From Alphaproteobacteria bacterium (lineage in GTDB: Bacteria > Pseudomonadota > Alphaproteobacteria > Bin95), in NCBI GenBank assembly GCA_964291285.2, contig OZ219785.1, forward strand, positions 544,001-608,000: a stretch of 64,000 nt of DNA, written 5' to 3'. Position numbers and translations under genes: made by a program. The notes beneath the pieces were generated by a model, which saw only the letters and a list, made by a program, of their open reading frames with translations, did no database searches and was not told the origin of the DNA. Shown in pieces: positions 1 to 64,000 of this stretch; position 1 is the first letter of the stretch, and each line of letters begins with the position of its first letter.

Positions 1-242
1 GGCCGCATATCGTGGACGCCCTCAAGAGCGGCCAGGTGCAACTGGTCGTCAACACGACGGAGGGCGTCGCCGCGCTCCGCGACAGCTACAGCCTGCGCCG
101 CGAGACCCTGAACCGCCGCGTGCCCTATTTCACCACGCTTGCGGGCGCGCATGCGGCGGCCCGCGCCATCGCCGCGGTCGAGGCCGCCCGCCTTGAAGTA
201 GCCCCCCTGCAATCCTATTTTGACGGGTCGTTCCGGCTCTGA
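1..242 (+). CDS. carB: Carbamoyl-phosphate synthase large subunit, C-terminal MGS domain (partial, runs off the left edge)
   Basis: [20 protein letters not shown]...[11 protein letters not shown] matches the CarB C-terminus; carB-greA is the usual alphaproteobacterial order. Confidence 0.92.
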
Positions 243-265
243 TTGTAGCTTTTGCGCAAGGGAAA

Positions 266-748
266 ATGGCTGAGATGGACAAGGTGCCGATGACGCCTGA
301 AGGCTATCGCCGGATGGAGGAGGAGCTGCGCCGGCTGAAGACGGTCGAGCGGCCTGCCGTCGTGCGGGCCATCGCTCAGGCCCGGGAGCACGGGGACCTG
401 TCCGAGAATGCCGAATATCACGCGGCCCGCGACCGGCAGTCCTTCATCGAGGGCCGCATGGCGGAACTCGAGGACAAGGTCTCGCGGGCGGAGGTGATCG
501 ACCCCTCCCAGGTCTCCGGCGACAAGGTGATGTTCAGCGCGCAGGTGACCGTCGTGGACGAGGAGAGCGACGAGGAATCCTGCTACCGCATCGTCGGCCA
601 GGACGAGAGCGACATTGCGGAGGGCCGGCTGTCTATTGCTTCGCCGATGGCGCGCGCCATGATTGGCAAGTCGGTCGGCGACCAGATCGAGGTGGATGCC
701 CCCGGCGGGGCGCGCTACTACGAGATCGTGAAGATCGACTACGCCTGA
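266..748 (+). CDS. greA: Transcription elongation factor GreA
   Basis: AREHGDLSENAEYHAAR and ISxxSPMARAMIGKxVGD motifs. Confidence 0.97.
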   Translation: MAEMDKVPMTPEGYRRMEEELRRLKTVERPAVVRAIAQAREHGDLSENAEYHAARDRQSFIEGRMAELEDKVSRAEVIDPSQVSGDKVMFSAQVTVVDEESDEESCYRIVGQDESDIAEGRLSIASPMARAMIGKSVGDQIEVDAPGGARYYEIVKIDYA

Positions 749-754
749 TCCCAC

Positions 755-3028
755 ATGTCGTCCCGTGCAGGCGGCGCCGTCGGCCGGCGTCTTCTTCGCA
801 AGGAGGACCTGCGGCTGCTGACCGGCCGGGGCCGCTTCACCGACGACCTGCCGCGGCAGGAAGGCGAAGCGGCCATGCAGGTGCTGCGAAGCCCGCATGC
901 CCACGCCCGCATCCGCAGGATCGATACGGGCCCGGCGCGCGCCATGCCCGGCGTGCTGGCGGTGCTGACCGGCCTCGACGCGCAGGCCGAGGGCTTTGCC
1001 GACATTCCGCACGACCCGCTGCCGAAGACGCGCAACGACCTGGCATTGACCGGGCCCGGCGGCTCGGAGGTCTTCATCGGCACCCATCCGCTGCTGCCGC
1101 ACGACCGGGCGCGCTATGCGGGCGAGGCCGTCGCGGCCGTCATTGCCGAAACGCCGGCGCTCGCGGCCGATGCCGTCGAGCGGATTGCCGTCGACTGGGA
1201 GCCGCTGCCGGCCGTCGCCGATACCCGCGAGGCGGCCGCGCCCGGCGCCCCCCCGGTCTGGGACGACCGCGCGGACAATGTGCTGGTCGATTGCCGTTTC
1301 GGCGATGCGGAACGGGTGGCGGCGGCGTTCGCCCGCGCCGCGCATGTCGTCGAATTCGACGGGCATCTGCCCCGGGTGGCCGGCGCGCCGCTGGAGCCGC
1401 GCGCCGCGCTCGGCGCATTCGATGCTTCGACCGGGCGCTATACGCTATACGCCGGGTCGGGCGGCGCGGTGCGGCACAAGGGCGAGCTCGCGGCCGTGCT
1501 GGGAATCGACCCCGACCGGCTGCGGATCGTCTGCGGTGATGTCGGCGGCAATTTCGGCGTGCGCAACCGCGTCTATGTCGAGTTCGGCATCGTGCTCTGG
1601 GCCGCCCGGCTGACCGGCAGGCCGGTGCGCTGGGTGGCGAGCCGGTCGGAAGCGATGCTGAGCGACTATCAGGGCCGCGACCTTGTCTCGCGCGCCGCGT
1701 TGGCTCTCGATGCAAACGGCCGGTTCCTCGCCTTGAAGGCGGACAATATCTCCAATGTCGGCGCGCGGTGCGTTTCGCTCTCGCCGCTCGGCAAGGGCGC
1801 CATCCTGGTGACCGGCTCCTACGACATTCCCGTGGCGAGGGTCCGCGCGCGGGCGGTGTTCAGCCATACTGCGCCGACCCAGGCCTACCGCTCCTCCGGA
1901 CGGCCGGAAGTCTGCTTCGTCATCGAGCGGCTGGTGGACAAGGCGGCACGGGAGCTCGGTTTCGATCCCATAGCGCTCCGCAGAGCCAATTTCGTCCGCT
2001 CCTTCCCCTACCGCAATGCGCTGGGCGCGGTTTATGACAGCGGCGAATACGAAGCCGCGCTCGACAAGGTGCTCGCGCTCTCCGACGAAGCGGGATTCCT
2101 CTCCCGCAGGGCGGCCGCGGAAGCCGAAGGGCGCCGTTACGGGCGGGGCGTCGCCCATTATGTCGAATCCTCCATCGGGGCGCCGCGCGAGCAGGCCGAT
2201 CTGGTCCTGACGGAGGACGGCCGGCTCGAAGTGCTGATCGGCACGCAGCCGAGCGGCCAGGGCCATGAGACCGCTTTCGCCCAGGTCGCGGCCGACGCGC
2301 TCGGCATTCCTTTCGAACGGATCGACGTTTCGACGGGCGACACCGACCGTATCGCCGTCGGCGGGGGGTCGCATTCGGGCCGGTCGATGCGCATGGCGGG
2401 CGAGGTCATCCGGCTGGCGGCCGAAGACCTCATCGACGCTGTGCGCCCGCTGGCCGCGCGCCGGCTTGCGAGCAACGATATCGCTTTCCGGAATGGCGGG
2501 TTCGACGGCCCCTCGGGGCGGGCGCTGCTGACCGAACTCGGGCCGCTCCGGGTGCGGCGCGAGAACCTGTTCGAGCCGGCGGTTTATCCGAACGGCTGCC
2601 ATGTCGCCGAAGTCGAGGTCGATCCGGAGACGCGCACGGTGCGGCTCGCGCGCTACGCCGCCGTGGACGATGTGGGCCGCGCGGTCAATCCGATGATCGT
2701 CGAGGGCCAGACCCACGGCGCCGCCGCGCAGGGCATCGGGCAGGCCATGCTGGAGGAGGTCGTCTGGGACGAGGCGGGCCAGCTGCTGGCGGGCTCCTTC
2801 ATGGACTATGCGATGCCGCGCGCGGACGACCTGCCGGCCCTCGCCGTCGCGCTCCACGAAGTGCCTTCGCCCACCAACGCGCTCGGCGTCAAGGCCGGCG
2901 GCGAGGGCGGCGCAGTGCCGGCGCCCGCCGCCATTTTCAATGCGGTTGCCGACGCTCTGGGCGGCGCGGAGGGGTTATCGATGCCGCTGGCGCGCGGGTT
3001 CCCGCCCCCGCTGACAAAAAGCGAGTGA
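755..3028 (+). CDS. Xanthine dehydrogenase family molybdopterin-binding subunit (CoxL/CutL-like)
   Basis: RKEDLRLLTGRGRFTDD, RSPHAHARI, VGGNFG, AYRSSGRPE, GQGHETAFAQ, VNPMIVEGQTHG, GVKAGGEGG motifs. Confidence 0.9.
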   Translation: MSSRAGGAVGRRLLRKEDLRLLTGRGRFTDDLPRQEGEAAMQVLRSPHAHARIRRIDTGPARAMPGVLAVLTGLDAQAEGFADIPHDPLPKTRNDLALTGPGGSEVFIGTHPLLPHDRARYAGEAVAAVIAETPALAADAVERIAVDWEPLPAVADTREAAAPGAPPVWDDRADNVLVDCRFGDAERVAAAFARAAHVVEFDGHLPRVAGAPLEPRAALGAFDASTGRYTLYAGSGGAVRHKGELAAVLGIDPDRLRIVCGDVGGNFGVRNRVYVEFGIVLWAARLTGRPVRWVASRSEAMLSDYQGRDLVSRAALALDANGRFLALKADNISNVGARCVSLSPLGKGAILVTGSYDIPVARVRARAVFSHTAPTQAYRSSGRPEVCFVIERLVDKAARELGFDPIALRRANFVRSFPYRNALGAVYDSGEYEAALDKVLALSDEAGFLSRRAAAEAEGRRYGRGVAHYVESSIGAPREQADLVLTEDGRLEVLIGTQPSGQGHETAFAQVAADALGIPFERIDVSTGDTDRIAVGGGSHSGRSMRMAGEVIRLAAEDLIDAVRPLAARRLASNDIAFRNGGFDGPSGRALLTELGPLRVRRENLFEPAVYPNGCHVAEVEVDPETRTVRLARYAAVDDVGRAVNPMIVEGQTHGAAAQGIGQAMLEEVVWDEAGQLLAGSFMDYAMPRADDLPALAVALHEVPSPTNALGVKAGGEGGAVPAPAAIFNAVADALGGAEGLSMPLARGFPPPLTKSE

Positions 3029-3161
3029 CCGGCGGCCGGCGAGGCGGCGCGCTTTCCTCCGGCATCGCAGGGCGTGCCGATCTCCCGTCCGCCGCCTCAG
3101 CAGGAACCGCAGCAATCGCGGTTATGCACCGGGACACGAGGGGGGAGAGGGCTGGGGCGCC

Positions 3162-3375
3162 TCAGTAGCTCTTCGGCAGGTCCAGCTCCTTCTCGGCGAT
3201 GAAGGAGCGCGCGAACTGCTAACTTACTGGCGCGATCCGGGCGATCCAGATCTCCCTGAGCCAGCGCTCCACATGGTACTCCTTGGCGTAGCCCATGCCG
3301 CCATGGGTCAGGATGGCCCGTTCACAGGCCTCGTGGCCCACCTCCGCCGCCAGGTATTTCGCGGCATTGGCCTAC
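3162..3375 (-). pseudogene. Acyl-CoA dehydrogenase C-terminal remnant with an in-frame stop
   Basis: Minus strand reads ANAAKYLAAEVGHEACERAILTHGGMGYAKEYHVERWLRE..IAPVS*QFARSFIAEKELDLPKSY*; no 5' part present. Confidence 0.8.
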
Positions 3376-3384
3376 GGCCCGCAC

Positions 3385-3496
3385 GCCTCGCCGATGGCCC
3401 GCGCGATGGATCGGCAAGTCGGTCGGCGACCAGATCGAGATCGATGCCCCGGGCGGCGCGCGCTACTACGAGACCGTGAAGATCGACTACGCCTGA
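3385..3496 (+). repeat. Diverged duplicate of the greA 3' end (copy of 638-748)
   Basis: gcctcgccgatggcccgcgcgatggatcggcaagtcggtcggcgaccagatcgag...aagatcgactacgcctga aligns to 638-748 with substitutions and one extra G. Confidence 0.92.
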
Positions 3497-3595
3497 ACTG
3501 GCGGGCGCGGAGGCAGCCAGGGCGAATTAATTGTCTGCCTTTGGGCCATGTTGAGGTGGGGTCCGGGGTGGCTATTTTTTTCTTGATATGGCAGT

Positions 3596-5392
3596 GTGCC
3601 GGTCATGGCGAGGTTTCTGTTTGCGGGTGTTTGGGTTGATCTTCGCGCGGTCACGGTGCGCCCGACCTGGGGGGCACGGGAGCACCGGCGCTGGGACGAT
3701 TTGGTAGCGGCGCACCACTATCTGCGGTTCCACGGCATCATCGGCAAGGGTCTGCGCCATGTCGCGGTTCATGGCGAGGCCTGGCTTGCCCTGGTTGGCT
3801 GGCAGCCTGGAGCGTTCAAGGTGGGAGCGCGGGACCGCTGGATCGGGTGGTCGGCGGAGCAGCAGTTCCGTCGCCTGCATCTGGTTGCCAACAACTCGCG
3901 CTTTGTCATCCTGACGCCTGAGCGGGTTCCCAACCTTGCCTCGCGGGTGCTGGGGCTGAGCGTGCGGCGGCTGTCGCAGGACCTGCGGGCGGCGCATGGC
4001 TATCCGGCTGTTGTGGCGGAGACGTTTGTGGACGTCTCGCGCTTCGCCGGCACCTGCTACCGCGCGGCCAACTGGCGCTCTTTGGGTCTGACGCGCGGCT
4101 TTGCCCGCGAGCCCGGAGGGGTGGCGCGCTGGCGTCACCACGGCCAGCCCAAGGAGGTCTTCGTGTTCGAACTGACACACGGCGCCCCCGAGGCGCTGAG
4201 CCATCCCGAGATACCGGCAGACTGGAACGCTGAGCAGCACACCGAGCCGATGGCGGCGCCCCGGCTGCGCAGCCTGTTCGAGTGTTTGGGCGAGGTGCCC
4301 GAATACCGCCATGCCCGGGGCAAGCGCTATGCGCTCACCACCATTCTGACGCTGGCCGTTGCCGCCCGGCTTGCCGGATACCGGGGTGTGAACGCCTTCG
4401 CCCAGTTCGCCGCCCTGCTCTCCCAGAAGCAACTCAAGGCGGTGGGCGCCTTCTGGAGCCCATCCAGGCAGTGCTACACGCCGCCGGCGGTCACCACCTT
4501 CCACAACATCCTCGCCGCCCTGCCGCCACAGACCCTGGACAATGCCATCGGCCAGTGGGCCGGACAGCACAGCAGTGCGCACGCGCCTGTGGCCATGGAC
4601 GGAAAGGATTTGCGCGGTGCCTCGAAGCAGAGCGAAGACCGGCGCAGGAGGATGGTCGCTGCGGTGGCGCATGACACCGGCGTGGTCCTCGGGCAGGTCG
4701 AAGTCAGCTCCAAAAGCAACGAAATCCCGGCCGTGCGCGAACTCTCCAGCGGTCTCGACCTCACAGGCCGGATCGTCACCATCGATGCGATGCACGCCCA
4801 GCACGAGACCGCGCGTTGCCTGCTCGAACGCCGTGCCGACTACGTGGTCAGCGCGGTGAAGGGCAACCAGCAGACCATCCTCGAAGACCTCAAGGCGATC
4901 GACTTCAGCGATGCGCCCTGGCACGAAACCGTCGACAAGGGCCATGGTCGCATTGAGCGCCGACGCTGCGCCGTCGTCGACCTCTGCGCTGCCGAGTGGG
5001 ACGGCTACGCCCACCTTCACGGGCGCCGCCAGGCAATGCGCATGGAACGCGAGCGCAAGATGCTCAAAACCGGCAAGCGCAGCATCGAGGTCACCTGGAG
5101 CCTGACGTCGCTTGGCGCAGAGCGAGCCGGCCCCAAGGAGCTTCTCGATCTGGTGCGCAACCACTGGCACATTGAGAACCGTGTGCACTATGTGCGTGAC
5201 TTCACCTATGACGAAGACCGTTGCCGGGCATATGTGCGCCACCTGCCCGGAAATCTGGCCTGCTTGAGCAACGCGGCCATCGCTATCGTGCGCTGCGACG
5301 GACGCTTCCGATATGTACCCGAGGCCAACCGGCACTACGCCGCCCGCGCCCAAGAGGCCCTCGACGCGATTATGATCGCGCCCAGAGGCTGA
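3596..5392 (+). CDS. ISAs1 DDE transposase with N-terminal DUF4338 (DruA-like) domain
   Basis: C-terminal part: DGKDLRG, SKSNEIPAVRELL-like, TIDAMHAQ, VKGNQ, DKGHGRIERR, RNHWHIENRVHYVRD..EDRCR. N-terminal part: HHYL, RDRWIGW, VANNSRFVIL, NLASRVL, ETFVD..RFAGTCYRAANW. Confidence 0.88.
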   Translation: MPVMARFLFAGVWVDLRAVTVRPTWGAREHRRWDDLVAAHHYLRFHGIIGKGLRHVAVHGEAWLALVGWQPGAFKVGARDRWIGWSAEQQFRRLHLVANNSRFVILTPERVPNLASRVLGLSVRRLSQDLRAAHGYPAVVAETFVDVSRFAGTCYRAANWRSLGLTRGFAREPGGVARWRHHGQPKEVFVFELTHGAPEALSHPEIPADWNAEQHTEPMAAPRLRSLFECLGEVPEYRHARGKRYALTTILTLAVAARLAGYRGVNAFAQFAALLSQKQLKAVGAFWSPSRQCYTPPAVTTFHNILAALPPQTLDNAIGQWAGQHSSAHAPVAMDGKDLRGASKQSEDRRRRMVAAVAHDTGVVLGQVEVSSKSNEIPAVRELSSGLDLTGRIVTIDAMHAQHETARCLLERRADYVVSAVKGNQQTILEDLKAIDFSDAPWHETVDKGHGRIERRRCAVVDLCAAEWDGYAHLHGRRQAMRMERERKMLKTGKRSIEVTWSLTSLGAERAGPKELLDLVRNHWHIENRVHYVRDFTYDEDRCRAYVRHLPGNLACLSNAAIAIVRCDGRFRYVPEANRHYAARAQEALDAIMIAPRG

Positions 5393-5529
5393 TACCCCAC
5401 CCCCCACCGCAATACAGGCTCGGGCCGAAGAACGGCGCAGCAAAACAACTGCGCCCGTCGAGGACGAAAACACTGGACCGCGGCATCAAGAAACCACCAT
5501 GACGGCGGCCAGAAACGTCTGGGGTTCCC

Positions 5530-5944
5530 CAAAACCTTCATTGTCGGGCGGGTCGGCCACCCCGTATCATGAAAACAGGTGCCGGCCGCGCGGGCGGGAC
5601 TTCGGGCTTTTACGGGGTTGCCTACCGGTCAGGGTCCGCAAGACGGGCGCCGCAGATGGCGAGTATCGGACGCCTCGGGAGCAGTGCTTTGGCGGGGAGG
5701 TTTTTTTTGCGCCCGATCCCCAACAATTTTCACGGCAAAACCTTCATTGTCGGGCGGGTCGGCCACCCCGTATCATGAAAACAGGTGCCGGCCGCGCGGG
5801 CGGGACTTCGGGCTTTTACGGGGTTGCCTACCGGTCAGGGTCCGCAAGACGGGCGCCGCAGATGGCGAGTATCGGACGCCTCGGGAGCAGTGCTTTGGCG
5901 GGGAGGTTTTTTTTGCGCCCGATCCCCAACAATTTTCACGGCAA
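5530..5944. repeat. Two tandem copies of a 206-bp non-coding element inside the ISAs1 3' region
   Basis: Unit caaaaccttcattgtcgggcggg...ccccaacaattttcacgg starts at 5530 and 5736 and is followed by CAA at 5942; a third copy is at 25245. Confidence 0.95.
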
Positions 5945-6055
5945 ACACCGGCAGCCAGACCGACATCACTCAGACAAAGCCCGCGGTTCGACTAAAAATT
6001 TTCCCTGCGGAGGCAGCCCATGTCCTCCAATACCACTGCCATATGCTGTATCTTG

Positions 6056-7507
6056 GATCGTGCCCCCGCGGGTGGTGTAAGAGCCTGGCGTCCGTAGCGG
6101 TGTCCGGCGGGTAGGGCCGGAACGCTCAGGCTGCCACGGCGGGCAACTTGACGGTTGTATTGTCGCTCACGGGAGCGATGGATTCCAGCGTCATGTATCT
6201 GGCTCTCTGGACTGCCCATTCATCGTTCTGCTCGAGCAGGATTGCGCCGATCAGCCGGGTGATGGCGTCCTCGTTGGGGAAGATGCCGACGGTGTTTGTG
6301 CGCCGCTTGATCTCGCCGTGGAGGCGTTCGAGCGGGTTTGTCGAGTGCAGCTTGGCGCGGTGCGCGGCCGGGAAGGTCATGTAGGCGAGAACATCGTGCT
6401 CGGCCTCGTCCATGATGGCGGCGAGCTTTGGCGCCTTGGGCCTGAGCTGGTCGGCGACCTGGCGCCACTGGGCGGAGGCGCTGTCTGCATCCTCCTGGGC
6501 GAAGGCGGTAGTGACGAAGGCGGAGACGACGCGCCGGCCCTGCTTGCCGGCATGGGCGAGCAGGTTGCGCATGAAGTGGACGCGGCATCTCTGCCAGGTG
6601 GCGCCGAAGATGCGGGTGGCGGCGGCCTTCAGGCCCTTGTGGTCGTCGGAGATCACCAGCTTGACGCCGCGCAGGCCGCGGCGGGCGAGCGAGCGCAGGA
6701 AGTCGGTCCAGAAGGTCTCGGCCTCGGACGCGCCGATCGCCATGCCGAGCACCTCGCGCCGGCCCTGATCGTTGACCGCCACCGCGATGGTGACCGCGAC
6801 CGAGACGACGCGCCCGGCCTCGCGCATCTTCACATAGGTCGCGTCAAGCCAGAGATACGGCCAGTCGCCCTCCAGCGGCCGGTCGAGGAAGTCGCGGATC
6901 TTGTCGTCGATCTCGCCGCACAGCCGCGACACCTGGCTCTTGGAGATGCCCGACATGCCCATCGCCTGCACCAGGTCGTCCACCGAGCGGGTCGATACGC
7001 CCTTGATGTAGGCCTCCTGGATCACCGCCGTCAGCGCCTTCTCCGCCATCCGCCGCGGTTCAAGGAAGCCCGGGAAGTAGCTCCCCTTGCGCAGCTTCGG
7101 GATCTTCAGTTCGACCGTGCCGGCCCGCGTCTCCCAGACCCGGTCCCGGTAGCCGTTGCGCTGCGTGATCCGGTCCGGCGAGCGCTCGCCGTGCGCGGCG
7201 CCCGCAAGGCCCTCAACCTCAAGCGCCATCAGACGCGCGGCCGTGAACCCGATCATCTCGCGAAGCAGGTCGGCGTCGGAACTCTTCTCCAACAGCGCCC
7301 GCAGGGTCATCATGTCGGTGGTGGTCATCGTGGTACTCCTCCGGTCAGGTGGACTGTGACAGCCCAACCCTAACCGGCACCGCGATGGCCTCCGCTGTGG
7401 GTAAGTGGCCCGCCGCCGCCTGACTCCAGACGGTCGCGGCGGCGGGCCACTTACCCACAGCTACCACCGGAAGCTTCAGCTCCTACACCACCCCTGGGGA
7501 CACGACC
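6056..7507 (-). mobile_element. IS256-family insertion sequence with 8-bp TSD
   Basis: IRs gatcgtgcccccgcgggtggtgtaagagc / gctcctacaccacccctggggacacgacc; GTATCTTG at 6048-6055 and 7508-7515. Confidence 0.92.
6126..7328 (-). CDS. IS256 family transposase
   Basis: [69 protein letters not shown]. Confidence 0.95.
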
Positions 7508-7547
7508 GTATCTTGGATATTTCGGCGAGAGGCTGAGGCGTTCGTTC

Positions 7548-8057
7548 ATGGAAGATGACCGGGCTCTAAATATCCTGAACTCATTAGCTCAAGGCATCGA
7601 TCCGGAAACCGGAGAAGTGTTGCCTCGCGCCTCTGTCATCCAGCAACCCGATGTCATACGAGCGTTGGGGCACGCGGTGACCGTATTCCGCCTCCGCGTC
7701 GCAGGAACCGACCGTGAGAATCGCAAGCAGTCCCGAGGCAGACAAAGGTGGACAGTTGAAGAGGGCAGGCGGCTGGCGCAAGCCTTCGACTCAGGCGCCA
7801 CGATCGAGGAACTTGCCGCCAGCCACGGGCGGACGTCCAGCGACATACAACGGCGTCTTGTAAAGCTGGGGCGAATAGAAAACGAAGGTCCGAATCGAAA
7901 CGGAGAAACATGGAAGCCCGAAGAGGACGAACGGCTGGCGCAAGCCTTCGACTCAGGTGCTACGATCAAGGAGCTTGCCGCCAGCCACGAGCGAACGAAC
8001 GGCGCCATACGAAGCCGTCTTGTCAGACTGGGCCGAATAGAACGTCCGGTTTCCTAG
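7548..8057 (+). CDS. Hypothetical protein with two 54-aa Myb/SANT-like helical repeats
   Basis: WTVEEGRRLAQAFDSGATIEELAASHGRT.. and WKPEEDERLAQAFDSGATIKELAASHERT.. are 162 nt apart; lower GC. Confidence 0.75.
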   Translation: MEDDRALNILNSLAQGIDPETGEVLPRASVIQQPDVIRALGHAVTVFRLRVAGTDRENRKQSRGRQRWTVEEGRRLAQAFDSGATIEELAASHGRTSSDIQRRLVKLGRIENEGPNRNGETWKPEEDERLAQAFDSGATIKELAASHERTNGAIRSRLVRLGRIERPVS

Positions 8058-8337
8058 GGTCAGGATTGAGACTTGTAAGGAGCTTCTCAAGAGGCGCGCA
8101 ATGCGGCTCAAGGGTCGGTGCCCGCCGCATTCTTCAATGCCGCGGCCAATACACTCGGTGATGCGGGCGGGTTCGCGATGCCATTCGGGCGCAAGCGTGC
8201 TGTCCCGGACATGCCCGGTCCGCTTCTGTCACGGGAACCATAGCGAGCGGGACACGCCTCAACGCCGCGGTTTTGGTATCCTGCCGCGCGGATGGGCTAT
8301 AGTGCGGTCGGTCAACGGCCTGCGGGAGCGGGAAACG

Positions 8338-9054
8338 GTGGACGACACCATCGGCATCGAGCGCTGCACGGGCAGCATGGGGTCCCGGTTCACGCTCTAT
8401 CGTTTCGTGCCGGAAGAAATCCCGCGGCTCGCGAAGCTCGATTGGAATATCATCGGCCGGCGGGTCTTCATCGATCCCGTGCGCGGGTTGATTGCGTTGA
8501 TGTCGCCTTCACCCGAGCATGAGGAATATACGCGGGGCATCGACCGGACGGTGCAGGACATGTGCCGGGCCCTGAAGCTGCGGGTCGTTACACTGGGATC
8601 GACGCGCTGGCGCCGTCCGGACGACCCGGAGAACAGCGGGGCGGAGCCCGACGCCTGCTTTTACCTGGGGGCCTCCGCCGAACGGCGGGATGAGGCGCGC
8701 CGGGAAGACGGCGAGGCGCTGGCGGCGTTCTACCGCCGGACGCCGCCCGATCTGGTGATCGAGGTCGAACGGAGCCGCGGCGACGCGGACAAGCCGGCGT
8801 TCTACCGACGGCTCGGCGCAGCCGAGATGTGGCGGCTCGACATTTCGGGAAATATCCGGGAAGCGGTCATGCTGGACCTGCAGGCGCCGGACGGTCCGGA
8901 GGTCCTGCATGCCTCCGGCGTGCTTGCCCCGGCAACCCCGGCATTCGTTCTGGACGCCCTGGAATTGGCCGTCGACAACCGTCTGTCAGAGCTGGAAGCC
9001 GCGATCGCCGACTGCATTTCGGGCGAGAAGGCGGGCCGCAGCCGTTCGCGCTGA
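8338..9054 (+). CDS. Uma2 (DUF820) family PD-(D/E)xK endonuclease-like protein (start uncertain)
   Basis: LMSPSPEHE, LGSTRW, AEPDACFY, PPDLVIEVE..K..FY..LGAAEMW. Confidence 0.8.
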   Translation: MDDTIGIERCTGSMGSRFTLYRFVPEEIPRLAKLDWNIIGRRVFIDPVRGLIALMSPSPEHEEYTRGIDRTVQDMCRALKLRVVTLGSTRWRRPDDPENSGAEPDACFYLGASAERRDEARREDGEALAAFYRRTPPDLVIEVERSRGDADKPAFYRRLGAAEMWRLDISGNIREAVMLDLQAPDGPEVLHASGVLAPATPAFVLDALELAVDNRLSELEAAIADCISGEKAGRSRSR

Positions 9055-9078
9055 CATCCCGATACGCGCCGTTCCCGT

Positions 9079-9750
9079 TCACCAGGGAATCGTGCGCCCC
9101 CGCCAGTCGAGAAAGGCGCCGGACTGGCGGTCGGTGAGCCTCTCGGCGATGCGGCGCATGCCGCGCGCGCTTTCCTCCGGCGTCACCGGGGCGTGCCGGC
9201 CGCCCATGTCCGTGGCGACATGGCCCGGATGCAGGATCGCAATCCTGACCCGGTCCGCCAGCTCCAGCGCCAGTGTGCTTGCGGCCATGTTGAGCCCCGC
9301 CTTCGAGCTGCTGTAGGCATAGCGGCGCACGCCGGCCGCCTGCGAAATCGAGCCGAGCTGGCTCGTCACGAACACCATGGTGCGCCGCTCGCTTGCAGCG
9401 ACGTGGCGGGTGAACGCCGCTGCGACCGCCACCGGCGCAATCGTGTTGATGCGCAGGCACTGCGCCCATTCCTCCGTGTCGAGCCGGGCGAGCGAGCGGG
9501 TGTTGGGGGAATCCACGCCGGCATTGTTCCAGAGCAGGTCGATGCGCTCGTCCCGCCAGCGGTCGGCGAGCGCGGCAATGCCCTCGTCGTCCGTTACATC
9601 GAGGCGGGCTGCGTCGGCGATGCCGTCGAGGCCGGCCAGCGCGGCCGGGTCGCGGCACACGGCCAGCACCCGCCAGCCGTCGGCCAGATAGTCGCTCGCC
9701 AGCGCGCGGCCGATGCCGCGCGCCGCGCCGGTAATCAGGGCCGTGGGCAC
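9079..9750 (-). CDS. SDR family oxidoreductase (CsgA-like)
   Basis: ALITGAARGIG, NNAGV, YSSSKAGLNM, LHPGHVATDMGG; GTG start at 9750. Confidence 0.9.
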   Translation of the reverse strand: MPTALITGAARGIGRALASDYLADGWRVLAVCRDPAALAGLDGIADAARLDVTDDEGIAALADRWRDERIDLLWNNAGVDSPNTRSLARLDTEEWAQCLRINTIAPVAVAAAFTRHVAASERRTMVFVTSQLGSISQAAGVRRYAYSSSKAGLNMAASTLALELADRVRIAILHPGHVATDMGGRHAPVTPEESARGMRRIAERLTDRQSGAFLDWRGRTIPW

Positions 9751-10124
9751 TGCGCCGTGACTTCGATCTCGATCTTCATGGCCGGATCGACCAGGCCGGC
9801 GACCACGACCGCCGTGGCGGCGGGCCGGATGTCGCGGAACACCTCGCCGAACACCGGCATGAGCGCCGGAAAGTCGCCGGCATCGGTCAGGAAATAGGTG
9901 ACGCGCACGACGTCCTCGAAGCCGGCTCCGGCCTCCGCCAGCGCTGCCCCGATAATGCCGAAGGCGAGGCGCGCCTGCTCGACGACGTCCTCGGAAATCA
10001 TCCCTGTTTCGGGGTCCGCCCCGGTCGTGCCGGCGACATGCACCCAACCGTCCTGCACCACGGCGCGGGAATAGCCGGCGGCCGCCTCGAAGCGGCCGCC
10101 GGAGGAGATCAGCCGGCGTGTCAC
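9735..10124 (-). CDS. RidA/YjgF family protein
   Basis: ISSGGRFE..AGYSRAV, VAGTTG, IRPAAT, MKIEIEVTA. Confidence 0.9.
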   Translation of the reverse strand: MTRRLISSGGRFEAAAGYSRAVVQDGWVHVAGTTGADPETGMISEDVVEQARLAFGIIGAALAEAGAGFEDVVRVTYFLTDAGDFPALMPVFGEVFRDIRPAATAVVVAGLVDPAMKIEIEVTAQCPRP

Positions 10125-11308
10125 GCCGCGCGTTCGATGGCCATGGCCGTCGCTTCGCCGCCGCCGATGCAGATGGCCGCGACGCCCTTCTGCGCGCCGT
10201 TCTTCTGCATGGCGTTGATGAGCGTCGCCACGATCCGCGCGCCCGACGCGCCCACCGGATGGCCGAGGGCGCAGGCGCCGCCATGGACGTTCACCTTCTC
10301 GGCCGGCAGGGCGAATTCGCGCATCGCCGCCATCGGCACCACCGCAAAGGCCTCGTTGATCTCGTAGAACTCGACCTCGTCCTTGTCCCAGCCGGTCTTG
10401 TCGAACAGCTTCTGCATGGCGCCGACCGGCGCGGTGGTGAACCAGCGCGGCTCCTGGCTGTGCGAGGTATGCGCGACGATGGTGGCGAGCGGCGTCAGCC
10501 CCCGGCGCTCTGCCTCGGACCGGCGCATCAGCACGAGCGCGGCGGCGCCGTCGGAGATCGAGGAGGAATTGGCCGGGGTCACCGACCCGTCCTTGGCGAA
10601 GGCCGGCCTCAGGCTCGGGATCTTCTCGATATTGGCGGTGAAGGGCTGTTCGTCCTGCCCGACGACCGACTCGCCGCGCCGCCCCTTCACCGTCATCGGC
10701 ACCATCTCGCCGGCGAAGGTGCCGTCCTCGTTCGCCGTGCGGGCGCGGTTCAGCGACCGGATCGCGAAATCGTCCTGCTCCTCGCGGGTGAACTGGAAGT
10801 GCCGCGCCGTCTCCTCGGCGAAATGGCCCATGAGCGCGCCCGGCTCGTAGGCGTCCTCCAGGCCGTCGAGGAACATGGCGTCCTCGAACCGGCCGTGGCC
10901 CATGCGCATGCCGGCGCGCGCCTTCTCCACCATATAGGGCACATTGGTCATGCTCTCGAAGCCGCCCGAGACCATGACGTCGTTGGTGCCGGCGAGCAGC
11001 AGGTCGTGGCTCAGCATGGTGGCCTTCATGCCGGAGCCGCAGAGCTTGTTGATCGTGGTGGCGCCGGCCGACTTCGGGATGCCGGCATGGATGGCGGCCT
11101 GGCGGGCCGGCCCCTGCCGCTGGCCGTGCGGCAGCACGCAGCCGAGGATCACTTCATCCACGTCATCCGCCGCGACGCCCGCGCTCTCGAGCGCGCCGGT
11201 AATCGCGCGCGTGCCGAGCTCCGGCCCCGTCGCGTCCTTCAGCACGCCCTGGAAGCTCCCCATCGGCGTGCGCGCCATGCCCACAATGACGACCGGATCC
11301 GCGTTCAT
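10121..11308 (-). CDS. Acetyl-CoA C-acyltransferase (thiolase)
   Basis: TINKLCGSGM, ANSSSISDGAAA, EINEAFA, GGACALGHPVGASGAR, CIGGGEA. Confidence 0.95.
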   Translation of the reverse strand: MNADPVVIVGMARTPMGSFQGVLKDATGPELGTRAITGALESAGVAADDVDEVILGCVLPHGQRQGPARQAAIHAGIPKSAGATTINKLCGSGMKATMLSHDLLLAGTNDVMVSGGFESMTNVPYMVEKARAGMRMGHGRFEDAMFLDGLEDAYEPGALMGHFAEETARHFQFTREEQDDFAIRSLNRARTANEDGTFAGEMVPMTVKGRRGESVVGQDEQPFTANIEKIPSLRPAFAKDGSVTPANSSSISDGAAALVLMRRSEAERRGLTPLATIVAHTSHSQEPRWFTTAPVGAMQKLFDKTGWDKDEVEFYEINEAFAVVPMAAMREFALPAEKVNVHGGACALGHPVGASGARIVATLINAMQKNGAQKGVAAICIGGGEATAMAIERAA

Positions 11309-11425
11309 CGCTCACTCCTTTGTTGCAGTGCAGCATTAATCATAAGGCATCCGCGGCGTTTGTCCAACACCGATGTGCAATCGGTCGCAGGCCCTGCCGG
11401 GACCGGATGCGGGCGCGCATCGGGG

Positions 11426-11459
11426 CTTGACACCGTCCTTGTTTGTTCTATATATGTTT
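11426..11459 (+). promoter_or_regulatory. Sigma70-like promoter overlapped by an alphaproteobacterial LexA-type box
   Basis: CTTGAC-N16-CTATAT; GTTC-tatatat-GTTT at 11445-11459 against consensus GTTC-N7-GTTC. Confidence 0.5.
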
Positions 11460-11586
11460 CCCATAACCGTCAGTCGGACGGGAGGAGCCATGACCTGAGG
11501 CCTGGCGGGAACGGCGCGCGGCGCGCCGTTCCGCAAGAGTTTCCAACCCGCAATGCCGGCGGCCGGGGCCGAGGCGGGGCCGGGCC

Positions 11587-11952
11587 GTGGACCCGGACCT
11601 GCGGAGGCGGGCGGTGGCGGCCGTGGTGCGCCACGGCATGGGCATCCGGGCCGCGGCCCGGTATTTCGGGCTGGGTGAGAAGTCCGTCCAGCGCTGGGTG
11701 AAGCAGTTCCGCGAGCAGGGCCATGTGCGGCCCGGCAGGCAGGGCGGCAGCCGCTCGCGGATCGAGCCCGAGCGGGAGCGGATCCTCCGCATCCTGGCCG
11801 CGCGGCCGGAGCTCTCCATACGCGGGCTGCGCGACGCGCTCGCCGCCGAGGGGCCGGCGTTCAGCGCGGCCACGGTGCAGCGCTTCCTGAAACGCCACCG
11901 CCTGGAGCGCAAACACCCGCCTCGCCCGCCGGCGCCGGCGGGGCCGGGGTGA
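11587..11952 (+). pseudogene. IS630-family transposase N-terminal HTH remnant
   Basis: DLRRRAVAAV..GM.IRAAARYFG...SVQRWV...G.VRP.RQGG...PELSIR.LRD.L; no DDE domain follows. Confidence 0.75.
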
Positions 11953-11977
11953 CGGGAAAGAGGATCGGGGCGCCGGG

Positions 11978-12838
11978 TCAGCGGGCCCGCCGGCTCCATT
12001 CCATCCAGGAGCCGTCGTAGAGGTGGAGGCGTTCGACGGGATAGCCCATCAGGTAGAGCGCGAGCATCGGCGTGGCGGCGCGCACGCCGGAGTGGCAGTA
12101 GAAGATGTGGTTGCTGCCCGGTTCGAAGCCCGCCTGCCGGAGCAGCGCGTCGATTTCGGCGGCGGTGCGGAATTCCGAGGGCCGGCCCTCGTCCGCCCGG
12201 CGGAAGGCGCGCCAGCCGATGAAGCGGGCCCGGCCGATAGGGCCGGTTCCCTTCCATTCCGGTATGTCGCGCGCATCCCAGAGGTGCGTTCCCTCCTCCG
12301 GGCGGGCCTCCGCGGCCTCGGCCATGTCCGCCGTCCAGCCGGCGAGCGCGGGCGCGGCCGTGAAGGTCCCGGCCTTCGGCGCCGACCGGCGGGAGCCGCG
12401 TTCGACGGGGTAGCCCGCCTCGTCCCAGGCCCGCCAGCCGCCGTCCAGCACCCTCACATCGGTCTTCCCGTAGAGCCGGAACAGCCACCAGAGGCGCGCG
12501 GCGTCGTAGGTGTTGTCATAAACGACCACGGGGGTTGCGTCGTCTATGCCGAGTCCGCGTGCGAATGCCTGGAAGCGGGTCCGGTCCGCCGCCATGCCGT
12601 CCCGGTCGGTATAGGCGCGGCGTTGGACGCGGTGCGCGCCCGGAATGTGCCCCAGCAGCCAGGGCACCCGGCCGACCGCCGCCAGCACGACGGGTTTCGG
12701 GCCGGGCCCGTCGAGCGCGGATTTCAGTTCGGCGGCGGAAATCAGGGCATCGCCGCGCGGGAAGCCCTTGTAGGACTCCGCCTCCAGCGGTCCGGCCGCA
12801 AGCAGGAGGGCAAGGGACAGAAAGGCGGTGCGGAACAT
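11978..12838 (-). CDS. Exported tandem-domain rhodanese/sulfurtransferase
   Basis: Signal peptide MFRTAFLSLALLLAAG; GHIPGA, AARLWW, VLDGG, YCHSGVRA, LYDGSWMEW. Confidence 0.88.
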   Translation of the reverse strand: MFRTAFLSLALLLAAGPLEAESYKGFPRGDALISAAELKSALDGPGPKPVVLAAVGRVPWLLGHIPGAHRVQRRAYTDRDGMAADRTRFQAFARGLGIDDATPVVVYDNTYDAARLWWLFRLYGKTDVRVLDGGWRAWDEAGYPVERGSRRSAPKAGTFTAAPALAGWTADMAEAAEARPEEGTHLWDARDIPEWKGTGPIGRARFIGWRAFRRADEGRPSEFRTAAEIDALLRQAGFEPGSNHIFYCHSGVRAATPMLALYLMGYPVERLHLYDGSWMEWSRRAR

Positions 12839-12872
12839 CGCGGCTCCCCTTCCCGGCGCCGAATGAAGGCCC

Positions 12873-13235
12873 TTACAGGCCGCTGCCGAATATATCGTAC
12901 AGCATGGCGGCGACTTCGCCTTCGAGCGGGAAGGAGAGCATGCCGAGCACCGAATAACCAAGCGCCCACGGCATGACATAGAAGCGGAACAGGAAGAAGA
13001 ACCAGGCGACATACAAAGGCACGACGGGATCGATCAGGAAGCCCGGCGTGACCGGCTTGAAGACGCGCAGGATCGGGTCCGTCATCTTCACGAACGCCTT
13101 CATGAAGAAGAAGTCGGACGTGACGGGCAGAAAAATGTTCATGGCGGAGCGGCCGACCAGCGTCCACATCGCCACGCCCAGAATGTAGTCCAGAAGCACC
13201 ACCCAGCCGGGCAGCGCATGCGCGAGGCTATCCAT
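12873..13235 (-). CDS. YggT-like small membrane protein
   Basis: Hydrophobic, with ..TDPIL.. motif; lies downstream of the SSS symporter. Confidence 0.6.
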   Translation of the reverse strand: MDSLAHALPGWVVLLDYILGVAMWTLVGRSAMNIFLPVTSDFFFMKAFVKMTDPILRVFKPVTPGFLIDPVVPLYVAWFFFLFRFYVMPWALGYSVLGMLSFPLEGEVAAMLYDIFGSGL

Positions 13236-13319
13236 ATCGCCTTGCTGAAAGAGTGGCCGGCGCGGCTGGAGGCGGGGCCGAAGCCCCGCCTCCTTTAGCG
13301 CCTGCAGGCCGGTCCGGCG

Positions 13320-15137
13320 TCAATGCGTCTCGGCCAGGATGGAATCGCCCGTCGGGATACGGGTTTCGTCCACCATGGCCTGCGTTTCCGCATCCGGCTC
13401 CGGCGTCATCAGCGACACCACCACCATGGCCACCAGCGAGACCGGCATGCCGATCAGGCCGAAGCGCAGATGGTCGATGGACCAGAGCTGAGCCCCGCCG
13501 CCATACACATGCCAGAGGTAGATGGAGCCTGCCAGGAAGCCGGCGATCATGCCTGCTATCGCGCCCTCCCGGTTGGCCCTCTTCCACCAGATGCCGAGCA
13601 CCAGCGGGAAGAACAGCCCCGAGCAGGCGAAGCAGAACGCCCATGCCACCGCGCCCAGGATGCCGGTGAGCTGCAGCGACGCCACCAGGGCCGCCAGCGC
13701 GCCGATGCCGACCAGCAATACGCGGGCCACCACGAGGCGGCGGCGCGTATCGGCCTGCGGGTCGATGATCTTGTAGTAGAGATCGTGGCTGAGCGCATTG
13801 GCGATCGCCAGCAGCAGCCCGTCGGCGGTGGACATGGCCGCTGCCATGCCGCCCGCCGCGACCAAGCCGGAGATCACATAGGGCAGGCCGGCGATCTCGG
13901 GCGTGGCCAGCACGACGATGTCGGGCCGCATGAAGAACTCGTTCAGCTGCACGATGCCGTCGCCGTTCTGGTCCTGCACGGCGAGCATCCCGACATGGGC
14001 CCAGTTCTGGATCCACTCCAGCGCCATCACGTCTTCCACCGCCTTGCCGACCACCGCGGTTGCAAGTGTCGGGTCCAGCAGCTGCAGCTTCGTCAGCGTG
14101 GCGAGCGCCGGCGCCGAGAAATACAGCAGGAAGATGAAGAACAGCGACCAGCCGACCGACTTGCGCGCCTGGCGCACCGAGGGCGTCGTGAAATACCGCA
14201 TCAGGATATGCGGCAGCGACGCCGTGCCGGCCATCATGCAGAGCGCAAGCGTGACGAACTTCCAGCTGTCGAGCGAGGTCTGCGGGTCGAAATGCGCCGT
14301 CGTCAGCACCTTCAGCCCCGCCACGGCCTCGGCCGCCGGCTGCAGTCCGTATTCCGCCTCCAGCTGCTGGATGCGCTGCGCTGCCTCGCCGTAGCCGAAA
14401 TGCGGGATGACGCCGAAGCCCTGTTCGTTCGACATCCAGATCAGCGGCACCAGATAGGCGATGATGAGCACGATATACTGCGCCACCTGCGTCCAGGTCA
14501 CGCCGCGCATGCCGCCCAGCATGGAGCAGAGCAGGATGCCCAGCAGACCGAACCAGACGCCGACCTCGAACGGAATGTCGAGCGCCCGGGCGGCGATCGT
14601 GCCGGTGGCGTTGATCTGCGCCGTCACATAGGTGAAGGACGCAACCACCAGGACGAAGACCGCGCAGAACCGCGCGAGATTGCCGCCGTAGCGGGTGCCG
14701 ATGAAATCGGGCACCGTGTAGCAGCCGAACTTGCGCAGATAGGGCGCCATCAGCGCATTGACCAGCACATAGCCGCCGGTCCAGCCGATGACGAAGCCCA
14801 GATAGGGATAGCCGCCGAAATAGATGCCGCCGGCAAGCGCCACGAATGACGCGCCGGACATCCAGTCCGCCGCCGTCGCCATGCCGTTGTAGAGCGACGG
14901 GACCTCCCGGCCCGCAACGTAGTAGGCGTCCACCTGCATGGTGCGCGACAGCCAGCCGATGGTGGCGTAGATCGCGAGCGTGAAGAGCAGGAACAGCACG
15001 CCGATGGTCCTGGCGCCGACGCCGAACTGCTCGATGATCGCCATGAGGGCGAAGAAGGCGAGGAAGCCCAGCGTGTAGAGGCCGTAGACCTTGCCCAGCT
15101 TGTCGACGAACCTCGTGCCTTGCGCTTGTGCGTTCAT
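13320..15137 (-). CDS. Sodium:solute symporter (ActP-like)
   Basis: YYVAGR, NGMATAADWMSGASF, GTASLPHILMRYFT, GGMAAAMSTADGLLL. Confidence 0.92.
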   Translation of the reverse strand: MNAQAQGTRFVDKLGKVYGLYTLGFLAFFALMAIIEQFGVGARTIGVLFLLFTLAIYATIGWLSRTMQVDAYYVAGREVPSLYNGMATAADWMSGASFVALAGGIYFGGYPYLGFVIGWTGGYVLVNALMAPYLRKFGCYTVPDFIGTRYGGNLARFCAVFVLVVASFTYVTAQINATGTIAARALDIPFEVGVWFGLLGILLCSMLGGMRGVTWTQVAQYIVLIIAYLVPLIWMSNEQGFGVIPHFGYGEAAQRIQQLEAEYGLQPAAEAVAGLKVLTTAHFDPQTSLDSWKFVTLALCMMAGTASLPHILMRYFTTPSVRQARKSVGWSLFFIFLLYFSAPALATLTKLQLLDPTLATAVVGKAVEDVMALEWIQNWAHVGMLAVQDQNGDGIVQLNEFFMRPDIVVLATPEIAGLPYVISGLVAAGGMAAAMSTADGLLLAIANALSHDLYYKIIDPQADTRRRLVVARVLLVGIGALAALVASLQLTGILGAVAWAFCFACSGLFFPLVLGIWWKRANREGAIAGMIAGFLAGSIYLWHVYGGGAQLWSIDHLRFGLIGMPVSLVAMVVVSLMTPEPDAETQAMVDETRIPTGDSILAETH

Positions 15138-15150
15138 TGGGACGCCCTCC

Positions 15151-15414
15151 TTATTCCTCGGCCACCCCGTGCTCTTCGTCGATGTTGTCCTGGAAGATGT
15201 TCTGGACAACGATCAGCAGCACGAAAATGATCAGCGAGCCCTGCACGATGAAGTAGTAGCCAAGCGGGAATCCGAGGAAGGACGCCGCGTCGAGCTCCTT
15301 GGCGAACCATGGCACCACGTATCCGAACAGGAACCACAACGCCAGGATCACGTAGGTTAGGGTGGAGGTTTTCCTCCAGTGCGCTTGCCGGGTTTCGGCA
15401 CTGACTTCCGCCAT
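15151..15414 (-). CDS. DUF4212 small membrane partner of the SSS transporter
   Basis: HWRK.., FLGFPLGYY..QGS, directly upstream of the symporter. Confidence 0.85.
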   Translation of the reverse strand: MAEVSAETRQAHWRKTSTLTYVILALWFLFGYVVPWFAKELDAASFLGFPLGYYFIVQGSLIIFVLLIVVQNIFQDNIDEEHGVAEE

Positions 15415-15570
15415 GCGTCTCTCTCCCCTTCCTTGTCTTTGTTAGGACGTCGGCCTCCCCGATCTTGCCGTTCGACGCTTCGGATTTTGTCCCGGAACCG
15501 GGGACGCCGCACGGAGCCAGAATCGCCCATAGTCGAGATTCGTTTGCATGTGAACCGGAAAAAAGCGGTT

Positions 15571-16236
15571 ATGTTGCGCAAGAGCCTCCGTGGTCTCGCG
15601 ACAATTGTGGAAAGATTCCGGCCGCGTTTCGAGCGCCACAAGCTCGATACGCCGGAGAGGCTCGCCGACTTTCTGCGCACCCGCTCTTCTTACGTCGCGC
15701 AGACCTCGCTCTACGGTTATCTGAAGACGCGAATGGGCACGAGCTACCGGGTTTATTTCGAGGACGACACCTTCTCGGCCTCCATCCGCGTGGCGGCCGT
15801 AAAGCTGTTTCTCTCCTGTCTCGCGGATCTGACGGTGTTTGCGGCGGCACTCTGCGAAAGAGACGGCCCGTTGCCGCCGGACGGCGCGGCGGCGCTGGCG
15901 CAGCACTGTTTCCGGCAGGCGGCGGAGAGGGGGCTGGCCGAAGCCGGCGCGGGCGCCGTGCCGGCAGAAACCCTGGAGCGGTTCGACCTCCGGCTCCGGG
16001 CAACCGACTGGCCGGCGGCGGCGGCGGACGGCCGTCACGCCTTTGCCGGCAGCGAGGCCGACCTGGTCCGGTTCGCGCCGGTCATCGACGAATACAAGGC
16101 GCTCGACCGCGAGATCGTGACCAACTCGATCCGCTTCCGCTGGCGCGATGCGCGGGACCAGCTTCGCCGGCGGATCGACGCCCCGGCGCTGTCCGGCGCC
16201 ATGCGGCAGGGCGGTCCTGACGCCGCGGATCGCTAA
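15571..16236 (+). CDS. Conserved hypothetical protein
   Basis: Coding-like codon usage; LADFLRTRSSYVAQTSLYGYLKTRMGT. Confidence 0.65.
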   Translation: MLRKSLRGLATIVERFRPRFERHKLDTPERLADFLRTRSSYVAQTSLYGYLKTRMGTSYRVYFEDDTFSASIRVAAVKLFLSCLADLTVFAAALCERDGPLPPDGAAALAQHCFRQAAERGLAEAGAGAVPAETLERFDLRLRATDWPAAAADGRHAFAGSEADLVRFAPVIDEYKALDREIVTNSIRFRWRDARDQLRRRIDAPALSGAMRQGGPDAADR

Positions 16237-17585
16237 CCCGGCTTCGGGTGCAGTTGCCGGCCTGCGACCCAGCTTGCGCGCACGATGCGGTCGTCGCCCA
16301 GGATCATCAGCGCGAGCAGCGTGTCGGCGAGCGTTTCGCTGAGCGCCTCGCGCGCCGCCAGAAGCGGCGTCGCGCACGGGTCGAGCACGGTGAAGTCGGC
16401 GAAGAAGCCCGGCTCCAGCCGCCCGATTTCGTTTTCCATGCCCAGCGCTTCGGCATTGCCGAGCGTCGCCAAGTAGAAGGCGCGCTCGGGCGCGAGCCGC
16501 CTGTCCTGGAGTTGCGCCGTCCGGTAGGCCGAGCCCAGGGTTGCAGGGAGCGAATAGCTGGTGCCGCCGCCGATGTCGGTGGCGACCGCCAGGCGCGGCG
16601 CGGCGGCCCCGGCTTCCGGCGTATAGGGCCCGATGTCGAACAGGCCGGAGCCCAGAAAGGCGTTCGAGGTGGGGCAGTGGACCACCGCCGACCCCGCCTC
16701 GCCCAGCCGCTCGCGCTCGCGCGCGGAAAGGTGGACGCCGTGCGCGAACAGGCTTCTCGGCCCGAGCAGGCCGAAGCGGTCATAGACATCGGTGTAGTCG
16801 GCGGCATCCGGGAACAGGCGGGCGACTTCGGCGATTTCCTCCTGTGTCTCGGACAGGTGCGTCTGCATCAGCGCGCCCGGATGGCTTTGCAGGAACTCGC
16901 CGGCCGCGGCGAGCTGCGCCGCTCCCGATGTGATGGCGAAGCGGGGCGAGACGGCGTAGCGCAGCCGCCCCCGCCCGTGCCAGCGGGCATGGAGCCGCTC
17001 GCTCGCGCGCAGTCCGCTCTCGGCGTCGTCGCGGAGCGCTGCGGGCGCACCCCGGTCCATGAGGGTCTTGCCGGCGGCGAGCGCCATGCCGCGGCGTTCC
17101 GCTGCCGCGAAAAGCCGGTCGGCGGCCTCCTCGTGGACGGTGGAGAAGACGAGCGCGGCGGTGGTGCCGTGGGCCAGCAGCAGGTCGAGGAACATCTCGG
17201 CCGCCGCCGCGGCATGGTCCCCGTCCGCATAGCGCGCCTCTTCGGGGAAGGCGAAACGGTCGAGCCAGTCCAGCAGGCCGCAGCCTCCGGCGGCGGCGAT
17301 GCGGTATTGCGGGAAGTGGATATGCGGATCGACGAAACCCGGCAGTACAAGGCACCGTCCGTAGTCGAAGCGCGGCGCGCCCACGAAGTCCGCCGGCAGG
17401 TCGGCGGCGCCGCCCGCCCAGGCGATACGCCCGCGCTCGAGCGCGAGCGCGCCGCCCGGACTGTCGCGGACGGCGGCCCGGCCGAGCGCGGCCGGGTCGC
17501 CGGAAAAGTCTATCAGGCGGCCCAGAACGACGGCATCGGCGCCGTTCCGGGCGGACGGGCCGCTACTGGGGCAGCTTGTCGTCAA
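16233..17585 (-). CDS. guaD: Guanine deaminase (start uncertain)
   Basis: PGFVDPHIHFPQY, LLDWL...FPEE, YAVSPRFAITS, QTHLSE, HCPTSNAFLGSGLF, TDIGGGTS. Confidence 0.92.
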   Translation of the reverse strand: MTTSCPSSGPSARNGADAVVLGRLIDFSGDPAALGRAAVRDSPGGALALERGRIAWAGGAADLPADFVGAPRFDYGRCLVLPGFVDPHIHFPQYRIAAAGGCGLLDWLDRFAFPEEARYADGDHAAAAAEMFLDLLLAHGTTAALVFSTVHEEAADRLFAAAERRGMALAAGKTLMDRGAPAALRDDAESGLRASERLHARWHGRGRLRYAVSPRFAITSGAAQLAAAGEFLQSHPGALMQTHLSETQEEIAEVARLFPDAADYTDVYDRFGLLGPRSLFAHGVHLSARERERLGEAGSAVVHCPTSNAFLGSGLFDIGPYTPEAGAAAPRLAVATDIGGGTSYSLPATLGSAYRTAQLQDRRLAPERAFYLATLGNAEALGMENEIGRLEPGFFADFTVLDPCATPLLAAREALSETLADTLLALMILGDDRIVRASWVAGRQLHPKPG

Positions 17586-18627
17586 CGCCCTTCACATACC
17601 AGTTCATGCCGAGCAGCATGCCGTCATCGGCCCGCTCGCCCTCGGCGACGCGGAGCTTGCCGTCCTGGTCGTGGATCGGGCCGGTGAAGGGGTGGAATTC
17701 GCCCGAACGGATCTTTGCCTCCATCGCGGCGGCGTCGGCCGCGACATCCTCCGGCAGGTCGGTATAGGGGGCCATGACCACCATGTCGGCGTCGAAGCCG
17801 CCCCACACGTCGCCTGACTCCCATGTGCCGTCGAGTACCGCCTTCACGCGGGCGACATAGTAGGCGCTCCAGTCGTCGATGATCGCGGTGTAATGGGCGG
17901 CGGGCGCGAAGGCGTCCATGTCGGAGGCCTGGCCGAAGCCGTGGACGCCGCGCTCGCCGGCGATCTGGATCGGCGCCGGGCTGTCCGTGTGCTGGGTGAT
18001 GATGTCCGCGCCCTGGTCGATCAGCGCCTTGGCCGCGTCGGCCTCCTTGCCGGGGTCGAACCAGGTGTTCACCCAGATGATCTTCAGCTTGAAGTCGGGA
18101 TTGACGGACTGGGCGCCCAGCAGGAAGGAGTTGATGCCGCGCACGACTTCGGGGATCGGGAAGGAGGCCACATAGCCCGCGACGCCCGACTTGGACATCT
18201 TGGCCGCGATCTGGCCGATGACGTAACGGCCTTCGTAGAAGCGCGCGGAGTAGGTCGCGACATTGTCGGCCCGCTTGTAGCCGGTGGCGTGCTCGAACTT
18301 CACGTCGGGGAAGCGCTTGGCGACCTTGATCGTCGGGTTCATGAAGCCGAAGGAGGTGGTGAAGACGATGTCCGCCCCCTCGCGCGCGAACCGCTCGATG
18401 GCGCGCTCGGCATCGGGGCCTTCCGCGACATTCTCGACATAGAGGGTCTCGACCTTGTCGCCGAACTCTCTTTCGACGGCGAGACGGCCCTGGTCGTGCT
18501 GGTAAGTCCAGCCGTGGTCGCCGATCGGGCCGACATAGACGAACGCCGCCTTGACGGGATCGGCCGCTTGGGCCGCCGGAAGCGCCAGCATCGCGGCGAA
18601 AACGGCGAGGACGGTAGCTCTCATCAT
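17563..18627 (-). CDS. BMP-family ABC substrate-binding protein (purine/nucleoside)
   Basis: FVYVGPIGDHGWTYQHDQGR, FEHATGYK, WFDPGKEADAA; signal peptide. Confidence 0.92.
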   Translation of the reverse strand: MMRATVLAVFAAMLALPAAQAADPVKAAFVYVGPIGDHGWTYQHDQGRLAVEREFGDKVETLYVENVAEGPDAERAIERFAREGADIVFTTSFGFMNPTIKVAKRFPDVKFEHATGYKRADNVATYSARFYEGRYVIGQIAAKMSKSGVAGYVASFPIPEVVRGINSFLLGAQSVNPDFKLKIIWVNTWFDPGKEADAAKALIDQGADIITQHTDSPAPIQIAGERGVHGFGQASDMDAFAPAAHYTAIIDDWSAYYVARVKAVLDGTWESGDVWGGFDADMVVMAPYTDLPEDVAADAAAMEAKIRSGEFHPFTGPIHDQDGKLRVAEGERADDGMLLGMNWYVKGVDDKLPQ

Positions 18628-18683
18628 TTCCTGTTCTCCAATCGGCTTCCGGCCGGTCGGAAGCGCCGCGGGGCGAAGACGCC

Positions 18684-19604
18684 CTACCGGTCCGGGACGA
18701 ACACCTGTCCGAGGCAGGACGGCGAGTCGTTCCTCGCCCTCCATTGGTCGCGCGAGAGTATCACCAGCGCGGCGACCGTCGCAAGGTAAGGCAGCGCCGA
18801 AAGGAACTGCGAGGGCAGGGGAATACCCTCCGCCTGGGCGTGGAACTGGAGGATGAGCGCGCCGCCGAAGAGATAGGCGCCGACGGCGGCGCGCAGCGGC
18901 ATCCAGCTCGCGAACACCACCAGCGCCAGCGCAGTCCAGCCCCGTCCCGCGGTCATGCCCTCGACCCACTGCGGCGTGTAGGCAAGCGAGAGATAACCGC
19001 CGGCGAGCCCGGAGCAGGCACCGCCGAACAACACCGCCAGGAAGCGGGTCCGGATGACATGGACGCCCAGCATGTGGGCGGAGGCGTGGTTGTTGCCGAC
19101 GGCGCGCAGCGCCAGTCCGGCGCGTGTGCGGAACAGGAAGCGGGAGACGCAGACCGCAAGTGCCACCGACACATAGACGAGCGGGTCCTGCCCGAACAGG
19201 ATGGTCCCGACCACCGGCAGGTCCGTCAGGAACGGGATGTCGATGCGTTCGAGCTTGAGGCCCGGCTGCCCGATGAAGGCTTCGCCGATCATGCCGGAAA
19301 GGCCGAGCCCGAGCAGGGTGAGCGCGAGTCCGGAGGCGACCTGGTTGGCCGCAAGGCGCAGCACCAGGAAGCCGAACAGGCTGGAAAGCGCCATGCCGCC
19401 CGCCATGGCGGAGACGACGCCGAGATAGGGGGAGCCGGTCAGCTGCGCGCCGGCGAAGCCGGTCACGGCGCCGACGATCATCATGCCCTCGACACCGAGA
19501 TTTAGGACGCCCGAGCGTTCCGTCACGAGTTCGCCGAGCGCCGCGATCAGCAGCGGCGTCGCCGCCGTGACGATGGTGAGGGCGACCGCCTCGAAACCGG
19601 TCAC
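18684..19604 (-). CDS. ABC transporter permease (CUT2/nucleoside)
   Basis: ATPLLIAALGELVTERSGVLNLGVEGMM, MTAGRGW.ALALVVF. Confidence 0.92.
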   Translation of the reverse strand: MTGFEAVALTIVTAATPLLIAALGELVTERSGVLNLGVEGMMIVGAVTGFAGAQLTGSPYLGVVSAMAGGMALSSLFGFLVLRLAANQVASGLALTLLGLGLSGMIGEAFIGQPGLKLERIDIPFLTDLPVVGTILFGQDPLVYVSVALAVCVSRFLFRTRAGLALRAVGNNHASAHMLGVHVIRTRFLAVLFGGACSGLAGGYLSLAYTPQWVEGMTAGRGWTALALVVFASWMPLRAAVGAYLFGGALILQFHAQAEGIPLPSQFLSALPYLATVAALVILSRDQWRARNDSPSCLGQVFVPDR

Positions 19605-20685
19605 GGCGCATCCTCCGCACGCGCCGTCAAGCGTCGTATCGGCTGGAAGTGGAGGCGGTAGCGGATGAAGACGTCGCAGGCCAGCACGAAGATCAGGATC
19701 GCGCCCTGGAACACCCGGGCGATCTTGTCGGAGACGCCGAGCGCCACTTGCGCCGACTCCCCGCCGATATAGGTGAGCGCCAGCAGCAGCGAGGCGAGCA
19801 GCACGCCCACCGGGTTCAGCCGCCCGAGGAACGCGGCGATGATGGCCGTGAAGCCGTAGCCGGGCGAGATCGACGGGTGAAGCTGCCCGATCGTGCCCGA
19901 CACCTCCGCGATGCCGGCAAGGCCGGCGAGGCCGCCGGAGATCGCCAGCACGGCCATGATCGACCGGCGCTCGGAAAAGCCGGCGAACGTTCCCGCGCGC
20001 GGCGCCGCGCCGATCACGCGGAACTCGAAGCCCTTGAGGGTGCGCCCGAGAACGATGGCGAGCGCTGCGACGGCGACGAGCGCGAACACCGTGCCGGAAT
20101 GCATCCGCCCGGCCAGCGCCGGTAACACCGCGTCGGCCTCGAAGAGCCGCGACTCGGGAAAATTGTAACCCTCGGGATCGCGCCAGGGGCCGCGCACCAG
20201 CCAGTCCAGAAGAAGCTGCGCGACATAGACCAGCATCAACGACGTCAGGATTTCGTTGGCGCCGAACCGGACGCGGAAGAAGGCAGGTATGGCCGCCCAG
20301 GCCATGCCGCCCAGCACGCCGCACAAGAGCACGGCCGGAAGCAGCAGCGGCCCCTGCAAATCGGGCACCATGACCGGCAGGATAGAGCCGCAGATGGCGC
20401 CCACCGTGTATTGCCCCTCCGCGCCGATATTCCAGACATTGGCGCGGAACACCACGGCGAGCCCGACGCCGATGAGCGCGAGCGGCGTCGCCTTGACCAC
20501 GATTTCCTACAGCGACCAGGCCTCGGTGAGCGGCTTGACGAAATAGACGTACAGGGCCCGAAGCGGGTCATGCCCCAGCGCCGCAAACAGGAGGGTGCCG
20601 AACACCAGCGTGAGGCCGAGGGCCAGCAGCGGCGAGACCCAGACCATGAGGCGGGAGTCTTCCGTTCGCCGGCGGAGTTCGATCC

Positions 20686-20689
<4 letters not shown>
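19601..20689 (-). pseudogene. ABC transporter permease with in-frame TAG at 20507-20509
   Basis: ORFs 20507-20689 and 19601-20500 share a frame: ...EAWSL*EIVVKATPL..NVWNIGAEGQ. Confidence 0.85.
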
Positions 20690-22215
<1,526 letters not shown>

Positions 22216-22448
22216 GTGCGGAGCTTCCCCAAGCACAGTCGCCCGAAGTTAGAGCATAGTCCTGCCGGTTTGAACCCGGATTATCGCCGCTCCGGGAGGC
22301 GGATGGACAATGGAGACGGAGGCTGGGACAATATGCCGGACATGCAATCGGCACCCGATTCCCTCGCCCGATGTGCCCACCTGCTCTCTTGCGCGGCGGG
22401 CGTCCTTCCCTCTTCCGTTTCCCGGTTCGACGGTCCGCTGCGTTGACC

Positions 22449-23810
22449 ATGGACGCCTGCATAGCGCTCGTCATGGCCCGGCGATGGCTGACCGTTCTGG
22501 TCAGCCTGCTGGTCGTGCTGGCCCTGGCGGCAGGCGCGGCGCGCGTCGTTGAGGTCGATGTCGATGTCCGGAACCATTTCGGCCATGACGATCCGTATAT
22601 CGTCGCGCTCGACCGGCTGGAGGAAACCTATGCCCTGTCCGACGCCGCGCTCGTCGTGGCCGCGCCGCGGGAGGGCACGATTTTCACGCGCGAGGCGCTT
22701 GCCGCTATCGAGGATCTGACCGACCGGCTCTGGCAGACGCCCTACGTCACCCGCGTCGATTCGATAACCAACTACCAGCACAGCGAAGGCCTCGAGGACG
22801 AGCTGATCGTCGAGCCGCTGATCGGCGACGCCGCGTCGCTGAGCGACGATGACCTGGGGCAAATCGAAGAAATCGCGCTCGGCACCGAGGAAATCGCCGG
22901 GCGTTTCGTTTCCCGCAACGGTCGCGTCGCCGGCCTGGTGGTGAGCGTGGCTCTTCCCGACACGGACCGGCAATCGGCCAAGGCGGAGGTGACGAATTTC
23001 CTCCGCGCCACGGCCGTCGAATCCCGGGAAGAACACGCGGCCATCGACTACCATCTCACCGGCGAGCTCGTGCTCAACCGCGCCATGCGCGAGGCGATCG
23101 ACGAGGATATGAGCATCCTCGCGCCGGCGGCGCTCGGCACGATGCTGGTCGTCGCCGTCATCCTGCTGCGCTCGCTGTGGGGCACGCTTGCCATCGTCAT
23201 CATGCTGGTTGCCGTCCTGGCTTCCTCGGTGGGCTTTGTCGGCTGGACCGGCATGAAGTTCTTCGGCGAGAGCGGCGCGGCGCTGTTCGTGCTGATGGCG
23301 GTCACCGTTGCGCATTCCGTGCATATGTTCGAGGGCGTGGCGGCGGGCCTGCGCCGGGGTCTGGACCGGCGGCAGGCGGTGATCCAGTCGCTGCGGGTCA
23401 ATCTGTGGCCGGTCTTCCTGACATCGCTCACGACGGCAATCGGATTCCTCAGCCTGAATTTCGCGGATATGCCGCCCTTCCGGGTCATGGGCAACATGGT
23501 GGCATTCGGCAGCTTGTGCGCGTTCGTCTATGCGGTGACGCTCCTGCCCGTGGTCCTTTCGGCGATGCCCCTGCGCGTCCGTGCTGCAGCCGCAGGCGAA
23601 TCCGATCTTTTCGACCGCTTCGGCCGGTTCGTCGTTTCCCGCCGCACGGTTCTGCTCGGCGCGTTCGGCGTCCTGGTCGTCGTGCTCGTCGCCGGCATCT
23701 CGCGGATCGAGCTCAAGGAGAATTGGCTGGAGCTTCTCGACGAGAGCTACGAGTTCCGCCGGTCCACGGACTTCATCAGCGAGAATTTCACCGGTGTAAA
23801 TCTCGAATGA
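22449..23810 (+). pseudogene. MMPL/RND family transporter, truncated after the first half
   Basis: Periplasmic domain plus TM block (PVFLTSLTTAIGFLSL) and the start of the second repeat; abrupt switch to lower-GC sequence at about 23795. Confidence 0.8.
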
Positions 23811-24179
23811 GATTTTTCATGTTAGGGCACTATCTGACAGAGGGTCGCATTCCTCCCATGAAGGGGGCTTGAATACTGGATATTTCCGGGCATGGCAAGA
23901 GGCATTGGCACGAAATCAGACTGACCTACAGGAAGGTCCTGAACGCGATAGTGGCACTGGGGGAAGTAAAACAGTGACAACGCACTGTTTCCGGGGGGCA
24001 TTGAGGGTAGCCTGATGCATGAATGCGGTTCTGGTAAGAAGGAAGTCACGACCATCGTGGTGATGTACTAAATCGACCTGTGAGAGGATAAATATGATAA
24101 TTGATATAGGAGAAATGCAAGCATGCTTGCTGGTAAAGCACGGAATTCTGATGGCTGCGGCAGGTCCGGCGGCGGCGTC

Positions 24180-24416
24180 ATGAGCCGGGCTCCGGGGGGC
24201 CGGCGCACGCAGCATGCGGTGATGGCGACGGCGAACGAGTGGACACGCATCAGGGAGCTTGCCGACGAGGCGGGCATGGAGATATCGCGCTGCATCGTTC
24301 ACCGGGCCATCATGGCGGAGGCCGCGCCGGCCGTCGTGATGCGGCGCGCGGTGCGCGAACTGCTGGGCGAACTGCTGGTGCTGCTGGCGAAGATCGAGCA
24401 GGAGCGCATGGCGTAA
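24180..24416 (+). CDS. Small ribbon-helix-helix/MobC-like protein (possibly a remnant)
   Basis: RTQHAVMAT..EW.RIRELADEAGMEISR.IV pattern (beta-helix-helix). Confidence 0.4.
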   Translation: MSRAPGGRRTQHAVMATANEWTRIRELADEAGMEISRCIVHRAIMAEAAPAVVMRRAVRELLGELLVLLAKIEQERMA

Positions 24417-24834
24417 CTGGAAACGGGCGAAAGATGTCGCGCCGACATGCGGAACCGCGAGCAAGGAATGGCGCATCCGGCGGCAAGATCGTAGAACCTC
24501 CGGCAATCATGAACGATATGCGGCGCGGGCGACTCCTCCGATGAGGACGCTCGCAAGGAGCGCCTATGCAGGCAAGGGTTCGACGGCGTGACCTCGGCAC
24601 AGTTTGACGGAGGGGCGTGGATCGAGCGCGTTGTGGAGCTGCTTCCGCCGCTGGCGCAGGCGCAGGAACCCTATCTGCGCGAATTTCAGAAACGGTATGC
24701 GCGCGTGATTGACCTGCGGGACGGCAAACCGCCGCCTTTCCCGCTGGACGATTTGCGCCTGCTCTACGACGAGGTTCGCGACAGCAGGCCCTGGGGTCTG
24801 GAAGCGCACTATGCGCCCTTGCGCGCGGTGCTGG

Positions 24835-24928
24835 ACCCGGTGCACCCGGTGCGTACCCGGTGCGTACCCGGTGCGTACCCGGTGCGTACCCGATGCGTCA
24901 CGCACTGCTGGGTCACGCACTGCTGGGC
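24835..24928 (+). repeat. Short tandem repeats: 4 x ACCCGGTGCGT plus partial/variant units, then 2 x CACGCACTGCTGGG(T/C)
   Basis: Read directly: perfect units 24844-24887; 15-mers at 24899-24913 and 24914-24928. Confidence 0.92.
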
Positions 24929-25244
24929 CATCCGACGCTCGAACGGGTCGCGGTAACGGACCGCTTGATCGGCGACAATCGATTCTCGATGGAGATTCCC
25001 GGTTCCGGCGGGGATATCCACGCGGGGACATTGATTGCCGGGCTGATGGCGAGGGCTGCGGAGCTGCCGGATGCGGGTTCCGGACGGCTGTGCGCGAGCT
25101 GGGCGCATTTCTCTCGCCCCTCGGAGACGGGGTGGCGGCCGATGCGCTCGGCAGTCTCGACGAGGCTTGCGACATGTTCCTGTTCTATGGTCTTGCGTTG
25201 TCCGAGAGGATTGTGATGACGGACGGCATGGTGTTGCTGCCGTA

Positions 25245-25453
25245 CAAAACCTTCATTGCCGGGCGGGTCGGCCACCCCGTATCATGAAAACAGGTGCCGG
25301 CCGCGCGGGCGGGACTTCGGGCTTTTACGGGGTTGCCTACCGGTCACGGTCCGCAAGACGGGCGCCGCAGATGGCGAATATCGGACGCCTCGGGAGCAGT
25401 GCTTTGGCGGGGAGGGGTTTTGTGCGCCCGATCCCCAACAATTTTCACGGCAA
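25245..25453. mobile_element. Third copy of the 206-bp element, inserted in the HEPN-like gene
   Basis: Same 206-bp length with about 6 substitutions versus 5530-5735; CAA on both sides. Confidence 0.9.
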
Positions 25454-26424
25454 GAAGTGCTGCGGTTCGCGGACGAGGACCTGGTTAGGGAGTTTGCGCC
25501 GTCAGGCGCGGGATTCCACGGCTGGCGGGCGGTGGGAGCGGTGGCCCGGCCGTTCCGATGGCGGCCCGAATTCCGCCGAAGGGCCAGATTGAACGGGCCA
25601 GTGGGACCGCCGTCACCGCCGTTTTTCCCGGAGGCGGCGGTATTTCTGGACTTGCTGGCGGTGAGTCACGCGACGCGCGTTACGCCGCTCGCAGCATTGT
25701 CGAACCGCATCGACGGTTCGGCCGGGCGACTGCTGGGCCGGGAGAAGCAGAGTCCTGGCATTTACCGGAGCTGCCCGGCAGAGGGCTTCAGCGGATTCGA
25801 CGAATGCCCGGCGATGGACCAGGAGGCGCTGGCGGAAGCGCTGGAGGCTTTTCGCAACCGGGAGAACCCTTGCTACGAGAGGATGGCGCCGATCGTTACG
25901 CGGTTGTCGGAGGCGCTCGCGAGGAACGGGCGGTTCGCGGTCGCTGACAGGGTTCAGGATGTCGCGATGGCGCTTGAGCGAATGTATGTGCTGGATGAGC
26001 CCAACATCGGACGCAAGTTACGCAACCGCACGGCGCGGTTTCTGGGAACCGATGCGGCTAGCGAGAAGGGAATCCGCGAGAACGTAAGGGAACTCTACGC
26101 CGTGCGATCGGACATCGTTCACAACCGGTTGCACAGGCTGACGCCGGAGAGAGTCCAATCGGCGTTCGTCCGGGGCTTCGACATCGCACGGCAGTCGCTG
26201 TTCAAGCTGCTGCGCACGGGGCCGCCGGAGGACTGGGCTGCGTCAAGGGGCAACGGGAGCCAGGGGACCAGCACGAAGCGGGCAATCCAGGAGCGACAAA
26301 GCGGGACCCGGGCACCTGAAGGGTAGGCTTCCCGGTATCTCTTGGTACGAAATGACCATTGGTTCGTGGGCCGAAAGTGTGGCCGCGGGTGATGGAATGT
26401 GGTCAGGATGACCGTTTGGCGGTA

Positions 26425-26485
26425 TGGGAGTTGCGGCTTCACCAGCTGTATCGGGCGATGGCTTGGCTCAGGGAGGAGCTGGAGG
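26425..26485 (+). pseudogene. Tiny IS1634-like transposase remnant
   Basis: ELRLHQLYRAMAWLREEL resembles the L(H)HLYRAMAWLGEEL segment of IS1634-type transposases. Confidence 0.45.
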
Positions 26486-26612
26486 CGGCGGGCGGCCGTG
26501 AGCGGCGTGGAGCTCTCACGCTTCCTCGTTCATTGCACGCTGGCAGTGGTCCTGCGCCGGGCACGGGCTATCGGGCACAGCGCGCCTTGAAACCGGCCTG
26601 CGGACGGGTTAT

Positions 26613-28308
26613 CCTAAATCCGGCAGTTGAGTATGGCGTGGCCTTGCCGAATCCCTTGTAGTCTTCGGGTATGAGCGGCTTTTCAGGGGCCGAAGAGGCT
26701 CACCCTGTGGGTGATTATCCTGGCGCTGTGCGGGATGTCGCCCGAGCGTTCGTGAAGGTTGACACCTTCGGCGGCGCGGTTCATGTGGAATGGGACCCTG
26801 ATGCGGCGGTGACGCCGCTGGGCCATCTGGCGTTTTTCGCGGAATAGCTGAAGGTGAGCGGTCGCTTTGACGCTTTGGTTGCGGACTGCCCGCTGCGGTA
26901 CACGAGCCCGAACGCGCCGTCGAAGCGGGATGTCCTGGGGACGGTTCTTCTGTCGGTTCTGGCGGGGCAGTCTCGCTATGCGCACATCACGTCGCTGCGC
27001 GGCGACGGGGTGAACCCTGCGCTGCTGGGTATGGACAAGGTTGCGAGCGAGGATTCGGTGCGGCGCGGTCTGGAGCGGATCGGTGCGGATGTCGGCACAT
27101 CGTGGCTTCAGGGCCATCTGGACGAGGTGGTCCGTCCGCTGCTGAGGGAGCCGTGGGTTCTGGACTGCGACACGACGATCAAGGCGCTTTACGGTCGTCA
27201 GGAGGGAGCGGTTGTGAGCTACAACCCGAAGAAGCCGGGCCGCCCCTCGCATGCCTGCCATGCGTTCCTGATGGCGGGCACGCGGCTTGTTCTGGATGTC
27301 GAGGTGGCGCCGGGCAACCATCACCATTCGAGGCGCGCGGCGCCGTCCTTGTGGGCGTTGCTCGACCGTCTTGGGCGGGATCGCTGGCCGCGTCTGGTGC
27401 GGGGCGACAAGGACTGGGGCAGCGAGGCCAACATGGCGTCGTGCGAGGCTGCGGGTCCGGACTATCTGTTCAAGCTGCGCCTGACGAAGGGGGCGCGCCG
27501 GCTTGCCGAGCGGCTGATGGCGCGGGACGGCTGGGAGGATGCGGGCCAGGGCTGGTCGGGGATCGGGGCCGATCTGCGTCTGCAGGGCTGGAGCCGGACG
27601 CGCCGGGTTGTGGTGCTGCGTCGGCGGCTTCCTGCGACGCTGGCGCTGACGCGTGGCGACAAGGCCCAGGGCGAGCTGTTCTGGACCGAGGCGCAGCCCG
27701 GCACCGGGGTATGGGAGTTCGCGGTGCTGGCGACCTCGCTGGACCTGGAGATACGCTCGCTGGCCCAGCTCTACCGCGACCGGGCGGACGCGGAGAACGG
27801 CTTCGACGAGTTGAAGAACCAGTGGGGTTGGGGCGGCTTCACCACGCGCGACCTGACGCGCTGCCGGCACATGGCCCGGCTGGTCGCGCTCATCTACAAC
27901 TGGTGGAGCCTGTTCGTGCGCCTCGCCGACCCCGACCATCACCGCGAGGCGATCACCAGCCGGCCGCTGCTCCTGCACGGGGTTGCCCGCCAGACCCACC
28001 ACGCCGGCCAGACCCGGCTGACGGTGACCTCCCATCACGGGCGTCGCAAGACGGTGATGGCGGCGCTGCGCCGGATCGCCGGCTTCTTCCGGTCGCTGAC
28101 GCAAACTGCGGAGCAGTTGAGCGCCGGGGATCGCTGGCGCCGCATCCTCGCCGAGGCGCTCAGGAAATACCTCCATGGCCGCGAACCGGGGCGTCAACCC
28201 TGGCTGCCGCCACCCAGGGCCGCGACCACGTGCTGAAATCCACGCCCAAATCCGACCGTTCACACTACCCCGAGACAGCGATCAAGCTCGTCAACTGCCG
28301 GATTTAGG
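26613..28308 (+). mobile_element. IS1380-family element, copy 1 (5-bp TSD GTTAT)
   Basis: Perfect 18-bp IR CCTAAATCCGGCAGTTGA; GTTAT at 26608-26612 and 28309-28313; 1696 bp. Confidence 0.9.
26671..28236 (+). pseudogene. IS1380-family transposase with in-frame TAG (26845-26847)
   Basis: Near-identical to 35403-36968, which has TAC (Tyr) at this codon; LDCDTT, RGDKDWG, YRDRADAENGFDELK. Confidence 0.88.
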
Positions 28309-28475
28309 GTTATGGGTTGCACCGGCGGGTTCGCTGCGGCCGTGCAGGCGCGGCGGCTTGGAATTCGGGACGGGAGGATGGGGCCATGACGCGGATGCCG
28401 GGCGATGTCGGGATGCATGACCTGCGGCTCTTCGGGCGGAGCGCCTCACGCGCGCGCGAACCCGAACTCGTTGTA

Positions 28476-28488
28476 CCCCCCCCCCCCC
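28476..28488 (+). repeat. C13 homopolymer in the autotransporter leader
   Basis: ttgta-C13-tcaag. Confidence 0.9.
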
Positions 28489-28516
28489 TCAAGAGTCAGG
28501 GCGCGGGGCTGAACCG

Positions 28517-31500
28517 GTGGGCGCCCCCGGGAGAACCGCCCGCCGCCTGAGCGCGGGACTCGCTGCCCTCTTCCTCATCACACTGACCACCGTCTTTGCG
28601 CCGCAGGCTGCGCAGGCGCAGACCCCCGTTCTTACCGCAACAGCGGGGGACGGGCAGGTGACGCTGAACTGGACGTATACCGGCAGCGGGCTAACCGGTT
28701 GGGGGTACAAGATCAATGGCGGTACATATACTTGGGCTGGGACACCCATCGTTATTCCAGCTTCCAACTCCGGCACCAGAAGCCACACGGTAACGGGCCT
28801 GACGAACGGAACCGCTTATCAGTTCATTGTCTACGCGCAGACTGATGCCAATACAGCTTTCCGTCAAAGCAACCAGGTGAGCGCCACACCGCAGGTGCCG
28901 GCCCCGACGCTGGTCTCCGGACCGGACAGCACCATCAGGACCGCCGAGACGACGACGCAGGTGTGCTACAACCTGCTTTCGGTCTCGCAGGGTGCGACCA
29001 CGTACCTGGAGGCGCGTCAGGGCAAGACGGCCGTGACCGCGCATTCGGTGCTCTCCGACGCGAGCCTCGGCGTCGAGATCACGCAGGCTCCCGCCGGCAT
29101 CACGAAGGGGCGCGGCGTCAACCTCAGTCCCTGCGTCAATCTGGGCAAGGGCACACATACCGTCACCTGGAGCTGGAGGGGCCAGGACGGCACCGCCACG
29201 GCGGGCACGACCTCCACCACCGTCACCATCACCGACCCCGCGCCCGCACAGGCGAAGCCGGCGCTTACGGCAACCGCGGGTGTCGGCAGTGTCACACTCA
29301 CCTGGACTCGTACCGGCAACACTGGATTTGGATATTGGGTTTACCGACAGGGGGTCACCGGAGGAGGTTACGGCGACTGGATCGATATACCGGGCGGCGC
29401 CACCATCAGAGCCCACACGGTCACAGGGTTGAACGCCGGCACCTCCTATACCTTCCAGGTGGCAAGGGCGGAAGGTGCCGGTCTTAACTTTTCCGTCTTC
29501 GCTAGTGGGGGAGGGTACTCGAACGCGGCCACGGCGACGCCAACGGCGGCCACGACCACGACGCCCGCCGCGCCGACGGGTCTGACGGCGACGCCCGGCG
29601 GCCCCGCGCAGGTGTTGCTGACGTGGACCAAGCCGGCCGGCACGATCACCGGCTACAAGCTGCGCTACGCCAAGACGCCGTCAAAGGCCAGCGCCACGTG
29701 GGGTACCATGACGGGTTCGGGCGCGAACACCGTGAGGCACATGGTGACGGGTCTGGACAACGCCGCCGAATACAGTTTCATGATCCGTGCGGTGAACGCC
29801 TCCGGCGACGGCGCCGCCACGGGCTGGGTGACGGCGACGCCTGCGGACAGCTGCCCTGGCGTGGGAGCACCGACGAACCTGAGCCTTGCGCCGCGTTCGG
29901 ACGGGTTTGCCGTCACCTGGAATGCACCGACCGATATCTTACGCAACGGCTGGGAATTGTCTTACAAGAAGACCGGGGGAAGTTCGAGCTCTGTCACCAT
30001 CTCGGATGCCGCCGCGACCAGCCACACGCTGACCGGCCTGGACGCCGGCACCGAATACGAGATCGCTCTTCAAGCGACGCATCCTGTCAATCCCGATCCT
30101 ACTGCGTCATGCCCTCCAGGCTCCCGCGCAAAAGCCACCGGCACGACCCTCGCGGCCGCGATGCCGACCATCACCCTCACCGCCGCGACGGGGGACGGGC
30201 AGGTGACGTTGTCCTGGACCTATACCAACGACGATGGGGAGGCGTTTGATCACTGGCGGTACGCGCAGAAGAAAGGCAGCGGAAGCTACAGCTTTGGCGT
30301 GGAGATTCCCGGCGGCAAGACCGTCCGAACGCACACCGTGACAGGTCTGGAAAACGGCGCCGCATACACTTTCAAGGTCTCACGCGGAGTTACGAGTCCT
30401 CCACCTGCGATGATCCAGTCAACAGCAGATCCTGACTCCAACGAAGTCACCGCCACACCCACGGCGGCCCCCACCGTCGCCGTCCCCGCGGCGCCGACGG
30501 GGTTGTCGGCGGAGGCGGGCAACCGTCAGGTGAAGCTGACGTGGACCGATCCGGACGACGATTCGATCACGAGGTATCGGGTGCAGCAGAGGAAGGGCAG
30601 CGCCGCCTGGGGCAGCTGGACCGCGATTTCCGGTTCGGACGCGGACACCACGACCCACACGGTGACGGGTCTGGACAACGACAGCGAGTACCGCTTCCGC
30701 ATCCGGGCGCGGAACAGCGGCGGCAACGGCGCCGCGTCGGCGGTGGTGGAGGCGACGCCGTCGGCGTCGGCGGCGGTTCCCAAGCCGGTGCTGAGCGCCG
30801 AACCGGGTTACGCCAGGGTCACCCTGAGCTGGAGCGCCTTGTCGGGTGTGACGGTTGCGAGCTGGGGTTATCAGTACAAGCCCGCGGGCGGCAGCTGGAT
30901 CAGGACCCGGACGGTCACCGGCGGCAGCACGACGAGCGCCACGGTGACGGGTCTGACGATCGGGACGGAATACACGTTCCGGCTGTTCGCCGCGGTCGGT
31001 CCCGGTGTGCAGTCGGTGTGGTCGGACCAGGTGAAGGCGACGCCGACGAACAAGGTTCCCAAGCCGGTCCTGACGGCGGCAGGAGGCGATGCCTCGGTCA
31101 CCCTGAGCTGGAGCGGCCTGTCGGGCATTCCGATAACGAGCTGGGGCTACCAGTACAAGAGCACGGGGGGCTGGAACACGACCACGACGGTCACGGGCAG
31201 AAGCAGGACGAGCGTCCGGGTGACGGGGCTGACGAAGGGGACGGACTACACGTTCCGCCTGTTTGCCGCGGTCAGTCCCGGGGTGCAGTCGGTGTGGTCG
31301 GACGAGGTGACGGCGAAGACCGATCCGGCGGCCCCGGTGCTGACGGCGGCGACCTCGACGACGAACGGGCAGATCGACCTGACCTGGACCCATGCCGGCG
31401 GCTCGAACGAGTTGTCGGATGCGGACGACTATGTGAAAGACGCGGCCAAGTTCCATTGGTGGAGAGCGCAGACCCGGCTGAAGGGCGAAACCGCCTGGAC

Positions 31501-34500
31501 GGATCGCAGTCTCAACCAGGCCAGTGCCAGACAGAACCCGGGCTCTCGCAGCAATCGGCTTCTGCTGAACTATCCTGACGGGGCATCGGTCGAGGTCCGG
31601 GTTCGGGCAACGGGCTATCGCATGGCGGGTGTCGCCGGGGGAACGGGCAACCTTCAGGGTCCCTGGTCGAACATCCGTACGGTGACCTTCAAGGACGACA
31701 CCACGGCGGCGCTCACGCTGACCGGGACGCCGGTGACGGTGGCGCCCGGTTCCACGGCGACCTACACGGTGGCGCTGACGAAGGCGTATGCGGGGACGCT
31801 GCGGATCACGAGCGACACCACGGCGGCGGCGCGGGTAAGTCCGGCGAGCCTGACCTTCACGACCGCCAACTACAACACGGCGCGGACGGTGACGGTGACC
31901 GGTGTGGCGAACGGCACGGCGGTGATCAACCACGCCTTCCGGCTGACGGGGGCTTCTGCGGATGCGATCCCGGATGCGGGCACGGTGGACGTGACGGTGG
32001 CCGATACGCCGGGAGTGACGGTGTCGACGGCGGCGCTGACGGTGGCGGAAGGCGGCAGCAGGACGTACACGATGCGGCTGAACACGCCGCCGACATCGGA
32101 TGTGACGATAACGGTGGGCGGCGCGTCGGGGGACGTGACGGTGACGGGTTCGCCGCTGACCTTCACCCGGACCGACTGGAACCAGCCGCAGACGGTGACG
32201 GTGAACGCCGGCACGGACACGGACACGGTGACGGACGCCGACGTGACGCTGACGCACAGCGCGTCTGGCGGCGGTTACGCCTCGGTGAGCATTGCCGATG
32301 TGGTGGTGCGCGTGGCGGAGAAGGATGCGGCGCCGTTGAAGCCGGCCGGCCTTGCCGCCGCGGCGGGCAACGCTTCGGCAACGCTGACCTGGACCGACCC
32401 GGACAATCCGACCATCACGAAGTGGCAAGTCCGGCGGAAGGCCGGCAGCGGTGAGTGGGGCGAGTGGGAGGACATTCTTGGCTCCGGTGCGGGTACCACC
32501 AGTCACGAGGTCAGCGGGCTGACCAACGGCACCGCCTACCAGTTCGAGGTGCGCGCGGTGAACGGGGCCGGCAACGGCGCCGGCCCGGATGCGCCGGTAA
32601 CGGCGACGCCTGTGGCGCCGGCGGCTCCCGCGCCGCCGTCCGGCGGAGGCGGCGGCGGAGGCGGCGGCACGACCCCCGCCGCAGACGGAAGCGTGACGGT
32701 GACGCCGACCGCGCTGAGGGTGTCGGAGGGCAGCAGTGCGGCCTACACGGTGGTGCTGGATACGGAACCCTCGGGCGATGTCACGGTGACGGTGGGCGGC
32801 GCGTCGGGGGACGTGACGGTGGAACCGGCGAGCCTGACCTTCACGACCACCAACTGGGACACGGCGCAGACGGTGACGGTGCGCGCGGCCCGTGACGAGG
32901 ACACGGTGGACGACACGGCGACGCTGACCCATGGTGCGAGCGGTGGCGGCTACGGTTCGGTGACCATCGATCCGGTGGCGGTGACAGTGACGGACACGAC
33001 GCTGTTGCCGGTGCTGACGCTGGCGCAGGACCCGGCGGCGGTGACCGAGGGCGACGACATCCGCCTCACGGTGACCGCCGACCGGGCATTGACGGGCAGC
33101 CTGACGGTCAGCCTGACGCTGTCGGCGCGCAATGCCAGCGGCTTCGATGCCGGTGACGTTCCGGGCGGTCCGGGGCCGCGTTCGTTCGATGCGGTATTCG
33201 GCGCCGCGGGGCGCACCACGGGGGTGGTGACGATCCCGACGGCGGCCGATGCGGATACGGAGGGGGCGGAAGCCTACCGCATCACGCTGAACGACGGTGC
33301 GGACTACGCGGTGGGGAGCGACGCGACGGCTGCGGGCGTGCTGCGCGACCGTGCGCCGGGGTCCGTTGCACGGTCGAACCGGGTGAATGCGGCGGTGCTG
33401 CCGCATGTGGCGGCGGCGGCGATGTCGCGGACGCTGGGGGCGGTGACGGGTCGGATCGAGGCGGCGGCGTCCGGCAGGCCGGGCAGTTCGCTGCGGTTCG
33501 GCGCCCTGCCGTCGTCGCCGGTCGGGTATGCCCGGGCCGCCCGGTCCGCGCCGCCGCGCCCTGAGGAGCCCGGCCCGACCCTGAGCGAGATACTGGACGG
33601 GGCGTCCTTCACGCTGGCGGCGGGCGCCGACGGCGAGGCGTCCCCGCCGCCGTTGGCGGTATGGGGCCGGGGCGAGTGGCTGTCGCTGTCGGGTTCGGAG
33701 AAGGATGTCGCCTGGGACGGCGGCCTGTGGTCGGCGCAGCTGGGGGCGGACCTGCGGGTGCGCCCGGACCTTCTGGCCGGGGCGGCGCTCTCCCATGCGC
33801 GGGGCGAACTGGACACGCGGACGACCGGCGCCGCCGGCGGCCGGGTGAAGGGCGTGCACGAGACGACGATCACGTCGGTGCATCCCTATGCGGCGTGGTT
33901 GCTGCCGGACGGCTCGACCCTGTGGGCGAGCCTCGGCTACGGGACCGGCGAGGTGCGGGTTGCCGAGGAGGGCGCGCCTTCGCGCAGTGCGGACCTGACG
34001 CAGTGGAGCGCGTCCGCGGGCGGGCGCAGCGTCCTGGTCGAGGATGCGGAGCTCATGGCGGGCGGGATGACGCGCCTTGCGGTGAAGGGCGAGGGTTCGG
34101 CGTCGCGCCTGCGCACGGGGTCCGATGACGGCCTGGCGGGGCTGACGGCGAGGACGACCCGTCTGCGGCTGCTGCTGGAGGGCTCGTACGAGCACGCGCT
34201 GGCGGGCGGTGCGACGCTGACGCCGGCGCTGGAGGCGGGGGTGCGCCATGACGGCGGCGACGTTGCCGAAGGGGCGGGCCTCGAGGCCGGGGCGGGCGTG
34301 ACCTGGCATGACCCGGCGGCGGGTCTGACGGCGGAGCTGCGCGCGCGGCTTCTGGCGGCGCACGAGGCGGACCGCGACGAATGGGGCGTGAGCGCGCTGG
34401 TGCGCCTCGACCCCGGGGCCGACGGGCGCGGGACGTTCCTCGCCTTCGGTCCCGCGCACGGGCGCACGGAGAGCGGCCTGGACCGGCTGTTCGACCACGG

Positions 34501-34774
34501 CCTGCCCGCGGCGGCGGACAGCACGGCGCCGGAAGGGGCGGAGAGCCGCCTGGAGGCGGAGGTGGGCCACGGGTTCGGCCTTGCCGGTCCGGGACCGCTG
34601 GCGGTGCTCACCCCCTGGGCCGGCCTCAGCCTGGCGGAGACGGGCGGGCGCACCCTGCGGCTCGGCGCGCGCTACCGCATGGGCGCGGGGCTCTCCCTCG
34701 GCCTCGAGGGCGCGCACCGGCCGGGCCCGGCCCCCGAAGACAGCCTCATGCTGCGCGGCGCGCTGCGATGGTAG
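28517..34774 (+). CDS. Giant adhesin-like autotransporter: about 10 fibronectin type III repeats, Calx-beta/Ig-like domains, C-terminal beta-barrel
   Basis: Signal peptide ..AQAQ; repeated LTATAG.GQVTL.W...HTVTGL.NGT.Y.F; LTFTT.NW.TAQTVTV; C-terminal LTPALEAGVRHDGGD..G.GLE and terminal LRW. Confidence 0.9.
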   Translation: MGAPGRTARRLSAGLAALFLITLTTVFAPQAAQAQTPVLTATAGDGQVTLNWTYTGSGLTGWGYKINGGTYTWAGTPIVIPASNSGTRSHTVTGLTNGTAYQFIVYAQTDANTAFRQSNQVSATPQVPAPTLVSGPDSTIRTAETTTQVCYNLLSVSQGATTYLEARQGKTAVTAHSVLSDASLGVEITQAPAGITKGRGVNLSPCVNLGKGTHTVTWSWRGQDGTATAGTTSTTVTITDPAPAQAKPALTATAGVGSVTLTWTRTGNTGFGYWVYRQGVTGGGYGDWIDIPGGATIRAHTVTGLNAGTSYTFQVARAEGAGLNFSVFASGGGYSNAATATPTAATTTTPAAPTGLTATPGGPAQVLLTWTKPAGTITGYKLRYAKTPSKASATWGTMTGSGANTVRHMVTGLDNAAEYSFMIRAVNASGDGAATGWVTATPADSCPGVGAPTNLSLAPRSDGFAVTWNAPTDILRNGWELSYKKTGGSSSSVTISDAAATSHTLTGLDAGTEYEIALQATHPVNPDPTASCPPGSRAKATGTTLAAAMPTITLTAATGDGQVTLSWTYTNDDGEAFDHWRYAQKKGSGSYSFGVEIPGGKTVRTHTVTGLENGAAYTFKVSRGVTSPPPAMIQSTADPDSNEVTATPTAAPTVAVPAAPTGLSAEAGNRQVKLTWTDPDDDSITRYRVQQRKGSAAWGSWTAISGSDADTTTHTVTGLDNDSEYRFRIRARNSGGNGAASAVVEATPSASAAVPKPVLSAEPGYARVTLSWSALSGVTVASWGYQYKPAGGSWIRTRTVTGGSTTSATVTGLTIGTEYTFRLFAAVGPGVQSVWSDQVKATPTNKVPKPVLTAAGGDASVTLSWSGLSGIPITSWGYQYKSTGGWNTTTTVTGRSRTSVRVTGLTKGTDYTFRLFAAVSPGVQSVWSDEVTAKTDPAAPVLTAATSTTNGQIDLTWTHAGGSNELSDADDYVKDAAKFHWWRAQTRLKGETAWTDRSLNQASARQNPGSRSNRLLLNYPDGASVEVRVRATGYRMAGVAGGTGNLQGPWSNIRTVTFKDDTTAALTLTGTPVTVAPGSTATYTVALTKAYAGTLRITSDTTAAARVSPASLTFTTANYNTARTVTVTGVANGTAVINHAFRLTGASADAIPDAGTVDVTVADTPGVTVSTAALTVAEGGSRTYTMRLNTPPTSDVTITVGGASGDVTVTGSPLTFTRTDWNQPQTVTVNAGTDTDTVTDADVTLTHSASGGGYASVSIADVVVRVAEKDAAPLKPAGLAAAAGNASATLTWTDPDNPTITKWQVRRKAGSGEWGEWEDILGSGAGTTSHEVSGLTNGTAYQFEVRAVNGAGNGAGPDAPVTATPVAPAAPAPPSGGGGGGGGGTTPAADGSVTVTPTALRVSEGSSAAYTVVLDTEPSGDVTVTVGGASGDVTVEPASLTFTTTNWDTAQTVTVRAARDEDTVDDTATLTHGASGGGYGSVTIDPVAVTVTDTTLLPVLTLAQDPAAVTEGDDIRLTVTADRALTGSLTVSLTLSARNASGFDAGDVPGGPGPRSFDAVFGAAGRTTGVVTIPTAADADTEGAEAYRITLNDGADYAVGSDATAAGVLRDRAPGSVARSNRVNAAVLPHVAAAAMSRTLGAVTGRIEAAASGRPGSSLRFGALPSSPVGYARAARSAPPRPEEPGPTLSEILDGASFTLAAGADGEASPPPLAVWGRGEWLSLSGSEKDVAWDGGLWSAQLGADLRVRPDLLAGAALSHARGELDTRTTGAAGGRVKGVHETTITSVHPYAAWLLPDGSTLWASLGYGTGEVRVAEEGAPSRSADLTQWSASAGGRSVLVEDAELMAGGMTRLAVKGEGSASRLRTGSDDGLAGLTARTTRLRLLLEGSYEHALAGGATLTPALEAGVRHDGGDVAEGAGLEAGAGVTWHDPAAGLTAELRARLLAAHEADRDEWGVSALVRLDPGADGRGTFLAFGPAHGRTESGLDRLFDHGLPAAADSTAPEGAESRLEAEVGHGFGLAGPGPLAVLTPWAGLSLAETGGRTLRLGARYRMGAGLSLGLEGAHRPGPAPEDSLMLRGALRW

Positions 34775-34805
34775 GAGAATGCAGGCCCGGCTCGGCTGAG
34801 GGCGT

Positions 34806-35330
34806 ATGGTGATTCATCTCACCGACATTTGGCCGATACGGGAGCCGGCTCTCTACAAGCTGCACTTCGCCCGCTGCAACCAGTCCAACCAACCGCTCGA
34901 CGTTTTCGTTCGCAGCCGGGAAGAATGGCAAGGCTGGCAGGAGCATCGACCGAAAAACAACGATTTCAACCGCCCGTATATCTTCTCGGTGATCGATTTC
35001 CATCGGGAGCCTGACATCTGGTTGTTCGGCGGTGTGTGGGAAGTCGTGGAGCGGCTGCCGGACAGATATGTCGTATCGCTGACCGAACAGGGCCGCGGCT
35101 TCATCGGACGCCTCAAACTGCATTCTCCCTGGCGCCAACGGGGAACCCGCGTGAATTTCGAGAAACGCCTGGACGAATTCACGGTAAGCGAAATTCTCAA
35201 GGAGGAGTATTCCGGGATCGATTTTCCGGGCCATGACCGGATCGACATCGGTTTCGGCGAGCTCGAATCGCTCATCTGCAACGACCGGCCCGATTGGCGC
35301 GGCGCCCTGGAGAACGCAAAGGGCGTTTAT
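34806..35330 (+). pseudogene. GIY-YIG nuclease family protein truncated by IS1380 copy 2
   Basis: KLHFA..N...PLDVF, WLFGGVW, FIGRL, FPG.D.I.I.F.EL..WRGALENAKGVY, then the IS IR. Confidence 0.75.
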
Positions 35331-37026
35331 CCTAAATCCGGCAGTTGACAGGCTTGATCGCTGTCTCGGGGTAGTGTGAACGGTCGGATTTGGGCGTGGA
35401 TTTCAGCACGCGGTCGCGGCCCTGGGTGGCGGCAGCCAGGGTTGACGCCCCGGTTCGCGGCCATGGAGGTATTTCCTGAGCGCCTCGGCGAGGATGCGGC
35501 GCCAGCGATCCCCGGCGCTCAACTGCTCCGCAGTTTGCGTCAGCGACCGGAAGAAGCCGGCGATCCGGCGCAGCGCCGCCATCACCGTCTTGCGACGCCC
35601 GTGATGGGAGGTCACCGTCAGCCGGGTCTGGCCGGCGTGGTGGGTCTGGCGGGCAACCCCGTGCAGGAGCAGCGGCCGGCTGGTGATCGCCTCGCGGTGA
35701 TGGTCGGGGTCGGCGAGGCGCACGAACAGGCTCCACCAGTTGTAGATGAGCGCGACCAGCCGGGCCATGTGCCGGCAGCGCGTCAGGTCGCGCGTGGTGA
35801 AGCCGCCCCAGCCCCACTGGTTCTTCAACTCGTTGAAGCCGTTCTCCGCGTCCGCCCGGTCGCGGTAGAGCTGGGCCAGCGAGCGTATCTCCAGGTCCAG
35901 CGAGGTCGCCAGCACCGCGAACTCCCATACCCCGGTGCCGGGCTGCGCCCCGGTCCAGAACAACTCGCCCCGGGCCTTGTCGCCACGCGTCAGCGCCAGC
36001 GTCGCAGGAAGCCGCCGGCGCAGCACCACAACCCGGCGCGTCCGGCTCCAGCCCTGCAGACGCAGATCGGCCCCGATCCCCGACCAGCCCTGGCCCGCAT
36101 CCTCCCAGCCGTCCCGCGCCATCAGACGCTCGGCAAGCCGGCGCGCCCCCTTCGTCAGGCGCAGCTTGAACAGATAGTCCGGACCCGCAGCCTCGCACGA
36201 CGCCATGTTGGCCTCGCTGCCCCAGTCCTTGTCGCCCCGCACCAGACGCGGCCAGCGATCCCGACCGAGACGGTCGAGCAACGCCCACAAGGACGGCGCC
36301 GCGCGCCTCGAATGGTGATGGTTGCCCGGCGCCACCTCGACATCAAGAACAAGCCGCGTCCCCGCCATCAGGAACGCATGGCAGGCATGCGAGGGGCGGC
36401 CCGGCTTCTTCGGGTTGTAGCTCACAACCGCCCCCTCCTGACGACCGTAAAGCGGCTTGATCGTCGTGTCGCAGTCCAGAACCCACGGCTCCCTCAGCAG
36501 CGGACGGACCACCTCGTCCAGATGGCCCTGAAGCCACGATGTGCCGGCCTCCGCACCGATCCGCTCCAGACCGCGCCGCACCGAATCCTCGCTCGCAACC
36601 TTGTCCATTCCCAACAGCGCAGGGTTCACTCCGTCGCCGCGCAACGACGTGATGTGCGCATACCGCGATTGCCCCGCCAGAACCGACAGCAGCACCGTAC
36701 CCAAGACATCCCGCTTCGACGGCGCGTTCGGGCTCGTGTACCGCAGCGGGCAGTCCGCAACCAAAGCGTCAAAGCGACCGCTCACCTTCAGGTATTTCGC
36801 GAAAAACGCCAGATGCCCCAGCGGCGTTACCGCCGCGTCCGGGTCCCATTCCACATGAACCGCGCCGCCGAAGGTGTCCACCTTCACCGACGCTCGGGCG
36901 ACATCCCGCACAGCGCCAGGATAATCACCCAAAGGGTGAGCCTCTTCGGCCCCTGAAAAGCCGCTCATACCCGCAGACTACAAGGGATTCGGCAAGGCCA
37001 AGCCATCCTCAACTGCCGGATTTAGG
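35331..37026 (-). mobile_element. IS1380-family element, copy 2 (inverted, no matching TSD)
   Basis: Same 18-bp IRs and 1696-bp length; flanks TTTAT and GTCAT differ. Confidence 0.9.
35403..36968 (-). CDS. IS1380-family transposase (intact)
   Basis: 521-aa open frame with DDE motifs. Confidence 0.9.
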   Translation of the reverse strand: MSGFSGAEEAHPLGDYPGAVRDVARASVKVDTFGGAVHVEWDPDAAVTPLGHLAFFAKYLKVSGRFDALVADCPLRYTSPNAPSKRDVLGTVLLSVLAGQSRYAHITSLRGDGVNPALLGMDKVASEDSVRRGLERIGAEAGTSWLQGHLDEVVRPLLREPWVLDCDTTIKPLYGRQEGAVVSYNPKKPGRPSHACHAFLMAGTRLVLDVEVAPGNHHHSRRAAPSLWALLDRLGRDRWPRLVRGDKDWGSEANMASCEAAGPDYLFKLRLTKGARRLAERLMARDGWEDAGQGWSGIGADLRLQGWSRTRRVVVLRRRLPATLALTRGDKARGELFWTGAQPGTGVWEFAVLATSLDLEIRSLAQLYRDRADAENGFNELKNQWGWGGFTTRDLTRCRHMARLVALIYNWWSLFVRLADPDHHREAITSRPLLLHGVARQTHHAGQTRLTVTSHHGRRKTVMAALRRIAGFFRSLTQTAEQLSAGDRWRRILAEALRKYLHGREPGRQPWLPPPRAATAC

Positions 37027-37418
37027 GTCATGTTTCCCGTGCCGGACGGTCATGCGCTGCGGCCGTTCCGGGCATAATGGCCGTCGGTTCCGCCGGGGGT
37101 TCCGGGTTTCTCTCCGGGGTCTTCCGTCTCCTGACTCCGGGCATGGCGTTTCTCCTTTTTGCTCCCGTTCGGTTCCCGTCGCCCGCCGGCAGCGGGACCC
37201 TGATTCGCGCGTAATGTGCGCGCGCCGGCGCGCGCGAGCCGGCCGCAGGGCGCACGTCTCCCGTCCGCTCCGAGGGAGGTCTTTACGCACCGACGTGCCT
37301 GCAAGCGGCCTCCGGATGACGCCTGCCGGCACCCTATCTGGCCGCGCACCGACCCTGTGCCAAGACATCACAAAGAATTATTTCAAATATAGCGAACATT
37401 CCTGATTCGGCACCCCGC

Positions 37419-37707
37419 CTCACCGTGTTCGAGCGCGCGTCGGACGCGGCCGATCATTCTGCGCAAGGCGATGCGCGCGCATTTCGGCGGCCGGGGCTAT
37501 GACGACATGCTTGCCCGGCTCAGGCTCCGCCAGGCCTATGGCCGGCCGGTGCGCCGGCGGAACGACAGCGGCGTGTTCGTGCTGCTCGACCCGGGAATGC
37601 CGTCACGCCTCGCCGCCGCCTTTCCCGCATGCGTCGCGCTGGAGCGCGTCGGGCCGGCGGAGGGTTGCGGGGCGGTGCGCGGCTTTGTGGGGAAAGGCGG
37701 GGTGTAG
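37419..37707 (+). pseudogene. DinG-family helicase C-terminal remnant
   Basis: RAHFGGRGYDDMLARLRLRQAYGR..RR.ND.GVFVLLD..PSRL..AFP (helicase motif VI region), degenerate. Confidence 0.75.
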
Positions 37708-37766
37708 GCGGGCGCAAACTCCTTTCGCCTCCCTGCCCAGAGGCCTCGCGGACGACCGCTCCCCGC

Positions 37767-38273
37767 TTAATCCAGCACCACGGAATCGAAAAGCGGCGTC
37801 AGAATATCCCTGATTCGCGAGGCGCAAACGATGAGAAAATCGCTTCTTCCGTCTGCAACCGCTTTGCCGTCAGAGTCGAATTCTCTTCTGTTTACAACTT
37901 CCTTGCCGTCGAATTCAAATTCATGTTCTCGATAGGTTTCAAATCTTCCCAGCACGATGGTCAATTTGTCTATTTCCCCGGCTTCCCTGTATGCAGTCAG
38001 GGAGAATTCTTCACATGAATAACAATCAACAATAATGTCACGAATGTCGTTGATCGGGAAGGAAATTTTCTCACCGGTGCTAATGTAATCCGTGTCGAGG
38101 TACATTCCGGGCTCCGAATCGCCTTCGTCCACGCAAAGGTGTCCTGGAGAAAACGAGATGCAACAGGCCCGGTTCTCGTTTGCCGCCACGTATTCATAAC
38201 CCCATGCACTGTCCGGGTCGGTCAACTTGTACAGCGTGAACTCGGGCGAAAGGGCAGGGTTTTTCATGGTCAT
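37767..38273 (-). CDS. Hypothetical acidic protein, low GC
   Basis: 168-aa ORF in an AT-richer patch; no recognisable motif. Confidence 0.55.
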   Translation of the reverse strand: MTMKNPALSPEFTLYKLTDPDSAWGYEYVAANENRACCISFSPGHLCVDEGDSEPGMYLDTDYISTGEKISFPINDIRDIIVDCYSCEEFSLTAYREAGEIDKLTIVLGRFETYREHEFEFDGKEVVNRREFDSDGKAVADGRSDFLIVCASRIRDILTPLFDSVVLD

Positions 38274-38567
38274 AACCGCTCCCGGAATTTCTCAGTCGGC
38301 CAAAGATAGTCCTTCAAACGGCTGGATGAATCCGAAATTATGTCGATTGTTGTGCCGAATCAAGTCAGATAACGAAGCGGGGACGGTATTTTCGCAACGT
38401 CCCGAACCGCGCTTTCGGTCGAACCCGGGGCTTCAGCTCGCCCCGGATGGACCTCGTGCCGCAGCCGGTCCCTGTCCTTGGGACCGGATGACAGCCGGTG
38501 CCGAGGCTGATACCTTCCGGCCGAAGCGTATCCGGGGCTCGGTCGGGAGCCGCTGTGAGGGACAGGC

Positions 38568-38798
38568 ATGGACATCAGTTCCGAACTGGTTGCAATCCTT
38601 GGCGTCGGAATCGCTCTGGCCGGGTTGATGCTGGCCGGGCAGCAGAGGACCGACAAGCGCATGGACCGGCTTGAGGACCGCCTGATCGCCGTCGAAAAGG
38701 GCCAGGCGCGAATGGAAGGCAAGCTGGGGTTCATCGAAAACTATATCCTGGGCCGGAACGCCGCCCCGGACGAACGGGCGGAGGCCCCGGCGGAATAA
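38568..38798 (+). CDS. Small membrane-anchored coiled-coil protein
   Basis: N-terminal TM ELVAILGVGIALAGLML, then RMDRLEDRL..VEKGQARMEG; RBS gagggac. Confidence 0.7.
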   Translation: MDISSELVAILGVGIALAGLMLAGQQRTDKRMDRLEDRLIAVEKGQARMEGKLGFIENYILGRNAAPDERAEAPAE

Positions 38799-38862
38799 TT
38801 CTGCTCGAACTCGCTTTCCCACAAACGAAAATGCCTTCCGGGCTTCCGGAGGAGGAATCGCC

Positions 38863-39615
38863 ATGACCGAATCCAACGACCGCACGAAACTGCGCGAGGC
38901 CGGCGCTCGGCTTGCGGAAGAGCTGGGGCTGCCGGTGCCGTCGGGCGCGCCGGGGCTGGACGCCTTTGCGCTGGAGGCGGGCTTCGGCTCGCTGCTGGCG
39001 GACCCGGCGCTGCCGCCGGCCGACCGCATTGTGGCGGTGCTCTCCGCGCTCGCCCAGAAGGACCGGCAGGGAGACATTGCCGCGCACATAAGGCCCGCGG
39101 TGAAGGCGGGGCTGGACGCGCGCGAAATCCGCGAGATTTTCGTGCAGTGCGGGCTCTATGGCGGGCTGCCGATGGCGGCGCATGCGCTGAGCACGCTGAA
39201 CGCGCAGCTGGGCTACCCGGACCGGGAGGAGGAAGACGCGCGCGACCTCGCGGCGCTGGAGGCAGACGGGCGCGCCACGATGCACGGGCTGCACGGCGAG
39301 CGCGCCGAGACGGGCTATGCCGCGCCCGGCAATGCGGGGTCCGCCGGCCTCTACCGCATCGCGATCCTCTACGGCTACGGCGCGATCTGGCACCGGCCTG
39401 GCCTCTCGCACCGGCGGCGGATGATCGTGGCGCTGGCGAGCATGGCGGTGCTGGGCCTGCACGACACGCTGGCGAAATTCGCCGCCTCCGCGCGCGCCAT
39501 GGGCCTCACGCCGGCCGAGATCGCGGCTGCCATCGCCCAGACCGCGCCCTATGCCGGCTTCCCGCCCGCCCTCAACGCGCTCGGCCGCCTCGCCGAGGTG
39601 CTGGCGGAGGATTGA
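38863..39615 (+). CDS. Carboxymuconolactone decarboxylase family protein (two domains)
   Basis: GL...EIREIF.Q..LYGG.P, IW.RPGL..R.R, QTAPYAGFP.ALNA. Confidence 0.85.
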   Translation: MTESNDRTKLREAGARLAEELGLPVPSGAPGLDAFALEAGFGSLLADPALPPADRIVAVLSALAQKDRQGDIAAHIRPAVKAGLDAREIREIFVQCGLYGGLPMAAHALSTLNAQLGYPDREEEDARDLAALEADGRATMHGLHGERAETGYAAPGNAGSAGLYRIAILYGYGAIWHRPGLSHRRRMIVALASMAVLGLHDTLAKFAASARAMGLTPAEIAAAIAQTAPYAGFPPALNALGRLAEVLAED

Positions 39616-39668
39616 CGGCGCGGCGAAGATTCAGAAGATTGGCAGGGCAGATAGGAGAGCATCGACGT

Positions 39669-40286
39669 ATGAAAATGCCCATCTGGATCGCAGCCGCAAT
39701 GATGACTGTTGCGCTCGCCGCCTGCGGGCCGGCGGGCAAGACGATAGGCAAGACCACCACCGGACAGCGCACCTACAATACCGAGTGGCGGGAGATCGAC
39801 CCGGGCCGTGTGTTGATCGATTTCGGAAAACTTGACGGCGCTGCCGTTACCTGGACGGAAGAAAGGACCAGGGACAATGCGATCGTGCAGCAGCGCGTGT
39901 ATTTCGACGGCCGGGGCTTTGTCTATCTGGAGCATTTGCTGGGCGCGTTCGCAGTTTACAACGTCCAGGTGACGGACAGGCACAACGACATGTCGAAGCT
40001 GGCGGACAAGTATTTATCCAGATTCAATATCCCGGCGGCGGACATGGAGAAGGGGCGCATCCGCAAATACGGCAGCCGCGGAGGCTGGGTCGGCAGGGCG
40101 ACGGAAAAGGGAACCGGGGCCGACTGCATTGTCTCCAGAGTGGCTTTCCTGAGCAGGGCCGACAAGAACCGGGGAGCGGACGAACGCTACGACACCGTCG
40201 TCTCGTTCCACGATTGCTCAGGCAAGCGGTCGTTGGAAGAGGTCAGGGAGTTCCTGAACGGACTCAGGATCGTTTCACGCGCGTAG
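39669..40286 (+). CDS. Lipoprotein of unknown function (paralog A)
   Basis: RBS aggag; lipobox LAAC; aligns along its length with 41668-42294. Confidence 0.8.
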   Translation: MKMPIWIAAAMMTVALAACGPAGKTIGKTTTGQRTYNTEWREIDPGRVLIDFGKLDGAAVTWTEERTRDNAIVQQRVYFDGRGFVYLEHLLGAFAVYNVQVTDRHNDMSKLADKYLSRFNIPAADMEKGRIRKYGSRGGWVGRATEKGTGADCIVSRVAFLSRADKNRGADERYDTVVSFHDCSGKRSLEEVREFLNGLRIVSRA

Positions 40287-40307
40287 CGCCGCCCCTCTCT
40301 GCCGCGC

Positions 40308-41540
40308 TCAGACCGCCCGCGGGTTGAGGCCGAGGCTGCGGGAGCGCAGGTGGAGCATGGCGATCAGCGTGAAATTCATGGCGTTGAAGGCGACGCCCGA
40401 CAGGAAGGCCGGCGCATAGGAGCCGGTCACGTCGAATATGTATCCGGCAAGCGTGCCGCCGATCGCCATGCCGGCGCCCGCGAACATGTATTGCGCGCCG
40501 ACGCGCCAGCCGATCTCCGAAACCGGGAACCAGAGGCGCAGCAGCAGCGGGTAGCAGGGCATGATGCCGGCGAAACCGAGACCGAACAGGAGCGCGGCGA
40601 CGTAAAGCCCCGTCAGGCTCTCGACCATGGAAAAGACGACCATCATGACAAGCTGGCACAGGGACCCGATCAGGAGCGTCGGCGCCGCGCCGATGCGGTC
40701 CGACAGCATGCCGAAGGCGATCCGGCTGAAGAAGCCCGCCACCATCAGCACCGACAGGATTTCCGCCCCCCGCTCCTCCGCATAGCCGAGGTCGGAGGTG
40801 TGGGCCACCAGATGGACGATGGGCATGGACATCGCCCCGCAGCAGCCGATCACGGCGAGCCAGAGCGCGCCCTGCACCATTTCCGGCGGCCAGTCCAGCA
40901 CCTTGCCGCCCCGGGCGGCCGCGAGGCGGACCGGCCCGGGCGGCGGGGCCGGCGGTTTCGGGCGGATGAGCCAGCAGAGCGGCAGCATCGTCAGCGCCGC
41001 GAAAACGGCGTAGTAGAAATAGGTTTCCTGCCAGCCGACCGTCCGTTCGAGATGGCCGAAGACCGTCGGCCAGACGGCGCCGGCCAGCCCCTGCCCCGAT
41101 GCGATGATGGCGATGGCGAGCCCGCGCCGCCGGTCGAACCAGCGCGTCGCATTGGCGACGAGCGGCGCGATCATGGCCGACTTGCCGAGCAGGCCGATCA
41201 GGAGGCCGTTCGCGATCCAGAACCCCCAGCGGTCGTCCGACTGGCTCGCCACGAGGCTGCCGAGGCAGATCATGACGGAGCCGAACAGGATCGGCTGGAG
41301 GATGCCGCGCCTGTCCATCCACCAGCCCATCGCGACGCCGCCGATGCCGGTGCCGACCATCAGGAGCGAATAGGCGAAGGAGGGCACCCAGCGCTCGCCG
41401 CCGAGATCGGCGGCGATGGGCTTGAGCGCGACGAAGAGCAGTGTCGGCGCGCCGAGCGCGATGGCGTTCAGGATGAGCGACGCCCAGACGACCACCCAGC
41501 CGTAACGTACCTCGACGCTGGAAAACTGATGGTCGGACAT
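40308..41540 (-). CDS. MFS transporter
   Basis: YGWVVV, RWFDRRRGLA..I..SG, FGMLSDRIG; about 12 TM segments. Confidence 0.9.
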   Translation of the reverse strand: MSDHQFSSVEVRYGWVVVWASLILNAIALGAPTLLFVALKPIAADLGGERWVPSFAYSLLMVGTGIGGVAMGWWMDRRGILQPILFGSVMICLGSLVASQSDDRWGFWIANGLLIGLLGKSAMIAPLVANATRWFDRRRGLAIAIIASGQGLAGAVWPTVFGHLERTVGWQETYFYYAVFAALTMLPLCWLIRPKPPAPPPGPVRLAAARGGKVLDWPPEMVQGALWLAVIGCCGAMSMPIVHLVAHTSDLGYAEERGAEILSVLMVAGFFSRIAFGMLSDRIGAAPTLLIGSLCQLVMMVVFSMVESLTGLYVAALLFGLGFAGIMPCYPLLLRLWFPVSEIGWRVGAQYMFAGAGMAIGGTLAGYIFDVTGSYAPAFLSGVAFNAMNFTLIAMLHLRSRSLGLNPRAV

Positions 41541-41667
41541 GAGGGCTTGGCGCTCCTGCGGGCCGCGGCCGGATACTCGGGGCGGCGGCGGCGCAGGCCG
41601 CGCCGCTTGACTTCGCCGGACCGGCGCACGACGGTTCGCCGCGCGAATTTCGATTGGGAAACAAGAC

Positions 41668-42294
41668 ATGAGAATTCGTATCGTGGCAATGGCCGCCGCG
41701 TTCTGTGCGGTGCTGGCTTCCTGCGGTCCGCAAGGCAAATCCACCGTCGGAAAGACTGTCGCCGGCGCGTCGACGCAATTGTCGCAGTGGCAACATATCC
41801 CGCCAGCCGGCCTCCTCTTCGATCTCGGCGATCTTGGGAACATCGGGAATATCGGCCGCTCGGAGCGCCGTATCAGGGATAACCACATCGTACAGCATCG
41901 AGCGTATTTCGATGGCAGCGGCTACATGTGGGTAGAGCATTTAACCGCCGCGAACAGCGTCTTCAGCCTGCGCACAACCGCCCGCTACAACAAGGCAGAC
42001 TGGACCCTGGAAGCAGCGCGCCGATATTTCGCGGAACGCAAGGAGAAGGTGACGGTCGGCGAGAAACGGCACATCCACGAATACGGAAAGCGCGGCGGCT
42101 GGGTCGTTTCCGTCAGCAACGAGCAAGGGAGCCGGACCTGCCTTTTTGCCAGATTGGGATTTCTCAACGACAGCAGCAGAACCCGGACCTCCGGCGAGCA
42201 TTACGATACCGGCGTCTATTTCCTAGACTGTTCCGGGCGGCGCTCCCTGGACGACACCGCAGCATTCCTCAAGGAATTGAAGCTCGTATCGTAA
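41668..42294 (+). CDS. Lipoprotein of unknown function (paralog B)
   Basis: Lipobox LASC; shares RDN.IVQ.R.YFDG, YG.RGGWV, YDT...DCSG.RSL with paralog A. Confidence 0.8.
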   Translation: MRIRIVAMAAAFCAVLASCGPQGKSTVGKTVAGASTQLSQWQHIPPAGLLFDLGDLGNIGNIGRSERRIRDNHIVQHRAYFDGSGYMWVEHLTAANSVFSLRTTARYNKADWTLEAARRYFAERKEKVTVGEKRHIHEYGKRGGWVVSVSNEQGSRTCLFARLGFLNDSSRTRTSGEHYDTGVYFLDCSGRRSLDDTAAFLKELKLVS

Positions 42295-42303
42295 AGAGCG
42301 GGC

Positions 42304-42873
42304 TCAGGCCCGACCGGCGAAGGAGGAGAGCATGGAGGCGTCCACGCCGAGCTTGGCGATGGCGCGCGACCATTTCGATTCGAGCGCGTCGTCGAACAGG
42401 ATGGCGTCGTCTGCCGGCGCCGTCAGCCAGCCATTGTCCTGGATCTCGCCCTCGAGCTGCCCCGGCGCCCAGCCGGCATAGCCGAGCGCCAGCAGGCGCT
42501 TCTGCGGGCCGTCGCCGACGGCGATGGCCTTCAGAACGTCGATCGTCGCGGTCAGCCGGATATCCTCCGATACGGCAAGCGAGCCGTCCCGGTCGTAGTC
42601 GGAACTGTGGAGCACGAAACCGCGCCCGGTCTCCACCGGCCCGCCGGACAGGATCGACATGTCGGCCTCGCTGTCCTCGACCCCCAGCTGCTCCATCAGG
42701 TCCGTGAAGGAGAGCGATTCTAACGATTTGTTGATGACGAGGCCCATTGCGCCCTCATCGCCGTGGGCGCACATATAGATGACCGTGCGTTCGAAGCGCG
42801 GGTCGCTCATGCTGGGCATGGCGATCAGGAATTGGCCGGTCAGCCAGCCTTCTCCGGGGCGATCCTGCGTCAT
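42304..42873 (-). CDS. YqgE/AlgH (UPF0301) family protein
   Basis: GQFLIAMPSM.DPRF, GGPVE..RGFVLHS, LGYAGW.PGQLE.EI..NGWL. Confidence 0.95.
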   Translation of the reverse strand: MTQDRPGEGWLTGQFLIAMPSMSDPRFERTVIYMCAHGDEGAMGLVINKSLESLSFTDLMEQLGVEDSEADMSILSGGPVETGRGFVLHSSDYDRDGSLAVSEDIRLTATIDVLKAIAVGDGPQKRLLALGYAGWAPGQLEGEIQDNGWLTAPADDAILFDDALESKWSRAIAKLGVDASMLSSFAGRA

Positions 42874-42950
42874 GGCTTCGAGTGTAGCACAGCACGGACG
42901 GGTGTGAAGGCGGACGGTGCTCGGATGACAGGCGGCGGACGGAGCGGCGA

Positions 42951-44960
42951 ATGGGCGTGACGGCAGCCGGGCGGACGCTGCGATTCCTCGCCCTGGCTCT
43001 GGCGGTGTTCGCGGTCGCCGGGGAGGCGCGCTCGGCCGCTTCGCCCTGGGCGCGCACGCCGGAGGCCGCGGTGCGGCTCGTGTCGGCGAGCGAGGCCGTG
43101 GGCAGTCTCGACCGGCTGCGCCTCGGGCTCGAATTCGAGCTCGCGCCCGGCTGGAAGACCTACTGGCGCAGCCCCGGAGAGGGAGGCCTGCCGCCGGCGC
43201 TCGACTGGACCGGAAGCGGCAATCTGGGCGAGGCCAGCCTCTACTGGCCGGCGCCGGCGCGCTTCACCATTCTCGGCATAGACAGCGTCGGCTATGAGGA
43301 CGGCCTGCTGCTGCCCATGGATGTGCAGGTCCCCCGGCCGGGAGAGCCGGTGCGGGTCGCGCTCCGGGTGGACTATCTCACCTGTTCGGACATCTGCGTT
43401 CCGCAAAGCGCGGATCTGGCGCTGGCCCTGCCCGCCGGCCCGGCCCGGCCCTCGGCGGAGGCCTTCGCCATCGACCGCTGGCGCGGCCGCGCACCCCGGC
43501 CGGAGCCCGCGGCAGGCCGGGCGGAGCTCGCCCGCGACGGCGACGGAGCGGTCCTGCATGTCCCCCTGCCCGGCCTGGAGGCGGAGGACATATTCATCGA
43601 GGCGGAGGGCTTCGCCGCTTTCGGCCGGCCGACACCCGTTGCAGGCGGGCTGGCGGTGCCGGTGGCCTATGCGAAAGGCGGCCCGGACGCGCTGCTCGGC
43701 CGCGAGCTGGTGGCAACCGTCACCGGCCGCGGCGGGGCGCTGGAGCAACGCCTGCGCGTGGCCCCGGCGGGCGAGGCGGCTTCATACGGCCTCGCAATCA
43801 TCCTGGCGCTGGCGCTTGCCGGCGGCGTCATCCTCAACCTCATGCCCTGCGTTCTGCCGGTGCTCGGCATCAAGCTCATGCATTTCGCGGGGCTCGGCGG
43901 GGCCGGACGGGGCCGGGCGCGGGCAGAGTTCCTGGCCGTCGCCGCGGGCATCGTCTTTTCATTCTGGCTCCTGGCCGGGGCGGCGATTGCGGCGGCGGCG
44001 GCCGGCATGGCGGTCGGCTGGGGCGTCCAGTTCCAGCAGCCGGTTTTCCTGGCGGCGATGCTGTTCCTGCTGCTGCTGTTCGCGGCCAATCTCTGGGGCG
44101 CCTTCGAGATTCCCGCACCCCGCTTCGCCGGCGGGCTGCGCGGCGGCCCGTTCCTCACCGGCATGTTCGCGACGCTGCTGGCGACGCCCTGCTCCGCGCC
44201 TTTCGTGGGGACGGCGGTCGGCTTTGCGCTGACGCGGGGGCCGGTGGAGGTCGCGCTCATCTTCACGGCGCTCGGCCTCGGCCTGGCGCTGCCCTATCTG
44301 GGTGTGGCGGCCTTTCCGGGCCTGGCGGCGGCGCTGCCGAAGCCGGGCCGCTGGATGGCGCGGCTGCGCTTCGTCCTGGGCCTGGCGCTGGTGGGCACGG
44401 CCGTGTGGCTGCTGACGGTGCTCGCAGCGCAACTCGGCTGGGCGGCCGGCCTGGGGGCGCTCCTGGCAGCGGCCTTGCCGGCGGCGCTCGTGGCGGCATG
44501 GGCGCGGCTCCGCGGCCGCCTTCTCGCAGCCGGGGCCATGGCGGCGGCAGCGGCGGGCCTCGCAGCGGTGATCGCCCTTCCGGCGGCGATGGACCAGGCG
44601 GCGCCCGAAGGCCGCTGGCAGGCGTTCGACGAAGCGCGGATCGGGCCGCTGGTGTCCCAGGGGCGCACGGTCTTCGTCGATGTAACCGCCGACTGGTGCA
44701 TCACCTGCAGGTTCAACAAGGCGGCCGTGCTGGACCGGGGCCCGGTCGCGGCCCATCTCGCCGGCGATGTGGTGGCGATGCGCGCCGACTGGACCCGGCC
44801 CGACCCGGCGATCTCGGCCTATCTCGCCCGCTTCGCCCGCTACGGCATCCCCTTCAACGCGGTTTACGGCCCGGGCGCGCCCGCGGGCATCGCGCTGCCG
44901 GAGCTGCTGACGGACGGCGCCGTTCTGGAGGCGATGGACAGGGCCGGACGGAAAGACTGA
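42951..44960 (+). CDS. Protein-disulfide reductase DsbD/ScsB family
   Basis: GWKTYWRSPG, CSDICVP, NLMPCVLP, LATPCSAPF, thioredoxin WCITC. Confidence 0.92.
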   Translation: MGVTAAGRTLRFLALALAVFAVAGEARSAASPWARTPEAAVRLVSASEAVGSLDRLRLGLEFELAPGWKTYWRSPGEGGLPPALDWTGSGNLGEASLYWPAPARFTILGIDSVGYEDGLLLPMDVQVPRPGEPVRVALRVDYLTCSDICVPQSADLALALPAGPARPSAEAFAIDRWRGRAPRPEPAAGRAELARDGDGAVLHVPLPGLEAEDIFIEAEGFAAFGRPTPVAGGLAVPVAYAKGGPDALLGRELVATVTGRGGALEQRLRVAPAGEAASYGLAIILALALAGGVILNLMPCVLPVLGIKLMHFAGLGGAGRGRARAEFLAVAAGIVFSFWLLAGAAIAAAAAGMAVGWGVQFQQPVFLAAMLFLLLLFAANLWGAFEIPAPRFAGGLRGGPFLTGMFATLLATPCSAPFVGTAVGFALTRGPVEVALIFTALGLGLALPYLGVAAFPGLAAALPKPGRWMARLRFVLGLALVGTAVWLLTVLAAQLGWAAGLGALLAAALPAALVAAWARLRGRLLAAGAMAAAAAGLAAVIALPAAMDQAAPEGRWQAFDEARIGPLVSQGRTVFVDVTADWCITCRFNKAAVLDRGPVAAHLAGDVVAMRADWTRPDPAISAYLARFARYGIPFNAVYGPGAPAGIALPELLTDGAVLEAMDRAGRKD

Positions 44961-45061
44961 TCCCATGACCGGGGTGCGGGGTTCCTTGCAGGGCCGCGCC
45001 CGGCGATGTAACCCTCGCGCAATCCCGCCGGACCGTCTTCCCGGCCGGACGGAGGCAAGCG

Positions 45062-45754
45062 ATGGGCGTCGGCGGTGCGGACCTGGAGACAATCGGGCAG
45101 TTTCCCCTGTTCCAAGGGCTGTCGCCGGACGCGCTACACTCGCTGGTGCGGGGCGCGGACGTCCGGGACTGCGCCAAGCGCACGGTCATCTTCGAGCAGG
45201 GAGAGCCGGTCACCCACTTTTTCGGCGTGCTGTCCGGGTGGGTGAAGCTGTTTCGCCTGCGCCCGGACGGCTCCGAAGTGATTATCGAGGTCTTCGGCCC
45301 CGGCGAATCCTTTGCCGAAGGCGCGATCGGCATGCCGGAAGGCTATCCGGTCTCGGCCGAAGTGGTCGACGACAGCCGCCTGCTCGCGGTGCCGGTCGCC
45401 GACTATGTCGGGCGGTTGCGGGAAGACCCGGATCTGGTTGTCAGGACCTTTTCCTCGCTTGCGGTGAACCTGAAGCGGCTGGTCTCCCGGATCGAGACCG
45501 GCAACAGCCTGAACTCCTCGCAGCGCGTGGGCGCTTTCCTCTTGAATTTCTGCCCGCCGCCAGGGCCTGGCGCAGGCGGCGTCGATGTGCGCCTGCCCTA
45601 TGACAAGAAGCTGATCGCCAACCGGCTCGGCATGAAGCCCGAGACCTTTTCGCGGGCGCTGGCAAGCCTCAGAAAGCATGGGGTGACGGTCCGGGGCGGC
45701 AATGCTCACATCGCCGATCCTGCCCGCCTTTGCCGCCATGTCTCGCCCGAATAG
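45062..45754 (+). CDS. Crp/Fnr family transcriptional regulator
   Basis: cNMP-like domain (GPGESFAE) plus HTH IANRLGMKPETFSRAL. Confidence 0.92.
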   Translation: MGVGGADLETIGQFPLFQGLSPDALHSLVRGADVRDCAKRTVIFEQGEPVTHFFGVLSGWVKLFRLRPDGSEVIIEVFGPGESFAEGAIGMPEGYPVSAEVVDDSRLLAVPVADYVGRLREDPDLVVRTFSSLAVNLKRLVSRIETGNSLNSSQRVGAFLLNFCPPPGPGAGGVDVRLPYDKKLIANRLGMKPETFSRALASLRKHGVTVRGGNAHIADPARLCRHVSPE

Positions 45755-45797
45755 CCGGACCGGGCGCCAGACCCGAACGAACGAAGGAGCCGCCCCC

Positions 45798-47162
45798 TTG
45801 CCCGCCGCCATCGATTACGACGCCCTTCTTGCCCCCGGCCTGCCGCCGCCGGCCCCGCGCTGGAACGGCTTTGCGCCCTATAATTTCATCGGCGGCAATG
45901 TCGATGCGGCGAGCATGCCGGTCGAGGACATGATTGCCGCGACCGCCTCGGCGCTCCGCCGGGAGGGGGCGACGCTGGCGACCTACGGGATGGAGAGCGG
46001 GCCGCTCGGCTACCGGCCGCTCCGGGAATTCGTTGCCGCCAAGCTCCGCAAACGCAGCGGCCTCTCGGTCTCGCCCGACAATGTGCTCATCACCTCGGGC
46101 TCGAACCAGGGGCTGGACCTCGTCAACGAGATATTCCTCCGTCCCGGCGATACGGTCCTGGTCGAGCAGTTCAGCTACGGCAGCGCGCTCGCCCGCCTGC
46201 GCAAGCTCGGCGTCAGGCCGGTGGGCATTCCGCTGGACGATGGCGGCATGCGCATGGACCGGCTTGCCGAAAAACTGGCCGCGCTTGCCTCCGAGGGCGT
46301 AAAGCCGAAATTCATCTATGTCATCCCGACGATCCAGAATCCCGGCGGCAGCATCATGCCGGAAGCCAGGCGGGCCGAGCTGCTGCGCCTTTCGGCGGAA
46401 TACGGCGTGCCCGTCTTCGAGGACGAGTGCTACGCGGACCTTCTGTGGACGGGCGAGCGCCCGCCCGCCATCGCGGCAATGGACGAAGGCAACCGGGTGA
46501 TCCATTGCGGATCGTTCTCGAAGACGATCGCGCCGGCGCTGCGTGTCGGATACATCCACGCCGAGCCCGCCCTCATCGCCCGTATGGTCGCTTGCAAGAC
46601 CGACGGCGGCACCGGCGCGCTCGAACAGCTGATGCTGGCGGAATACTGCCGGACCCGCTTCGATGCCCATGTCGATCGTGTAATACCACCGGCCACAGAT
46701 AAGAACCGATTAGCCTCTCTCGGCGGAGATTACCTCTTGCAGTAGGAGGCCTCGGCTCAGGGGGCGAGCTGCGGAGGGAGGATCTGCTATCGGTTCCAAT
46801 CAACGACCGTTGGTATAACGGGGCTGCTCAAGGAGAAGCTCGACGCCATGACCGGGGCGCTGGAGGAGCATTTCGGCACGGCCGCGGAGTTCGTGCCGCC
46901 GGAAGGCGGCATCTTCCTGTGGATTTCCCTGCCCGACGCCGTGGACGCGATGAAGCTCGCCGCCGCCTCGGCGGCTGCCGGCATCGCCATCAATCCCGGC
47001 CCGGAATGGTCCGCCGAGGCCGAGCCCGCCCGGTCGCGCATCCGGCTCTGTTTCGGCAACCCGACCGTGGAGGAAATCCGCGGCGGCGTGGGGAAGCTCG
47101 CCGAGATCTGCCACCGCGAGTTCGGGATTCCGCTCCGGAGCGGCAATATCGAGCGCGCCTGA
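45798..47162 (+). pseudogene. PLP-dependent class I aminotransferase interrupted by a 132-bp MITE
   Basis: ITSGSNQGL, IPTIQNPGG, FEDECY, GSFSKTIAPALRVG; the C-terminal part PEGGIFLW..IRLCF is in the same frame after the insertion. Confidence 0.88.
46684..46815. mobile_element. 132-bp MITE with TAA target duplication
   Basis: Ends TACCACCGGCC / GACCGTTGGTA (imperfect IR); TAA at 46681-46683 and 46816-46818; removal restores ..HVDRVTGLLKEKLDAM.. Confidence 0.85.
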
Positions 47163-47181
47163 CCTCGGCCCGGCCGCGCCT

Positions 47182-48282
47182 TCAGGGCCGGCCGGAGCCG
47201 CCTTCGAGGGTGAGTACGCGGGCGGCGAGACGGCGCAGTTGGGTTGCGACGTGGCCCATGCGCGCCAGATGCGCCTGGGCGGCGAGATAGACGGATTTGG
47301 GCCGCGCCGGATAGCCGAGCCAGACCTGGCCCGCCGGCACGGACTTCCAGACCGCCGCAGCACCCCCGACCACCGCGTCGTCACCGATCTCGATATGGTC
47401 GGCGAGCATGGCTGCGCCCCCCAGCACCACCCGGTCGCCGACCCGCGTGCTGCCGGCGATGCCGGTGTTGCCGGAGATCAGGCAGTCCTCGCCGATGGTG
47501 ATGTTGTGGGCGATCTGGCAGAGATTGTCGATCTTGGTGCGCGCGCCGATGCGGGTCGCCCCGATGTTGGAGCGGTCTATGCAGCTGTTGGCGCCGACCT
47601 CCACATCGTCGCAGAGCTCGACCCGGCCGAGCGAGCCGATGCGCCGGACCCGCTCATTGACCACCCCGTGATAGTCCCCGGAGCGCCGCGCCACCTCGAA
47701 GGAGGCCGGCCCGTGCGTCACATAGCTGAAGCCGTCCGCACCGATGACGGCGCCGGCCTGCAGGATCACCCGCGCGCCCAGCACCACGCCTTCGCCGATG
47801 CGCGCGCCTGCATGGATCAGGCAGTCGGGCCCGATGCGCGCGCCCGCCCCGACCGAGGCGTGGGAGAGGATGCGCGCGCCCGCGCCGATCTCCGCGCCCG
47901 GCCCGACCGATACGAACGGCCCCAGCGAAACGCCCGCCCCCAGAACCGCGCCGTCATCGACCGCGGCGGTCGGATGCACGCCCGGCGGCGCATGCGGCTC
48001 CGGCTCGAACAGCGCCACCAGCCCGGCCAGCGCATAGCGCGGCGCCTCCACCTCGACCCAGCCGTCGAGCGCGCCCTCGGGCGGCTCCGCCCCTTCCGGC
48101 AGCACGGCGGCGCGAACGGGCGACTCCGCCAGCATGGCCGCGTGGCGCGCCTCCATCAGGAAGATGAGGTCGTCCGCCCTGCGCGCCTCGGCCGGATGCA
48201 CCAGCCGCTCGACCGTGAGCCCTCCGTCGCCGTGCAAGCGCCCTTCGGTCGCGGCCGCGACCGCTTCGAGCGCAACGGCCAT
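47182..48282 (-). CDS. lpxD: UDP-3-O-(3-hydroxymyristoyl)glucosamine N-acyltransferase
   Basis: Hexapeptide repeats; [33 protein letters not shown]. Confidence 0.92.
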
Positions 48283-50354
48283 CAGGCGGCGCGCACCCAG
48301 ACCGCCGTGTCGTGGAACACGCCGCCGCCGACGGGCGGCGCCGCATCGGCGGAGGTGAGCGCGTTGATGCCGAGCCCTTCCTCGAACGCCTCATGCGGCC
48401 AGATGCTCTCCACCACCACGACGCCCCGCCTCACCCCGTCGAAATGCCGGGCGTGGACGACGACCGACGCCTTGTCGTTGCCGACCCGCGTGCGCCCGCC
48501 GTCCGGAATGCCGAGCGCGTCCGCGTCCTCGGGATGGATCATCACCGTCGGCCGCCCCTCGCGCTGCCGCGAAGTCGGCGTCTCGGTGAAGGAGGAGTTG
48601 AGATAGCCGCGCGCCGGCGAGGTCGCCATGCGGAACGGCTTGTCGTCGGTGGCGTTCTCGATCGCGTCCCAGTGGTCCGGCAGGCGCGGCATCGACCCGG
48701 CGATATTGTGGGCGCGCGGCGCGAAGGCCTCCCAGTCGGGCTTGAAGCGGAACCTGCCGTCGGGCCAAGCGAAGCCGTCCAGGTAATGCGCGGCGCGGAA
48801 GTCCGGCTGGGCGTCGGTCCAGCGCTCGCGCTTGAGCGCCTCGAAGCCCGGATAGCCGGAGCGCCGGAGCGTCTCGTCGGCCACCTCGGCCGCGGTCATG
48901 GCGTAGCCCGGATGGTCCGCCCCGAGCCGCTTTGCGAGCGCCGCCGTCACTTCGTGGTTCGACCGGCATTCGCCCGGCGGCTCGACGATCTTCGGCCCCG
49001 CGATGACATAGCTGTGCCCGCCGCCCTGGTAGATGTCGTCATGCTCGAGGAACATGGTCGCCGGCAGCACGAGGTCGGCCATTTGCGCCGTCGCCGTCAT
49101 GAACTGCTCGTGCACGCAGGTAAACAGGTCCTCGCGCTCGAAGCCGGCGCGGACCAGCAGATGTTCGGGCGCCACCATCATCGGGTTGGTGTTCTGGATC
49201 AGCATGGCGGTCACCGGCGGGCCGCCCTGGAGGTCGGCGGGATTGCCGGTCAGCACCGGGCCGATGCGCGTCTGGTCGAGCAGGCGCACGTCGGGGTCGC
49301 GCACGTCCAGCCCCTCGATCAGCGACTTGTCCCAGCCGTAGATCGCGCCGTTATTGTGGAAGGCGCCGCCGCCCTCATATTGCCAGGCGCCGGTGACCGC
49401 GGCGATGCAGGATGCGGCGTGCATGTTCACCGCCCCGTTGCGCTGGCGCGAGAAGCCGTAACCGAGGCGCAGATAGGTGCGCTTGGTGCGCCCGATCTCG
49501 CCCGCGAGCGCCTCGATCTCGGCCGCCGGCACGCCGCATATCGCCTCCGCCCATTCCGGCGTGCGGTCCGCCAGATGCGCTTCCAGCTCCGCCGGCGCGT
49601 CGGTCATCGCCTCCAGCCAGGCGCGGTCGGCATGGCCGTCGCGGAACAGCACATGCATGATCGCGCAGGCGAGCGCGCCGTCCGTGCCGGGGCGCACGCA
49701 GAGGAAGCGGTCGGCCTGCTTCGCCGTCTCGTTGCGATAGACGTCGATGACGGCGATGCGCGCCCCCCTCTCCTTGCGGGCGCGGACCGCATGGGTCATC
49801 ACGTTCACCTGGGTGGCGGCGGCGTTGGTGCCCCAGATGACCAGCAGGTCGGCCTTCGCCATCTCTCGCGGGTCGGAGCCCGCGAGTTTGCCGGTGCCGG
49901 CGATGAAGCCGTTCCAGGCGAGCGTCGTGCAGATGGTGGCATGGAAGCCGGAATAGCGCTTGGCGTGGCGGAGGCGGTTGATGCCGTCGCGCTGCACGAG
50001 GCCCATCGTGCCCGCATAATAGTAGGGCCAGACGGTCTCCGGCCCGAGCTTCGCCTCGGCTTCCAGGAACTTCTCCGCGCAGAGGTCGAGTGCGGCGTCC
50101 CAGGAAATCCGCTCGAACCTGCCCGAGCCTTTGGGGCCGGTGCGGACCATCGGGTGGAGCAGCCGGTCCGGATGGTGGATGCGCTCGGCGTAGCGCGCGA
50201 CCTTGGCGCAGACCACGCCGGCGGTATAGTCGTTGTCGCGCGCGCCCCGGACGCGGCCGATGCTGCGGGCGTCGAAGCGTTCGACCTCGAGCGCGCAGGT
50301 AGAGGGGCAATCGTGCGGGCACGCGCTGAAATGGATGGTCGGGCTTCCGTCCAT
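48282..50354 (-). CDS. Molybdopterin (bis-MGD) oxidoreductase family protein
   Basis: [45 protein letters not shown]. Confidence 0.9.
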
Positions 50355-50417
50355 GGTTAGGGCCGCTCCCTGCGGTTGCGGCCGGCGAGTATAGCGAACG
50401 GGAGGGGCGCGCGCGAC

Positions 50418-51347
50418 ATGACGGAACTACGGGAGATCGCAGGCGGGCTCCGCTTTCCCGAGGGGCCGGTGGTCCTGCCCGGCGGCGACATTCTGGTCTG
50501 CGAGATCGCGGCCGGGCGCATCGCGCGCATCGCCCCGGACGGCGCGCGGACGGTCGCGGCCGAGACCGGCGGCGGCCCCAACGGCGCCGCACTCGGCCCC
50601 GACGGCAGGCTCTGGGTCTGCAACAATGGCGGCATGGAGTGGTTCGACCGCGACGGCAGGCTCTTCCCGATCGGCTGCGCGCGCGACTATGAGGGCGGCT
50701 CGATCCAGCGCGTCGATCTCGAAACCGGCGCGGTCGAGACGGTCTGGCGCGACTGCGGGGGCGAGCCGCTCAAGGGGCCGAACGACCTCGTCTTCGACCG
50801 CACGGGCGGCCTCTGGTTCACCGATCATGGCAAGGACCGCGGGCGCTCCCGGGACGTGACCGGCCTCTTCTACGCGCCGGCCGGGGGCGGACCCGTCCGC
50901 GAGGCCGTCTGGCCGCTCCACGCGCCGAACGGCGTCGGCCTCTCGCCGGAGGAGGACCGCGTCTATGTGGCGGAGACCGAGACCGCGCGGCTCATCGCCT
51001 TCGACCTGGAGGCGCCGGGCGTCATCGCCGGTTCGGATGGCAAGCGCGTGCGCGGCCATCGCGGACGCTGCCTCCACGGGGCGCCGGGCCTGCAATTCTT
51101 CGATTCGCTTGCGGTCGATGCCGACGGCCGCATCTGCGTCGCCACCATCCACAATGGCGGCGTCACCGTCATCCCGCCGGACGGCGGCGCGGCGGCGCAT
51201 GTGCCGATGCCGGACCCGGTGACCACCAACATCGCCTTCGGCGGCGAGGGGCTGCGCACCGCCTACATCACGCTGTCCATGTCCGGCCGGCTGGTGTCCG
51301 TCCCCTGGGACCGCCCCGGCCTGCCGCTCAATTTCCTGAACCGGTAG
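50418..51347 (+). CDS. SMP-30/gluconolactonase family protein
   Basis: GLRFPEGPV, GGPNG, GPNDLVFD..GGLWFTD, PNGVGLSP, TNIAFGG. Confidence 0.9.
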   Translation: MTELREIAGGLRFPEGPVVLPGGDILVCEIAAGRIARIAPDGARTVAAETGGGPNGAALGPDGRLWVCNNGGMEWFDRDGRLFPIGCARDYEGGSIQRVDLETGAVETVWRDCGGEPLKGPNDLVFDRTGGLWFTDHGKDRGRSRDVTGLFYAPAGGGPVREAVWPLHAPNGVGLSPEEDRVYVAETETARLIAFDLEAPGVIAGSDGKRVRGHRGRCLHGAPGLQFFDSLAVDADGRICVATIHNGGVTVIPPDGGAAAHVPMPDPVTTNIAFGGEGLRTAYITLSMSGRLVSVPWDRPGLPLNFLNR

Positions 51348-51371
51348 GGCGCGGCCGCATCGGGTCGCGCG

Positions 51372-51911
51372 TTACCGGTTTTTCGCGTGATAGGATTCAG
51401 CTTTATCAGACATTCGCTGGCCTGAATCGGGATTACGGGTGCGGAGGCGGGCAGCGGAACGATTGCGGATTGCGTCGGCTATGGGCCCCAGCCGGGCCGG
51501 ACCGGAAAATGCGCCTTCGTCGAGCATCCTGCTCACCCGGTCGGCATCCGTTGCCGCAAGAAACGTGAATATCTTGGGAATCGCGCCCGTACGGGAAACG
51601 GACTTGCCCGGATCGACGCCATAGACGCGGCAGAATTCCCGAATGTCTGCAACGCTGGGGAGAAAGCTCTTGTCTTCGAAATGCCGGGCGGCGCGTTCCA
51701 ATATCTGGGCCTTGTCCGGAGGAAGGAGCATCCTGCCCACATAGTCGATTGCGGACGGTTTGCTCCTTGCGCTGCCTGCGCGCTTCGCCGGCGAAGATGG
51801 AACGGCCGAATCCGATGCCACTTGCAGGTCGGCGAGACCGTGCAATACCGAACTCATGCCGTGGCGGCGGACCAGTGTCTGCAAGGTTTCCGTCAGGTCA
51901 TGTCGCGGCAT
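51372..51911 (-). CDS. Hypothetical protein translationally coupled to ParA
   Basis: ATG overlaps the ParA stop (TAATG); lower GC. Confidence 0.7.
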   Translation of the reverse strand: MPRHDLTETLQTLVRRHGMSSVLHGLADLQVASDSAVPSSPAKRAGSARSKPSAIDYVGRMLLPPDKAQILERAARHFEDKSFLPSVADIREFCRVYGVDPGKSVSRTGAIPKIFTFLAATDADRVSRMLDEGAFSGPARLGPIADAIRNRSAARLRTRNPDSGQRMSDKAESYHAKNR

Positions 51912-52786
51912 TAGTCTCCTCCCAAGCCGACGCGGTTAAGGAATTCATCAGCAAATAGAAAGAAACGCCATGCATTTCCGCCGTGGCTCAAATCGCCGCG
52001 CATGCGCTTCGGGAAGCCACGCGAATGGGGAATTTCCTCCTCAAAGATATGCCAGCCATGCTTGTCCGCCTCCTCGTGTATCTCCAGCATCGCTCGGCGT
52101 TTTTCAGGGCCCCCATCGTTACCCCCGTGATAGAAACCGTTATTGATGACGACGCCGATGACCTCAATGCGGTGCGAGGGGTTTTCAACCCTGAATGAAT
52201 TGAGCGACTTCGCAAGCAGAGGAAACCCAATAGTCGCAAAATATTCGGGCCGTACCGGCACCAGCACATACCGGGACGCATGATACGCCGCGCGCGTGAA
52301 CACGGACTCGGTCGGCGGGCAGTCGATCAGCACAAGGTCCCTGTCCTGGAAATTGTCCGCAATATAGCGCGCAAGCACCTGCGGATCGGGTTTGGCCGCC
52401 CGCACGAGATTGTCGGAGAAGTCGAAGCGGGACGGTATGTAGGAAAGCGTTCCGTCAGGATACACCTCCCGAACGGCTTCAAGGGGATTGAGCCGAGTGG
52501 GAGACTCATTGTTCCGGGTTGGAGGCCGGTAACCGTCGAACACCTCTACGATGGACGGTTCCTCACTATCGATAAATCGCTTATATGCCTCACGCATATA
52601 GGCTTGGCTCAGGTTCGCTTGCGGGTCCAGATCGACGGCAAGCACACGAAGATCTTCGTAGGCGGCATACCGTCCCAACAGCGCAACGACGGTCGTCTTG
52701 CCGACACCGCCTTTCATATTGATAACCGATATACAAACAGGCCCGCGTTCGCTCGGCATAGACGGCTTCCCACTAGAGCGATGCAT
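51911..52786 (-). CDS. Orphan ParA/Soj family ATPase
   Basis: INMKGGVGKTT, VDLDPQANLS, LIDCPPT; lower GC than the flanks. Confidence 0.88.
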   Translation of the reverse strand: MHRSSGKPSMPSERGPVCISVINMKGGVGKTTVVALLGRYAAYEDLRVLAVDLDPQANLSQAYMREAYKRFIDSEEPSIVEVFDGYRPPTRNNESPTRLNPLEAVREVYPDGTLSYIPSRFDFSDNLVRAAKPDPQVLARYIADNFQDRDLVLIDCPPTESVFTRAAYHASRYVLVPVRPEYFATIGFPLLAKSLNSFRVENPSHRIEVIGVVINNGFYHGGNDGGPEKRRAMLEIHEEADKHGWHIFEEEIPHSRGFPKRMRGDLSHGGNAWRFFLFADEFLNRVGLGGD

Positions 52787-52878
52787 CGACCATAGTACTC
52801 AGGCAATATGGCGTCAACAAAACTGGCGGTTTGCGGCACGAAGTGCGAACTGGGCGGACAAACTCTGCGTTGGCCCGG

Positions 52879-53673
52879 TCAAGCAATCCACCAGCCGGGG
52901 TAGTGATTGAGCAGAGCTTCTCTCGCGCAGTCGCGGGCCGCCGCGTCGCCGAAAGCAGCGAAGCAGGTGGCGCCGCTGCCGGACATGCGGGCGAACGATG
53001 CGCCTTCCAGCGCCGCCAGCGCGTCGAGGACATCGCCGACTTCGGGTGCGAGCGAGATGGCGGCTGCCGTCAGGTCGTTCGCGTAGCCGGCGAGGTCCGC
53101 CGCCGTTTCCGGCCAGGGCCGGCTTTCGCGGAACGGGCCGCGCCGCGCGCCGAACACGCCGGGCGTCGGCAGGGCGACGCCGGGATTGGCCAGCAGCAGA
53201 TGCGGGGCGGGCCAGTCGGGCAGCGGCGTCAGCCGCTCGCCGATGCCGGCCATGCCGCAGGTTGCGCCGGCGAGGCAGACCGGCACATCCGCGCCGAGCC
53301 CGGCCGCCAGCGCCGGCAGGTCGGCCTCGACGCCCCACAGCCGCGAGAGCAGCCTCAGCGCCGCCGCCGCGTCGGCCGAGCCGCCGCCGAGGCCCGCCGC
53401 CACCGGCAGGTTCTTCTCCAGCACCAGCCGCGCGCCCTGCCCCGGCGCCAGCGCGTTTGCCGCCCGCAGCACCAGATTGTCCGCCTCGCCCGCCAGCGCG
53501 CCTGCGAACGGCCCGGTGACCTCCAGGCTGAGACGTTCGGCAGGCCCGGCATGGAGCACGTCGCCCGCCTCGGCGAAAGCGACCAGGCTTTCCAGCAGGT
53601 GCAGCCCGTCCGCGCGCCGCCCGACGATATGCAGATAGAGGTTGACCTTCGCCGGCGCCGGCTCGCGCAGCAT
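52879..53673 (-). CDS. ispE: 4-diphosphocytidyl-2-C-methyl-D-erythritol kinase
   Basis: APAKVNLYLHI.GRRADG.H.LES, LPVAAGLGGGSADAAA, LGADVP, MSGSGATCF. Confidence 0.95.
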   Translation of the reverse strand: MLREPAPAKVNLYLHIVGRRADGLHLLESLVAFAEAGDVLHAGPAERLSLEVTGPFAGALAGEADNLVLRAANALAPGQGARLVLEKNLPVAAGLGGGSADAAAALRLLSRLWGVEADLPALAAGLGADVPVCLAGATCGMAGIGERLTPLPDWPAPHLLLANPGVALPTPGVFGARRGPFRESRPWPETAADLAGYANDLTAAAISLAPEVGDVLDALAALEGASFARMSGSGATCFAAFGDAAARDCAREALLNHYPGWWIA

Positions 53674-53678
53674 CGGGG

Positions 53679-55325
53679 TCAGCCGCAATCCAGCCCGCAA
53701 TCGAGCCGTTGGCGCAGGCCTTCGACGCGCTCGGGGTCCGGGTCGAACTCCAGCGCGCGCTGCCACTGGTACCGGGCTTCGATCCGGCGTCCCGTCTTCC
53801 AGTAGGCATCGCCCAGATGTTCGTTCACGACCGGGTCCAGCGGCTCCAGAGCGGCTGCGCGCTCCAATTCCTCGACCGCCTCGTCGTACCGCCCGGTGCG
53901 GAAATACACCCACCCCAGGCTGTCGGCGATATAGCCGTCCCTCGGCCGCAGATTGACGGCCTTGGCCAGCATCTCCTCGGCGCGTTCGTAGCGTTCGCCG
54001 CGATCGACCCAGGAATAGCCGAGATAGTTGAGGACGTAAGCCTGGTCCGGCACGAATTCGAGCGCCTTCAGGAAGTCCTGCTCGGCGCGGCTCCAGCGGC
54101 GGGTGCGCTCGAGCGCAATGCCGCGGCCGTAATAGAGCCGCCAGTGCCGGGCCTCGGCCTGTCCCCCGATCCGGGCAATCGCGCGGTCATAGGCGGCCGC
54201 GGCATCCTCGTACCGCTCCTCGCCGCGCAGCAGATGGCCGAGTTCGCCGAGCGGAAACGGGTCTTCGGGACGCGCGCTCGCCTCCGCTTCCAGAACCGCG
54301 GCCGCATCCTCGAACCGGTCCAGCGAGGCATAGGCCCGGGCGCGCTGCGCCTCGGCGGTCGGCCGCAGGACCGAGTCCACCGGCACGGACCGGTAGGTCG
54401 CCACCGCCTCGTCGAACCGGTCCCGGTCGGCGAGAATGTCCCCGGCCAGCAGCACCGCGGCGCCGTGGTCCGGATTGAGCATGGCCGCGAGCCGGGCATA
54501 GAGGAGGGCGACGGGAACGCGGCGGCGGTTCAGCGCATCGGCCATGCCGAACAGCACTTCGGCGACACCCTCCGACGGCGTCGAAACGAGCGGTTCGAGG
54601 CCGGCCGGCCCCTCGACATGGGGCTGCCCGCTGATGAGGCGGTAGCGCTGCAATTGCTGCCGTGCGGCTTCGACGTCGCCGGCTGCCGCCCGGAACGCCG
54701 CATCCGCCAACACGCCGCGCGCGCCGAAACCGGTTTCGCGGAAGCGCTCGAACGCGCTGCCGGCCTCCTCCATCCGGCCCGAGGCCTGAAGGAGAAGGGC
54801 GCGGTGCAGTTTCGCCCAGCCATCGGCGCCCCGGGTTTTTTCCGCCCCGGACAGCGCCTCTTCGACCCCGGGAGCATCGCCTGCCGCGTGGCGCGCCCAT
54901 GCAAGCGCGAGCAGCCGGACAGCCCCCGGCAACGCCTTGCTCCCGGGCGTTTCGAGCCGATTGACCGCGGCCCGCCAGTTCCCCTTTCTCATGTCGTCCA
55001 TGGCCAGGCGCATCGCCACCAGGGCCTTGTCGAGCAATCGGACTCCGCGGGGCGCGCCGGCCGTCAGGGATGCGTCCATCCGCCGGGCAAGGGCGAGACT
55101 CGCTTCGCCGTCGCCCGCCGCGACCCGTATCCGCAGAAGGTGGCCCTGGACCTTGAGGTTTCCGGGGTCGGCCTCCAATGCGCGCCGGTAGAAGTCTTCG
55201 GCGGCGCTGAGGTCGAACTGCTGTTCCGCATAGCGTGCCGCGAGCCAGTCGGTGAGCGCCGGCGCCGCCTCCGGGCGGCAGGCAGCCGAAAACAGGAGCG
55301 CGAATGCCAGGAGGACGGCGCGCAT
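53679..55325 (-). CDS. Tetratricopeptide repeat (lipo)protein
   Basis: VLNYLGYSW, GYIADSLGWV, EHLGDAYW..GR..EAR.QW; conserved position upstream of ispE. Confidence 0.9.
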   Translation of the reverse strand: MRAVLLAFALLFSAACRPEAAPALTDWLAARYAEQQFDLSAAEDFYRRALEADPGNLKVQGHLLRIRVAAGDGEASLALARRMDASLTAGAPRGVRLLDKALVAMRLAMDDMRKGNWRAAVNRLETPGSKALPGAVRLLALAWARHAAGDAPGVEEALSGAEKTRGADGWAKLHRALLLQASGRMEEAGSAFERFRETGFGARGVLADAAFRAAAGDVEAARQQLQRYRLISGQPHVEGPAGLEPLVSTPSEGVAEVLFGMADALNRRRVPVALLYARLAAMLNPDHGAAVLLAGDILADRDRFDEAVATYRSVPVDSVLRPTAEAQRARAYASLDRFEDAAAVLEAEASARPEDPFPLGELGHLLRGEERYEDAAAAYDRAIARIGGQAEARHWRLYYGRGIALERTRRWSRAEQDFLKALEFVPDQAYVLNYLGYSWVDRGERYERAEEMLAKAVNLRPRDGYIADSLGWVYFRTGRYDEAVEELERAAALEPLDPVVNEHLGDAYWKTGRRIEARYQWQRALEFDPDPERVEGLRQRLDCGLDCG

Positions 55326-55335
55326 TCGCCCACCC

Positions 55336-56979
55336 TCACATGTTCGGATAGTTGGGTCCGCCGCCGCCTTCCGGCACCGTCCAGACGATGTTCTGGGTCG
55401 GGTCCTTGATGTCGCAGGTCTTGCAGTGGACGCAGTTCTGCGCGTTGATCTGAAGGCGCGGCCCGCCGCCGTCCTCGACGATCTCGTAAACCCCGGCCGG
55501 GCAGTAACGCTGCTCGGGCGCATCGAATTCGGCGAGATTGACCCGGATGGGGAGTTCCGCATCCTTCAGCACCAGATGGACCGGCTGGTCCTCTTCGTGG
55601 TTTGTGCCCGAAAGATAGACCGAGGACGGCTTGTCGAAGGACACCACCCCGTCCGGCCTCGGGTATTCGATCGGCTTGTGGTCCTCGCGGCGGCCGGTGG
55701 CGGCGTGGTCCGTGCCGTGGTGGCGCAGCGTCCAGGGCGCCCGGCCGCGCAGCAGCATCTGGTCGAAGCCCGCATGGAGCATCCCGGCCGCAAGGCCCCA
55801 GCGGAAGCCGGGGCGGACATTGCGCGCCCGGTGCAGCTCGTCATGCAGCCAGGACGCGCGGAAGGCCTCCGGATAGGCCGCGAGCTCGTCGCCCCCTTCC
55901 GAGCCTTCCGACAGCCGCCGGAAGGCCGCCTCGGCGGCCAGCATGCCGGTCTTCATGGCGCCGTGGCTGCCCTTGATGCGCGGCACGTTGAGGAACCCCG
56001 CCTCGCAGCCGATCAGCGCGCCGCCCGGAAACACGAGCTTCGGCAGCGCCTGCATCCCGCCCTCGTTCACCGCCCGGGCCCCGTAGGCGACCCGCTGCCC
56101 GCCTTCGAAGAAGGGGCGGATCTTCGGATGGGTCTTGTAGCGCTGGAACTCGTCGAAGGGGCTCAGCCACGGATTGCGGTAGTCGAGAGCGATGACGAAA
56201 CCGACCGCCACCTGCCCGCCCGCCAGATGGTAGAGGAACGACCCGCCATAGGTGCGCCCGTCCATCGGCCAGCCGGCGGTATGGACCACCAGCCCCGGCT
56301 CGTGGACCGCCGGATCGACGTCCCACAGCTCCTTGATGCCGATGCCGTAGGTCTGCGGCAGGCAATCCTGCCGGAGGTCGAAGCGGTCCATGAGCTGCTT
56401 GCCGAGCGAGCCGCGGCAGCCCTCGGCGAACATTGTGTATTTGGCGCGCAGTTCTATGCCGGGCTCGTGCGTCGCCTTGGGGCCGCCGTCGCGCCCGATG
56501 CCCATGTCGCCCGTCGCCACGCCGGCCACCGACCCGTCCTCGCGGTAAAGCACTTCGGCGGCGGCGAAACCCGGATAGATTTCCACCTCCAGCGCCTCGG
56601 CCTGTTCGGCCATCCAGCGGCAGACATTGCCGAGGCTGACGATATGGTTGCCGTGGTTGCGCAATGCCGGGGGCATGAACGGGCCCGGCACCCGAAAGGC
56701 GCGTTTCTCGCCGAGCAGATAGAACCGGTCCTCCGTAACCGGCGTGTCCAGAGGCGCGCCGAGCTCCTGCCAGTCGGGCAGCAATTCGTTGAGCGCACGC
56801 GGATCGAGAACGGCGCCCGACAGGATATGGGCGCCGATCTCGGAGCCCTTCTCGACCAGGCAGACGGCAAGCTCGGACCCGGCCTCGGCCGCAAGCTGTT
56901 TCAGGCGTATCGCGGCAGCCAGCCCTGCCGGGCCGCCACCGACGATGACGACATCGAACTCCATGCTCTCGCGTTCCAT
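55336..56979 (-). CDS. Electron transfer flavoprotein-ubiquinone oxidoreductase
   Basis: [46 protein letters not shown]. Confidence 0.96.
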
Positions 56980-57040
56980 GTCCCGCCCTCTCCACCCGGC
57001 GTATTTTGCGCTAACATAGTCTGGACATTCAGGCTGCGCC

Positions 57041-57811
57041 ATGACCGAACGGGAACCCTTGTTCGCGGCGCTGGAGTGGCAATTGGAGGCGGGTGTGGAC
57101 GAGGTTGTCGGCTTCGAGCCGGTCGACCGGTTCGCCCCGCCGCCGGTAAGCAAGGCGCCGGTCTCCCCGCCCCCTGCTCCCGGGGCGGCGCCGTCGCTCG
57201 TGCGCACGGCGGCGGCGCCCGCCGCGCAGGATGTGGCGGCGGACGGCGATCTGGATGCGCTCCGCGAGCGCCTGCTCGCCTTCGACGGCTGCGCGCTGAA
57301 GAAGACGGCCACCAACACGGTGTTCGGCGAAGGGCCGGCCGGGGCCGGCCTGATGATCGTCGGAGAGGCGCCGGGGGCCGACGAGGACCGGCAGGGCCGC
57401 CCCTTCGTCGGGCCGAGCGGGCGGCTTCTGGAACGGATGCTGGCAGCAATCGGGCTCGCCCGCGAGGAGGTCTATATCGCCAACACCGTCTATTGGCGCC
57501 CGCCGGGCAACCGCACGCCTTCGGCGGAGGAGGTGGAAGCCTGCCGTCCGTTCGTGGACCGGCAGATTGCGCTGGTGGCGCCGAAAGTGCTGATGCTGGC
57601 CGGCGGCGCGGCCGCCAAGACGCTGCTCGGCACGACGGAGGGCATCATGCGCCTGCGCGGGCGCTGGCAGGCCTTCGCGACGCCGGACGGGCCGGTCGAT
57701 GTCATGCCGACCTTCCACCCGGCTTTCCTGCTGCGCTCGCCCGCGCGCAAGCGCGAGGCCTGGCGGGACCTGCTGGCCGTGAAGGCCCGGCTGGAGGCCG
57801 GACGCCCGTGA
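57041..57811 (+). CDS. Uracil-DNA glycosylase family 4
   Basis: [36 protein letters not shown]. Confidence 0.94.
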
Positions 57812-59526
57812 GAGTCCTTGCGCTCGCCATGCTGACGGTATGGAGCGGCGCCGCCGGGGCCGCCGAGCTCCGGATCCTGTCGCCGGCCGATACGGAGCGT
57901 TACCAGCGCCTCTTCCAGCTGGAGGCGGAGAACCTCTGGGAGGAATCGGACGCGCTGGCGAAGGAGCTGGAGAACCGGCTGCTGATGGGCCATGTGCTTT
58001 ACCAGCGCTACGCCGTCTCGCGCGAGTATGTCACGCCATACGAGGAATTGCGGGCATGGCTGGAGGCCTATGGCGACCATCCGGGAGCGCAGGCAGTGTC
58101 GCGCCTGGCGCTCAAGCGCCGGCCGCCGGGCGCGCTGCCGCCGCCGCCGGAGAGGCATCCGCCCGTGCGCAAGCCGACGCCGGTGTTCCTCGCTGCGCCC
58201 CTGCGGAAACCGCCGACGGCCGTCGGCCGGATCTATGCCCGGATCATCGGGCAGCACCTGAGGAACGAGCGGCCCGATCTTGCACGAAGCCTGTTCCGCG
58301 ACGCGGCCGTGCACCGCGCGCTCGGGCAGGATTACGCAGACAAGCTGCGCGCCGATATCGCGTTCTTCTACTACCTTCTCGGCAAGGATGCGGAAGCCTA
58401 CAGCCTCGCCTCGAGGCGCGCGGAGCTCGCGCAGGGCCGGGTTTCGCTGCTCCACTGGGTCGCCGGGCTGGCGGCGCTCAGGCTCGGCTGGCATGCGGGC
58501 GCGGCGCGGCATTTCGCAGCCCATGCGCGGTCTCCCGCGGCCTCGCCCTGGAACGCGTCCGCCGGCGCCTTCTGGGCGGCAAGGATGCTGCGGCAGATCG
58601 AGCGGCCCGAAGAGGCCGAAATATGGCTCCGGGAAGCGGCGCGCCACAAGCGCACCTTCTACGGCATGCTGGCCCGCGAGATGCTGGGCCTGCCGCATGG
58701 ATTGAATTTCGAGCCGCCGCCGCTCGACGATGCGGACCGCCTGCGGATTCACGCGGAACCGGCGGCAGTCCGCGCGCTGGCGCTGGCCGAAATCGGGCGC
58801 ACGGTCGGGGCGGAGGCCGAAATGCGCAGCGCTCTCGCCGATGCCGATTCCGACACGACGCGCGCCCTGCTCGCCGCTTCCACAGCCGCCAGCCTGCCGC
58901 GCGCGGCGCTGCTGGCCGGACGCCGCCTGCTCGGCCGCGGCGACGCGCCCCGCGACCTCGCGCTCTATCCGCTGGCGCCCTGGGAACCGGAGGGCGGCTA
59001 CGGCCTGGACCGGGCGCTGCTGCTGGGCTTCATGCGCCGCGAGAGCGCCTTCGACACCCGCGCCTTCAGCAAGGCCGGCGCGCGCGGGCTGATGCAGCTC
59101 ATGCCCTCGACCGCGAATGCCGTTTCCGGCGGCGAGCGCTTCGCCGGCAGGAAGCTCAAGCGCCTTCTGGAACCCGAGCTCAACCTGACGCTCGGACGCA
59201 ACTATCTCAGCATGCTGCTGAAGAAGGACGAGGTCTCGGGCGACCTGCTCAACCTCGCCATCGCCTACAATGCCGGCGCCGGCCGGCTGCGCCGCTGGAA
59301 CGCCGCCGTGCGCCACATGGACGACCGGCTGCTGTTCATCGAGAGCCTGCCGGCGAAGGAGACCCGGTTGTTCGTCGAGCATGTGCTCACGAATATCTGG
59401 GCCTATCGCGCGCGTCTGGGCCAGAAGCGGCCGAGCCTGGCCGCGCTGGCGGCCGGCGAGGCGCCGCTCTATAAGTCCCTCGATATCCGTCAGGCGGACG
59501 CGAGCGGCACTCCGCCGAATGTGTGA
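57808..59526 (+). CDS. Soluble lytic transglycosylase (SLT domain)
   Basis: RRESAF, GARGLMQLMPSTA, AYNAG, FIESLP.KETR.FV. Confidence 0.92.
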   Translation: MRVLALAMLTVWSGAAGAAELRILSPADTERYQRLFQLEAENLWEESDALAKELENRLLMGHVLYQRYAVSREYVTPYEELRAWLEAYGDHPGAQAVSRLALKRRPPGALPPPPERHPPVRKPTPVFLAAPLRKPPTAVGRIYARIIGQHLRNERPDLARSLFRDAAVHRALGQDYADKLRADIAFFYYLLGKDAEAYSLASRRAELAQGRVSLLHWVAGLAALRLGWHAGAARHFAAHARSPAASPWNASAGAFWAARMLRQIERPEEAEIWLREAARHKRTFYGMLAREMLGLPHGLNFEPPPLDDADRLRIHAEPAAVRALALAEIGRTVGAEAEMRSALADADSDTTRALLAASTAASLPRAALLAGRRLLGRGDAPRDLALYPLAPWEPEGGYGLDRALLLGFMRRESAFDTRAFSKAGARGLMQLMPSTANAVSGGERFAGRKLKRLLEPELNLTLGRNYLSMLLKKDEVSGDLLNLAIAYNAGAGRLRRWNAAVRHMDDRLLFIESLPAKETRLFVEHVLTNIWAYRARLGQKRPSLAALAAGEAPLYKSLDIRQADASGTPPNV

Positions 59527-59555
59527 GGCGTCCTCGCCCGGAAAGCATCTCCGCA

Positions 59556-60107
59556 ATGCCAGGAACGATCGACGAGAGCCGCCCCTTCATCCCCGTGCGC
59601 ATCGCGGTGCTTACCGTCTCGGACACGCGCGGCGCGGCCGACGACCGCTCGGGCGACACGCTGGTCGGGCGGCTGGAGAGCGACGGGCACATACTCGCGG
59701 ACCGCGCCATCGTCCGCGACGAGATCGACGTCATCCGGTCGGCGTTGCGGCGCTGGATCGACGATCCCGAAATCGACTGCGTGATTGCGACCGGCGGCAC
59801 CGGACTTACGGGCCGGGACGTCACGCCCGAAGCCTTCGAGGGCGTCTATGAGAAGCGGATCGACGGCTTCGGCGAGCTGTTCCGCTGGCAGAGCTTCCAG
59901 AAGATCGGCGCCTCGACCATCCAGTCCCGCGCCACGGCCGGCACGGCCGGCGGCACCTACCTGTTCGCCCTGCCCGGCTCGACCGGCGCCTGCCGGGACG
60001 CCTGGGACGACATCCTCCACTGGCAGCTCGACTACCGCTTCCGCCCCTGCAATTTCGTCGAAATCATGCCCCGCCTCCAGGAGCATGTGACGGGCCGGGG
60101 CGGCTGA
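59556..60107 (+). CDS. moaB: Molybdenum cofactor biosynthesis protein B
   Basis: IAVLTVSDTR..DDRSG, TGGTGLTGRDVTPEA, LPGSTGAC. Confidence 0.94.
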   Translation: MPGTIDESRPFIPVRIAVLTVSDTRGAADDRSGDTLVGRLESDGHILADRAIVRDEIDVIRSALRRWIDDPEIDCVIATGGTGLTGRDVTPEAFEGVYEKRIDGFGELFRWQSFQKIGASTIQSRATAGTAGGTYLFALPGSTGACRDAWDDILHWQLDYRFRPCNFVEIMPRLQEHVTGRGG

Positions 60108-60147
60108 GCGCCTTCCTGAGACTTGACCGCCCCGACTGCCGGCTCCA

Positions 60148-60161
60148 TGTTACATGTAACA
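60148..60161. promoter_or_regulatory. Perfect 14-bp palindrome, probable toxin-antitoxin autorepression operator
   Basis: TGTTACATGTAACA downstream of TTGACC (60123-60128), 17 bp before the antitoxin ATG. Confidence 0.65.
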
Positions 60162-60178
60162 ACGGGCCGGGGTGAATC

Positions 60179-60397
60179 ATGCCTTCGTCGAACGCCGAGC
60201 GTGTCCGCAAGCGGAGGGAGGCCCTCCGGGCGCAGGGGCTCCGTCCCGTCCAGCTCTGGGTCCCCGACAGCCGGCGGCCGGGCTTCGAAGAGGAATGCCG
60301 CCGGCAGGCGGCGCTGGCGGCGGCGGCGGACCGGAACGACCCTGAACTTATGGCCTTCTTGGACGCCGCTCTGGAAGACCTGGACGATCCGGAGTGA
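60179..60397 (+). CDS. MazE-like antitoxin (DUF3018)
   Basis: RV...R..LR.QGLRPVQLWVPD.R.PGF.EECRRQ; GTGA overlap with the toxin. Confidence 0.88.
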   Translation: MPSSNAERVRKRREALRAQGLRPVQLWVPDSRRPGFEEECRRQAALAAAADRNDPELMAFLDAALEDLDDPE

Positions 60398-60720
60398 CGC
60401 GCGGCGACCTTGTAACCGTTGTCGCGCCGGGAGAATTCGGCAAGCCGCGCCCCGCCCTCGTGGTGCAGTCGGACCGGTTCCGGGAAACGGCGACCGTAAC
60501 GGTTCTACCGGTGACATCGACCGAGGCGGAAACGCCGTTGTTCCGGGTTGCAGTCGAACCGTCTCCGGCCAATGGTCTGCGAACGCGATCCTTCGTCATG
60601 GCCGACAAGGCCACAACGGTACGGATCGGCAAATTGGGTCAACCGTTCGGCCGCCTTGAGGAGGACGCCATGCGCGCCGTGAACCGCGCGCTCGCGCTGT
60701 TCCTCGGCATCGTTACCTGA
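60394..60720 (+). CDS. PemK/MazF family toxin
   Basis: RGDLV.V..PGE.GKPRPALVVQSD, TVLPVTS, NGL...S.VM.DK. Confidence 0.92.
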   Translation: MTRGDLVTVVAPGEFGKPRPALVVQSDRFRETATVTVLPVTSTEAETPLFRVAVEPSPANGLRTRSFVMADKATTVRIGKLGQPFGRLEEDAMRAVNRALALFLGIVT

Positions 60721-60766
60721 CGCGCCGGGCGGATTTCTCCGACGCTGAAGCCAGAAGGGACCCGCC

Positions 60767-61324
60767 ATGACTCTCCTCGTTGCCGGACTCGCGCTCTTCA
60801 TCGTCCTGCACCTGGTTCCGAGCGTTCCCCCTCTTCGCGCCGGCCTTGTCGCCGGTATGGGAGAGAAGCGGTATCGCGGGGCGTTCTCGGCCCTCGCGCT
60901 CGCAGGCCTCGTGCTGATCGTATGGGGCTATTCGGCGGCTCCGTTCGAGCCGGTCTATTCGCCTCCGGACTGGGGGCGGCAGGCGGCGATGTGGCTGGCG
61001 CCGGCGGCGTTCGTGCTGTTTGCGGCGGCCAACATGGCGACGCACATCCGGTCCGTCGTCCGGCACCCCATGCTGCTCGGGCTCCTTTTCTGGGCGCTCG
61101 CCCATCTGGCGGCGAACGGCGACCTGCGCTCGCTCATGCTCTTCGGGGGGCTGGCGGGATTCTCCGTGGCGGCGGCGGTGAGCGCCGTGGCGCGCGGCAA
61201 GCGGCCCCCCGCCGACAGGAAGCCGCGCCTCGCGATGGATGCGGCGGCGCTCGCGTCGGGGCTCGTCGCCGCTGCCGTCTTCGCATATTTCCACGCCGCA
61301 TTGTTCGGCGTGCCGGTGCTGTAG
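60767..61324 (+). CDS. NnrU family membrane protein
   Basis: GLALF..LH, RHPMLLG...WALAHL.ANGD. Confidence 0.85.
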   Translation: MTLLVAGLALFIVLHLVPSVPPLRAGLVAGMGEKRYRGAFSALALAGLVLIVWGYSAAPFEPVYSPPDWGRQAAMWLAPAAFVLFAAANMATHIRSVVRHPMLLGLLFWALAHLAANGDLRSLMLFGGLAGFSVAAAVSAVARGKRPPADRKPRLAMDAAALASGLVAAAVFAYFHAALFGVPVL

Positions 61325-61337
61325 AATTCTTCCCGGA

Positions 61338-62402
61338 CTACCGATCTGCCGGACGGGTCTCCGGGCCGGAGACGCCGGCGCCCTCGAAGGTGGCCATGTC
61401 GGCATGGCAACGGGCGGCGGCCCTGAGCAGCGCGAGCGCAAGAGCCGCGCCGGAACCTTCCCCGAGGCGCATGCCCAGGTCGAGCAGCGGCGCCTTGCCC
61501 CAGAGCGCCAGCAGCCGCCCGTGGGCCGGCTCGGCCGAGAGGTGACCGGCCTGGCAGTGGTCGAGGCCGGTCGGGTCGAGCGCATGCAGCACGGCCGCCG
61601 CGGCCGCCGCGCCGTAGCCGTCCAGCAGCACCGGCACGCGGCCCATGCGCGCCGCCACCAGCGCGCCGAACATGGCGGCGGTCTCGAAGCCGCCGAGGCG
61701 GCGCAGCACTTCCAGCGGCGGCTGGCCGCCATGACGCGCGGCCCCGAGGCGCACCGTTTCGACCTTGGCCTCGAGCCGCGCGCCGGAAACCCCCGTGCCG
61801 GGCCCGGTCCAGTCTTCGGCGTCTCCCCCGTGCAGCGCATGGGCGATGGCGGCCGCAGAGGTGGTGTTGGCGATGCCCATTTCGCCGATCGCGAGCGCAT
61901 CGATGCCGGGCTCGACCGCCATCATGCCGTAGGCGACGGCGCGCGCGCATTCCTCGTCCGTCATGGCGGGCGCCTCCGTGAAATCCTCTGTCGGGACCTC
62001 CAGCGAGAGTTCATAAACCCGAAGCTCCGCGTCGAGCGCGCTGCAAATGGCGTTCACCGCTGCGCCGCCGGCGATGAAGTTCTGCACCATTTCCGCGGTC
62101 ACCGAAGCCGGCCAGGCCGAGACACCGCGCCGGGCGACGCCGTGATTGCCGGCGAAAACCGCGACGCGCGCGCGTTCCAGGCGCGGTGGATGGCGCCCCT
62201 GCCATGCGGCGAGCCATTCCGCCAGTTCCTCCAGCCGCCCGAGCGCACCCGGCGGTTTGGTCAACAGGCCGTCCCGCACGCGCGCCGCCTCCCGTGCCGC
62301 TTCGTCGGGGCCGGGCAGATGCGCGAGCGTCTCGGCGATCTCGGCAAGCGAGACAATCGGAGCGGTCTCGCCATGCGAGACAGGGGGGTCGGTTTCGGCC
62401 AT
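61338..62402 (-). CDS. cobT: Nicotinate-nucleotide dimethylbenzimidazole phosphoribosyltransferase
   Basis: LTKPPGALGRLE, FAGNHGV, GEMGIANTT, GPGTG, MRLGEGSGA. Confidence 0.95.
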   Translation of the reverse strand: MAETDPPVSHGETAPIVSLAEIAETLAHLPGPDEAAREAARVRDGLLTKPPGALGRLEELAEWLAAWQGRHPPRLERARVAVFAGNHGVARRGVSAWPASVTAEMVQNFIAGGAAVNAICSALDAELRVYELSLEVPTEDFTEAPAMTDEECARAVAYGMMAVEPGIDALAIGEMGIANTTSAAAIAHALHGGDAEDWTGPGTGVSGARLEAKVETVRLGAARHGGQPPLEVLRRLGGFETAAMFGALVAARMGRVPVLLDGYGAAAAAAVLHALDPTGLDHCQAGHLSAEPAHGRLLALWGKAPLLDLGMRLGEGSGAALALALLRAAARCHADMATFEGAGVSGPETRPADR

Positions 62403-62438
62403 GCTGGCGGTCTATCGCGGATTCGCCCGGGGAAGTCC

Positions 62439-63146
62439 ATGCGCGCCCTCGACGACATGCGGCAGGCCTTCCAGTTCCTGACCGTGCTGCCCGTCGGCCG
62501 GCCCGATCCCGGGCCGCTCGGCGGGACGGCCTGGTGCTTCCCGCTGGCGGGGCTGGCCGTTGGCGGCTGCGTTGCGCTTGCCTTCCTGGCGGCGCGGGAG
62601 GCCGGCCTGCCAGCGGAATTGGCGGGGTTCCTCGCCGTCGGTGCCGGCATCGCGGTCACCGGCGGGCTGCATGAGGACGGCCTGGCCGACACGGCGGACG
62701 GCCTCGGCGTCCGGGACCGGCGGCGGGCGCTGGAAGCCATGCGCGATTCCCGCACCGGCGCCTTCGGCGTGCTGGCGTTGGCGCTGACCGTGCCGATGCG
62801 GGCGCTGGCGCTGGCTGCCGCAGGGCCCGTCGCGGCCCTTGCCGCGCATGCGCTCTCGCGCGGGGCGATGGCGGGGGCGATGGCCTGGACGCCGCCGGCG
62901 CGCCCGGACGGCCTGGCGGCCGGCGCCGGGCCGACCTCCGCCACCGCCGCGCTTATGCTCGCGGCCGGCATCGGCATCGTGCTCGGCTGGCCGGCGGTTC
63001 CGGCGGCGGCGCTCGCGGCCCTCGCCGCGGCATGGTGGACGGCCCGGCGATTCGGCGGCCATACGGGCGACACGCTCGGCGCCGTCCAGCAGGCGGTGGA
63101 ACTGGCGGTCCTGCTGGCGTTGGCGGGCCGTATGGGAGCCGGCTGA
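62439..63146 (+). CDS. cobS: Adenosylcobinamide-GDP ribazoletransferase
   Basis: FLTVLP, TGGLHEDGLADTADG, MRDSRTGAFG, GGHTGDTLGA. Confidence 0.93.
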   Translation: MRALDDMRQAFQFLTVLPVGRPDPGPLGGTAWCFPLAGLAVGGCVALAFLAAREAGLPAELAGFLAVGAGIAVTGGLHEDGLADTADGLGVRDRRRALEAMRDSRTGAFGVLALALTVPMRALALAAAGPVAALAAHALSRGAMAGAMAWTPPARPDGLAAGAGPTSATAALMLAAGIGIVLGWPAVPAAALAALAAAWWTARRFGGHTGDTLGAVQQAVELAVLLALAGRMGAG

Positions 63147-63154
63147 AACGCGGA

Positions 63155-63170
63155 TGTTTCACGTGAAACA
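63155..63170. promoter_or_regulatory. parS chromosome partitioning site
   Basis: TGTTTCACGTGAAACA, an exact match to the bacterial parS consensus, upstream of mnmG. Confidence 0.93.
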
Positions 63171-63230
63171 CAGCGCCGGAAAGGCGCGCCGGACTTGTCT
63201 CCGGCGGCGCATGGGCCTATTGGACCGCCC

Positions 63231-64000
63231 ATGAGCGGGTACGACGTGATCGTGGTCGGCGGCGGCCATGCGGGCTGCGAAGCGGCGGCGGCGGCGGCGC
63301 GGAGAGGCGTGCGGACGCTCCTCGTCACCCACAAGCTCGACACCATCGGCGAAATGTCCTGCAACCCGGCGATCGGCGGGCTCGGCAAGGGCCATCTGGT
63401 GCGCGAGATCGATGCGCTCGACGGGATCATGGGCCGCGCCATCGACCGGGCGGGCATCCAGTTCCGCATGCTCAACCGCAGCAAGGGCCCGGCCGTGCAG
63501 GGGCCGCGCGCCCAGGCGGACCGCAGGCTCTACCGCCGCGCGGTGCGCGCCCTGCTGGAGGAGCAGCCCGGCCTGGAATTGCGCGCGGGCGCGGTGGAGG
63601 ACCTCGTTCTGGACCGGCAGGGGCGGATCGCGGGCGTGGCGCTGGCGGGCGGAGAGACGGTTTCGGCAAGCGCCGTCGTGCTGACCACCGGCACCTTCCT
63701 GCGCGGCATGATCCATATCGGCCGGGAAACGCGGCCGGCCGGCCGGGTGGGCGACGCGCCGGCGATCGGCCTCGCCCGCACGCTGGAGCGGCTCCGCCTG
63801 CCCATGGGCCGGCTCAAGACCGGCACGCCGCCGCGGCTCGACGGGCCCAGCATCGCTTTCGGACGGCTGGAGGAGCAGCGGGGGGACGATCCGCCGGCGC
63901 CATTCTCCGCCATGACGGACCGGATCGAGGTGCCGCAGACGGTCTGCCATGTGACCGCGACGACGCCGGAAACGCACGCGCTGGTGCGCGCCAATCTCGG
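63231..64000 (+). CDS. mnmG: tRNA uridine-5-carboxymethylaminomethyl modification enzyme (partial, runs off the right edge)
   Basis: [69 protein letters not shown]. Confidence 0.97.

Follow-up and report, generated by a model that had tools for sequence, protein, structure and literature searches.

MITEPpu9, the ssr9 module of ISPpu9 in Pseudomonas putida KT2440, is a gene-less, MITE-like element associated with the IS110 family, and in the accessible part of its description minicircles were detected by PCR and copies in tandem were present (PMC12288879). For IS110-group elements, including IS621, the bridge RNA or seekRNA model has been put forward in several reports, of which portions were available (PMC11208160, PMC11187229, PMC11208158, and PMC13626964). 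For the IS1111 group, of which IS4321 and IS5075 are examples, subterminal inverted repeats are given as a trait in the section accessible of one of them (PMC11187229). Two preprints, also available in part, describe IS110 modules, and non-coding units with left-donor half-matches, that are duplicated in tandem in the absence of target immunity (10.64898/2026.08.14.744561), and half-match recombination in vitro (10.64898/2026.08.31.748434).

The stretch of DNA analysed in this work (the window) comprises 64,000 nt of the Alphaproteobacteria bacterium assembly GCA_964291285.2 (OZ219785.1, positions 544,001-608,000, forward strand). The source genome (6.1 Mb, contigs C1-C5) is designated G000, other genomes G0xx, and loci elsewhere L0xx. 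A short unit was found in the window as a head-to-tail pair at 5530-5945 (Tandem Repeats Finder: period 206, 2.0 copies, 100% matches) and as a third copy at 25245-25450, with 97.1% identity over 206 bp and six differences with respect to the query unit. An earlier reading of this DNA, made from the letters only and referred to here as the sequence-only reading, had reported three copies with a 206-bp period, CAA on both sides and unrelated flanks, all of which can be read directly in the sequence. The features considered are listed below.

about 3517..6007, + strand: host ISAs1-type insertion sequence (IS), 2.5 kb, with transposase ORF 3596-5392 and the unit pair in its non-coding 3' part
5531..5533, + strand: AAA to the left of copy 1, formed by a target A plus the duplicated AA; target CCCC before it
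5534..5736, + strand: unit copy 1, body of 203 bp (AC to GGC), from sequence and period, with limits from the empty-site comparison
5541..5570, and again 5747-5776, + strand: promoter-like TTGTCG-18-TATCAT in the part derived from the left end, of putative function
5737..5739, + strand: AAA spacer at the head-to-tail junction GGC-AAA-AC, from the sequence
5740..5942, + strand: unit copy 2, body of 203 bp with the same sequence as copy 1
5943..5944, + strand: AA to the right of copy 2, second copy of the duplicated dinucleotide, followed by target ACACC
6055..7507, - strand: neighbouring IS256-family IS with about 25 genome copies, outside the unit and given for context only
25249..25451, + strand: third unit copy, body of 203 bp, with AA flanks at 25247-25248 and 25452-25453

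A BLAST search with the unit against the whole 6.1-Mb genome, one of the checks that the sequence-only reading had proposed, yielded 39 hits at E ≤ 1e-3, a repetition far beyond what chance would give. These hits corresponded to 30 places: the unit is paired head to tail in 9 of them, stands singly at full length in 15, and is partial in 6. Except for one, the pairs were identical, flanks included, and these eight were located inside copies of the same host IS. The ORF of this host (598 aa) matched DDE_Tnp_1_assoc, DDE_Tnp_1, and a DruA-like region, and on the basis of these Pfam matches it was assigned to the ISAs1 type, in agreement with the site assignment made previously. Its 12 genome copies were distributed as 8 with the pair, on four contigs, 1 with a single unit, and 3 empty. 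Since the eight pairs are identical and have identical flanks in the host IS, the pair formed once and was carried afterwards to eight places of G000 by transposition of its host. The ninth pair (C3:1834781-1835193) presented different flanks, and its two copies were 95-96% identical to the query unit. Two observations concern the neighbouring elements. The N-terminal region of the ISAs1-type transposase matched the Druantia protein DruA family (PF14236, E = 2e-19), and the IS256-family (Mutator-type) IS at window 6055-7507 lies 48 bp from the host; elsewhere (region C3:1837727-1843393) a copy of this IS256-family element splits a unit whose positions 140-148 are repeated on both sides.

The third copy was found inside a coding frame, as had been claimed for it: in silico removal of 205 bp restored a frame of 470 codons that otherwise meets a stop after 192 codons, and no Pfam family was matched by this ORF. 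The same insertion recurs in a duplicated region (C4:24068). The interrupted ORF also contains an 11-bp repeat of 6.7 copies at 24826-24898, and another tandem repeat, of 276 bp (1.8 copies, 83% matches), is present at window 30817-31316.

Comparison with empty sites defined what is inserted. The three empty host IS copies read CCCC-AAAA-CACC, and the single-unit host copy reads CCCC-AAA-(AC...GGC)-AAA-CACC. Three empty copies were available for the insertion at C4:501353, and 25 empty matches, six of them read, for that at C4:507047. At the three paralogous sites (host IS, C4:501353, and C4:507047) the net gain was in all cases 205 bp, that is, the 203-bp body plus two A, and for the copy at 25249 the G010 ortholog contained no interruption and matched in length at this point. 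AA on both sides and a gain of body plus AA thus fitted the four empty sites. The CAA core, or alternatively a 3-bp CAA duplication, and the inserted length of 206 bp that figured in the sequence-only reading were replaced by a 2-bp AA duplication and 205 bp: a CAA duplication predicts one extra A on the right, and this failed at the three paralogous sites. In the flanking CAA, the C on the left comes from the target, and that on the right is the last base of the element. The period of the local repeat is 206 instead of 205 owing to the AAA spacer at 5737-5739. Two simple 205-bp insertions into the empty site as sequenced would leave one A fewer than this pair contains, a difference that may reflect either the register of the core or variation in the length of the A run.

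A search for the right terminus of the unit located TGTTTCACGGCAA exactly at the end of a fragment repeated in G000. This fragment, found at C4:270938-271712 and again, unchanged, on C5, codes for the 203 C-terminal residues of an IS110-family transposase, and shorter fragments of the same element occur on C1 and C3. A 5' fragment on C2 (C2:1199943) retains the left end and the DEDD domain, with an open frame of 308 aa. Other genomes contained relatives of this transposase at 69 loci, where complete elements are present. We refer to this full-length 1.77-kb IS110-family IS, which shares the ends of the unit, as the parent; a longer element with the same ends and a recombinase was precisely what had been recommended to look for. 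The complete parent measures 1771 bp and codes for a protein of 416 aa with domains PF01548 and PF02371, scoring 270 bits (cut-off 140) with NCBIfam NF033542 ('IS110 family RNA-guided transposase'). Its non-coding ends extend over about 355 nt on the left and about 155-165 nt on the right, and Rfam gave only two sub-threshold chance matches on the full parent. In G000, 14 matches to PF01548 were obtained, 13 of them in an unrelated IS110-family IS of 1133 bp and 1 in a broken parent, and PF02371 had the same distribution. Only broken parents, and no intact one, were found in this genome; for this reason, the unit copies of G000 are probably stranded.

Other candidate partners were discarded. 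Apart from the first five bases, which are common to both, the ends of the 1133-bp IS are unrelated to those of the unit, and this IS lacks AA flanks. This compact IS is present in 13 copies that are 99.7-100% identical (e.g., G000:C1:260073-261205), with left boundaries varying as if it landed in a repeated target. For the units of G010, neither the 1792-bp IS110-family IS of that genome nor a second one in L144 displayed similarity. The 1792-bp element occurs three times within 5.5 kb at L142 (G010:C2:1363000-1371000), with distances of 68 and 46 bp between copies. L034 and L040 were inspected for an extended form of the unit running into a gene; the neighbours there were an amidase and a TauD-type gene, and no mobile genes.

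The relationship between unit and parent was analysed by means of profiles of their ends. The left-end profile of the parent (first 62 nt of nine full-length parents) gave 37 hits at E ≤ 1 in the 6.1-Mb genome, corresponding to the parent fragment at C2:1199943 (E = 5e-14) and to 36 left ends of units (E from 3e-4 to 0.6). In the reverse search, in which the unit profile was run on 14 parent-bearing loci, the exact left end was matched in 11 of the 11 full-length parents that retain it (E from 6e-9 to 2e-3). In 10 of the 14 loci, unit positions about 51-102 aligned at one constant position, to a stretch that begins around 20 nt beyond the stop codon of the transposase (E from 0.002 to 0.33). 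The right terminus TTTCACGGCAA is common to unit and parent, and sits exactly where parent copies diverge. With the right-end profile of the parent, only four parent fragments and no units were retrieved from the whole genome at E ≤ 1; since this test found no units, homology at the right end is taken as weaker than at the left, and depends on weaker, position-consistent matches together with the identical terminus. The unit thus consists of about 52 nt of the left end of the parent followed by about 155 nt of its non-coding right end, and would have arisen by internal deletion of the parent. Homology with the left end stops at about nt 52, leaving out the part that bears the guide.

No gene with DEDD (PF01548) plus Transposase_20 (PF02371) domains was present in the 203 bp, and the termini lacked terminal inverted repeats, with only an imperfect subterminal inverted match. 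The previous description of a non-coding, non-autonomous mobile unit without true terminal inverted repeats was thus supported, and so was the first-named of the enzyme families suggested for it (IS110/IS1111-like), given that both ends are homologous to those of an IS110-family IS. Because the unit has no recombinase gene, and the full-length relative sharing its ends has one, we considered it a derivative rather than an autonomous member; having neither gene nor guide region, it would have to be moved in trans. The unit is therefore very probably a miniature derivative of an IS110-family IS, recombinase-less and guide-less, that is mobilised in trans by its parent. In the mechanism that we propose, a full-length parent would supply recombinase and bridge RNA in trans, and the donor-binding part of this RNA would recognise the ends of the unit, in which both halves of the donor site around the 2-nt AA core would have been retained. 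The unit would then leave as a circle with the junction right end-AA-left end, and this circle would recombine into an AA target whose left flank matches the target guide of the parent, resulting in a 203-bp body with AA on each side.

Insertion sites of the parent were compared with its left end, which contains a hypervariable patch of 4-5 nt between strongly conserved stretches, followed by AAAC. This patch equals the bases immediately to the left of the parent insertion. For the guide test, 67 left-end matches were read, corresponding to 52 unique sites, from which three tandem junctions were dropped, leaving 49 sites and 8 guide strings. Own guide and flank (-1 to -5) coincided at 174 of 245 positions, a value that none of 5000 guide-class permutations reached. 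Agreement was almost total at -1 to -3 and fell to around half at -4, and the effective natural target match was short (about 3-4 nt plus AA). The parental patch behaves as a bridge-RNA-like guide, and its match with the flank agrees with the bridge RNA/seekRNA model as presented in the available parts of the reports. A second motif of the parents, GCGGCAAA, is similar to the right end (CACGGCAA) taken together with the core; this putative donor guide is invariant in all parents.

Landing sites of the units were then considered in the light of these guides. The 5' parent fragment of G000 on C2 carries a guide ending in CGCCA followed by AAAC, and is itself located after TCGCCA. Twelve distinct full left unit junctions were available in G000; seven of them have four A before the body, that is, CA before AA, and five of these seven read CCA before AA (CCA-AA). 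The other five junctions present C directly before AA, in disagreement with the G000 guide at -1, and may have been placed by a different parent, as suggested by the fact that they mostly belong to the other left-end subtype. In the sister genome G010 all five unit copies lie in one 17-mer, CATGAC-AA-AACATGACA, ten bases of which coincide with the guide patch of L075-type parents from other genomes. The landing sites of the units thus appear to fit parental guides both in G000 (7 of 12 left junctions) and in G010. The 17-mer CATGACAAAACATGACA occurs 128 times in G000 and 112 times in G010 (≤ 2 mismatches; reversed control, 0), and none of the 12 G000 junctions lies within it. It is a genus-wide short repeat, often paired 31 bp apart (e.g., G000:C1:10805-10821).

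As far as the accessible text on MITEPpu9 goes (PMC12288879), its likeness to the unit is considerable. Both are small gene-less elements whose borders resemble the two ends of an IS110-family IS. Both lie directly downstream of a transposase module or alone, sometimes in tandem, the unit adjoining its module at L073 and standing alone in G000 (15 solo copies and 9 pairs). MITEPpu9 is thought to use the IS transposase in trans, as we infer for the unit, and a fixed dinucleotide is found on both sides (AG at ISPpu9, AA here). On the other hand, the two have no sequence relation, and MITEPpu9 has an abundant small RNA gene and circles detected by PCR (PMC12288879, same part), features that are at most putative for the unit. 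Unlike MITEPpu9 as described there, the unit is a plain fusion of its parent's own ends, and occupies around 30 places in a genome without an intact parent. In the literature to which access was at least partial, nothing was found on this unit family, nor any IS110-family MITE-like element other than MITEPpu9. The qualification of the element as undescribed therefore holds for this family and not for its kind, already published for MITEPpu9 (PMC12288879, accessible part), and the unit is a further member of the recently recognised IS110-associated MITE-like kind.

With respect to IS621 and the IS110 group, in the terms of the available texts, the parent has the same DEDD plus Transposase_20 protein, long non-coding left end, short programmable left-end patch equal to the target flank, 2-nt core repeated at either side, and short repeated sequences of the genome as targets; the unit, in contrast, lacks the protein and, from the left end, the part with the guide. 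The core of IS621 is a dinucleotide other than AA. The IS1111 group, in the portion of the literature consulted, shares with the unit imperfect subterminal inverted repeats a few bases inside the ends and site-specific insertion, but its guide-bearing non-coding region is downstream of the transposase, and in the parent this region is upstream, which is the IS110-type layout.

The unit was present in 5 of 37 genomes of the same taxonomic family, G000 included. All five belong to one genus (G000 and 4 of its 16 other members), and none of the 20 genomes of two other genera of the family contained it. A pattern scan with one genome per species gave 11 unit stretches in six assemblies, two of which contain head-to-tail pairs (L058 and L060), and more diverged unit copies adjoin parents in two further assemblies. 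In G010, G013, and G014 units were present and a parent of matching type was not detected.

Head-to-tail arrangements were not restricted to the local pair. In addition to the 8 of 12 host IS copies on four contigs, pairs were found at C3:1834781-1835193, L058, and L060, so that unit pairs occur in four independent contexts from three assemblies. The pair at L058 joins two subtypes (left ends ACCTTC and ACGTCC). Parents also occur in arrays of two to three, with three head to tail at L076 and several other loci flanked by the end of another copy. A natural composite of IS and unit is found at L073:3275-3718 (OZ219790.1), where a unit immediately adjoins a full parent and a second unit follows after 30 bp. 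The junction spacer was AA in L058, L060, and L076, and AAA at the local pair, C3:1834781, and L077. A right-end fragment of the parent, 243 bp long, is found 17 bp away from the dimer at C3:1834781; the other flank of the dimer is non-parental, and no further empty site was obtained for it.

Given that the resident right junction retains the left-donor half-site of the published preprints, the tandem was taken as a product of the family's own recombination. Two routes may have led to a pair: a second copy would recombine at the resident right junction, which still matches the left-donor half-site (half-match recombination), or two sister copies would recombine, one by its left end and the other by its right. 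Where several A follow one another, the 2-nt core could sit in either register, giving a spacer of AA or AAA. The expanded IS110 loci, in the available part of their description, comprise tandems of whole modules and of non-coding units with left-donor half-match boundaries, as here; those loci retain the transposase, whereas the tandem units studied here stand alone, ride in an unrelated IS, and are dispersed (10.64898/2026.08.14.744561).

The chromosomal tandem junction has the sequence predicted for the junction of a circle, so that reads of the two would look alike. In the short-read contigs of four runs, the best one over the junction had 26 and 30 nt on its two sides, below the 31-nt rule. 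In one contig of run X3 the 411 bp between 5531 and 5943 are missing, and this contig represents the empty form of the host IS.

The junction of a chromosomal pair, right end-AA(A)-left end, could itself be a permanent donor site, and the pair a reactive form rather than a by-product. In IS30 the (IS30)2 junction is the reactive form. For the unit we regard this as unlikely. Were it true, donor sites pre-formed at eight places on four contigs would let any incoming parent act at once, and pairs might launch units with no prior excision, or drive bridge-RNA-guided inversions, deletions, and replicon fusions with guide-matching targets.

A weaker addition to the donor-junction proposal is that the conserved core derived from the right end would constitute a functional RNA or protein-binding module. 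As a small RNA with its own promoter, or a cis element acting on parent or host, this core would be compatible with an origin of the unit as a derivative mobilised in trans. A promoter-like site is present in every copy of the pair (2 found vs. 0.2 expected), the local variant has a T-run after a hairpin-like stretch, and near-invariant blocks occur among copies that are 70-87% alike overall; MITEPpu9 carries the Ssr9 RNA, according to the accessible part of the publication (PMC12288879). The fold of the unit, however, was no more stable than shuffles (z = +0.84), and the consensus fold of 17 copies had a covariation term of 0.01 kcal/mol with compensatory change in 3 of 26 pairs, that of 18 copies being also almost without covariation. 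Rfam at E ≤ 1 on window 5000-6500 gave nothing on the unit, with only a sub-threshold COG2908 match outside it. Moreover, the -35-like hexamer and the T-run are not kept in relatives, and the hairpin is not called by a terminator scan, which together make an RNA gene improbable.

That the tandem is a matter of slippage, unequal crossing-over, or faulty assembly, apart from the mobility of the unit, is agreeable with the identity of the two local copies and with the host IS copy that has a single unit, because homologous recombination could interconvert pair and single; no public short-read contig bridges the junction under the 31-nt rule. Nevertheless, duplication can give neither a pair that mixes subtypes nor one whose copies are about 4-5% apart, and pairs recur in four unrelated contexts from three assemblies. 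Besides, full-length parents build the same arrays with the same junction. Slippage or artefact is on these grounds very improbable, and the tandem, about which the sequence-only reading had admitted the possibility of an assembly error, is real, being present in 8 of 12 host IS copies on four contigs and in independent pairs elsewhere.

Regarding the mover, the same DNA admits another division, with a 205-bp element (AC to GGCAA) placed right after CAAA or NCAA with no duplication, that is, as a non-autonomous element of IS200/IS605 type (PATE) moved as single-stranded DNA by a Y1 HUH enzyme. Its own right end, GCAA, would then resemble the target and favour tandems, and terminal inverted repeats would not be expected; they are not present. 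This proposal has practically no likelihood left, since both ends are homologous to those of an IS110-family IS and Y1_Tnp (PF01797) gave no matches in G000 with control genomes positive. Furthermore, each subterminal stretch is an inverted copy of the other, where a PATE would have independent hairpins on a single strand, and the location of all five G010 copies in one 17-mer is far more specific than a 4-nt word. The IS91/HUH alternative of the sequence-only reading was not supported either, as the parent encodes a DEDD IS110 transposase and Y1 HUH had 0 matches, in a search that covered Y1 and not the Y2 of IS91 type. A classical DDE MITE with a duplication of 2-3 bp and reactive head-to-tail dimers, as in IS30- or IS3-type elements, would share the 2-bp duplication and the pairs with spacers of 2-3 bp, but is barely credible for an element with only an imperfect subterminal match instead of terminal inverted repeats, whose relative with both ends in common encodes a DEDD IS110 transposase, and in which only AA is ever duplicated and the bases to the left agree with an internal guide, unexpected for a DDE staggered cut.

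Bridge recombinases are under intense study as programmable tools for genome writing, and a natural gene-less unit mobilised by a parent in trans would indicate what is needed in cis: no more than some 52 nt from the left end, some 155 nt from the right end, and the AA core, while guide and protein would both be dispensable in cis. The family constitutes, in addition, a natural record of guide-target matching, with 8 guide strings against 49 parent insertion sites. Units of this kind are able to outlive their parents, ride in other IS, interrupt genes, and pile up head to tail. About 30 repeat places of G000 that lacked annotation are explained in this way, and similar places exist in at least nine other assemblies. 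At one further place in the source genome (G000:C3:1520005-1520051) a reversed unit-like left end abuts a unit-like right end, an arrangement that looks rearranged or heavily deleted.
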